DNA from: Candidatus Saccharimonadota bacterium
Lineage (GTDB): Bacteria; Patescibacteriota; Saccharimonadia; Saccharimonadales; UBA4665
Length of the DNA stretch: 32,000 nucleotides
Direction of reading: 5' to 3'
NCBI GenBank assembly: GCA_016700375.1
Contig: CP065016.1
Location: 870,001 to 902,000 of the forward strand
In this document: piece by piece, positions 1-32,000 of the stretch
How positions within the stretch are numbered: the stretch's first letter is position 1
How the letters are laid out: each line of letters starts with the position of its first letter
Notes under the pieces: model-generated
Database searches by the model: none
Seen by the model: only the letters and a program-made list of their open reading frames with translations
Told to the model about the DNA's origin: nothing
Program-made: the position numbers and the translations under genes

Positions 1-625
1 GCTGCTGGCCGCTTAGGAGGCGGCTGCTGTCAATTTTTTTGCCATTCAGGAAGAAGGTCGGGGTCGACAGTTGCTCCTTGGTAGCCTTGAATTCATCAAG
101 GTCAGCGTTTATTCGTGTATTTACAGCTGTACTCGCAAAGTCCTTTTTAAATGTGGTCGTGTTTAGACCAAGCTGTTCTGCATATTTTACAAAATAGTCC
201 GAGAGCGGGTCTTTGCTGGCAACCCACCCGCTTTGACCGTATGGGTCTTGGTTTTCGTAAAGCAGGTCATGCATTTCCCAGAACTTCCCTTGCATATCGG
301 CCGCTTCGGCCGCACGAGCACCGGCAAATGCATTTGGGTGTAGGGAAGTGAGGGGAAGGTTACGGAATTGGAACCGGACACGGTCCGCGTATTTTTCTTT
401 AACCTGTTTTGTTACGGGGTAAAAGCTTTTGCAGGCGGGGCATTGGTAGTCGCCGTATTCGGTAAGGGTAACTTTGCTGTCGAGTTTACCAGCGAAATGA
501 CTTGTTGTTTTTGACTCGTTTCCCGTCTTGCCTCCTGGGCTATCCTGACTTTTGTTGTTCATGGCAATAATGCCGCCAAAAGCCACAATAATTATCCCGA
601 CAATAGCCCAAAATCGTTTATCCAT
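1..625 (-). CDS. DsbA/thioredoxin-fold thiol:disulfide oxidoreductase, membrane-anchored (3' end runs off the window)
   Basis: Absent from the ORF track because it is open at the window edge. Hand translation from ATG 625..623 gives MDKRFWAIVGIIIVAFGGIIAMN (TM anchor)...LTEYGDYQCPACKSFYP (CxxC)...FRNLPL...GKFWEMHDLLYENQ. AGGAGGA SD at 632-638. Confidence 0.85.
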   Translation of the reverse strand, partial: MDKRFWAIVGIIIVAFGGIIAMNNKSQDSPGGKTGNESKTTSHFAGKLDSKVTLTEYGDYQCPACKSFYPVTKQVKEKYADRVRFQFRNLPLTSLHPNAFAGARAAEAADMQGKFWEMHDLLYENQDPYGQSGWVASKDPLSDYFVKYAEQLGLNTTTFKKDFASTAVNTRINADLDEFKATKEQLSTPTFFLNGKKIDSSRLLSGQQ

Positions 626-686
626 ACGTAATCCTCCTGTTGTCTTAGCTATGGTACCACATCTTGGTAACCGCCGAGCAAAGTCA

Positions 687-1575
687 GGCTCTGTCAACGA
701 ACATGGAACAAGCAAACCTGTAGGTAGGTGAATGGTGAGTCAAAAAGATGCGGCTGGTTATGCCGAGCCATCCATTCATTAAGAACCGTTTGAAGATTCT
801 TGGTAGGTACGCAGCCATAGAGTTTTCGTAAGTACCGCTTTATCTCGCTCCAGATGCGTTCAATCTGGTTTGTTCCAGCAAACTGTCCAGTGCTATGGTT
901 CCAGCTCTCGTGGGTATAGCCAAGCAGCGGCAAATCCTGGTAGGCATACCACTTGTCAGTGGCGACATTTGTTCCTGACTTTACGGTATCCAGTACGAAT
1001 TGTTCTAGGACATCCTGTCCTCTGGAATTCGTTATCCTGAGTGCAATACGGTCAGTATCCGGTTCAATTGCTCCAGTCACAATTGTCTGCGGCTGTGTGC
1101 TCTTCAGCTTCCCGAAGTAGCTCTCGTCTATCTGCACGAGGCCGCATAGAATAGTGTCTGATTCATCCGGCAGATGACACCTGAACCGTCCGTACCACCG
1201 CTCAACTGTTGGGTAGCTGACATGCGCTACCAAACATGCGGTGTCGGGGCTCTTTTGTACTGCCAGCACCAGAGCAGGACGAAGAGCTGTCTGGGGCTCA
1301 GCTTCATGCCGTACAACCAAGAACCTTGATGAGCTGTTGGCCGATACTTCCGACGGCACTGCGAGCATCATGCATAGCGACGCACATACTGAAGCTTTAG
1401 TGTTTGTGTGCATCGTGAACAACGGAGTGTGTCACCAAATGCTAGTTTGTTAAGGAACACCCAGCACTTCTTATTACTAGGAATGTCTGTTAATTTAGTC
1501 ATGGAACAACCTTTCTATTCTTGTTAGCTTTGACACTACAAGTTTAGCGGTTGTTCCGTTTTAGTTTAATGAGCC
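687..1575 (-). mobile_element. IS1595-family insertion sequence, decayed
   Basis: Imperfect terminal IRs GGCTCTGTCAACGAACATGGAACAAGC (687-713) vs revcomp of 1549-1575 (20/27 identical). They enclose a zinc-ribbon/HTH/DDE transposase gene. AAAGTCA lies on both flanks (680-686, 1578-1584). Confidence 0.7.
694..1502 (-). pseudogene. IS1595/ISXO2-like transposase, disrupted by an in-frame TGA and one frameshift
   Basis: ATG 1502: MTKLTDIPSNKKCWVFLNKLAFGDTLRCSRCTQTLKLQYVRRYA, then TGA (1370..1368), then CSQCRRKYRPTA...LLWCWQYK. A -1 shift near 1243-1256 joins to KSPDTACLVAHVSYPTVERWYGRFR...VQIDESYFGK...(ORF track 694..1422). Confidence 0.8.
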
Positions 1576-1613
1576 CAAAAGTCAGGAGGACTTGAGGTAT
1601 AATAGACGGGTAT

Positions 1614-2641
1614 ATGACGCCATTTATTTTCGGACTAGTTTGCGCATTGCTTGCAATTGTACTTGCTTCTTTGTACCGCGTATTTAGTCATGTGAGTCAA
1701 AAGGAGCTAAAGCGCAGGGCGCGTGGCGGTGATGAAGTTGCCGCCGTACTATACCGTTCTTCTTCCTATGGCTTGAGTGCGAAACTCGTGCTGGGGGGTT
1801 TGTTCACGCTGTTTGCCTACGGAGCATTTGTGTTCATGGTGCAGGCGCTCGATGCATGGTTGGCGCTACCTATGCTTGTAATTATTGCCATGCTTGGGCT
1901 AATTTTTGTCGAAACGAAGGGTGGAGCCAATCGAGTTTCCATTTGGTTAGCGCGCAGTGTCTCGCCTGCTTTGTCTTGGGTGCTTGAGCGCCTTCACCCT
2001 TTATTTGCGCAGCTTGCCCGTGCGCTCAGAAAAGTGTGGCCGGTACGTGTACACAGCGGCCTGTACGAAAAAGAAGACCTTGCCGCCTTGCTAGAGCAGC
2101 AAAAAAATCAGCCAGACAACCGCATAGCACATGGTGAAATCGATTTGCTATCTCATGCACTGACGTTTGGCGACAAAACAGTTTCTGACGCTCTTGTGCC
2201 GAAGCGGGTCGTCAAATCGGTCGCCGCAACTGATGCAGTCGGTCCTGTGCTTATGGATGAGCTCCACGCCAGTGGCCACAGCCGGTTTCCAGTGTACGAA
2301 GTGAAAAGGATAACATTGTCGGGGTGCTCTACCTGCACGACTTGGTCGCAACCAAAAAGTCGGGCACAGTGAGTAACATTATGCGCCGCAAGGTAACCTA
2401 CGTGCATGAAGATTTTACGCTGTACCAAACACTGCAAGCCTTCATAAAAACTAAGCAGCACCTGTTCATTGTAGTGAACAGTTTTGAAGAGTACGTGGGC
2501 ATAATCACCATAGAAGACGTGCTGGAACGAGTGATAGGTAAGCTCATTGTCGATGAGTTTGACCGCTACGACGACCTCCGCGCCGTAGCCGCCGCTGCCG
2601 CCAAGAAAGACCATGCAGCTCGCACCGAACCCTCCCCATAG
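1614..2641 (+). pseudogene. DUF21(CNNM)-CBS domain membrane protein (CorB/TlyC-like), split by a 1-nt deletion
   Basis: ORF 1614..2372 (TM region, then ...GHSRFPVYE) continues in the -1 frame as (S)EKDNIVGVLYLHDLVA...ITIEDVLERVIG (ORF 2324..2641). The junction is at ~2298-2303. TATAAT at 1598-1603. Confidence 0.8.
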
Positions 2642-2698
2642 GAATCGTAACCATTTTATAAACCACACTTCCTGTTTCGTGCTCAACGCCACGAAAAG

Positions 2699-2732
2699 TA
2701 TCAATTTTGTCCCAGCTGGGACAGGATTGATA
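2699..2732. repeat. Palindromic repeat copy 1 (TATCAATTTTGTCCCAG|CTGGGACAGGATTGATA)
   Basis: 34-bp inverted repeat centred on CAGCTG. The two arm mismatches are T/G, so they pair as G.U in a plus-strand RNA. Lies between the convergent 3' ends of the CBS gene and the PaaX-like gene. Confidence 0.9.
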
Positions 2733-2756
2733 ACGAGTCGTAGAAATCGGTGCGAG

Positions 2757-3257
2757 CTAGATCTTTAGCCGTATACTTTCATATATCTGAACGCACCCAG
2801 CAATATCCAACTCTTTGACGGCTTCGCGGATGGTTTCACGATGATCTTTTTCGCTCGACCAGACGCTTTGCTGCACGAGCTCAAAGCCCAGATTATGGAG
2901 CAGTCGTTTCAAAGCGCGCCGCTCGGACTCCATGTATTCGGGGATGTCATATATGAGCAATATACGCGCATCTTTGCCTAAAGACTTGGCTACGAAAGGC
3001 CGTACTTTGCGGAGTCCTTTTTCAGTCAGTTGGGGAATTTTACTGTTATCTATGAAGCCCTGTTTTCGCGCGCGGTAATACGCTGTCTTAACATACTGTT
3101 CTTTATAGCCCGATACCTTGGACAGCTCGTAGAAGAATTTGCCAGGTTTGAAAGAGAGCAGAAGGTTTTCGCGATTTGGCGGCAGTAACCCACGGAGTAC
3201 GTATATGAGAGCAGGGTGTTTCATGGTTCGGTAATCTGCCAAAGGATCTTTTCGCAT
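2757..3257 (-). CDS. PaaX-like small regulator (N-terminal winged-helix + Cas2/VapD-like ferredoxin-fold segment)
   Basis: 166 aa. ELSKVSGYKEQYVKTAYYRARKQGFI is wHTH-like. ARILLIYDIPEYMESERRALKRLLHNLGFELVQQSVWSS matches the PaaX-family 'fDIPE..R..R..L...GF..lq.SvW' pattern. Confidence 0.65.
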   Translation of the reverse strand: MRKDPLADYRTMKHPALIYVLRGLLPPNRENLLLSFKPGKFFYELSKVSGYKEQYVKTAYYRARKQGFIDNSKIPQLTEKGLRKVRPFVAKSLGKDARILLIYDIPEYMESERRALKRLLHNLGFELVQQSVWSSEKDHRETIREAVKELDIAGCVQIYESIRLKI

Positions 3258-3263
3258 GTCGAC

Positions 3264-3272
3264 ATTGTATCA
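3264..3272 (-). promoter_or_regulatory. Extended -10 (TGaTACAAT) 6 nt upstream of ATG 3257; probable leaderless promoter
   Basis: Minus strand reads TGATACAAT-GTCGAC-ATG. Overlaps the outer arm of palindrome copy 2. Confidence 0.55.
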
Positions 3273-3301
3273 AATCTGTCCCAGCTGGGACAGATTTGAT
3301 A
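3268..3301. repeat. Palindromic repeat copy 2 (TATCAAATCTGTCCCAG|CTGGGACAGATTTGATA)
   Basis: Perfect 34-bp palindrome in the divergent region between the PaaX-like gene and aspS. Confidence 0.95.
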
Positions 3302-3325
3302 GCGATAGGGGAATTAGGGGAAAGA

Positions 3326-3334
3326 TGGTACAAT
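3326..3334 (+). promoter_or_regulatory. Extended -10 (TGgTACAAT), candidate aspS promoter
   Basis: Matches the TGnTAnnnT motif seen upstream of many genes here. It would give a ~118-nt leader before ATG 3459. Confidence 0.45.
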
Positions 3335-3458
3335 AGCAGCGATGAAATATAGTGTGGCGACAGATATAAATCTACGGGTCGGCGAGTAGCCTGGCCGGGC
3401 TACTGCGTGTACTCGACCCTGCCGAAGCCGCACATAAAATACTAGAGGAAAACTATAC

Positions 3459-5216
3459 ATGCGAACACTTGCAGCTGAATCTATCAAACAAGTTGGCCAA
3501 ACTATTACTACTATGGGTTGGGTGCAGTCGCGCCGTGACCACGGCGGGCTAATTTTTATAGACCTGCGTGACCACACCGGGTTGCTGCAGCTGGTCATTA
3601 ACCCCGAGACGGCTGAGGCTTTCAAAACGGCCGAAGAACTGCGCGATGAATTCGTCATCGCCGCCACTGGCACCGTAAACGAACGAGACGAAAACCTGCG
3701 TAATCCACACCTGGAAACTGGTGGTGTTGAAATGAAAGTCACTGACATTCGTATTCTTAACCGCGCCGACACCCTGCCCATACAGCCATTTGCCGAGGCT
3801 CAAGCCAACGAAGACCTTCGTTTGCGTTACCGCTATCTAGACCTGCGCCGACCAAAAATGCAGCATATGCTCAAAAAACGCGCGGAGTACTACAAATACA
3901 TGCGGGACTTTGTAGAATCACAAGGATTCATCGAGGTAGCCACTCCAATCTTAGCAAACAGCAGCCCAGAGGGTGCGCGCGACTTCCTGATTCCCTCGCG
4001 TATACACCCGGGCAAATTCTACGCCCTACCCCAGGCGCCGCAGCAGTTTAAGCAGCTCCTTATGGTCGGCGGCCTACCTCGCTACTACCAGCTGGCCGCC
4101 TGTTTCCGCGACGAAGATCCCCGGGCAGACAGACTGTACGGAGAATTCTACCAGCTCGACGCCGAGATGAGTTTTATAGAAGACGGCGAAGAAGTGCGTA
4201 CCACCTTTGACCCGCTCATAAAAAGCCTCGTGAGTGACTTTGCTGGTAAGAAATTGCTGAACGAAGATGTGCCGCGAATTCCGTATGCCGAAGCCATGGA
4301 AACGTATGGCTCAGACAAGCCAGACCTGCGGTTCGACATGAAGTTGGTGGACCTCAGCGACGTGTTTGCTGGTTCTGAATTTGGTGTCTTTAAAAATGCT
4401 GTTGCTAGTGGAGGTGCGGTCAAAGCCATTTGCGTGAAAGGCGGTGCGAGCTTAAGTCGCAGCCAAATAGACAGCTTTACAGAAATTGCGAAAAACGAGG
4501 GTGCTGGTGGGCTGGCATACTTAACCTACAAAGACGGTGAGGTGCAGTCACCAATTGCCAAATTTATGAATGAGGCGGAACTCACCGAAGTAAAAACACG
4601 ATCCCAGGCGGAAGGCGGCGATGCCGTGTTCTTTGGCGCAGACACACGCCAGATGGTAAACAAAGTGCTTGGACGGCTGCGGGGTGAGTTTGCTAGTCAC
4701 TTCGGCCTGAAAGACCCAGACACGGTTGCCCTGTGTTGGATTGTTGACTTTCCATTCTACGAGACAGACGAAAAAACCGGCAAAATGGACTTTGGCCATA
4801 ATCCATTCAGCATGCCAAAGGGCGGGGCACACGCGCTAGATAACACTGAAAACAAGCTTGAAATATTGGCCGACCAGTACGACATGGTCGCGAATGGCTA
4901 CGAAATTTGCAGTGGCGGCGTGCGCAACCACAACCCAGAGGTGCTCTACAAAGTATTTGGATTGCTCGGGTTCGACGAAGCTTACGTAGAGGAAAAATTT
5001 GGCGCCATGCTAAATGCCTTCAAGTACGGTGCGCCGCCGCATGCCGGTTGCGCCTTTGGCCTTGACCGATTGTTTATGGTGCTTATGGGCGAGGAAAACA
5101 TCCGCGAAATAGTCGCCTTCCCCAAAAATGGCTCCGGACTCGACGTCATGATGAACTCCCCGAGCGCAGTAGAAGCCGCGCAGCTGAAAGAACTTAGCAT
5201 ATCCGTCACTGAGTAG
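3459..5216 (+). CDS. aspS: Aspartate--tRNA ligase (bacterial type)
   Basis: 585 aa. OB-fold N-terminus (GWVQSRRDHGGLIFIDLRD) and class II motifs (FRDEDPRADR, GGVRNH, GLDRL). GAGGA SD 9 nt upstream. Confidence 0.97.
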   Translation: MRTLAAESIKQVGQTITTMGWVQSRRDHGGLIFIDLRDHTGLLQLVINPETAEAFKTAEELRDEFVIAATGTVNERDENLRNPHLETGGVEMKVTDIRILNRADTLPIQPFAEAQANEDLRLRYRYLDLRRPKMQHMLKKRAEYYKYMRDFVESQGFIEVATPILANSSPEGARDFLIPSRIHPGKFYALPQAPQQFKQLLMVGGLPRYYQLAACFRDEDPRADRLYGEFYQLDAEMSFIEDGEEVRTTFDPLIKSLVSDFAGKKLLNEDVPRIPYAEAMETYGSDKPDLRFDMKLVDLSDVFAGSEFGVFKNAVASGGAVKAICVKGGASLSRSQIDSFTEIAKNEGAGGLAYLTYKDGEVQSPIAKFMNEAELTEVKTRSQAEGGDAVFFGADTRQMVNKVLGRLRGEFASHFGLKDPDTVALCWIVDFPFYETDEKTGKMDFGHNPFSMPKGGAHALDNTENKLEILADQYDMVANGYEICSGGVRNHNPEVLYKVFGLLGFDEAYVEEKFGAMLNAFKYGAPPHAGCAFGLDRLFMVLMGEENIREIVAFPKNGSGLDVMMNSPSAVEAAQLKELSISVTE

Positions 5217-5247
5217 TACAATAGACTACGAAAAGAAGGAGGTTCAT

Positions 5248-6168
5248 GTGCAACATTTAGTAGCGGCCGGCCAGCTTACGCCGGAAGTTTTGACGGAACT
5301 TATGAACAAAGCGGAGGAGTTCCGCAAGCTACTGGAAACGACAGACGGCAGAAACCAGCTGCGGGCACTGTACCCAGATAAGGTCGTTGCAACACTGTTT
5401 TATGAACCTTCCACACGAACGCGCTTAAGCCATGAGTCCGCTGCCCAGCGCCTCGGTATGGGGGTGGTTAGCACCGAAAATGCTGCAGAATTCTCATCTG
5501 CCATAAAGGGTGAAACCATAGAAGACACAGTGCGGGTGGTGTGCGGCTATGCCGACGCCATTGTTATTAGGCACAAAGAAACAGGTATTGTTGACCGTGC
5601 CGCTGCAGCGAGTCCGGTGCCAATCATAAACGCCGGTGACGGAACGGGTGAGCACCCCACCCAAGCACTGCTAGATGTCTATACCATTTGGCGCGAAATG
5701 GGCACGCTCGAGGGGCTGAATATTGTTATGGGCGGCGACCTCGCGCACGGACGCACAGTTCGCTCGCTTGCGCAGGCTATGAGCCAATACAAAGGTACTA
5801 GCTTTACGTTCGTTTCGACCCCACAGCTCTGCATGGGTGATGACATAAAGGCGCTGCTAAAAGAACGCGGCGTGTCTTTTACCGAAACGGCAGACGTGCA
5901 CGCGGCAACCAAGCAGGCCGATGTGGTCTACTGGACTCGGTTGCAGAAAGAGCGGCTTGAAGACCCGACGCTTGAGGCGGGGTTTGTGGTGGATGAAACG
6001 GTGCTGGCAGGCATGAAAGAAAAGTCGGTCATTATGCATCCATTGCCGCGGGTAGACGAAATTTCTGCCGCAGTAGATGCTGACCCGCGTGCCGCGTACT
6101 TCCGGCAGTCGCACAATGGTGTGTATGTGCGTATGGCGCTTTTGGATTATTTGTTTAGTCAGAAATAA
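5248..6168 (+). CDS. pyrB: Aspartate carbamoyltransferase catalytic subunit
   Basis: 306 aa with STRTRLSHE, HPTQALLD, HPLPRV motifs. GTG start with AAGGAGG SD at 5236-5242. Confidence 0.95.
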   Translation: MQHLVAAGQLTPEVLTELMNKAEEFRKLLETTDGRNQLRALYPDKVVATLFYEPSTRTRLSHESAAQRLGMGVVSTENAAEFSSAIKGETIEDTVRVVCGYADAIVIRHKETGIVDRAAAASPVPIINAGDGTGEHPTQALLDVYTIWREMGTLEGLNIVMGGDLAHGRTVRSLAQAMSQYKGTSFTFVSTPQLCMGDDIKALLKERGVSFTETADVHAATKQADVVYWTRLQKERLEDPTLEAGFVVDETVLAGMKEKSVIMHPLPRVDEISAAVDADPRAAYFRQSHNGVYVRMALLDYLFSQK

Positions 6169-6201
6169 GTCTTTAATGCGGGCTTTCGCGCCCTCAGGCG
6201 A

Positions 6202-6230
6202 CCTACTTTTTCTGCCGAAGAAAAAGTAGG
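6202..6230. other. 12-bp perfect-stem hairpin (CCTACTTTTTCT-GCCGA-AGAAAAAGTAGG)
   Basis: Inverted repeat read directly from the sequence, 34 nt after the pyrB stop. No flanking U-tract. Confidence 0.6.
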
Positions 6231-6262
6231 CAAAAAGTCTCGGCACATCTCCGGACTCTCGG

Positions 6263-6343
6263 CAGCTGTTGTGAACGGGCACGATGCGAAAACACTAATT
6301 GGACACGCATTTTCGCTTATATTGTGCCGTTTCACAACAGCTG
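6263..6343. other. 81-nt extended imperfect hairpin in the pyrB/pyrC convergent spacer
   Basis: CAGCTGTTGTGAA (6263-6275) pairs perfectly with TTCACAACAGCTG (6331-6343). Inner helices are GGCAC/GTGCC and GCGAAAA/TTTTCGC. Confidence 0.7.
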
Positions 6344-6498
6344 GGCCGGGAGCCCTCCGCAGTGCCAACCTTAGTTATATCGCTTCGCGATGATTATTTG
6401 GCGGCCTGCGGCCGCACTCGTTTGTCGTTAATCGTGTTTCGTAATTCGTTGGAAGGTGATTGTTTGTTGATAACTTGGTCGTTAAGCGTTGGTTGTTC

Positions 6499-7554
6499 TT
6501 AAGTCGCGAAGGGGGTCAGAACCTGACCGGTGCTGACTGCCGAGAATTCGCCGTTTTCGTAGACGGTGGCGCCATGGAGTACGACTTTCTGGACTCGGCC
6601 AGGAACTTCAGTGCCCGCAAACGGTGACCAACCGCATTTGGTTTGCAGGCCGTCGTTTTGTATAACGTACGGCTCCATTTTCACTTCGACGTACGTGAAC
6701 TCATCTGTTGAAAGGCCAAAAATTTCACTTGGTTTCTTGTGGCACTTGTCTATGATTTGCTCGAGCGTAATTTTGCCCTCGGCTCGAGCCTTGAGTAGTA
6801 AGGGCAGGGTGGTTTCGAGGTTCGGTACGCCAAACGCCCCGGCGGCTTTGTCTTCGTGGGTGTGGGGAGCGTGGTCAGACTCAAAAATATCAATGTCGCT
6901 TAGGTGCGCCCACAAAAACTCTTGGTCGGCACGTGACTTAAGCGGCGGTTTCATCTTGCCGTAGACGCCAAGGCGTGGCACATCGTCTTCGGTGAGGAAC
7001 AGATGGTGTGGTGTGACGCCGCAGGTCACGGGCAAGCCTTTTTGCTTGGCGGCAATGATTTTCTCTAACACGGCCCGGCTGGGCATGTGGCAGACGTGTA
7101 CTGGGCGGTCCAGGCCCTCCAGCGACTCGATGGCTATATCTATAGTGTCTTCTTCGGTGTGTAGTAGCACTACTTGCTCACGCGGCCAAGCGGCATAAAT
7201 TTCTTTGAGCCGAGCAGGGTCAAGCGTGTAGCCGCCAGTGGTATTGTTTAAATACACCTTTAGCCCTACCGCGTGTTTAGCGGCCTGGGCGAAGGTGTCG
7301 AGGTTGTCACCCAGCGTTCCGTAGTGGAAGCCTATGTCACACACCGCTTTTTTGCTAGCCAGTGCTATTTTTGCCTCGAGTCGCTCGGGGGTGGTGATGG
7401 GCTCGGCATTGTTTGGCATATCGCATACGGTAGTAAAGCCGCCAGCTAGAGCCGCTCGCGTGCCGCTCACAAAGTCTTCTTTGTCTGTTTGCCCCGGCTC
7501 CCGCAAATGTACGTGTACATCCACCAGCCCCGGCAACCGCAAAACATCACTCAT
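6499..7554 (-). CDS. pyrC: Dihydroorotase
   Basis: M(VM)SDVLRLPGLVDVHVHLREPG...GGFTTVCDMPNN...ESDHAPH. The ORF-track N-terminal extension to 7842 overlaps the divergent gene and is rejected. Start is ATG 7554, or 7560. Confidence 0.92.
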   Translation of the reverse strand: MSDVLRLPGLVDVHVHLREPGQTDKEDFVSGTRAALAGGFTTVCDMPNNAEPITTPERLEAKIALASKKAVCDIGFHYGTLGDNLDTFAQAAKHAVGLKVYLNNTTGGYTLDPARLKEIYAAWPREQVVLLHTEEDTIDIAIESLEGLDRPVHVCHMPSRAVLEKIIAAKQKGLPVTCGVTPHHLFLTEDDVPRLGVYGKMKPPLKSRADQEFLWAHLSDIDIFESDHAPHTHEDKAAGAFGVPNLETTLPLLLKARAEGKITLEQIIDKCHKKPSEIFGLSTDEFTYVEVKMEPYVIQNDGLQTKCGWSPFAGTEVPGRVQKVVLHGATVYENGEFSAVSTGQVLTPFAT

Positions 7555-7561
7555 AACCATC

Positions 7562-7567
7562 AGTATA
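7562..7567 (-). promoter_or_regulatory. -10 TATACT, 7 nt upstream of pyrC ATG 7554 (leaderless-type)
   Basis: Minus strand reads GGTATACT-GATGGTT-ATG. Confidence 0.5.
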
Positions 7568-7574
7568 CCGCAGC

Positions 7575-7583
7575 TGGTACAAT
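7575..7583 (+). promoter_or_regulatory. Extended -10 TGgTACAAT, 7 nt upstream of ATG 7591 (leaderless-type)
   Basis: Reads CTGGTACAAT-GAACGGT-ATG. Lies back to back with the pyrC -10, 10 bp away. Confidence 0.55.
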
Positions 7584-7590
7584 GAACGGT

Positions 7591-8310
7591 ATGAACCAGA
7601 AGATTGCGGCGTGGAAAGAGCATGTGCGGGAGGTTTCGGCCAACCCTGGGTTTGTGCATCATGAGTGGTTTGTGCGGTGGCACTTGGAGATTGTGGAGCG
7701 GATAGCGTTTGAGCTGTGCGAGAAGTATCCGGCAGCGGACAAGGAGCTTGTGGAGGTGATGGTGTGGTTGCACGACTACGGTAAAATTCTGGTTGGGCCG
7801 ACGGCAAGCAGCACGCTCCGGGCGAAACAATCCGCTCCTCATTCCGCCGTATCACCCATACGTCTGCATTCCGGTGCTCCCGTTTCATCCCAGACCGTAC
7901 AACTTGCCGTCGCTCCAAATGTCTTGGGAGATGAGTACGCAATGACACTTTCGGCTGGGATAGCGAAATTAACAGAGATGGGTTTCACCCGGGATTTTGT
8001 GGAACGCGCAGTGAGCGGCATAGAAACCATGGATAAAAAGATGGAACTTGACTTACGCACGGCTCCGCTGGAGGTGCAAATTGTGGCCAGCGCCGACGGC
8101 TGTTCGCACATGGTGGGGCCATTCTTAAGCCTGTACTGGCGCGAGCACCCAGAACTTTCAACCGAAGAACTACTGGCCGCAAACCTCGCCAAACTCGAAA
8201 AAGATTGGACGTGGAAAATTACTCTCCCCGAAGCCCGCACCGCCTTTGCGCAATATCATACTCTTCTCACCAAACAATTCACACTAAAAGCCCAGAACTA
8301 CATGCAATAA
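7591..8310 (+). CDS. HD-domain metal-dependent phosphohydrolase
   Basis: MNQKIAAWKEHV...VMVWLHDYGK (HD motif)...ASADGCSHM. Start is 7591, or 7582; the upstream ORF-track extension overlaps pyrC. Confidence 0.75.
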   Translation: MNQKIAAWKEHVREVSANPGFVHHEWFVRWHLEIVERIAFELCEKYPAADKELVEVMVWLHDYGKILVGPTASSTLRAKQSAPHSAVSPIRLHSGAPVSSQTVQLAVAPNVLGDEYAMTLSAGIAKLTEMGFTRDFVERAVSGIETMDKKMELDLRTAPLEVQIVASADGCSHMVGPFLSLYWREHPELSTEELLAANLAKLEKDWTWKITLPEARTAFAQYHTLLTKQFTLKAQNYMQ

Positions 8311-8442
8311 TGCGTACGAGTTGTTCGCGCGCCATACCGGTACTGTTTTCGCGGTTTTGTAGGCAAAAGCGCTTCAAAAGATTCGACTTTACCGCTAGAC
8401 AAGCTTTTGTGTAGTTCCGTACGGCTTATTTGTATGCATTTC

Positions 8443-8451
8443 TGCTACAAT
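8443..8451 (+). promoter_or_regulatory. Extended -10 TGcTACAAT upstream of the 8472 gene
   Basis: Motif is followed by a 20-nt leader containing an AAGGA SD. Confidence 0.45.
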
Positions 8452-8471
8452 ATGCTTAAAGGATAAGCAGT

Positions 8472-10454
8472 ATGGCAAAAATTCCCGTTCAAACACCAGA
8501 CCCAGAAGAACTAAAAGCGGAAAGGCACGTCACTGAAATTATGGGTCCACCACAAGGGTTTGATGGTAATAAGCCGACACCTGAACAGGATGTTGAGGCG
8601 GAGCAAAAACCTGCTCAAGAGCCAACAGCGCAACCCGAGGCTATATCGCAGCAAGCAGACACGGAACAAACAGCTACCGAAGAATCAATCGATAGTATCA
8701 ATGCGAGGTTAAAGGCACAAGCAAACAATGCTCCATATGAAAAAGATTTAGACATGGAGCAGTTGCCGTCAGACTTCAAGGCAAACGCCGAGCCTGAGGA
8801 TGCGGCCACGGTTGCTGCTGTAGACGATATTTTAAAAAATGACGCCGATGCTGCACTGTCCTCGGACACTCCAAGACCAAAAGCAATTGTTATGAAGCCG
8901 TCCATCTTTGAGCGCCTAAAGAACGCTTGGTATAAGTGGTGGGATAACAAATGGAGTCGGTATGGTACCGTCGCTTTCGGTGTTGTACTAGCAGTATTGG
9001 TGATATTTGTGAGGCCGGTTCGAAACCTTGTGCTAAACACTGCCGGTGTACGGTCTAGCGTACTCGTAAGTGTGCTCGATGGTGCAAATAACTTGCCGCT
9101 TCAAAACGCAGTCGTTTCGGTAGATGGCGTATCTGGCAAAACTGACGAAAAAGGGCAGGTACGGCTTGAGGGCATCCACCTTGGTGCGCAGGAAGTAGAT
9201 ATACGGAAGCTCGCTTTTGCTGGTGTCAAGAAGCAGGTTGATTTTGGTATGCGCATTGTTGACATGGGCGAAATTACTCTTAAGCCAACTGGGCAAAAAC
9301 TCAGCTTCGAATTGGTAGATTATCTTTCCGGCAAGCCCCTTGCCGACATATCTGTTACTAGCGGTGAAGCAACTGCTAAGTCAAGCAAAGATGGCAAAGC
9401 CATACTCACGGTTGCTCCCGGAGGCGCGGACAACATAAAGATTTCTGGCGAAACTGTTCGCACCGAAGAAGTAGAACTCAGCGAGGCGCAGAGCGGCACT
9501 GTAAAGCGTAAACTTGTTCCTTCCGCAAGAGCGATTTTTATTAGCAAAGAAAGCGGTAAGTACGACGTGTATAAGGTGTATGTAGACGGTAAAGACCGCG
9601 AAGTACTGCTTGCCGGCACCGGCTTGGAAACACAGGCCATGACAGTGCTGCCAAAGCAATCGGGCGACAAGGTGGCGGTTGTGTCCTCGCGCGACGATAA
9701 ACGCAATAAAGATGGATATCTTCTTGCGGGATTGTTTGTAGTGGACGTTGAAACCGGTGAACGGGTTAACATTGAATATGCCGAGCAAATCACTTTGCTT
9801 GGTTGGCGCGGCGACACCTTGCTGTACCGTCAAACGGTGGCTGGTACAAGTGCCGCAAACGCAAATCGTCAAAAAATAATCGCCTACGATTTTGGTGCCA
9901 ACAAGCGGTTCCAGCTTGCTAATGCTAACTATTTTGCCGGGGAATACCTTATAGGCAATACCGTTTACTACACGGTGTCTGCCACGGACTCTGGCGCAAA
10001 AGAAACGTTTGCACATGTCAACATCGACGGCACCGGCAAGAAAACGCTCTATACAGGCGATGCCTGGTCATTATTGCGCGGTGACTACACAAAACTTAAG
10101 TTCCAAACGCCAACCAAGTGGTATGAATATACTCTTGGCGCCTCAGCCCCAGTGGAATCAACGCCCCCGGCCGAATACAGCTCACCCTATTTTGTCGATA
10201 GCCCCGACCTCAAGACAAGCGTTTGGGTAGACGTACGTGACAATAAAGGTGTCTTGCTGCTGCGAAACCTTAGCGACGGCAAAGACAAAGAACTTGTTTC
10301 GCAGCGTAGCATGCAGGCAGTGGCATATTGGTTAGGAGAAAAAGCAGTTGTGTACCGCGTAGTAGGCGCAGGCGAAACAGCAGATTACATAGTCAGCGTA
10401 GACGGTGGCACTCCCCGAAAGATTGCCGATGTCAGTCTGACGGCCATACGATAG
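8472..10454 (+). CDS. Membrane-anchored surface protein: acidic disordered N-terminus, one TM, Ig-like (CarboxypepD_reg-like) repeats and a probable beta-propeller region
   Basis: 660 aa. TM is YGTVAFGVVLAVLVIFV. VLVSVLDGANNLPLQNAVVSVDGVSGKTDEKGQVRLEG is typical of carboxypeptidase-regulatory-like folds. Domain calls are by pattern only. Confidence 0.7.
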   Translation: MAKIPVQTPDPEELKAERHVTEIMGPPQGFDGNKPTPEQDVEAEQKPAQEPTAQPEAISQQADTEQTATEESIDSINARLKAQANNAPYEKDLDMEQLPSDFKANAEPEDAATVAAVDDILKNDADAALSSDTPRPKAIVMKPSIFERLKNAWYKWWDNKWSRYGTVAFGVVLAVLVIFVRPVRNLVLNTAGVRSSVLVSVLDGANNLPLQNAVVSVDGVSGKTDEKGQVRLEGIHLGAQEVDIRKLAFAGVKKQVDFGMRIVDMGEITLKPTGQKLSFELVDYLSGKPLADISVTSGEATAKSSKDGKAILTVAPGGADNIKISGETVRTEEVELSEAQSGTVKRKLVPSARAIFISKESGKYDVYKVYVDGKDREVLLAGTGLETQAMTVLPKQSGDKVAVVSSRDDKRNKDGYLLAGLFVVDVETGERVNIEYAEQITLLGWRGDTLLYRQTVAGTSAANANRQKIIAYDFGANKRFQLANANYFAGEYLIGNTVYYTVSATDSGAKETFAHVNIDGTGKKTLYTGDAWSLLRGDYTKLKFQTPTKWYEYTLGASAPVESTPPAEYSSPYFVDSPDLKTSVWVDVRDNKGVLLLRNLSDGKDKELVSQRSMQAVAYWLGEKAVVYRVVGAGETADYIVSVDGGTPRKIADVSLTAIR

Positions 10455-10462
10455 GCTTCGAG

Positions 10463-10471
10463 TGATATCAT
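10463..10471 (+). promoter_or_regulatory. Extended -10 TGaTATCAT, 6 nt upstream of GTG 10478
   Basis: Reads GTGATATCAT-AATCAG-GTG. Confidence 0.45.
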
Positions 10472-10477
10472 AATCAG

Positions 10478-11293
10478 GTGAACGCGCAGACGAAAACAAT
10501 TGCGGAGTTTGTTGAGGCTGTTTGGGAGTATTACCGTTCTCATGGTCGTCATGATTTGCCGTGGCGTTTTCCAGAGGCGAATGGTACTTTCGAACCCTAT
10601 AAAATTCTTGTCAGCGAGTGTATGCTTCAGCAAACACAAGTTGCCCGGGTAATCCCCAAGTATCAGACATTTTTGCGGAGCTTTCCGAATGTGTCGGCAC
10701 TGGCTGAAAGCGAATTGGGTGAGGTACTGCGCGCGTGGCAAGGACTAGGCTATAACCGTCGCGCCAAGTACCTATGGCAAGCTGCGCAGTGTATTGAGCA
10801 GACTGGCTCGTTCCCGGGTAGCCAAGAAGCACTGACAAAACTCCCGGGGGTTGGCGTAAATACAGCAGGAGCCATTTTGGCCTATGCCTGGAACCAGCCG
10901 GCTGTATTTATAGAAACAAATATCCGCACAGTCTACATACATCATTTCACCAGGGATGCCGATGTTGTATCTGATGATTTCATCCGGGATTGTTTGGAGC
11001 GAACACTCGACCGGGAACACCCGCGTGAGTTTTATTGGGCACTCATGGATTACGGTTCTTACCTAAAAACACGCGTTCAAAACCTGCATCGGAGCAAGCA
11101 ATACACAAAACAGTCAAAGTTTGAAGGCTCTAAAAGACAGATTCGCGGGCAGGTGCTACGTGAACTGAGTAATAAATCCTCGACTGCCATGCACTTGGGG
11201 CGCCTTATAGACGATGAACGCCTGTTTGGCATTCTTGAGGAGCTTGTAACTGAGGGGCTCATCAAAAAGAAGGGCGAGCAGTATAGCCTGTAA
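10478..11293 (+). CDS. mutY: MutY-like adenine DNA glycosylase (HhH-GPD core) lacking Fe-S ligands, with a C-terminal wHTH-like tail
   Basis: DLPWR, SECMLQQTQV, GLGYNRRA, LPGVGVNTAGAIL, LMDYGS. No CX6CX2CX5C cluster. 271 aa. Confidence 0.8.
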   Translation: MNAQTKTIAEFVEAVWEYYRSHGRHDLPWRFPEANGTFEPYKILVSECMLQQTQVARVIPKYQTFLRSFPNVSALAESELGEVLRAWQGLGYNRRAKYLWQAAQCIEQTGSFPGSQEALTKLPGVGVNTAGAILAYAWNQPAVFIETNIRTVYIHHFTRDADVVSDDFIRDCLERTLDREHPREFYWALMDYGSYLKTRVQNLHRSKQYTKQSKFEGSKRQIRGQVLRELSNKSSTAMHLGRLIDDERLFGILEELVTEGLIKKKGEQYSL

Positions 11294-11313
11294 AATGATA
11301 GAATAGAAGGTAT

Positions 11314-11688
11314 ATGAATCCACAAACCGCTCCAACAGCAAGCCCTGAAACAACCGCGCCTACAACCCAGGCTTCTGGCCCGGTTATGGATGTCGTGCCA
11401 CCACCTGCGCCCACCGTGCAAACACCGCCACCCTCAACGGGGCAGGCTGCCACAGAGGCGCCCGTACAACAGGCGCCAGCAGCCGAAAATACACCAGTCG
11501 CAGAAGCGCCCGCCGCGAGTGAAGCGGCTCCGGCACCCGACATGACCCCCGCCGCAAAACCTGCCCCCCAGGCAGCCCCGGCCAAGCCGAAACCTCCCCG
11601 AACGCTTCCTATTGGTGTTATTGTTGCAGCGGTTATCATATTTCTTGCCCTATCGGTGCTTGCATACTACGTGTACAGTAAGGGCTAA
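11314..11688 (+). CDS. Pro/Ala/Thr-rich low-complexity protein with a single C-terminal TM helix
   Basis: 124 aa ending LPIGVIVAAVIIFLALSVLAYYVYSKG. TGaTAGAAT lies 9 nt upstream. Confidence 0.6.
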   Translation: MNPQTAPTASPETTAPTTQASGPVMDVVPPPAPTVQTPPPSTGQAATEAPVQQAPAAENTPVAEAPAASEAAPAPDMTPAAKPAPQAAPAKPKPPRTLPIGVIVAAVIIFLALSVLAYYVYSKG

Positions 11689-11690
11689 GG

Positions 11691-12296
11691 TTGTTACGCG
11701 TGCAAACCTTCGCTTCTGTCGACAATGAAGAGCTTAGGACACTGCTGAAGCAGGGAGCTGTCGGTGTGCTGCCAACAGATACGGTTTATGGGCTTGTGTG
11801 TATGGCTAGTAGCGAGCCGGCTATTGAGCGGTTATTTACGGTCAAATCGCGTGAGGCAAACCCAGGCACCGTGCTTGCGGCGAGCGTGCAACAGCTCATT
11901 GACCTTGGCTTACGCGGTCGATACGTCAAAGCGGTTGAACATTATTGGCCAAATGCTATCAGCGTCGTTATCACTTGCGCAGATAATCTGTTATACCTGC
12001 ACCAAGGAAAGCGCTCCCTAGCTGTTCGTATACCCGACGACGAAGTGCTTCGAGGGCTGCTTCGGCAAACTGGACCGCTCATGACAACAAGCGCCAACCA
12101 CCCGGGTCAACCAACGGCGAACACTATCGCAGAGGCTAAGGCATATTTTGGTAATGATGTGGATTTTTACGTAGACGGCGGGGTTCTCAGAGACCGTCCG
12201 CCCTCAACCATTATTCGAATCGTTGACGATGCCATAGAAGTGCTTCGAGAAGGCGCAGTCAAAATAAATGAAGCAGGGAGAATACAACGTGTCTAA
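11691..12296 (+). CDS. tsaC: L-threonylcarbamoyladenylate synthase (TsaC/YrdC family)
   Basis: GAVGVLPTDTVYGLVC, TSANHPGQP, STIIR. TTG start at 11691, or GTG at 11700. Confidence 0.88.
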   Translation: MLRVQTFASVDNEELRTLLKQGAVGVLPTDTVYGLVCMASSEPAIERLFTVKSREANPGTVLAASVQQLIDLGLRGRYVKAVEHYWPNAISVVITCADNLLYLHQGKRSLAVRIPDDEVLRGLLRQTGPLMTTSANHPGQPTANTIAEAKAYFGNDVDFYVDGGVLRDRPPSTIIRIVDDAIEVLREGAVKINEAGRIQRV

Positions 12297-12735
12297 TCTT
12301 GCCACGACAAAACGGCCATTTTGCGCTGCCTTTATGCTCATTGCACAAGATGGAAAGTATCTTTTTGTAAAGCGTAAAAATACTGCCTGGATGGATGGCT
12401 ACTACGGCCTGCCCTCTGGCAAAGTAGAACGAGGAGAGGGGTTTCTTGAGGCTGCCGTTCGGGAGGCGAAAGAGGAGGTAGGAGTCACGGTACGGCTAGA
12501 AGACACTGAGTTTGTGCATCTGAGTTGCCGGAATGATGACATGGAATGGTGTGACGTGATGTTTTTAGCGAAAAAGTGGAGCGGTGAGCCCCGTAATGCA
12601 GAACCGGACATGCACGAGGAAATTGCGTGGTTTGATCTCGATGCTTTACCCGAAAACGTCGTTCCACCCGTAGGGGCAATGCTAGAAGCTTGGACCGCGG
12701 GCAAAACATATAGCGAGTATCATTCGGAATGTTGA
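12268..12735 (+). CDS. NUDIX hydrolase
   Basis: Nudix box GKVERGEGFLEAAVREAKEEVGV. An alternative GTG start at 12289 has an AGGGAG SD. Overlaps the tsaC 3' end. Confidence 0.9.
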   Translation: MKQGEYNVSNLATTKRPFCAAFMLIAQDGKYLFVKRKNTAWMDGYYGLPSGKVERGEGFLEAAVREAKEEVGVTVRLEDTEFVHLSCRNDDMEWCDVMFLAKKWSGEPRNAEPDMHEEIAWFDLDALPENVVPPVGAMLEAWTAGKTYSEYHSEC

Positions 12736-12768
12736 AAAAAAGGGTAAATCTGGTAAAATAACTGCAAT

Positions 12769-14523
12769 ATGTCAGAGCGACTAACAACCACTGGACCTGA
12801 AGCATCAGATAGTGATTCGAAAAGTTCAGAAAAAGATTCGTCAGATAGCAAGTCGAGCAGCAAAGGACGCGGTGGTCGCGGTTTAGGTGGTATTGTCGCA
12901 CGCGCGTCAGAGCGAGGGTCTGAAAAAGCTGAAGCCGCCAAAGCTGAGGTAGCAGAGAAATCAAAACCTATCCTAGACAGAATACTAGGCGTAAAAGAAT
13001 CTACTGAGGTACCCACGAAATCGTCAGAAACTACTCAAGATAAGCCTAGTAATACTGAGGTCGCCCCAGAGACTTTGTCTCCGGAGCAGAGAGCCGAGGA
13101 GAGTGTCGTACAGGCATTAGCAGGCGAAGGGGAAATAAATCTTCGTGAACTTTCTCGGGTTCCTGAGTCGCGTGATGACGCAATTGTTGAGCGAGCGGTT
13201 GAGGAGGTACTATCTCAGCAAACAGCCGAAATTACTGCTGCCGAAGTGACGTCTGAAGCAGACACCGAACCAGAAGTTCAGGCTGAGGCGGAGCCTAACC
13301 ATGAATCGGAGGCCACCACTCCAGTAGCTGGAGCTGAAGTAGCAGTAGTTCCAGAATCTGAAGAGGAGGAAGAACCAACGCCAGGGGGGGCTACGACAAC
13401 CACAAGTTCATCATCTTCCTCGGCGCGCCCATCTTCATCGGCAACGCCATCAACAACAGGCGGCAGTGGTGGTTCGGGCGGTCGCCCCCCAGCGCCTCCG
13501 GCGCCGCCCGGCCCACCTGTTATGCCGCCCGGCCCTCCGTATCGGCGGCCTGCGGCAAATCGGGTCTATAATCCAAATCAAACATATGGACCAAACGGCT
13601 ATGCAGCACCGGCGGCAGGAAATTTGGCTCCAAATCTAGCTACCCCCAACACGCTAAACATAGGGCGTACCATTGAAAATGCCGAGGACTATGCCTATAG
13701 GCGTGGTCGTAACCGTGGGCTTCTGGCTGGTTTGATAGTGGGTGGTGGTATAGAGCACATTCGGCACAAGCGACGTGAAAAACGAATGGAACGCAAGTTT
13801 GCCATTGAGCAAAAAGAACAGGGTAAAAAAATAGAAAACATACGCTGGGACCACATTCGGGAAGCAGAAACTGCGAAAGTTCGAGAAGCGCATGCCGAAA
13901 AGTATCGCCTGGGTGAACGAACGAACATAGCTGCGGGACCGGAGGGGAATCGAGCTATCCAAACGCCTTCCACGGCCGAGGCGGTTCGCCAAAGAGCAGA
14001 GATTCAGGCAGAAATAGAGAAGAAGCTTGCAGCGGAACGTAAGGAGACAACGAGAGTGCTTTCAAAGGCTGAGCAGATTGAGCAAGAGCGTTTGCGCGAG
14101 CAGCTCGAGCTGGCCCAGGGGCACCACATAGAACGAAGTGCCTGGCACAATATAGAGGTGGATAGTCACGGGAAAGCCGTACAAGAAACATCGTTTGAGT
14201 ATGGGCACGAATACTATAAGGAAAGAGGCCACGAAACGGGGCCAAAAACAAAGCAACAGGTAGACGCAGCAGCGGGGGAGGTCGCACTTGTTGCTGCTGC
14301 GCTTGGCGGTTCGGGCGCTAGTTCGTCAGAGGGTGGTAGCCAAGGGCCGTCTAACCGGTCGCAAAGCAGTTCTTCGATGCAGCAAGTTCAGCCAGGTGCT
14401 CCAGCAAAGCAGCAATCGCTCCTAAAAACCGTTACAACGCCACCAACAACCCCTGCTGGAACCGTCGGCTGGTTTATTGCGCTTGTTATCATACTCATAG
14501 TGCTACTTATTGTAGTCTTTTAA
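12769..14523 (+). CDS. Large disordered tail-anchored protein (acidic/Ser-rich, poly-Pro, charged helical segment, C-terminal TM)
   Basis: 584 aa with GGSGGSGGRPPAPPAPPGPPVMPPGPP. Last 20 aa are WFIALVIILIVLLIVVF. Confidence 0.7.
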   Translation: MSERLTTTGPEASDSDSKSSEKDSSDSKSSSKGRGGRGLGGIVARASERGSEKAEAAKAEVAEKSKPILDRILGVKESTEVPTKSSETTQDKPSNTEVAPETLSPEQRAEESVVQALAGEGEINLRELSRVPESRDDAIVERAVEEVLSQQTAEITAAEVTSEADTEPEVQAEAEPNHESEATTPVAGAEVAVVPESEEEEEPTPGGATTTTSSSSSSARPSSSATPSTTGGSGGSGGRPPAPPAPPGPPVMPPGPPYRRPAANRVYNPNQTYGPNGYAAPAAGNLAPNLATPNTLNIGRTIENAEDYAYRRGRNRGLLAGLIVGGGIEHIRHKRREKRMERKFAIEQKEQGKKIENIRWDHIREAETAKVREAHAEKYRLGERTNIAAGPEGNRAIQTPSTAEAVRQRAEIQAEIEKKLAAERKETTRVLSKAEQIEQERLREQLELAQGHHIERSAWHNIEVDSHGKAVQETSFEYGHEYYKERGHETGPKTKQQVDAAAGEVALVAAALGGSGASSSEGGSQGPSNRSQSSSSMQQVQPGAPAKQQSLLKTVTTPPTTPAGTVGWFIALVIILIVLLIVVF

Positions 14524-14526
14524 GAT

Positions 14527-14650
14527 CTCACCTTACGCAAACGGCACCCTGCACGTCCACGGCTCCGGTTCCTCGCTCCACCGTACTTCTAGTACGGCTG
14601 CGCTGCGGTACTCACCCTGGACGCACATTGCACCGTTTGTGTAAGGTGAG
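14527..14650. other. 124-nt extended hairpin filling the whole convergent spacer
   Basis: CTCACCTTACGCAAACGG (14527-14544) pairs with CCGTTTGTGTAAGGTGAG (14633-14650) with one G.T. TGCACGTCCA pairs with TGGACGCACA at 8/10. Apical hairpin CCGTACT-TCT-AGTACGG at 14581-14597. Confidence 0.75.
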
Positions 14651-15397
14651 TTAATATATATCAAACTCAAGCAAAAGGGCTTTGTGGTCAGAGACAAGGT
14701 CGTCAAGCACTCGAAATTCCTTTACAACCACCCCTTCATTTACAAGAATGTGGTCCGGCGCTACACCAGGTACTTTACAGAGCACGCTCATTGTATCTGT
14801 AATGTTGTGGGTGGCCGTTAGGTCAGTCAAATAATCATTGAAGAGTTGCATTGCTGGTGTTCCTGGGTTTATGTTTAAATCACCCGCGAAAATAATAGGG
14901 CCTGACAATTTCTGTACTTCGTTAGTCAATTTCTGCAAGCTCTGCGCAGTTTTCTCCGAACCGACCGGGTTTGGTTCCCAGTAGCCGTGGTGGTTTACCA
15001 CAGAAAAAGTACGACCATCAGGCATAGTCACGAGCGCTATCTGCCCGTTTCGAATGTTTGACTCAAACACCGCATCTTTCTGGTGACGGTTAAATTCTCC
15101 GTTTGTAAAAACTGTCTTTTGCTCCGAGAGGGGGAACTTACTCAAGATTGCATTGCCACAACCAACAGTCACATCAGCGTAAACAGCTTCGTAAATGGGC
15201 GAGAAGAAAACGGAGGTGTATTCGCAGCGCTCTTTCATAAGCTCAAGCAGGTGGAATGTATTGTCGGGTAGCCCCACAATGCCGTTAGCGCTAAATATCT
15301 CCTGCGTTGTGATGATATCTGGCCGCTCCTGTTCAATTAGCGGAAGTATTTGTCGGGTTAGACGCCCCATCCAGACGTTGAGCTGCAAGAGCTTCAT
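14651..15397 (-). CDS. Endonuclease/exonuclease/phosphatase (EEP) family protein
   Basis: MKLLQLNVW...DIITTQEI...GDLNINPGT...SDHKALLLEF. Its ATG overlaps the upstream gene's TGA (ATGA). Confidence 0.88.
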   Translation of the reverse strand: MKLLQLNVWMGRLTRQILPLIEQERPDIITTQEIFSANGIVGLPDNTFHLLELMKERCEYTSVFFSPIYEAVYADVTVGCGNAILSKFPLSEQKTVFTNGEFNRHQKDAVFESNIRNGQIALVTMPDGRTFSVVNHHGYWEPNPVGSEKTAQSLQKLTNEVQKLSGPIIFAGDLNINPGTPAMQLFNDYLTDLTATHNITDTMSVLCKVPGVAPDHILVNEGVVVKEFRVLDDLVSDHKALLLEFDIY

Positions 15398-16686
15398 GGT
15401 TGAAACTCCCGTCTAAGCCATTCGTCTAGGCTGCCGCCTCCGCCGGCGGACAAGCACAGTACGGTATCGCCGCTGTCGAGGTGGGTTTGCAGTCGCTGCT
15501 TGAGGTGGTCTTCGAGGGCAGCTGGTTCAGCGTTTGCTTGGACGACCTCATTCATGCTGGCGATTAATTTCTCGGGCGTGAGTAGCTCTAGGGTTTCATC
15601 TTCTCGCGCGAGGTAGCTAGGGACAACGTATAGCTTTTTTGTTCCTTCGAATAGGGCTTCGAGCTCGTTATGGATAAAATGCTGCCGGGTGTTGTGCAGA
15701 CCTTCGTAGACGACAACCAGGCTATCCCCGGCAACTTCATGACCGAGCTGCAACGCCCCCCGTATCTTCTCGGGTGTATGGGCGTAGTCGCTGTAAAGTC
15801 CGGGCGTGATTTGCTCAAAGCGGCGGGAGACGCCCGGAAACATATTCAATATTCGTATGTATTCCGATAATGACCGACCCTCGAGTAGATTTACGCATGC
15901 TCTCGCTACTAGGCATGCGTTTGCTCTGTTCACTTTCCCGGCCAGAGTCGACACTCCCTTGTAATCTTTTGAGTATTGAATATGTATGTTCGCGGATTGC
16001 CCTACGGTTATTTGCTGAGCATCCTTGCTCCATAGATATGTATTATGACTTTGTTTGATAAATGTTCTGAATGCCTGGTAGTATTCCTCGCGAGTTGGGT
16101 ATATGTCGGGGTGATCCCAGTCGATGCCGCTTATTATCGAAATATGTGGTGTAAACTGGAGAAAATTGCGGTCAAATTCGTCGCATTCATATACAAAATA
16201 CTGCGCCCCTTCTTCATAAGCACCCATTTCAGCGAAACTGCTTTTCGCGGGGAGGATGTAACCAAGGGGGATGCCTAGCTGTTTCATAGTCCATACAGTC
16301 ATTGCGGTCGTTGTCGTTTTGCCGTGTGTTCCTGCTATGGCGATGAGTTTGAGGTTTTTTTGCGACAAAATCTCGTTCAGTAGCTCGTCGCGTTTGCTCA
16401 TACGGATACCATTTTCGCGGCAAAACTGAAATTCGGGTGCATCTGGTTGCTCAATCGCCACCGCAGAGGAGTAGACATACCAATCTATTGGTTGACGCAA
16501 ATGAGCCGCCGATATATCTGCTTGTGTTTGACCGATAGATATATCTGTTACCCCGTGTTTTCTTAAGTAATCTATGTACAGCGATTCCTGCTTGTCTGAA
16601 CCGGAAACTTCGTGTCCTGCCTGCTTTGCCACAATAGCGAGAGGGCCTATACCTGTGCCGCCAATACCCGAAAAAAATATGTGCAT
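15394..16686 (-). CDS. Mur ligase family protein (MurC/Mpl-like)
   Basis: MHIFFSGIGGTGIGPLA...GSDKQ...IAIAGTHGKTTTTAM...ECDEFDRNF...DYAHTPEKI. Start is at M22 of the ORF-track entry. Confidence 0.88.
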   Translation of the reverse strand: MHIFFSGIGGTGIGPLAIVAKQAGHEVSGSDKQESLYIDYLRKHGVTDISIGQTQADISAAHLRQPIDWYVYSSAVAIEQPDAPEFQFCRENGIRMSKRDELLNEILSQKNLKLIAIAGTHGKTTTTAMTVWTMKQLGIPLGYILPAKSSFAEMGAYEEGAQYFVYECDEFDRNFLQFTPHISIISGIDWDHPDIYPTREEYYQAFRTFIKQSHNTYLWSKDAQQITVGQSANIHIQYSKDYKGVSTLAGKVNRANACLVARACVNLLEGRSLSEYIRILNMFPGVSRRFEQITPGLYSDYAHTPEKIRGALQLGHEVAGDSLVVVYEGLHNTRQHFIHNELEALFEGTKKLYVVPSYLAREDETLELLTPEKLIASMNEVVQANAEPAALEDHLKQRLQTHLDSGDTVLCLSAGGGGSLDEWLRREFQP

Positions 16687-16697
16687 GGCTATATTAT

Positions 16698-16726
16698 CAA
16701 GTAGCAAGTAGCAAGTAGCAAGTAGC
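16698..16726. repeat. Heptanucleotide tandem repeat (CAAGTAG)x4 in a divergent promoter region
   Basis: Four exact tandem copies read directly from the sequence, between ATG 16686 (minus) and ATG 16757 (plus). Confidence 0.95.
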
Positions 16727-16756
16727 TTCCTGTGAGCTGTTATAATCATAAGTGGT

Positions 16757-17359
16757 ATGGATAAAAGAAAGTTGCACCACTATTGGCGATATTTGAGGAA
16801 AGTGCATCCGTGGTATTTTCTGGTAATAACGCTTATATTTGGCTATGTTACTGTTAGGGCCCTACAGCACAATAACGTAGAAATGGGTAGACTCCGTACG
16901 GCAGTATTTGAAGCCGACAAAAATAACGGCGATGTTGAGAGCGCGCTGAAGGCCTTGCGCGAGCATGTGCACGGACATATGAACACGAGCCTTGAAACGG
17001 GCGCTAACGGAGCTCACCCGCCCATTCAGTTAAAGTACACCTATGAACGGCTGCAGGCTGAGCGACAGGCTTCGCTCGGGAGGAACAATAGCGCATTATA
17101 CAATCAAGCACTACAGTCCTGTAGTGTCGAAGGGCAGACTTCAAATGCTCAAGATACAATAAACTGCATAGAAAGTTATGCTGAAGCGCGCGGGGTACGG
17201 CTTGGAGACATACCAGACGCACTATACAAGTTTGATTTTGTCTCAGCAAAATGGTCTCCAGATTTGGCGGGGTGGAGCCTGGTAGTTACGGTTATGAGTG
17301 CTGCCGGATTTATTCTGACAGGCACGTATCGCTGGTTCATGAAGCGGTATTTGAAATAG
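16757..17359 (+). CDS. Hypothetical membrane protein (N- and C-terminal TM helices)
   Basis: 200 aa. WYFLVITLIFGYVTV and WSLVVTVMSAAGFILTG. TATAAT at 16741-16746. Confidence 0.65.
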   Translation: MDKRKLHHYWRYLRKVHPWYFLVITLIFGYVTVRALQHNNVEMGRLRTAVFEADKNNGDVESALKALREHVHGHMNTSLETGANGAHPPIQLKYTYERLQAERQASLGRNNSALYNQALQSCSVEGQTSNAQDTINCIESYAEARGVRLGDIPDALYKFDFVSAKWSPDLAGWSLVVTVMSAAGFILTGTYRWFMKRYLK

Positions 17360-17578
17360 CTTGCCGGAGTCGACTAGGGTATCGTGTCCCCTCTGTTTGT
17401 GCTGAGCCAAACAAACCCCCGTACTTTAAGGGGCAGTGAGCATCTTCCTGTCTTACGGTACCTATTTTTGGTTTACCCTTAGCTTGATAACCATATTATG
17501 CCCCAGAAAGCTAATAAGCGGACAATACTAGACATAGTAACCTTAGCTTTTACATAGACAACTGGATAATAGCAAAAC

Positions 17579-17606
17579 AAAAAAACCTCCAAAAGGAGGC
17601 TTTTTT
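17579..17606. terminator. Bidirectional intrinsic terminator
   Basis: A-run, CCTCC-AAAA-GGAGG, then T6. On the minus strand it reads GCCTCC-TTTT-GGAGG-T7, 13 nt after the stop at 17619. Confidence 0.8.
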
Positions 17607-17618
17607 GTGTCTAGAAAA

Positions 17619-18269
17619 CTAGCGTTTATTGGTAGTGTTCTGTGTGTTTTGTGTTGTCGAACTGTTATTGCTTGCTTGGCTTGGAGTGTTTGCCGCAGGG
17701 GTTTGGCTGGTCTGCTCAGTACAATCAGGTCCTTTTGGATTCTGCTTCTTGAACTCTTCAATGCTTTTGGCGACCTTGCCGTCACTATTCAGGTTTTCCC
17801 AGAAGGTCACTTGGTCGCGGTTAATAAGCATACGGTCGGTTGGAGAGTGAATTTGCTGACAACCTAGCTTAACAAGGGTGTAGTCACCCGTTGCTTGTTG
17901 TTGACCAGTTGCATTAGTCGCAGCGTTTTGCGTTAGATAGTATACATTCGATAGGTCAACGTATTTTGCGTTGAGGTTATCAATATTTCCGAAGTAAACC
18001 TGACCGTTATTTAGGAAGACAGCTTGATATTGTTTCTTACCAACATAGTCGAACTCGTTATCGGTATTGCCGCTGCGCGCAAACAATAGGGTTAACAGGA
18101 GTAGCAGTATGGCTATTCCAAACAGGATTGCAACACTCATGAGATTTAACCACTTTGGTGCTGATGCTCCTGTACTCTTTTTACCGACAGGGTGTTGAGC
18201 CTGTGGGGTAGGAGCGGGGCCGGCCTCTTGCCGATTAGCTGAGGCTGAATTCAATTGTCTAAAATCCAT
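17619..18269 (-). CDS. Hypothetical membrane-anchored protein
   Basis: 216 aa. TM is LMSVAILFGIAILLLLLTLLF, with a polar Q/T/N-rich C-terminus. AGGTGG SD. Confidence 0.65.
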   Translation of the reverse strand: MDFRQLNSASANRQEAGPAPTPQAQHPVGKKSTGASAPKWLNLMSVAILFGIAILLLLLTLLFARSGNTDNEFDYVGKKQYQAVFLNNGQVYFGNIDNLNAKYVDLSNVYYLTQNAATNATGQQQATGDYTLVKLGCQQIHSPTDRMLINRDQVTFWENLNSDGKVAKSIEEFKKQNPKGPDCTEQTSQTPAANTPSQASNNSSTTQNTQNTTNKR

Positions 18270-18441
18270 TTTTCCACCTTTAAGACATTAATTATTTACA
18301 ATCATAAGTGTAATATACCGTTCAGCGGGAAGCAATACTAAAACTGTAAGGTGTTGTGATTGGTACTTAGGGTGTTGACAAACAGATTACGACCGATGTA
18401 TCGTAGGGGTACTAACGTAAAGTTAAGAGAGGGAGATTCCT

Positions 18442-18639
18442 ATGGCAGGATACACGCACAAGAATTCAAAAGGTGTTACTTATCACCTAAACTCAAAGAA
18501 AGTCACACTTCGTGGTGGCAAAGAGCAGACTATTTACTACTTCAGCAAGGACGACCGTCCAGAAGCATGTGAGCTTCCAGCTGGCTTTAGCGTGAACGAA
18601 AACCCACGCAACGGTTTCCTAACCGTCAAGCGCGGCTAG
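18442..18639 (+). CDS. Small basic hypothetical protein (65 aa)
   Basis: GAGGGAGA SD 6 nt upstream and an intrinsic terminator downstream. A possible TTGACA -35 lies at 18375-18380. Confidence 0.6.
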   Translation: MAGYTHKNSKGVTYHLNSKKVTLRGGKEQTIYYFSKDDRPEACELPAGFSVNENPRNGFLTVKRG

Positions 18640-18662
18640 ATAAACCTGTGTATTACGCAAAG

Positions 18663-18690
18663 CGTCCGGGTAATCCGGGCGTTTTGTTTT
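18663..18690 (+). terminator. Intrinsic terminator
   Basis: CGTCCGG-GTAAT-CCGGGCG followed by TTTTGTTTTG. Confidence 0.8.
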
Positions 18691-18739
18691 GTAGCCGCTA
18701 TAAAATGCGACATTTTCTACAAAAAACAAGTATAAGTCG

Positions 18740-18748
18740 TGCTACAGT
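18740..18748 (+). promoter_or_regulatory. Extended -10 TGcTACAGT, 6 nt upstream of ATG 18755
   Basis: Reads TGCTACAGT-ATTTTT-ATG. Confidence 0.5.
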
Positions 18749-18754
18749 ATTTTT

Positions 18755-19519
18755 ATGAAAAGCACAAAACCTATTGTCGTTGTTAAGGAACTTCGCAAAC
18801 TATATGACGGTAAGCCGGCCGTAGGCGGTATATCCTTTGAGGTGAAAGAAGGAGAAATTTTTGGCATCTTGGGGCCGAATGGAGCAGGGAAAACCACAAC
18901 GCTCGAGATGCTCGAGACGCTTCGGCCGATTGATGGTGGTTCGGCGGTACTCGACGGCCTAGATGTATCCACAAACCCGGACAAAGTGAAGGGCCTCATT
19001 GGCGTCCAGCCGCAGACACCGAGTTTTGAGGAAAAAACCAAGCTTGTGGAGCTACTAGAGTTTTTCTCGGCTGCTTACGGTGAAAAAGTTGATGCCATGA
19101 AGTTTTTGCGCGACCTCCAGCTCGAGGATAAAGCGCAGAGCTACGTCGAAAACCTCTCTGGGGGGCAGCGCCAGCGTTTTTCAATTGCCGCAGCGCTGGT
19201 GCATGGGCCAAAGGTATTCTTCCTCGATGAGCCCACCACGGGGCTTGACCCGCAGGCGCGCCGGAACCTTTGGGACCTCATACGCGAAGTCCGCGACCGT
19301 GGTGTCACCGTCATTATGACCACCCACTACATGGACGAAGCCGAGCTGCTCTGTGACCGTGTGGCAGTGATGGACAGCGGCAAAATTATCGCCCTCGATA
19401 CCCCCAAAAACCTTGTGAAAGCACTCTTGAAGAAAGGGTTCACTAAAGCTCAGCATGTGGAGCAGGCAAACCTAGAGGACGTGTTCATAGACCTAACCGG
19501 AAAGGCACTGAGGGACTAA
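18755..19519 (+). CDS. ABC transporter ATP-binding protein (ABC-2/DrrA-like)
   Basis: Walker A GPNGAGKTT, signature LSGGQRQR, Walker B FFLDEPTTGLD. Confidence 0.95.
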   Translation: MKSTKPIVVVKELRKLYDGKPAVGGISFEVKEGEIFGILGPNGAGKTTTLEMLETLRPIDGGSAVLDGLDVSTNPDKVKGLIGVQPQTPSFEEKTKLVELLEFFSAAYGEKVDAMKFLRDLQLEDKAQSYVENLSGGQRQRFSIAAALVHGPKVFFLDEPTTGLDPQARRNLWDLIREVRDRGVTVIMTTHYMDEAELLCDRVAVMDSGKIIALDTPKNLVKALLKKGFTKAQHVEQANLEDVFIDLTGKALRD

Positions 19520-19521
19520 CC

Positions 19522-20628
19522 ATGCCGAAATCACTCTTACCCATCTTTACATTCGTAAAAATTGACATTCGCCGGCTGTTTCGCGACAAACTAGCAATGT
19601 TCTTTACCTTTGTGTTTCCGTTGCTGTTCCTGTTTGTGTTTGGCGGAATTTTTGGCAAGAACAACAGCGTAAGCTTCAATGTGGCGTTCCTAAACCGTTC
19701 TGACACCCAGTTCGCCAAGCAGTTTGAACAAATGGGGCGAAAAGATAAGGTGTTAAAAATAGATTCCCGGGTGAAAACGTTAGGCGAAGCCCAAGAAAAA
19801 ATGAGTCGTGGCGAACTAGATGCCACCATTATTCTGCCCGCAGAATTTGGACGGGTGGGCGACAAGGGCTATCCAACCGGACAAGCCCAAGTACTCTACA
19901 ACAAAAGCAACGAACAGGGCGGGCAGACACTCGCGGCCATTTTGAACGGCATATTTGAAGGCATCAACAAGCAGTTTGTGCCGTCAGAAAAGCCATTCAC
20001 CGTTACGGCGAAATCTACCGCCAAACAGGGGTTAACCCAGTTTGACTATGTGTTTGCGGGGCTGCTTGGTTTTTCACTCCTTGGTGCGGGCATATTTGGC
20101 CCAACCAGCGTGTTTCCAAAGCTGAAAGAGCGCGGTGTGCTTCGGCGGTACCATACCACTACGCTGAAGGTGTGGCAGTACTTCCTGGGCAACACCATTT
20201 CAAACACTATTGTCGGCTTGCTTTCCATAGCCACCATGTTTGTGGTGGGGCTAACGGTATTTAATCTGAACATGAGGGGGAATTATTTGGTATTGGGGCT
20301 GCTGGTTTCGCTCGGTGCAATTATGCTGTTTGGTATAGGGCTGGCGGTGGGTGGCTGGGCAAAAAATGAACGACAGGCGGCGCCGCTTGCCCAAATAATC
20401 ACCTTCCCCATGATGTTTCTTTCGGGGAGCTTTTTCCCACGGTTTCTCATGCCCGAATGGCTGCAGGGGGTTACGAACTACTTGCCGCTAACACCGGTTA
20501 TCGACGCCGCACGGCTCATTATCACCGAAAATCGCGGCGTGTTTGACCTGCTGCCACAGTTCGGCATTATTTTAGGCTGGTGCGTCGTGGTCTACCTCAT
20601 AGCCTTCCGCGTCTTCCGCTGGGAATAG
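19522..20628 (+). CDS. ABC-2 family transporter permease
   Basis: 368 aa. One N-terminal TM, a large loop, then five or more TM helices. Starts immediately after the ATPase gene. Confidence 0.85.
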   Translation: MPKSLLPIFTFVKIDIRRLFRDKLAMFFTFVFPLLFLFVFGGIFGKNNSVSFNVAFLNRSDTQFAKQFEQMGRKDKVLKIDSRVKTLGEAQEKMSRGELDATIILPAEFGRVGDKGYPTGQAQVLYNKSNEQGGQTLAAILNGIFEGINKQFVPSEKPFTVTAKSTAKQGLTQFDYVFAGLLGFSLLGAGIFGPTSVFPKLKERGVLRRYHTTTLKVWQYFLGNTISNTIVGLLSIATMFVVGLTVFNLNMRGNYLVLGLLVSLGAIMLFGIGLAVGGWAKNERQAAPLAQIITFPMMFLSGSFFPRFLMPEWLQGVTNYLPLTPVIDAARLIITENRGVFDLLPQFGIILGWCVVVYLIAFRVFRWE

Positions 20629-20648
20629 TTGCGAAAAATGCTAAAAAA

Positions 20649-20657
20649 TGCTATCAT
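20649..20657 (+). promoter_or_regulatory. Extended -10 TGcTATCAT, 6 nt upstream of ATG 20664
   Basis: Reads TGCTATCAT-TTAAAT-ATG. Preceded by the tandem AAAAATGCT/AAAAAATGCT (20634-20652). Confidence 0.5.
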
Positions 20658-20663
20658 TTAAAT

Positions 20664-20951
20664 ATGGCTTTTATCCGAGGAACATCTATTACCACCCCTA
20701 GCATGCTCATGGCATCGTATTATGAGGGGTTACGTGGTATGCAGGGTGACCCAGAAGCGCTGCGAGACATTGGTATTCCGGTTGGTCCTGATGACTTTGA
20801 TCGGCACGTAAGCTCTGCACAGGAGGTCAGAGAGACGCTTGCACAGGGGCTAGGAAAAATGTGTGGCGATTGTTGTATTACTATCCAACCAGGTAAGGCG
20901 TGTGCGCACATGCGCTTAGACGAACAAGGCAAACCCAAGATTCTCGGATAA
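20664..20951 (+). CDS. Hypothetical small Cys-containing protein (95 aa)
   Basis: MAFIRGTS...GKMCGDCCITIQPGKACAHM. The ORF-track extension to 20580 overlaps the permease gene. Confidence 0.55.
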   Translation: MAFIRGTSITTPSMLMASYYEGLRGMQGDPEALRDIGIPVGPDDFDRHVSSAQEVRETLAQGLGKMCGDCCITIQPGKACAHMRLDEQGKPKILG

Positions 20952-20953
20952 TT

Positions 20954-21826
20954 ATGTCGCACACCCCTCATGCAGATACGCTCCCTGGGCTTGAACCGTC
21001 TACTCCGCCACCCACTGAACGACCAGATTGGAATGATACTCGCATGGCCATTGCAAGGCTACTAGTTGCCGAAGATTGTTATCAAGCCTCAATAGGCGAA
21101 ACATTTTCTGACATTACCGCCCACATGCGAGCGCTTGCCGAACCGGGTGCACTTTTTAGTTCACTGGTAGGTACTGCGGTCCAGCGGGACAAAGGCGGTA
21201 GAGGGAAACAAGCGGTTACACACAGGACTGCCAGCGGAAGGATAACGACCGTTGCATTGTCGGCCGCGGAAAGAAAATTGCTCCCAGATTACATAGAGGC
21301 GTATGGACGGAAAGCATCAGTCGTTACCAGAAATGCACAAAACCAACGCAAAGGTCAGGCGAGTTATGATTCTGATGCTCCTCGTCGAGCTGCGGAACAC
21401 ACGCTCGTACCGAAGATGGAAGCATTAGAAATATACCGCGGTACGCTTGTGCAGCAATCAGAATTGCTGAAGCAGTTTATTGAGGCGACAAAGGGGCGCA
21501 ATGCTGGACTTGCGCGTATGGGCAGTGAAGCAAAGATGCGTATGCGGGGAGCTACGCTGCTTGAACAAATAATCCCCGATGCACTCGACGCCATAGGCGA
21601 CCAGCGAGGCTGGGGGGTTAAACAAGAACAATTGGCCCAACGGACAATCTTAGCGCGAATGGTGCATTTTCGTGAAGGCAATGGACACCTTGGGTATGTG
21701 AACCGGCTTTGCAGTATGCTTGGAAGCTACAGTCTCATTAAGCAAGGTGTATTTACCGAGCGAATTGAACGAGCAAGCGCATACCTTGAAGAACAGGGCT
21801 TTGTTATAGCCAAAACTGTACAATAA
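20954..21826 (+). CDS. Hypothetical protein (290 aa), no recognisable motif
   Basis: ATG lies 2 nt after the upstream stop (TAATTATG). Arg/Ala-rich, predicted helical. Confidence 0.6.
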   Translation: MSHTPHADTLPGLEPSTPPPTERPDWNDTRMAIARLLVAEDCYQASIGETFSDITAHMRALAEPGALFSSLVGTAVQRDKGGRGKQAVTHRTASGRITTVALSAAERKLLPDYIEAYGRKASVVTRNAQNQRKGQASYDSDAPRRAAEHTLVPKMEALEIYRGTLVQQSELLKQFIEATKGRNAGLARMGSEAKMRMRGATLLEQIIPDALDAIGDQRGWGVKQEQLAQRTILARMVHFREGNGHLGYVNRLCSMLGSYSLIKQGVFTERIERASAYLEEQGFVIAKTVQ

Positions 21827-21830
21827 GCGT

Positions 21831-22862
21831 ATGAATTCCTATACAGATATGCCGAAGCCGTTTTTTGTGTTGGCGCCGATGGATGACGTGACAGACACGG
21901 TATTTCGGCAGGTGGTGGCTAGTTGCGCCGCGCCAGACCTGTTTTTTACCGAGTTTGTGAATGTCGACGGGCTGATGAGCCCGGGGCGACCAAATTTACT
22001 TAAAAAGCTTCGTTTCGCCGAGAAGGAAGGGAAGGTAATCGCCCAGTTGTGGGGGCTGCAGCCAGAAAACTTTCGTGCAGTCTGCGAACAGATTGCTGAC
22101 GGTTCGTTGGCGCGCGAGCTTGGGCTGCCAAACGGCGTCAATTTTGCCGGTGTTGATTTGAACATGGGCTGTCCCGCAAAAAGTGAAGTGAGAAACGGTG
22201 CTTGCGCTGCCCTTATACGCCGCGAAAACTGGCCGCTCGCGCGAGAAATAATTCTTGCATCTAAAGACGGCCTTGCTGGATGTCTCCCACTCAGCGTGAA
22301 AACAAGGGTTGGCTTCAATGAAGTAGACATGAACTGGATTGACTTCCTACTCGAGCAAAATCTGCAGGCTCTTATCATCCATGGTCGGACACGCAAGCAA
22401 ATGAGCAAAGTTCCGGCAAACTGGGAGCTAATTGGAACGGCGCGCGGTATGCGCGACCGCAAGAAGCTTAGCACACTCATTATTGGAAATGGCGATGTTA
22501 TGTCCCGCGAACAGGGTGAAGCCCTCGCAGCCCAATACAAACTAGACGGCATCATGCTCGGCCGCGGCGTCTTCCACAACCCCTACGTATTTTCAAAGGA
22601 CAGTCCTCTGAAATGGGAAAAATGTGATGAAGTAAGTAAAATCAATCTGTTTCGACGACACGTCGAGCTGTTTGCGGCTACGTGGAAAAACGGCGAGCGA
22701 CCCATTCATACCCTCAACAAATTCTGCAAAATCTACATCCAAGGCTTCGACGGCGCTAAAGAACTAAGGGAAAAACTCATGATAACCAATTCGACCGACG
22801 TGTTACTAGCCACATTAGATGAAGCACACAAAAGGTATAATGGTTTCAATGCGGCAAATTAA
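21831..22862 (+). CDS. dus: tRNA-dihydrouridine synthase
   Basis: VLAPMDDVTDTVFRQ, GVDLNMGCP, IIHGRTR. TACAAT at 21819-21824 lies 6 nt upstream of the ATG. Confidence 0.93.
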   Translation: MNSYTDMPKPFFVLAPMDDVTDTVFRQVVASCAAPDLFFTEFVNVDGLMSPGRPNLLKKLRFAEKEGKVIAQLWGLQPENFRAVCEQIADGSLARELGLPNGVNFAGVDLNMGCPAKSEVRNGACAALIRRENWPLAREIILASKDGLAGCLPLSVKTRVGFNEVDMNWIDFLLEQNLQALIIHGRTRKQMSKVPANWELIGTARGMRDRKKLSTLIIGNGDVMSREQGEALAAQYKLDGIMLGRGVFHNPYVFSKDSPLKWEKCDEVSKINLFRRHVELFAATWKNGERPIHTLNKFCKIYIQGFDGAKELREKLMITNSTDVLLATLDEAHKRYNGFNAAN

Positions 22863-23532
22863 AGCAGTCATACACGACATAGACGGCAACCTAACTCTAA
22901 CTGAAGAGGCATGTTGGCATCTTGAGAATGAAGTGTATGCGTTACTTGGGCTTCCCCCCATAGAGCGTACTGTTCACCGTAAAACATGGGGCATGAAACT
23001 CGACGATGCCCTTCCTATTCGTTCAAACAACAGGGTCGACAAGCAAAAATTTTGGGAATTGTTTTCGCCAAAATACGATGAGTTTGTAAAAACCGGCCGG
23101 CTTGATACTATTGCGAAGGAGAATATCGCCACCCTGAAACAGCTGCATGAAATGGGGTTGATAAATATGTTGCTCACCTCTCGTCGTGCGGTGGAAATGA
23201 GTCATTATCTTAACCCAGAGCACGTTCTGCATACCTACGTCGACGCTATATATTACTTCGATAACATGAAATTTCATAAACCAGACCCGCGGGCGTTTGC
23301 ACACATAGAGAGTGAGCATGGCCTGAAACCTGAAGAATGTGTCTACGTGGGTGACCAGCCAGGAGATGCTGCTGCCGCGAAAGGTGCCGGGCTGCACTTT
23401 GTCGCAAACCTAGAAGAGGGCATACGAACGCGCGAAGATTTCGCGGATTATCCGGTAGATGCATTTGTACAGTCATTTACTGAGATACCTGTAGCAATTC
23501 TAGGGCTAATAAATCACAAGGAACAATCATGA
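22849..23532 (+). CDS. HAD-superfamily hydrolase
   Basis: MRQIKAVIHDIDGNL (DxD motif)...VGDQPGDAAAAKGAG. Alternative starts at 22840 and 22819. Overlaps the dus 3' end. Confidence 0.85.
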   Translation: MRQIKAVIHDIDGNLTLTEEACWHLENEVYALLGLPPIERTVHRKTWGMKLDDALPIRSNNRVDKQKFWELFSPKYDEFVKTGRLDTIAKENIATLKQLHEMGLINMLLTSRRAVEMSHYLNPEHVLHTYVDAIYYFDNMKFHKPDPRAFAHIESEHGLKPEECVYVGDQPGDAAAAKGAGLHFVANLEEGIRTREDFADYPVDAFVQSFTEIPVAILGLINHKEQS

Positions 23533-24371
23533 TAAAAATAGCAGTTTTGGGTTTGGGGATAATGGGGCATGGGATTGCCAGTAATTTTCTGAAGCAAGGG
23601 TACGAACTGACTGTGTGGAACCGTTCGTTAGACAAGGCAGAAGATTTGGTTGCGCGCGGCGCGCGGCTGGCAGCCTCTGTTGCAGACGCGGTTGGCTCTG
23701 CTGATATAGTGCTTGAAGTAACGGCAAATGACGAATCTTCGCGCGGGCTGTGGCTGGGTGAAAATGGCATCATTGCCCACGCAAACGCTGCGCAAACGCT
23801 CATTAGCTGCGCGACGCTATCAGTAGAGTGGGTCGACGAGCTTGTGCGGGCGTGTGCCGAAAAAGGCCTAACGTTTCTCGACATGCCCATGACTGGCAGT
23901 CGGGCGGGAGCAGAGGGCGGCACCATGTTGCTACTAGTTGGTGGTGACGAGCAAAAACTAAACGAAGTAAAACCGCATCTGGAGAAAATAGCTTCCCAGG
24001 TGAAACTATTCGGCCCGGCTGGTTATGGCACACGCATAAAATTGGTTTTGAACTGTTTGCAGGCCGTGCACTTGGCAGGGTTCGGCGAAGCCATGCGTCT
24101 CGCAAACGCATTCGGACTAGACCAAAAGCTAACAGGTGAGATGCTGGCGGAAAAGCCCGGCGGCGCCACTACGCAAATGGCCTGGCGAGATTACCAAAAC
24201 TACCCCGACCCCATAAACTTTGCCGTAGAACTCATAGCCAAAGACGAAACCTATGCGCTGCGCAACATCGACCCAGCGCAGGTGCCGCTCATCTCGCAAA
24301 CACTGGCGGCATACCAAAGAGCGATTGACGAGGGTCATGCTCATGACGACTGGACGTACATAGCGCGATGA
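23529..24371 (+). CDS. NAD(P)-dependent beta-hydroxyacid dehydrogenase (3-hydroxyisobutyrate/6-phosphogluconate dehydrogenase-like)
   Basis: MIKIAVLGLGIMGHGIASNF Rossmann motif...DMPMTGS. ATGA overlap with the upstream gene. Confidence 0.88.
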   Translation: MIKIAVLGLGIMGHGIASNFLKQGYELTVWNRSLDKAEDLVARGARLAASVADAVGSADIVLEVTANDESSRGLWLGENGIIAHANAAQTLISCATLSVEWVDELVRACAEKGLTFLDMPMTGSRAGAEGGTMLLLVGGDEQKLNEVKPHLEKIASQVKLFGPAGYGTRIKLVLNCLQAVHLAGFGEAMRLANAFGLDQKLTGEMLAEKPGGATTQMAWRDYQNYPDPINFAVELIAKDETYALRNIDPAQVPLISQTLAAYQRAIDEGHAHDDWTYIAR

Positions 24372-24952
24372 TTAAGGCTATCATCTTTGACTGTTTTGGA
24401 GTGCTTGTCGGGAAGGGTATATGGCGTACGTACGAATCGGCGGGCGGGAACCCGCTGTGCGACAAGGCATTTCTGGACGATATTATCTACCGTGAGTGCG
24501 CAGGGGAGGTGGACGAACAGACCTATAATGAGGCGTTTGCGGCTAAGTTGGGTATGTCACTTGAAGCATGGCTCGCGCATAAAAGGCGCGAGGAGCAGCC
24601 CAATCTCGAGCTATTTCGTTACATCGAAAGCGACTTAAAGCCGCACTACAAGGTTGGCTTTCTCGGTAATGTCGGGCACGGCGTCATAGAGCGGTTGATT
24701 CATTCGGAGCTTCGGGCGCTTTTTGATGTCGATATCCGTTCCGCCAATGTCGGCTTTCAGAAGCCCGACCCCCGCATCTATCAACTCGCGCTAGACAGAC
24801 TCGGAGTTTCGCCAGAAGAAGCAGTCTTCACTGACGACCACGAAGAATATCTTGTCGGGGCAGAAGGGCTCGGCATAAAAACCGTCAAATACAACGATTT
24901 GCCGACATTTCGAGCCAAACTTGAACAGATTCTTGCCCTGAATCTCACGTGA
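24368..24952 (+). CDS. HAD-like hydrolase
   Basis: MIKAIIFDCFGVL...FQKPDPRIY...FTDDHEEY. ATGA overlap with the upstream gene. Confidence 0.82.
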   Translation: MIKAIIFDCFGVLVGKGIWRTYESAGGNPLCDKAFLDDIIYRECAGEVDEQTYNEAFAAKLGMSLEAWLAHKRREEQPNLELFRYIESDLKPHYKVGFLGNVGHGVIERLIHSELRALFDVDIRSANVGFQKPDPRIYQLALDRLGVSPEEAVFTDDHEEYLVGAEGLGIKTVKYNDLPTFRAKLEQILALNLT

Positions 24953-24959
24953 TAGCGAC

Positions 24960-24999
24960 TAGTATCAATTCTGTCCCAGCTGGGACAGAATTGATACTA
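24960..24999. repeat. Palindromic repeat copy 3 (TAGTATCAATTCTGTCCCAG|CTGGGACAGAATTGATACTA)
   Basis: Perfect 40-bp palindrome between the convergent 3' ends of the HAD gene and corA. Confidence 0.95.
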
Positions 25000-25026
25000 A
25001 TATGAATCACCGTTGGGGTGCCGCTA

Positions 25027-25908
25027 CTAAAATATCCGCTTTTTGCGGCCAATGGCGTAGGCAGTAATAACGGTGATGAGACACACTACTATGAGACCGC
25101 CGAAGGCCTGTGTATTGCGTTGTTCAGGAAGGTCTATGTTCATGCCGTACATGCTGAAAAACATGGTTGGTATGGAAATAAACACGCTAACCATAGTGAG
25201 GATTTTGATAGTGCGGTCAAGATTGTGCGAGCCTATAAGCGTGTAGGTGCGGCGAATGGAGTTTAGCGACTTCAGGTTTGTTTCGCACGTTTGAATAGAT
25301 TGCTCGTTATTCAGTATAACTGTTTCGGCTAGCTCTCGGTGAGCGGCAAAGCCAGACACCGAGCTGCCGTTTAGGAGATGCCGAAGCGCCGCATTTGTTG
25401 GCACGAGTGAGCTGAGAAAATCATTCATGTCGTCTTCTATGTGAACAAAACGAATGAATGAACGTGGGCCGACCTCGCGGTTGCCGAGTCGCTCAAGCAG
25501 GCGGCGGATTTGGCCAGATAAGTCATGAATGAAACGGTCGTAGTCGGCATCTATCTTGAGCAGTATCAGCAGCATAAGGTGGACCGGGTCTCCACCGTCG
25601 CCGTCGCTAGCATCTTCTGGCAATATGTCCTGTATGCTCGGGAGCTTCTCGAGGCTGACGGTAATGAGCCGCTCGTCGTCCAGGGCAAACAAAATGGGCG
25701 CTGTTTGTATATCACCATCATCTGTTTGGTAGGCAAACCGTGTAATAACGTAGGTGTGGCTATGTTTGCCGGTGGTTTCGATTCGAGGAATTTCATCGCG
25801 GTCAAGGGCATCGCGCACAAACCGTTCCGAAAGGTTATATTTATCGCACAGGAGCTTTATTTCGTGCTCACTCGGTGACTCTGCATGTACCCACGCATTT
25901 CGTTGCAT
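25027..25908 (-). CDS. corA: CorA-family magnesium/cobalt transporter
   Basis: 293 aa with the YGMN motif (FFSMYGMNIDLPE) followed by a final TM helix. Confidence 0.92.
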   Translation of the reverse strand: MQRNAWVHAESPSEHEIKLLCDKYNLSERFVRDALDRDEIPRIETTGKHSHTYVITRFAYQTDDGDIQTAPILFALDDERLITVSLEKLPSIQDILPEDASDGDGGDPVHLMLLILLKIDADYDRFIHDLSGQIRRLLERLGNREVGPRSFIRFVHIEDDMNDFLSSLVPTNAALRHLLNGSSVSGFAAHRELAETVILNNEQSIQTCETNLKSLNSIRRTYTLIGSHNLDRTIKILTMVSVFISIPTMFFSMYGMNIDLPEQRNTQAFGGLIVVCLITVITAYAIGRKKRIF

Positions 25909-25914
25909 ACGATT

Positions 25915-25920
25915 AGTATA
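25915..25920 (-). promoter_or_regulatory. -10 TATACT, 6 nt upstream of corA ATG 25908
   Basis: Minus strand reads GATATACT-AATCGT-ATG. Confidence 0.5.
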
Positions 25921-26004
25921 TCGCGCTTACGGTAAAAACGCATTAGTACGACTGCGATGCGTCGCCTTGCCGCATTTTTATGTTGCGAAACGAAGCGACT
26001 GGAG

Positions 26005-26010
26005 TAGAAT
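26005..26010 (+). promoter_or_regulatory. -10 TAGAAT, 6 nt upstream of ATG 26017
   Basis: Reads TAGAAT-AGCAAG-ATG. Confidence 0.45.
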
Positions 26011-26016
26011 AGCAAG

Positions 26017-26925
26017 ATGATACAAGCGCAAAATCTGAGCAAAAAATACAAAAAGAAGCTAGCGGTAGATAGCCTAACTTTTACGGTTGAGCCGGGAAAA
26101 GTAACGGGCTTTTTGGGGCCAAACGGCTCTGGCAAGTCGACTACGATGCGGCTTATGCTTGGGCTAGACAAAGGCGGGGGCAAAACCCTCTTTGACGAGA
26201 AGCCGCTATATGACCATATGCATCCCTCGAAGGTTGTTGGGATACTGCTAGAGGCAAAGGCATTTCACCCAACTCGCTCGGCACGGAACCACTTGCGCGT
26301 TTTGGCCGACGCGGGCGGTATAGCGCAAGAACGAGTCGATGAGGTTCTCGACATTGTCGGACTTGCAGACGTTGCCAAAAAGGGTCCGGGTAAATTCAGC
26401 CTTGGTATGAGTCAGCGACTCGGGATTGCTGCAGCTATACTGGGTGAGCCGAAGTATCTCATACTCGATGAACCCGCCAATGGCCTCGACCCCGAAGGTA
26501 TAGCCTGGTTGCGCCAGTTTATCAAAGACTACGCAGACAAGGGCAATGCTGTGTTTGTTTCGAGTCACTTGCTAAGCGAAATGGCGCAAATGGCAGACGA
26601 CGTGGTAGTGATAGGCAAAGGCAAATTTATAGCAGAGGGCTCCATAAAAGAACTGGTGGCCGGGAGCGCGCACGCCGGCGTATTTGTGAGAAGCGTAAAT
26701 GAGGTGAAGCTTAAGAAGGCATTTCAGGCATCCCGGGTGAAATTTACCGCTCAGGATGATGGATTTAAAGTATCTGGCAAGACGACGGATGAAGTCGGCC
26801 AGCTTCTTTTTAAAGCCGGGCTGCCTGTGCTGGAGCTTGCCCGGCAGGACGCATCACTTGAGGAAGCATTTTTGGAGCTTACGGCTGGAACCGAAGAATT
26901 TTCTGCAAAAGGAGGCAAGAAATGA
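26017..26925 (+). CDS. ABC transporter ATP-binding protein
   Basis: GPNGSGKST, SLGMSQRLGIA, ILDEPANGLD. Confidence 0.95.
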   Translation: MIQAQNLSKKYKKKLAVDSLTFTVEPGKVTGFLGPNGSGKSTTMRLMLGLDKGGGKTLFDEKPLYDHMHPSKVVGILLEAKAFHPTRSARNHLRVLADAGGIAQERVDEVLDIVGLADVAKKGPGKFSLGMSQRLGIAAAILGEPKYLILDEPANGLDPEGIAWLRQFIKDYADKGNAVFVSSHLLSEMAQMADDVVVIGKGKFIAEGSIKELVAGSAHAGVFVRSVNEVKLKKAFQASRVKFTAQDDGFKVSGKTTDEVGQLLFKAGLPVLELARQDASLEEAFLELTAGTEEFSAKGGKK

Positions 26926-27659
26926 TGTCTGCACTACGCTCCGAGTTTCGTAAGCTGATTACACTTCGTTCTACATATGTCATATTGGGGTTAGGCCTTT
27001 TGCTTGTCATACTTATGGACGGCTGGGTAAACGGGTATAAGCACTTGGAGGGCATTGGTAGCGGCTTTCTGGCAAGGATTATCACATCTACCATACAGGG
27101 TACGAGTTTTTTGCTTGGCCTTCTAATATTGCTGCAGATTACGCAAGAATATCGACATAATACCATTTATCACACGCTAACCCTTATTCGCCGCCGAAAA
27201 ACTGTCGTTTTTGCGAAAGCTATTGTCGCTTCACTGACTATGTTGGCGGGTGCAGGCGTGTTTATCTTGGTCGGGGTTGCATGTGGGGTAGCTGGGCTGG
27301 CGGCGAGCGGCGAGACCATGGGTGCGCAAAGCATTGCTTGGGGTGATATTGTGGCGAAAGGTGCAATGTATATATGGGGAGCCGGTATGTTTGCTCTTAT
27401 TTTGGGCCTATTGTTACGAAATCAAGTAAGTGTGATTGTGATGTATTTGTTTGGAGTTAACATTGCTGAACAGCTTCTCAGCCTGCTACTAAAGTCAAAT
27501 GCCGGATACCTGCCGTTTAGGGCGCTCGAAGGCGTGATAGTGCAGCCAAACATCCCGGGTCTGTTTAGTTCAGAGAAGTCCATGGTAATAGTGCTTGCTT
27601 GGATTGTAGCAGGGGGAGCAGCCGCGTGGTTCTTCTTTGAAAGGCGCGACGCGAACTAG
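26922..27659 (+). CDS. ABC-2 type transporter permease
   Basis: 245 aa with six predicted TM helices. ATGA overlap with the ATPase gene. Confidence 0.8.
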   Translation: MMSALRSEFRKLITLRSTYVILGLGLLLVILMDGWVNGYKHLEGIGSGFLARIITSTIQGTSFLLGLLILLQITQEYRHNTIYHTLTLIRRRKTVVFAKAIVASLTMLAGAGVFILVGVACGVAGLAASGETMGAQSIAWGDIVAKGAMYIWGAGMFALILGLLLRNQVSVIVMYLFGVNIAEQLLSLLLKSNAGYLPFRALEGVIVQPNIPGLFSSEKSMVIVLAWIVAGGAAAWFFFERRDAN

Positions 27660-27692
27660 TCTTTGTCACCTCTGTGAAAAATAGATTAGATT

Positions 27693-27701
27693 TGCTATAC
27701 T
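27693..27701 (+). promoter_or_regulatory. Extended -10 TGcTATACT upstream of tRNA(CAT)
   Basis: Lies 26 nt upstream of the mature tRNA 5' end. Confidence 0.5.
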
Positions 27702-27726
27702 ATCTCGCAGCTTCGGGATTTCTGTA

Positions 27727-27802
27727 GGGGGCGTAGCTCAGTGGTTAGAGCAGTCGGCTCATAACTGATTGGTCGTAGGTTCAAGTCCTACCGCCCCCAC
27801 CA
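27727..27802 (+). tRNA. tRNA with CAT anticodon: elongator Met or lysidine-dependent Ile2 (CCA encoded)
   Basis: GGGGGCG/CGCCCCC acceptor, D arm GCTC-AGTGGTTA-GAGC, anticodon loop CTCATAA, T arm GTAGG-TTCAAGT-CCTAC. By recollection the AGAGCAG.CGGCTCATAA...TGGTCG body resembles ileX-type tRNAs; this is not decisive. Confidence 0.9.
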
Positions 27803-27829
27803 TAAGTCTCGAAGCGTTGTTTACAGGGG

Positions 27830-27838
27830 TGGTATACT
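27830..27838 (+). promoter_or_regulatory. Extended -10 TGgTATACT, 6 nt upstream of GTG 27845
   Basis: Reads TGGTATACT-AGAGGG-GTG. Confidence 0.45.
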
Positions 27839-27844
27839 AGAGGG

Positions 27845-28315
27845 GTGAAGCTAAAGACAAACATCATCAACAAATGGTACCGCTACGAAGAGCCGGTAAG
27901 GGCCTACATACTCAGTTTGCGCGATGTACGCAATGTTGGTTCGTTGGCATTTGTGGTGCTTGTGCTTCTTATAAGTTGGAGCGGAACCAAGGCCATACAA
28001 ACGAACTACAGCCTTCAGCAGCAGGTAGCTCGTATGCAGCAGCAAAACGAGGTGAAAAAGCTGCAAAATGAGACCCAGAAACTAGAGAACAACTACTACA
28101 CTACCAGCCAATACCGCGAGGTGGCAGCACGGCAAAACTTTGGCCTCGCGTCTCCGGGTGAAACGGTGCTGCTTGTACCAAAAGAGACAGCACTTGCCAA
28201 CACGGTGGCGGTGCCAGAAAGCGAAGATAAAGAACAGCCTGCTAAAAACAAGCCGTTTTACCAAGAAAATTTCGAATCATGGATTGATTTCTTCTTCCAC
28301 CGGACGAACACTTGA
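27845..28315 (+). CDS. Septum formation initiator family protein (FtsB/DivIC-like)
   Basis: TM is GSLAFVVLVLLISW, followed by a coiled coil (LQQQVARMQQQNEVKKLQNETQKLEN) and YREVAARQNFGLASPGE. Confidence 0.8.
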   Translation: MKLKTNIINKWYRYEEPVRAYILSLRDVRNVGSLAFVVLVLLISWSGTKAIQTNYSLQQQVARMQQQNEVKKLQNETQKLENNYYTTSQYREVAARQNFGLASPGETVLLVPKETALANTVAVPESEDKEQPAKNKPFYQENFESWIDFFFHRTNT

Positions 28316-28414
28316 TAGGCCAACGTTTCAAACTCAGGTCAACACCGTGCTACAGTATATACGATGCGGTGACCGAGAATAGGTGATTGCCCGGAACGGC
28401 AATAACGGCACGTT

Positions 28415-29420
28415 ATGACCGCCCCGCATCTCCAAACTATGACTGCACAAGAATATATAGAGTCATCACTTGAACAATTGGCTATGCCGGTTGAAGTCGT
28501 TGACAATATAAATGCATCGAATATTAACGAGATTCTTTTTCGGCTATTAACAACGAAAAAATTTCGCAAATATTCTCTGAATGATGACTATGTAGCGCAC
28601 ATTAAAAAATCAATCGCTGCCAGTGTCGAGGCAAACGAGCCGATAAAAGTGATATTTTTTCGGCGGTTGCTATAAGCTATGGCGGCTCGAAGAATCGCCC
28701 GAAGCTGACTGGACAGAGGTTTTTGCCTATATGTACTATACGCAGTGGCTCAAACCGATATGTGCAGTATATAAACCGGGGCTATGGTTTGACTTCCTTC
28801 TTGATGACTACATAGTGCCGAGACTTAACAATATTTCCGAGGAAGACGTAGAATCATACCGGGCGAGCCGCGACGCGGTTTTATCATTTGTACGACCCTT
28901 TCAGCCAGCAAACCTGACGCTGACACATACGGGAGTGGGCAGTCTATTTACATCAAGAGAACACTACGAAACTTCTCTTGATAGATCAGTATCAGAGCTT
29001 GCAAAAACACTTCCGAATGGTCTGCCGCAGCTGAGTGAAGCCGAAAGGGCGTCCGTAGAACTCAATACGCGCGTGACCCCAGAACAGCAAAGGGATCCAC
29101 TTTGGCGCGAAAAGGTCGAGCTCTTGCATAGGGCTTACTATCTCGCGCGGAATGAAACAGGTTACTATGCCCCAGAAACAAATAAAATCATTGCATTTAC
29201 ACAGCCGTTTGCACCTGGCAGGCCACTGGCTGTCGGGTCTACAAAGGATACGGTTGCTAAATACTGGGCAGGTGCCGGCGCGCTGAAGAGGACAGTTAAT
29301 GCCTATCGTCCGCTGGTGTTATCACCAAAGCAACTTAGCGGGACAGAGTCTACGTGGGATAATACGACATTTCCTCAACTTTCGGGCAAAAACTTCAGCC
29401 GCGTTCGAGTGATTGCATAG
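28415..29420 (+). pseudogene. Hypothetical enzyme-like protein split by a +1 frameshift in a T6 run
   Basis: ORF 28415..28675 (...ANEPIKVIFF) continues in the +1 frame as GGCYKLWRLEESPEADWTEVFAYMYYTQWLKPICAVYKPG... (ORF 28731..29420). The second frame opens at 28653. T6 run at 28655-28660. Confidence 0.75.
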
Positions 29421-29421
29421 T

Positions 29422-29450
29422 TTGACTTTTGTTTACACCTCTGTTAAACT
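29422..29450 (+). promoter_or_regulatory. Sigma70-type promoter of tRNA-fMet (TTGACT-17 nt-TGtTAAACT)
   Basis: -35 at 29422-29427, 17-nt spacer, extended -10 at 29442-29450. The tRNA starts at 29481. Confidence 0.6.
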
Positions 29451-29480
29451 TGTATCTAACGTTTAGAACCGTTCAGTCGC

Positions 29481-29555
29481 CGCGGGATGGAGCAGCGGCA
29501 GCTCGCATGGCTCATAACCATGAGGTCCCAGGTTCGAGTCCTGGTCCCGCAACCA
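29481..29555 (+). tRNA. Initiator tRNA-fMet (CAT), CCA encoded
   Basis: C1.A72 mismatch (CGCGGGA/TCCCGCA), A11:T24 in the D stem, anticodon loop CTCATAA with GG/CC closing pairs, T arm CCAGG-TTCGAGT-CCTGG. Confidence 0.94.
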
Positions 29556-29592
29556 AGAAAAATGTCTCACCGAAGGTGGGGCGTTTTTCTTG
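29554..29592 (+). terminator. 18-bp-stem hairpin starting inside the tRNA CCA end (T1)
   Basis: CAAGAAAAATGTCTCACC-GAA-GGTGGGGCGTTTTTCTTG. Confidence 0.7.
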
Positions 29593-29597
29593 TTGTA

Positions 29598-29739
29598 GGC
29601 CAAGACTTGAAGCTGGGACCAGCAGCGACGCAGTCGATGCGTAGGCCCCGGGTTCGTTCATGACGAATGCGCGCAGAAGCTTGCTTCGAGCACATGAGGA
29701 ATGGCTGCCAATAGCAGCGCCCCTGGTCCCGCAACCAAG
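29598..29739 (+). repeat. tRNA-fMet-derived tandem unit A, ending in the exact 18-nt tRNA 3' end CCTGGTCCCGCAACCAAG
   Basis: 18-mer at 29722-29739 is identical to 29540-29557. The body shares AGCAGCG and AGGnCCCnGGTTCG with the tRNA but has no anticodon arm. Internal hairpins at 29628-42, 29653-67, 29676-87 and 29704-18. Confidence 0.85.
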
Positions 29740-29778
29740 TTAAAACCCCAGTGTCAACTGGGGTTTTAACTTGGTTTT
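29735..29778 (+). terminator. Perfect 18-bp-stem hairpin + TTTT (T2)
   Basis: CCAAGTTAAAACCCCAGT-GTCA-ACTGGGGTTTTAACTTGG-TTTT. Confidence 0.75.
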
Positions 29779-29919
29779 GGCCAAGATGCGAACCTGGGAC
29801 TAGCACGCGAATGCGTGCGTGGTCACTGGTTCGACGCCAACGAAGTCGCGCGCAGAAACTTGTTTCGAGCACGACATAGTGCGAAAGCCAAAGGCTTTGC
29901 CCCTGGTCCCGCAACCAAG
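29779..29919 (+). repeat. tRNA-fMet-derived tandem unit B, ending in the exact 18-nt tRNA 3' end
   Basis: 18-mer at 29902-29919. Collinear with unit A: GGCCAAGA, CTGGGAC, GGTTCG, CGCGCGCAGAA, TTCGAGCAC, with hairpins at the same positions but different sequence. Confidence 0.85.
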
Positions 29920-29954
29920 TAAAAAGCCGGTCTTTCGACCGACTCTTTACTTGG
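29915..29954 (+). terminator. Imperfect long hairpin (T3) at the same position relative to the 18-mer
   Basis: CCAAGTAAAAAGCCGGTC-TTTC-GACCGACTCTTTACTTGG. Confidence 0.55.
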
Positions 29955-30080
29955 TTCTGAGGTTCAGATTCGAGCCAAAAAGGTTCGGCGGAGTGAGGAC
30001 GCGAGCAGTCCGTCAGCTGACGGACGAGCACGCCGCAGCGGAGAAGGACGAAGTCCGCTGTCCTGGTCCCGCCCCCAAAA
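29955..30080 (+). repeat. Degenerate third unit C, ending in a partial copy CCTGGTCCCGCcccca
   Basis: CCTGGTCCCGC at 30062-30072. Retains GGTTCGgCG...CGCGaGCAG-[hairpin GTCCGTCAGCTGACGGAC]-CGAGCAC-[hairpin CAGCGGA/TCCGCTG]. Confidence 0.65.
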
Positions 30081-30158
30081 CTTACGACCGCCGCTCCCCA
30101 TGCGATAAATCACCTCATATTTACTTCGGGGATATGTCGTAAACCATAGGTAGTTCGA

Positions 30159-31352
30159 CTACTCTGAACCAACATGCTTTCTGCGAATTGTAAACACAAA
30201 CAAGCTCATGAACATGCTTAGCACAAGCAAGATATATGTCGCGGAAAATACCGAACTTTGTTCACTCACATAACCAAAAAGTAGCGCTAAAGGAATAATA
30301 AGGGCGCGGCCAAATGTACTAGTGGCTGAAACAGCGCTTGCGCGTATGTGGGAGGGTAGTAGGTCGTGCAGAACACTGGTGAGTGCAATCGCCAGAGCCA
30401 CTAATGTGCCTATCACTACAAATTGCAGGAGTACCACAATAAATAGTTGCTTTACAAATACAAGACCGCATAAGCTCACCACTAAACACACAACAAACAA
30501 CACCATTCGTTTGCGAGAGGCAATGTGTAGATGTTGCGCAAACCAGCCGCCAAATCCAATGGCCGCGTACAGCAAAGCCCCCGCGAACCCAAAGAATCCG
30601 GTCGGAGCGTTGAGTGTTATGAGCCACAACTGAGCAAACTCAAACATCATGAAAAGAACAGTTGTTTTTATAACGAGGGATATGACGACTGGTAGGGCAT
30701 ACCCTCTGCGCGTGACAACACGAAATGTTTCTCGAACCTGCGCGCCCAGTAGTTGCCTGCGATGTTTATGCAGCTGTGGTTCGCGGAATAGCAACAGGGC
30801 GGTGACAGCGAGGAGTGCGAACGGGATGGAGAGAAAGTACGTTTCGCGCAGGCCTAACCGTGTTGCAACGAACGTACTAACGAGCCCACCCAGAACAAGA
30901 CCTGCACTATCGGCTATTTGAATACGACCGTAGATTTTCCGGTAGAGAGCAGGTGATTGTTTTTCCTCTGCCAATGTATCGTATACGATTGATTCATACA
31001 TGCCGGCATAGCAGGCGTAAAAAACGCCCCATAAAATAGCACAAAGCAAGTACAGGCCTATGCCATTACTGACGCCACCAACAAAGGCGGCACCGGCAAG
31101 TGCGAAGCTAGCTAATATGAGGACACCTTTCCGACTCCACCGGTCGGCCAACAGACCCGACGGCATGTCTATAAGCAGCATTACTGCCGAATACACCGCT
31201 ACCATAAACCCAATATCTGCATCACTGAACCCAATGCTACGCATAAAAAGCTTCTCTGCAGCGTACCACAGCACAAAACTCTGAAAAAACGCAGCAACGT
31301 AGAGCGGCCGCAGTCGGGTATTGAGAGAGACATTAGGTTGTTGCTGTTTCAT
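30159..31352 (-). CDS. MFS transporter
   Basis: 397 aa, about 12 TM helices, with an MFS-type loop motif (GLLADRWSRKG). Confidence 0.88.
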   Translation of the reverse strand: MKQQQPNVSLNTRLRPLYVAAFFQSFVLWYAAEKLFMRSIGFSDADIGFMVAVYSAVMLLIDMPSGLLADRWSRKGVLILASFALAGAAFVGGVSNGIGLYLLCAILWGVFYACYAGMYESIVYDTLAEEKQSPALYRKIYGRIQIADSAGLVLGGLVSTFVATRLGLRETYFLSIPFALLAVTALLLFREPQLHKHRRQLLGAQVRETFRVVTRRGYALPVVISLVIKTTVLFMMFEFAQLWLITLNAPTGFFGFAGALLYAAIGFGGWFAQHLHIASRKRMVLFVVCLVVSLCGLVFVKQLFIVVLLQFVVIGTLVALAIALTSVLHDLLPSHIRASAVSATSTFGRALIIPLALLFGYVSEQSSVFSATYILLVLSMFMSLFVFTIRRKHVGSE

Positions 31353-31480
31353 ATAAATGCTTAGTTAGTATACCAATATGCCTTAAACGCTCATACGGCA
31401 TTTTACCGCAAAGCAAAGCATAGCAATTTATTCTAGAATGATATACAACGGTGTATAGTTAAACTATAAGAGGAGGTCAC

Positions 31481-32000
31481 ATGGGTCGAAAGAAAAACAT
31501 TATTACCACAAGTGTACTTATGCTCGCCGTGCTCCTAGTGGCCGCAGCATTCTCATATTTTCAGCTTCGGCCAAAACCAGACGAGGTCTTCTATAACTAC
31601 GTGAAGAAGGGGTTACAGTCGGAAGCATTGTTCCAAAGGCAATCGAGCACCGGAACGGGGATAAAAGAGGTATATGAGGGATATGTAAAACTACCAAGTA
31701 AGGAGCTTCGCTTGCAAAGTAGGGCTACCTGTTCGTCGGACGCGAGCGGTCAAGACATAGAAATCTCGGCTTCGTTTCAACAACAGAACGAAAAGTCGTA
31801 TATTCGACTTGATAAAATTTCAGGCTCGTACACAAATGAAGAAGGCAGCGTATTTGACTTACCAAAACTTTGGGCGCCAGTGTTGGACCAATGGTATGAA
31901 GTTGCAGACCCCGAAGAATCCGTCACCGAACAGCTGGACAATAAAGTCATGGCTTTCAATTCGTCTATCATGGCTCCCTCCTCAAATGTCGACGCTATAG
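31481..32000 (+). CDS. Hypothetical signal-anchored/secreted protein (3' end runs off the window)
   Basis: Absent from the ORF track (no stop in the window). AGGAGG SD at 31471-31476, ATG at 31481: MGRKKNIITTSVLMLAVLLVAAAFSYFQLRPKPDE... Confidence 0.7.
   Translation, partial: MGRKKNIITTSVLMLAVLLVAAAFSYFQLRPKPDEVFYNYVKKGLQSEALFQRQSSTGTGIKEVYEGYVKLPSKELRLQSRATCSSDASGQDIEISASFQQQNEKSYIRLDKISGSYTNEEGSVFDLPKLWAPVLDQWYEVADPEESVTEQLDNKVMAFNSSIMAPSSNVDAI

Follow-up and report, generated by a model that had tools for sequence, protein, structure and literature searches.

A PaaX-like gene between two palindromes

Inspection of the window (the whole stretch of 32,000 nucleotides analysed here) revealed on its minus strand an open reading frame, 2757-3257, coding for a 166-amino acid protein with a predicted winged helix and the Cas2-like middle domain of PaaX. 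The gene has aspS, pyrB, a CBS-domain membrane protein gene and a DsbA-like gene as neighbours, and no paa (phenylacetate) genes were noted among them or elsewhere in the window. Both gene and palindrome positions given by the sequence-only reading, an earlier interpretation made from the letters and open reading frames, proved correct.

That reading had also taken the protein for a PaaX-like one with a Cas2 fold, and profile and structure searches bear this out. The Pfam family PaaX_M (PF20803) was matched with E=5.6e-11 and 42.8 bits (cut-off 24), and the domain recurs in 8 homologues; the Cas2 model TIGR01573 scored 26.2 bits against a cut-off of 24.5, and PADLOC Cas2 models reached down to E=1.8e-6. 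The PaaX equivalog TIGR02277 gave 28.2 bits against a cut-off of 264.55, over profile positions 26-149 of 279 only. The C-terminal helical (effector-side) domain of PaaX is missing, the protein stopping at residue 166, right past the Cas2-like domain. An AlphaFold2 model of moderate quality (pLDDT 67, below 50 at the N-terminus) shows a C-terminal domain of beta-alpha-beta-beta-alpha-beta topology, and a fold search with this model returned E. coli PaaX (8a39) as the top PDB match, with Cas2 structures from the second rank onward. At the other end, the modelled N-terminal helices (pLDDT 40-77) may form a winged helix: a phmmer comparison with residues 49-97 of 8a39 gave a weak match (E=0.086), and the PaaX-type winged-helix family PF07848 had no match in the protein itself and E=0.0044 in one relative, L052.

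Conservation is uneven along the protein. D104, R113, Q129, S131 and W133 are invariant in 115 relatives, and conservation is highest at the residues that are hallmarks of Cas2, among them the catalytic-type Asp, with D104 aligned to the catalytic Asp of Cas2; the DNA-reading helix is less conserved. Both the fold and these hallmarks (beta-1 Asp, helix-1 Arg and a Q-x-S-V-W/F strand) are shared with Cas2 and VapD. As part of the overall explanation favoured below, the protein would probably be a shortened member of the PaaX lineage which combines a variable winged helix with a highly conserved Cas2-like dimer domain.

The motif TATCAA-N3-TGTCCCAGCTGGGACA-N3-TTGATA occurs three times in the window, at 2699-2732, 3268-3301 and 24963-24996. 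The copy upstream of the PaaX-like gene (3268-3301) lies 10 nt from its ATG (3257-3255) and is a perfect 34-bp palindrome, with TATCAA-ATC-TGTCCCAG on one side of the dyad and CTGGGACA-GAT-TTGATA on the other. The downstream copy (2699-2732) lies 24 nt past the stop codon, where the PaaX-like gene and the CBS-domain gene converge; its outer hexamers and 16-bp core are unchanged and 15 of its 17 arm pairs match, both mismatches falling in the N3 spacers (two of three spacer pairs). The gene had been described as bracketed by two perfect palindromes, which holds for the upstream copy but not for the downstream one. The third copy (24963-24996), which is perfect and grows to a perfect 40-mer at 24960-24999, belongs to a 42-bp unit (24959-25000) with CTAG/CTAA flanks, located between convergent HAD-hydrolase and CorA genes.

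Such a number of copies is far above chance: the 16-mer core, with at most two mismatches, was found three times in the window against 0.01 expected, a count reached by 0 of 100 shuffles, and TATCAA-N22-TTGATA three times against 0.06 expected. Half-sites or decayed copies (up to 6 mismatches in 28) were absent from the window and from 57 kb of related loci, 89 kb in all. As DNA, the palindromes are predicted to form stable hairpins of -14 to -18 kcal/mol (z-scores -8.6 to -10.7). An origin in the neighbouring insertion sequence was rejected, since the IS1595-type insertion at about 688-1575 has unrelated ends of the GGAACAA type.

An extended -10 element, TG-A-TACAAT, can be read on the minus strand at 3264-3272, 6 nt before the ATG (TG-A-TACAAT-GTCGAC-ATG, with the -10 hexamer at 3264-3269 and the extended TG at 3271-3272), and its first bases are the end of the arm of the upstream palindrome. 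Relative to the transcription start predicted from this promoter, the upstream copy spans -44 to -11 with its dyad at -27.5. The position of the -10 hexamer places the A of the ATG at the expected start of transcription, and no Shine-Dalgarno motif precedes the gene; the mRNA is probably leaderless. Homologous genes have the same kind of start, with a TANNNT box 5-8 nt before an in-frame start codon at 24 of 30 loci, only one of which has a Shine-Dalgarno-like motif. Their promoters typically read TACAAT/TATAAT-N6-ATG, often with TGn in front, and the dyad keeps a conserved register 27-32 nt upstream of the start codon.

Recurrence and variation of the layout

The same succession of palindrome, promoter, gene and palindrome is present at about 45 homologous loci (29-96% protein identity) of Saccharibacteria and other candidate-phyla bacteria. 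At these loci the upstream palindrome is 30-52 bp long and often perfect, touches the -10 box and ends 8-15 nt before the start codon, and in nearly all of them one or two related copies stand directly past the stop codon, between convergent genes at about 19 of 26 loci. The layout was found at 70% (L009), 58% (L011) and 34-56% identity (L016-L043), as well as in distant relatives of 160-200 amino acids (L046-L094, 29-36%). Among 531 kb of DNA, 69 palindromes have 16 or more of 17 positions paired, and nearly all of these adjoin a family member or copy the motif of the window, and no extra copies were seen within 3-10 kb of other family members. The family comprises 61 clusters (50% identity) at E<=1e-30 and 360 at E<=1e-10. 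A search of the open-access literature found no mention of PaaX together with Cas2, nor of a palindrome-gene-palindrome module, and this family of mini-PaaX genes with bracketing palindromes is apparently undescribed.

The gene order aspS, PaaX-like gene, CBS-domain gene is kept in the window and at L001, L004, L011, L015, L016, L017 and L022, with aspS at 74-95% identity. The sequence-only reading had also considered a mobile unit of the IS200/IS605 type, which is contradicted by this order being kept over deep divergence. Homologues of the protein were absent from 2.9 million viral contigs, and on this and the kept synteny a mobile cassette or a phage repressor was rejected; seven viral matches to the 16-mer core are attributed to chance because the flanks are missing.

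Between close relatives the elements are more conserved than their surroundings, with 201 of 204 nucleotides identical in orthologous elements against about 89% identity in the flanks. The upstream copy is identical at the orthologous loci L001, L004 and L015, where the flanks differ, and the downstream copy is kept in place at the same loci with a single core change, in L004. Across more distant loci the sequence of the palindrome shifts with the protein: the outer boxes tend to track the type of recognition helix, and the apex is conserved as CGATCG, or as CAGCTG in the window. Arm complementarity is nevertheless maintained; over 47 elements, the share of complementary arm cells is 83%, compared with 54% in shuffles (none of 500 being as high) and 34-42% with slid partners. 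Copies of one locus may differ at arm positions 7-12 while each remains perfectly self-complementary (L023, L028, L031, L039 and L089), and double compensatory changes occur at these positions between same-locus copies, including those of L089. Asymmetric spacers are, on the other hand, common to both copies at L011, L021, L030, L033 and L025, which implies that the arms need not pair perfectly. There is no enrichment of G-T pairs, and on both strands the symmetry is of the Watson-Crick kind; since the upstream copy also lies 5' of the predicted transcription start, the symmetry would act at the DNA level. The self-complementary drift, together with lengths of up to 52 bp (more than one would expect a small dimer to require), is suggestive of a hairpin or cruciform, or of mutation that corrects palindromes.

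Copies away from the gene

An exact-match scan of 185,579 genomes, which are incomplete MAGs, recovered the motif in three related species only, with 1-5 copies in each. Abundance of the palindrome irrespective of the gene had been named beforehand as an argument against a link between the two, and the motif is not abundant. Neither palindrome was called by an intrinsic terminator scan of 2500-3600, and no T-run of the kind that follows the G+C-rich stem of a terminator stands in their flanks. At the gathering threshold Rfam gave no match, the miRNA hairpin matches being chance-level (E>1). A generic terminator or an abundant REP was rejected on the restriction of exact copies to three species, the absence of T-runs and the absence of a terminator call.

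The copy at 24959-25000 had been suggested to be a dispersed derivative, and this view is confirmed. Its TTC/GAA spacers and CTAG flanks recur in the dispersed copies of L002, L003, L005, L006 and L007, with which it forms a distinct 42-bp subfamily, mostly sited at the 3' ends of genes or clear of core promoters. An orthologous copy exists in L008, and the same HAD/CorA intergenic region (site C, 24963-24996) is without one in L102, L103 and L104. One of these three is the same MAG as the homologue locus L018. Likewise, the copy between tmk and folA (site D) is missing in relatives with 89% and 72% ThyA identity, and in L013 the equivalent of site F is without a copy. Sites B, C and E lie between convergent genes, and no tRNA or small gene stands beside site E. 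No target-site duplication could be delimited around the dispersed copies: their CTAG flank is self-complementary, and divergence prevents alignment with the empty sites of relatives. The extra copies, that of the window and the others, are thus lineage-specific insertions of a 42-bp derivative, which must have arisen by copying and not by point mutation. An ancient regulon was rejected, the relatives compared having no copy at sites C and D or at the equivalent of site F.

A putative autoregulatory operator and its alternatives

The layout recurring across the family points to a self-controlling switch of unusual design. The explanation that we favour, with a probability of roughly 0.65, is that the palindrome is an autoregulatory operator of the 166-amino acid protein. 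The sequence-only reading had proposed such an operator over the extended -10 element, and its proposal gains support from the recurrence of the layout at about 45 loci, the conserved promoter register, the co-variation of site and protein, the conservation of the elements themselves and the precedent of PaaX. Upstream of the gene there is a dyad-symmetric site that overlaps the gene's core promoter, keeps its position among homologues and changes along with the protein.

PaaX, the phenylacetyl-CoA-responsive repressor of the paa genes in E. coli and Pseudomonas (PDB 8a39 and 3L09), is one of the closest known systems. Its winged helix at the N-terminus and the Cas2-like domain (PF20803) next to it stand in the order predicted for the window protein, and its site also consists of two distant inverted hexamers (TGATTC-N27-GAATCA, compared with TATCAA-N22-TTGATA in the window). 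The protein described here differs by its size, which is about half that of PaaX, by the missing C-terminal domain and by a score far below the equivalog cut-off. Its site has an additional, strongly conserved 16-bp core, the module includes a second site 3' of the gene, and the gene belongs to a candidate-phyla bacterium of the Saccharibacteria type, whose genome is reduced. In E. coli, PaaX acts on its own promoter, Px, as a repressor that obstructs RNA polymerase, through the widely spaced inverted hexamers TGATTC-N27-GAATCA (PMC9493321).

By analogy, a dimer or a pair of dimers of the mini-PaaX protein would bind the 34-bp dyad-symmetric site. The two winged helices would read the outer hexamers TATCAA and TTGATA, whose centres are 28 bp apart, much as PaaX would read its own hexamers, and the conserved dimer core would sit over the conserved central 12-16 bp. 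With positions -44 to -11 of the extended -10 promoter lying under the upstream site, occupancy of this site should exclude RNA polymerase, and the protein would thereby repress itself. The C-terminal domain, with which PaaX binds its ligand, is missing here.

The second site stands past the stop codon and probably cooperates with the upstream one. It may do so by looping out the gene (about 570 bp), or as a roadblock that shields a weakly expressed gene from its usually convergent neighbour. Auxiliary operators and DNA looping are familiar from LacI (O1/O2), GalR and DeoR, in which a primary promoter operator is assisted by a second one a few hundred bp away. A promoter operator and a distant second site would allow cooperative binding here as well; unlike in those systems, almost all family members have the second site fixed directly past the stop codon, and it is the gene of the regulator itself that a loop would contain. 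Copies elsewhere in the lineage, such as 24963-24996, are recent insertions of the 42-bp derivative and form no part of an ancient regulon. Some observations sit less easily with the operator: simple autorepression does not account for the near-universal downstream copy, and a regulator whose conserved targets lie only beside its own gene has no obvious purpose, which counts against this reading. The same holds for arms that drift yet stay self-complementary, for palindromes as long as 52 bp, for the Cas2 hallmarks being better conserved than the DNA-reading helix, and for the origin of the dispersed copies by copying.

To our knowledge, Patescibacteria have very few transcription factors, and almost none of them has been studied. 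A widespread family for which genomes directly display the predicted site, the type of promoter and the geometry of regulation is open to testing, both in vitro and in those few Saccharibacteria that can be cultivated. The near-universal second site behind the gene falls outside the textbook picture of autoregulation, and so does the perfection of palindromes whose sequence drifts; both oddities could reveal a looping or insulating design, or recognition of DNA structure by a Cas2 fold. The latter, if true, would be relevant to the origin of the partnership between Cas2 and the palindromic repeats of CRISPR.

The alternative that survives best, though an unlikely one, is a REP/RAYT-like system on the Cas2 fold. 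The palindromes would be recognised as hairpins or cruciforms, the apex by sequence and the variable stem by shape, and a Cas2-type active site would nick or process them, maintain them and occasionally copy them, the overlap with the promoter being secondary. Part of this likeness, raised by the sequence-only reading, stands: as with TnpA-REP (RAYT) genes, a single-copy, vertically inherited gene has on both sides its own specific short palindromes, here co-varying with the protein, further derived copies are few, intergenic and often between convergent genes, and the arms stay paired through compensatory changes, as in the double changes at positions 7-12. Palindromes of up to 52 bp that form stable DNA hairpins, the D104 invariant in 115 relatives and the 42-bp subfamily of lineage-specific insertions would also fit, but Cas2 proteins keep this Asp even in cases that do not require nuclease activity. 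Other parts of the likeness fail: the protein is not an HUH/Y1 transposase, only a Cas2-like domain and a probable winged helix being detected, exact copies number 1-5 per genome, in three species, where REPs count tens to hundreds, no decayed relics were seen at the loci searched nor extra copies within 3-10 kb of other family members, and the gene keeps a fixed chromosomal place. The strict register in which the upstream copy is locked to the -10 box argues for a transcriptional role, and the asymmetric spacers of some loci show that pairing can be imperfect. In PaaX, moreover, the Cas2-like domain serves as a dimerisation module (PMC9493321).

A related and improbable reading is that of a structure-specific DNA system with a Cas2 fold, whose dimer would recognise, and possibly nick, the apex CGATCG/CAGCTG of hairpins or cruciforms while the winged helices anchor on the outer boxes; it would keep the two flanking palindromes perfect and occasionally seed copies. 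If true, this would be a domesticated element of the REP/RAYT kind, made from the fold with which CRISPR handles palindromic repeats. CRISPR Cas2 is likewise associated with palindromic repeats, although there are only two here. Unlike it, the protein has a predicted winged helix fused to it and the repeats enclose the gene itself; aspS and the CBS-domain gene stand on its two sides, neither of them cas1, no direct-repeat array of the CRISPR type occurs in the window, and no cas genes were found at the homologue loci looked up.

Still less probable, by analogy, is that the sites act mainly as structural elements or roadblocks on the chromosome, as in the RTP/Ter replication-fork barriers or ParB/parS, in which a small dimer occupies a few long conserved sites, some of them next to its own gene, with autoregulation as a by-product. 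B. subtilis RTP is a small winged-helix dimer whose Ter sites of about 30 bp, each for two dimers, are few per genome, one of them beside its own gene, which it autoregulates; Ter sites are asymmetric, polar and clustered at the terminus. The locus described here resembles it by a small protein with a predicted winged helix and a handful of long, extremely conserved sites, some beside the gene, several of them between convergent genes (B, C and E). A clear regulon is lacking, and the flanking sites would be nucleation points in such a reading. The sites are symmetric, however, and perfect palindromes would be non-polar barriers; GC skew keeps its sign throughout the window, so that neither a terminus nor an origin is indicated, and conservation among relatives is lacking for the non-flanking sites. 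Finally, RNA hairpins that serve as terminators, 3'-end stabilisers or translational operators and are not specifically tied to the protein are very improbable: of the three copies in the window, two stand directly past stop codons where genes converge and the stems would be very stable, but U-tracts, terminator calls and Rfam matches are absent, G-U pairs are not enriched in a symmetry that is Watson-Crick on both strands, the upstream copy lies 5' of the predicted transcription start, and the motif, scarce in the genome as a whole, goes with the protein family.

A mini-PaaX protein and its family

The gene lying between the two palindromes (ORF 2757-3257, minus strand) encodes a 166-amino acid protein with the PaaX central Cas2-like domain in Pfam (PF20803, E=5.6e-11). 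In NCBIfam, it matches the Cas2 model barely over the cut-off and the PaaX model far under it, over the first half of the model only. The AlphaFold2 model (pLDDT 67; 80-93 in the Cas2-like domain, poor at the N-terminus) has E. coli PaaX (8a39) as its top structural match, followed by many Cas2 and VapD structures, in agreement with the PaaX-like, Cas2-fold assignment of the sequence-only reading. The C-terminus comes directly behind the Cas2-like domain, and the protein is therefore a "mini-PaaX" consisting of a probable winged helix and a Cas2-like domain, without the PaaX C-terminal domain.

Family members are mostly 155-200 amino acids long and fall, at 50% identity, into 61 clusters (E<=1e-30) or 360 clusters (E<=1e-10); no homologue was found in the viral collection. 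D104, which aligns with the catalytic Asp of Cas2, is invariant across 115 relatives together with R113, Q129 and S131, W133 is present in 99%, and the winged helix is far more variable than the residues of the Cas2-like domain. Because at least one defining feature fails for each of PaaX proper, CRISPR Cas2 and REP/RAYT, the mini-PaaX module belongs to none of them. No CRISPR-type repeat array is present in the window, nor is cas1 found among the genes neighbouring mini-PaaX. We class the module as a variant of the autoregulated repressor; candidate-phyla bacteria carry it widely, and the literature open to search appears to contain no description of it.

Palindromes in constant register with a probable leaderless promoter

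The motif TATCAA-N3-TGTCCCAGCTGGGACA-N3-TTGATA occurs three times in the window, against chance expectations of 0.01 for the core and 0.06 for the outer-hexamer pair. The upstream copy (3268-3301), 10 nt from the ATG, is a perfect 34-mer; the downstream copy (2699-2732), 24 nt beyond the stop codon, has 15 of 17 arm pairs, with both mismatches within the N3 spacers; the third copy (24963-24996), likewise perfect, is the inner part of a perfect 40-mer (24960-24999). The bracketing pair had been described as perfect, which is correct for 3268-3301 and not for 2699-2732; its coordinates and general description stand. Neither half-sites nor further copies with at most 6 of 28 mismatches were found in the window or in 57 kb of related DNA, and the palindrome matched no known RNA family.

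Among homologue loci fetched from genomes and metagenomes, nearly every one carries a palindrome of 30-52 bp, often perfect, whose 17-nt arm stops 8-15 nt before the start codon, and one or two related copies 0-106 nt 3' of the stop codon. The same layout is seen in distant relatives (160-200 amino acids, 29-36% identity) on AT-rich candidate-phyla contigs. Palindromes with at least 16 of 17 pairs number 69 in 531 kb of fetched DNA, and almost all of these either adjoin a family member or represent the window motif. Their sequence varies by clade, from TGTCC-CAGCTG-GGACA in that of the window to GTCC-GATC-GGAC, GAACCGATCGGTTC and GCGCGGCCGCGC in others; despite these changes the register is constant. 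Over 47 elements, the arms are complementary in 83% of cells; shuffling gives 54% (0 of 500 reaching 83%), and sliding the partners gives 34-42%. The arms show no enrichment of G-T pairs, so the symmetry is that of double-stranded DNA, not of RNA. Some loci carry two tandem copies 3' of the gene (L027, 3509-3532 and 3595-3630; L031, 1067-1102 and 1135-1170), perfect or nearly so, with a shared core and different outer arms.

On the minus strand, the mini-PaaX start reads TG-A-TACAAT-GTCGAC-ATG, with no Shine-Dalgarno sequence before the ATG in the window. A TANNNT box precedes the in-frame start by 5-8 nt in 24 of 30 distinct loci, usually as TACAAT or TATAAT followed by 6 nt and ATG and frequently preceded by TGn; a Shine-Dalgarno-like motif accompanies it in only one. 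Judged from sequence, this arrangement is the signature of a leaderless mRNA transcribed from an extended -10 promoter. With its dyad 27-32 nt upstream of the start, the palindrome spans the -35 and spacer region and abuts the -10 box. With this geometry, a protein bound at the upstream palindrome would exclude RNA polymerase, in agreement with the known steric repression by PaaX of its own Px promoter (reviewed in PMC9493321). The PaaX site, TGATTC-N27-GAATCA, consists of inverted hexamers far apart (PMC9493321), at N27 as compared with 22 bp between the outer hexamers of the window motif.

Outer boxes and recognition-helix types tend to go together: TA(A/T)CAA is found with T/A-YYRAR, TTGCAA with AYWRxQ and CCACAA with KRKTLEEAARRAR, and the inner core is common to proteins with quite different recognition helices. 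From these few cases we propose that the winged helices recognise the outer boxes, with the invariant Cas2-like dimer possibly over the conserved palindrome centre. We favour, with a probability of about 0.65, the reading in which the palindrome is the cognate dyad-symmetric site of mini-PaaX and its upstream copy serves as autoregulatory operator of a leaderless promoter with an extended -10; such an operator had been proposed from the window alone, and the conserved register across loci strengthens the proposal. As a separate observation, folA also looks leaderless (TATACT-N6-ATG) in two Saccharimonadales genomes (L005, 2982-2996; L106, ~311-329), so promoters of the leaderless, extended -10 type may be frequent in the group.

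Downstream and dispersed copies

The downstream copy is present in about 40 of 48 distinct loci and lies usually between convergent genes (about 19 of 26), so it is ruled out as an operator of the downstream gene. It is a conserved part of the module beyond the reach of simple autoregulation, and looping or insulation would be our preferred guess. Copies within one locus agree at arm positions 1-6 and 13-17 and differ at 7-12, many of these differences being altered on both arms so that each copy is perfectly self-complementary, as in L089 (GTCAGCGATCGCTGAC vs GTTGGCGATCGCCAAC). Some palindromes reach 52 bp, and the DNA hairpins are stable. One protein cannot demand unlike spacer sequences at two sites; hence either self-complementarity itself may matter, as hairpin or cruciform, or a mutational process may keep the palindromes perfect. 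Template switching is a known event at quasi-palindromes. A structure-specific role for the Cas2-like domain, similar to that of REP/RAYT systems, is improbable. Several loci (L011, L021, L030, L033 and also L025) have asymmetric spacers that are the same in both copies, showing that the two copies of a locus change together and that pairing need not be perfect.

A scan for the exact motif in one genome per species (185,579 species) returned only three Saccharimonadales MAGs, with 5, 3 and 1 copies, and one extra copy with a single core change was spotted by eye. The copy count proposed by the sequence-only reading thus finds the palindrome not abundant genome-wide, and a generic repeat is ruled out. 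Site A is at the mini-PaaX promoter, divergent from aspS, and site B directly 3' of the gene, convergent with a CBS-domain gene. Site C, the third copy of the window, lies between convergent HAD-hydrolase and CorA genes, site D between divergent thymidylate-kinase and folA-thyA genes (in L005, upstream of both core promoters), site E behind an HTH-HAD gene, convergent with a HIT gene, and site F between a 113-amino acid gene and an ileS-like gene for a class I tRNA synthetase. Spacers of TTC/GAA type and CTAG flanks are common to sites C-F, where they give a 42-46 bp unit; sites A and B have neither. In comparisons between species, 201 of 204 element positions are identical, vs ~89% in the flanks. 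Three relatives, one of them the MAG that yielded L018, have no site C in the interval of corA and the HAD gene, and relatives whose ThyA identity is 89% and 72% have no site D ahead of folA. Sites C-F thus arose recently, when a derived unit inserted into places that tolerate it; an old regulon is ruled out, and the suggestion that 24960-24999 is a dispersed derivative holds.

The hairpin-gene-hairpin block (2699-3301) as a mobile unit is ruled out by the constant aspS / gene / CBS order in eight loci (the window, L001, L004, L011, L015, L016, L017 and L022), whose aspS identity is 74-95%.

Neighbouring features

Aminoacyl-tRNA synthetase genes recur near mini-PaaX, with aspS divergent in one clade and ileS adjacent in others (L013, L024); in L002, a dispersed palindrome lies ~290 nt upstream of the ileS-like class I synthetase gene. 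No constant spacing between operator and promoter was seen. A good extended -10, TGGTACAAT (3326-3334), stands 25 nt from the palindrome in the aspS 5' region of the window (3302-3458). The leader behind it is ~120 nt long and contains a GC-rich hairpin, recognisable in L011 too (fold z=-1.97). The leader matches no Rfam family and may be an uncharacterised aspS leader element.

Compared with the orthologous locus L001, the window contains an insertion of ~888 bp (688-1575) carrying an ISXO2/IS1595-type transposase gene (ORF 694-1422, minus strand; PF12762, E=3.6e-16). About 10 bp of target align at both sides, suggesting a target duplication, and the GGAACAA-type ends are unrelated to the palindrome. 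The CBS-domain membrane protein gene (1614-2641), a single intact ORF of 345 amino acids in L001, is present in the window as two ORFs that overlap (1614-2372 and 2324-2641), owing to either a frameshift (pseudogene) or an assembly error. No GC-skew switch occurs in the window.

The last ~19 nt of tRNA-Met (29481-29555; CCTGGTCCCGCAACCAA) recur three more times downstream (within 29481-30080), 160-182 bp apart, two repeats being followed by perfect or near-perfect 20-bp hairpins (29733-29776 and 29913-29956); they resemble leftovers of repeated integration events at the tRNA, or tRNA-like units that have degenerated. Finally, L011 (2153-2196) and L012 (2048-2091) contain an unrelated, near-perfect palindrome of 44 bp, AAAATTCTAGTTCTCTATGCTATAGCATACAGAACTAGAATTTT, with an EamA transporter gene on one side and a PIN/MazE toxin-antitoxin pair on the other; it may be another long operator in Saccharibacteria.

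Follow-up and report, generated by a model that had tools for sequence, protein, structure and literature searches.

The closest described counterpart of the array reported here is RtT (Rfam RF00391; rttR) of the E. coli tyrT-tyrV locus. There, as here, tandem units of ~180 nt lie directly behind a tRNA gene and in its orientation, the last 16-19 nt of the tRNA, CCA included, close every unit, and the unit body holds a T-arm remnant (..AAGGTTCGA..) followed by some 66-80 nt of GC-rich insert in which GAGCG words and a GCGAAGC hairpin occur. A spurious-looking ORF runs across the repeats in both cases, namely ychS in E. coli and a 154-aa ORF here. The E. coli tyrT locus contains six exact copies of a 19-mer, the 3' end of tRNA-Tyr, 178 nt apart, and the tyrT/tyrV locus carries two annotations, the small RNA RttR and Rfam RtT. 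Bosl and Kersten are said to have demonstrated the RtT RNA product by experiment in 1991.

Two DNA-level systems share other parts of the layout. As at the attL/attR sites of genomic islands, direct repeats of a tRNA 3' end bound inserted DNA, the tRNA remains intact upstream and stacking is possible. As in integrons with their attC sites, there is a promoter-proximal primary site, the cassettes are short and carry no recombinase of their own, and the boundary elements keep structure while varying in sequence.

The window, the whole 32,000-nt stretch of DNA analysed, carries such an array behind a tRNA-fMet gene. It differs from RtT in its tRNA (tRNA-fMet instead of tRNA-Tyr) and its phylum (Saccharibacteria), in that each unit follows a strong hairpin terminator and begins with an inverted T-arm copy, in the diverged subfamilies found within one array, whereas E. 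coli units are near-identical, and in the gene islets linked to the Saccharibacteria units. When the covariance model built here (R1) was run on the E. coli locus, four of its units were among the five best matches, all of them weak (E 0.3-0.9). RF00391, which scores the E. coli units at 133-138 bits, has no match at E<=10 in the window or in nine related loci, and Rfam at permissive thresholds offers no family for the units. The analogy with RtT thus rests on layout, and homology is not shown, because the Rfam RtT model does not match. The E. coli tyrT analogue had been missed by the initial annotation of this stretch, which was made from the letters alone. A literature search found nothing on such an element in Saccharibacteria; this family of tRNA-fMet trailer modules is previously undescribed, and its kind is already known from RtT.

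The elements of the locus are as follows, with helix registers of unit A taken from comparison of homologues.

29422..29450, plus strand: tRNA-fMet promoter, sigma-70-like, TTGACT-17-TAAACT (promoter scan)
29481..29555, plus strand: tRNA-fMet, anticodon CAT, C1xA72 mismatch, CCA gene-encoded (ARAGORN; Rfam tRNA 61.3 bits)
29540..29557, plus strand: 18-mer copy 0, comprising T-stem 3' strand, acceptor 3' strand, ACCA and AG (exact match)
29554..29592, plus strand: T1 terminator hairpin, its stem beginning in CCAAG and a U-run following (dG -24.7 kcal/mol, z -6.9)
29597..29737, plus strand: unit A body (R1, 123 bits), with antisense T-arm copy 29607-29620, H1 29622-29640, sense T-arm copy 29644-29656, internal-loop hairpin K 29667-29695, H4 29704-29718 and 18-mer 29722-29739
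29733..29776, plus strand: T2 terminator hairpin, 20 perfect base pairs (dG -32.6 kcal/mol, z -8.2)
29778..29917, plus strand: unit B body (R1, 124.2 bits), with P1 29789-29800 paired with 29822-29833, H1 29803-29818, K 29845-29875, H4 29881-29900 and 18-mer 29902-29919
29913..29956, plus strand: T3 terminator hairpin (dG -22.2 kcal/mol, z -7.2)
29960..30077, plus strand: unit C, the decayed distal copy (R1, 57.6 bits), with P1 core 29969-29988, H1 lost, K 29997-30034 and H4 30036-30060
30062-30079, plus strand: unit C tail, CCTGGTCCCGCCCCCAAA, with no terminator after it

The sequence CCTGGTCCCGCAACCAAG occurs exactly at 29540, 29722 and 29902 in the window, and a version with three mismatches at 30062 represents a decayed fourth copy; the successive spacings behind tRNA-fMet are 182, 180 and 160 bp. 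None of 100 shuffles gave four matches to the 18-mer. Copy 0 lies inside and at the end of tRNA-fMet, and the match of units A and B to the tRNA 3' end is exact over 16-18 nt. ARAGORN and Rfam RF00005 call only 29481-29555 as a tRNA and return no cloverleaf for units A-C. Units A and B align collinearly at 69% identity, and unit C is shortened, scoring 57.6 bits against the 123-124 bits of A and B with R1. Tandem Repeats Finder misses the array in the window because the units are too diverged. These results bear out the initial annotation in its exact 18-mers and decayed copy, in the collinearity of units A and B, in its three terminator hairpins, which fold as described (dG -22.2 to -32.6 kcal/mol), and in the places of its hairpins H3 and H4 and its unit C motifs. 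Its H1 in unit A (ACGCA/TGCGT) was wrong, as homologues support GCAGCGAC/GTCGATGC at 29622-29640, and its H2 is not conserved in the family.

T1-T3 each combine a GC-rich hairpin, a U-run and RNA-type pairing on the transcribed strand, the features of an intrinsic terminator, and an A-tract and a U-tract flank the stem-loops. Like the intrinsic (bidirectional) terminators of tRNA genes, the T1-T3 family tolerates G.U and not A.C pairs. Unlike ordinary tRNA terminators, CAACCAAG of the tRNA or unit end pairs with the start of the inverted tRNA copy; this pairing extends the terminator stem, and the CCA end is therefore part of the hairpin.

Across the family, a module consists of a strong terminator hairpin with a stem that begins within the CCA, the P1/H1 arm, the internal-loop hairpin K, a small GNA-loop hairpin and the tRNA 3' end. 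At its 5' side each unit carries the tRNA T-arm and 3' half as an inverted, antisense copy, a feature that went unnoticed in the initial annotation. P1 forms between this inverted antisense T-arm copy and the internal sense copy, a pairing present in all unit types, and is capped by H1. The internal loop of K is conserved as CRCRCA/GAGYA, and within the K loop G-C to C-G and G-C to A-U swaps are found.

H1 and both K stems clearly co-vary. In the family alignment 90% of cells are paired, against 25-45% in slid controls, and double-change cells number 138 against 42 in shuffles, with none of 500 shuffles reaching as high. Compensatory change is seen at 8/8 pairs of H1 and 8/10 pairs of K, and the co-variation of K is also present on a plain MAFFT alignment. 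Single-sequence folds of the unit bodies are modestly better than those of shuffles, about equally on both strands (z -1 to -3.6). Since G.U pairs are scarce in H1 and K, pairing in these helices cannot separate RNA from single-stranded DNA. DNA hairpins can keep complementarity by templated (quasi-palindrome) mutation without selection on an RNA, which we count against an RNA reading.

Other elements distinguish the strands. In the family alignment, G.U outnumber A.C pairs by 41:4 in the terminators and 24:7 in P1, and GCGAAGC loops occur 16 times on the plus strand, their complement not once. This asymmetry favours the plus strand. Units with intact tails are usually followed by a plus-strand terminator, and units with decayed tails are without one. 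A scan of 29300-30300 returned a single promoter-like site, that of the tRNA at 29422-29450, and none for the units, in agreement with the initial annotation. A very stable terminator-like hairpin precedes each unit, which also counts against an RNA reading; with this hairpin in front and no unit promoter, transcription would depend on read-through.

Of the 43 strong matches to the covariance model R1, nearly all lie in the array that directly follows tRNA-fMet or within the downstream cassette region, and the family is represented at about 40 loci of Candidatus Saccharibacteria, where the copy number ranges from 0 to 3. A tandem tRNA 3' end occurs in 15 species-representative genomes and 23 metagenome contigs; the labelled carriers are nearly all Saccharibacteria/Saccharimonadales, with one Bacillota. 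By ORF clustering over 38 loci, the conserved neighbours, FtsB/DivIC and ABC transporter genes, lie only upstream. Close relatives differ by whole modules: the window has A-B-C, locus L019 has B only, and locus L020 has A and a C-like unit. The CCA end is lost in the only or last copy of about a dozen genomes, and the unit is dispensable in some genomes. Locally, units are only marginally slower than their flanks (99.5% versus 96.8%), from which no claim is drawn. The tRNA-fMet is identical in all of the more distant genomes reached through FtsB homologues, so that comparing unit tails with tRNA variation is uninformative; in the lineage of L025 the T-stem of the tRNA does differ. With respect to miniature inverted-repeat elements (MITEs), the unit ends do form imperfect inverted repeats, being the tRNA 3' end in antisense and in sense; a target-site duplication was not observed, and full copies all lie behind tRNA-fMet, in about 300 kb of loci.

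The reading that we prefer, and to which we give about even credence, is that the array consists of RtT-like trailer RNA modules of the tRNA-fMet gene, the number of which changes by recombination at the 18-mer. Each module would derive from the 3' half of the tRNA, as an old partial copy that has been rearranged and lies in tRNA orientation. It would comprise one T-arm copy in inverted form and another in sense, ~70 nt inserted where the T-loop would be, and the final 16-18 nt of the tRNA. Transcripts of the modules would arise where the preceding hairpin is read through or is a site of processing, and the unit RNA would fold into three hairpins, P1/H1, K and H4. Its 3' tail would be identical to that of the tRNA, and the tRNA 3'-end machinery together with the next terminator may set its end. 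Unequal or homology-anchored recombination, acting on the identical 16-18-mer and the tRNA gene, would alter the number of modules. It could keep the 18-mers perfect beside diverged bodies, stack unit variants, admit small gene islets between modules and allow distal copies to decay. If expressed, the modules would constitute a new lineage-wide structured RNA family in ultra-small, host-dependent bacteria with very little non-coding DNA, and a second, independent case of the poorly understood RtT-type 'tRNA trailer' RNAs, the two cases together making their role testable. The first proposal of the initial annotation, a novel tRNA-derived structured RNA family, agrees with this in part: a tRNA-derived structured family does exist (43 covariance-model matches, three co-varying helices), found behind tRNA-fMet in relatives, and the closing helix drawn for it is not general.

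The units may instead act at the level of DNA, as a recombination platform or att-type modules, possibly in single-stranded form, that mark the ends of small cassettes at GCAACCA; the agent would be either a recombinase whose gene lies elsewhere or, once DNA has been taken up, homology-facilitated recombination, and the window's array would be a stack of empty cassette ends. We regard this as possible and rather unlikely. It is consistent with the direct repeats of the tRNA 3' end that bound inserted DNA, both in the units of the window and in the islets of relatives. Islets of 0.6-2.9 kb with ordinary, housekeeping-like genes lie between unit copies in nine loci (L015, L017, L019, L023, L025, L031, L037, L044, L046), and in L025 a 200-nt, 100% identical repeat of hairpin plus unit flanks 1.78 kb. 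Every cassette ends in a conserved ~60-nt motif finishing in GCAACCA, the 7-mer that also ends the tRNA and the units; the point at which decayed tails diverge varies within this 7-mer, as it would for junctions; and the first unit turns over between close relatives. Against this reading, neither Pfam on 30 ORFs nor a motif screen of ORFs >=100 aa revealed an integrase, resolvase or HUH gene in the window, as the initial annotation had stated for an integrase, and a motif screen of ORFs >=150 aa, which a divergent recombinase could escape, found none in 38 related loci (about 300 kb in all). Viral contigs contain no 18-mer match and, for a 16-mer, phage tRNA genes or coding coincidences only, with no unit in the 428 kb of those contigs; the cassette motif has no true occurrence there, at most chance coding matches, and no matching attP was found in these contigs. 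No RNA fold is conserved in the cassette-end motif, which the window lacks; in most genomes there is a single unit without any cassette; and a duplex att site leaves the conserved K loop sequence and the plus-strand-specific GNA loops unexplained. The motif was also considered as a small minus-strand ORF (MVAQVHSNWN...), with third codon positions just 1.5x more variable than the others and no protein homologue found.

Unlike island attL/attR sites, the locus has no integrase found in the window, islets or flanks, no counterpart in viral contigs, islets of just 0.6-2.9 kb with housekeeping-like cargo, and a repeat that is a structured 180-nt module, more than a core. The initial annotation had proposed stacked att scars, which unit-bounded islets of 1-3 kb in relatives support, and which the searches that found no integrase and no units in viral contigs do not; in the tRNA-fMet loci of relatives, the variable unit number was seen, and integrase-bearing islands were not found by motif screen. 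Unlike integrons, no IntI-like gene was found beside the site, no RYYYAAC/GTTRRRY boxes are apparent by eye, the cassette-end motif has no conserved hairpin, and strand-specific features lie on the cassette-ORF strand. It is with little confidence that we suggest that the initiator-tRNA gene might anchor an integron-like cassette-capture platform without its own integrase, in which the modules, working as plus-strand RNA or single-stranded DNA, and the ~60-nt motif, all ending in GCAACCA, would set where cassettes insert, stack and are lost, the window's three units being empty slots. If the modules do act on DNA, they would make the single initiator-tRNA gene a recombination hot spot at which accessory genes are exchanged between Saccharibacteria, which bears on gene acquisition by reduced genomes.

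It is unlikely that the units are non-functional debris, that is, incomplete, decaying duplicates of the tRNA gene plus terminator that persist only through unequal crossing-over regenerating units and through self-correction of hairpins. Truncation or loss of the CCA end affects unit C and many terminal units, one complete genome (L098) has no unit, and unit identity is only weakly linked to host relatedness (rho 0.2). Debris does not explain why units remain alignable and structured, with loop motifs kept, across hosts whose FtsB proteins are 50-60% identical, why neighbours in one array belong to different subfamilies rather than being fresh duplicates, or why compensatory changes so far exceed the shuffled and slid controls. 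Decayed tandem tRNA duplicates, as the initial annotation also considered, describe the distal copy and not the others.

The initial annotation further envisaged a closing helix, UGGGACYAG/CUGGUCCCG, mimicking a stacked acceptor/T-stem minihelix that leaves CAACCA free as a tail. Such an RNA would serve RNase P, the CCA-adding enzyme, MetRS or the formyltransferase as substrate or decoy. This helix forms 8-9 of its 9 pairs in 22 of 33 distinct units, YAG is conserved beyond the tRNA-derived GGGAC, and RNAalifold picks the helix for type-I units. In the remaining third it is absent or largely unpaired; nine units (L013, L017 u1, L018, L024, L036, L040, L043, unit C and the L023 fragment) form <=4 closing pairs because they are without GGGAC, and these still keep the GAACC/GGTTC pairing. 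The invariant 3' tail leaves the helix no room to co-vary. Given that it also competes with P1, that mismatches are expected at 1:72 and 2:71, and that ACCA is lost from many tails, we consider such a minihelix very improbable.

The 154-aa minus-strand ORF at 29567-30031 was rejected as a protein gene: it has no Pfam match, its frame is broken by a 1-nt indel in the orthologous L020 unit, and array composition is unlike between close relatives. Whether the modules act as RNA or as DNA, the family is a ready marker of strain-level variation, for the detection of which a covariance model now exists. Unit B of the window is 98.9% identical to the sole unit of the close relative L019.

The tandem array described in the initial annotation was borne out. 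An 18-mer, CCTGGTCCCGCAACCAAG, matches the window exactly at 29540, 29722 and 29902 and recurs as a decayed copy at 30062; none of 100 shuffles of the sequence reached four matches. The first copy forms the 3' end of a tRNA-Met(CAT) gene (29481-29555), whose C1xA72 mismatch is characteristic of initiator tRNAs in bacteria, and each exact copy leads into a very stable hairpin (z-scores of all three, -6.9 to -8.2 versus shuffles):

29554-29592, hairpin following 18-mer copy 1
29733-29776, hairpin following 18-mer copy 2
29913-29956, hairpin following 18-mer copy 3

The sole promoter-like site found in the region, at 29422-29450, belongs to the tRNA-fMet gene. Among the three ~180-base units behind that gene, A and B are 69% identical, and C, the decayed distal copy, shares about 51-52% with either. 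A 154-aa antisense ORF spanning the whole array (29567-30031, minus strand) parallels ychS, which spans the E. coli rtT repeats; it was rejected, having no Pfam match and a frame broken by an indel in a relative, and is predicted as a gene in metagenome assembly L002. An IS1595-family DDE transposase fragment lies 28 kb away from the array (694-1413, minus strand).

Relatives were retrieved with a pattern of merely two tRNA 3'-end copies, 150-180 nt apart. It matched 15 species-representative genomes, 13 of them labelled Candidatus Saccharibacteria or Saccharimonadales and one Bacillota, together with 23 metagenome contigs; the relatives L019 and L020 are 96-98% and about 90% identical to the window, respectively. 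Across the loci so retrieved, a covariance model trained on 12 units gave 43 strong matches, nearly all in tRNA orientation and located immediately behind tRNA-fMet or in the ensuing region of gene cassettes; units A, B and C scored 123, 124 and 57.6 bits. Four loci retrieved independently via FtsB homologues (L098-L101) all have an identical tRNA-fMet: L101 holds one intact unit, L099 and L100 hold decayed units (two in all), and L098 is a genome without a unit. Loci thus carry between 0 and 3 copies; the element is dispensable, and some lineages do without modules. In L098, the zone 2-4 kb downstream of tRNA-fMet contains rve-like and IS1595 transposase genes (9339-11458) as well as a pseudo-tRNA whose anticodon has 4 nt (8927-9001). 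A literature search found no paper describing the Saccharibacteria unit family.

The hairpin after the tRNA or a preceding unit runs from an A-tract through a GC stem-loop to a U-tract. At its base CAACCAAG pairs with CTTGGTTG. With this second arm begins a copy of the tRNA 3' half that is inverted and decayed; an example is CTTGGTTTTGGCCAAGcCTCGAACCTGGGAC versus the reverse complement of GTCCCAGGTTCGAGtCCTGGTCCCGCAACCAAG. Hairpin H1 comes next, followed by a sense T-arm copy, aGGTCCCAGGTTCGg; this copy and the inverted one form a helix of as many as 12 bp (P1). A conserved stretch, GGAGCGAGG, leads to hairpin K, in which both stems vary and the internal loop (5'-CRCRCA / 5'-GAGYA) is conserved, and then to H4, a small hairpin that is frequently GCGAAGC or has another GNA or an AAA loop; the module ends as the tRNA does. 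From this order of parts, the unit therefore looks like the 3' part of a tRNA with a T-loop insert of ~56-80 nt, an inverted T-arm copy lying ahead of the insert-bearing part. Copies of hairpin K are present beyond full units as well: one is joined to the 5' half of a tRNA-Met-like pseudogene that closely precedes elongator tRNA-Met (L034, 320-400), and another forms an orphan partial unit located 1.2 kb ahead of tRNA-fMet (L014, 3270-3330).

In a model-based alignment 90% of cells are paired and 138 carry double changes versus 42 in shuffles, 0 of 500 shuffles reaching 138; when the 3' partners are slid by 1-3 columns, pairing falls to 25-45%. Compensatory change is seen at 8 of 8 pairs in H1, 5 of 6 in the outer stem and internal loop of K, and 3 of 4 in its inner stem, and two pairs within the conserved K loop also swap (G-C to C-G, G-C to A-U). 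The co-variation of K recurs on a plain MAFFT alignment and that of H1 on a MAFFT seed alignment. Variation in P1 is confined to the inverted strand, mostly toward wobble pairs. Single-sequence folding energies of the unit bodies are unremarkable, both strands alike.

Among the helices drawn in the initial annotation, H4 and H3 (the inner K stem) hold; its H1 of unit A is out of register, the family supporting GCAGCGAC/GTCGATGC at 29622-29640, and its H2 lacks conservation in the family. The closing helix it proposed, UGGGACYAG/CUGGUCCCG, has 8-9 of its 9 pairs in place in 22 of the 33 distinct units but is weak or absent in the remaining third; RNAalifold picks it for type-I units. Because GGGAC is missing, nine units form at most four of these pairs, nevertheless retaining GAACC/GGTTC. 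The closing helix, whose tail strand is invariant, competes with P1. It may be an alternative conformation and is not the defining helix of the family.

G.T outnumbers A.C by 41:4 in the terminator hairpins and by 24:7 in P1, and GCGAAGC, a very stable mini-hairpin, occurs 16 times on the plus strand in units of all loci versus 0 for its complement. Because of this asymmetry and strand bias, the structures belong to a single-stranded plus strand, that of the tRNA transcript; wobble pairs in H1 and K are too few to tell RNA from single-stranded DNA.

At E. coli tyrT-tyrV (L049), the last 19 nt of tRNA-Tyr recur in six exact copies, and the 178-nt units, which carry the small-RNA annotation RttR, match Rfam RtT at 133-138 bits. 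The RtT unit follows the same plan, namely a T-arm remnant (CCAAGGTTCGA), a GC-rich insert and then the tRNA tail. Its insert, about 66 nt, has GAGCG words and a GCGAAGC hairpin; this motif, overrepresented on the plus strand of Saccharibacteria units, is present in every E. coli rtT unit. Run on the E. coli locus, the Saccharibacteria model gave E. coli units as four of its five top matches, with E values of only 0.3-0.9, and the Rfam RtT model matched no Saccharibacteria unit in the window and related loci. Given the shared plan, the weak cross-match and the lack of an RtT model match, the window element is laid out like RtT, appears to work like it and lies outside that Rfam family, so that the likeness is one of layout.

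The best-supported reading, to which we give an even chance, is that the units are RtT-like trailer modules of the tRNA-fMet gene, varying in number through recombination at the 18-mer. The modules would be expressed from the plus strand, their RNA would form three hairpins and finish in a 3' end resembling that of a tRNA, and 18-mer recombination would set module number. Close relatives differ by entire modules: the window is A-B-C, L019 has B only (98.9% identical), with a 138-aa gene and then a C remnant behind it, and L020 has A (99.5% identical), then a fuller version of C. Adjacent units of one array belong to different subfamilies, each common to other genomes, and first-unit identity tracks FtsB identity weakly (rho 0.2). 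Terminal copies are often damaged, their tRNA similarity ending at variable points within GCAACCA with no terminator after; units with an intact tail are usually followed by a plus-strand terminator. This turnover fits modules being gained and lost through recombination that uses the tRNA gene and the identical 16-18-mer, which would explain perfect 18-mers beside diverged bodies. Compared with L020, the region around 27845-28315 is mosaic: identity is only 76% for the FtsB/DivIC gene versus 97-100% for the two genes after it, the tRNA and unit A, a pattern pointing to recombination near tRNA-fMet in the recent past.

That the modules instead act at the DNA level, as boundaries of a cassette platform, is a doubtful alternative. 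It draws on at least nine related loci in which 0.6-2.9 kb of ordinary cargo, including PadR, NUDIX, HAD, P-loop kinase, aminotransferase, hydrolase and CutA genes, sits between unit copies. In L025 a 200-nt repeat (hairpin plus unit), 100% identical at 4168-4367 and 5945-6144, flanks 1.78 kb in which a second unit lies together with genes for a P-loop kinase and a HAD hydrolase; it looks like a Campbell-type insertion or duplication, or may be a MAG assembly artefact. Every gene cassette downstream of units terminates in a conserved motif of ~60-110 nt (TTCCAyC..AACTCC..GGTTCCAATTCGAATGtACnnGGGCAACCA), whose last seven bases, GCAACCA, are also the end of tRNA and unit:

L015, 1545-1597, 3028-3080 and 4062-4113, cassette-end motif
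L025, 5150-5200, 5895-5950 and 6885-6945, cassette-end motif
L046, 4590-4645 and 5775-5832, cassette-end motif
L031, 8510-8565, cassette-end motif
L026, 4095-4150, cassette-end motif
L040, 1830-1880, cassette-end motif

The motif was not found in the window, and a search for a conserved fold in it found none. It is readable as a ~36-aa minus-strand ORF (MVAQVHSNWNdILsELsRWK...) with a weak coding signal, for which no protein homologue was found. The initial annotation had raised the prospect of integrase-bearing islands bounded by the 18-mer; the islands exist, but searches for integrases and other recombinases found none, either in the window, where 30 ORFs were compared with Pfam and motifs were screened, or in related loci, which were covered by motif screening and ORF clustering. 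About 30 phage contigs (L050-L097, IMG/VR) carry tRNA-Met genes with the exact 16-nt 3' end CCTGGTCCCGCAACCA, often within tRNA clusters; their bodies differ, no trailer unit follows any of them, and neither unit nor cassette-end motif was found in the viral contigs. Pure debris, which would suit the damaged terminal copies, is improbable beside the compensatory changes in H1 and K.

The tRNA-fMet of L025 (4100-4174) has the T-arm GTAGG/CCTAC of elongator tRNA-Met (compared with window 27727-27802). The inverted copy of its first unit fits this variant (CTCGAAGCTACGAC), whereas the unit tails retain CCTGG, a pattern suggesting that the two tRNA-Met genes have exchanged sequence and that modules are chimeric.
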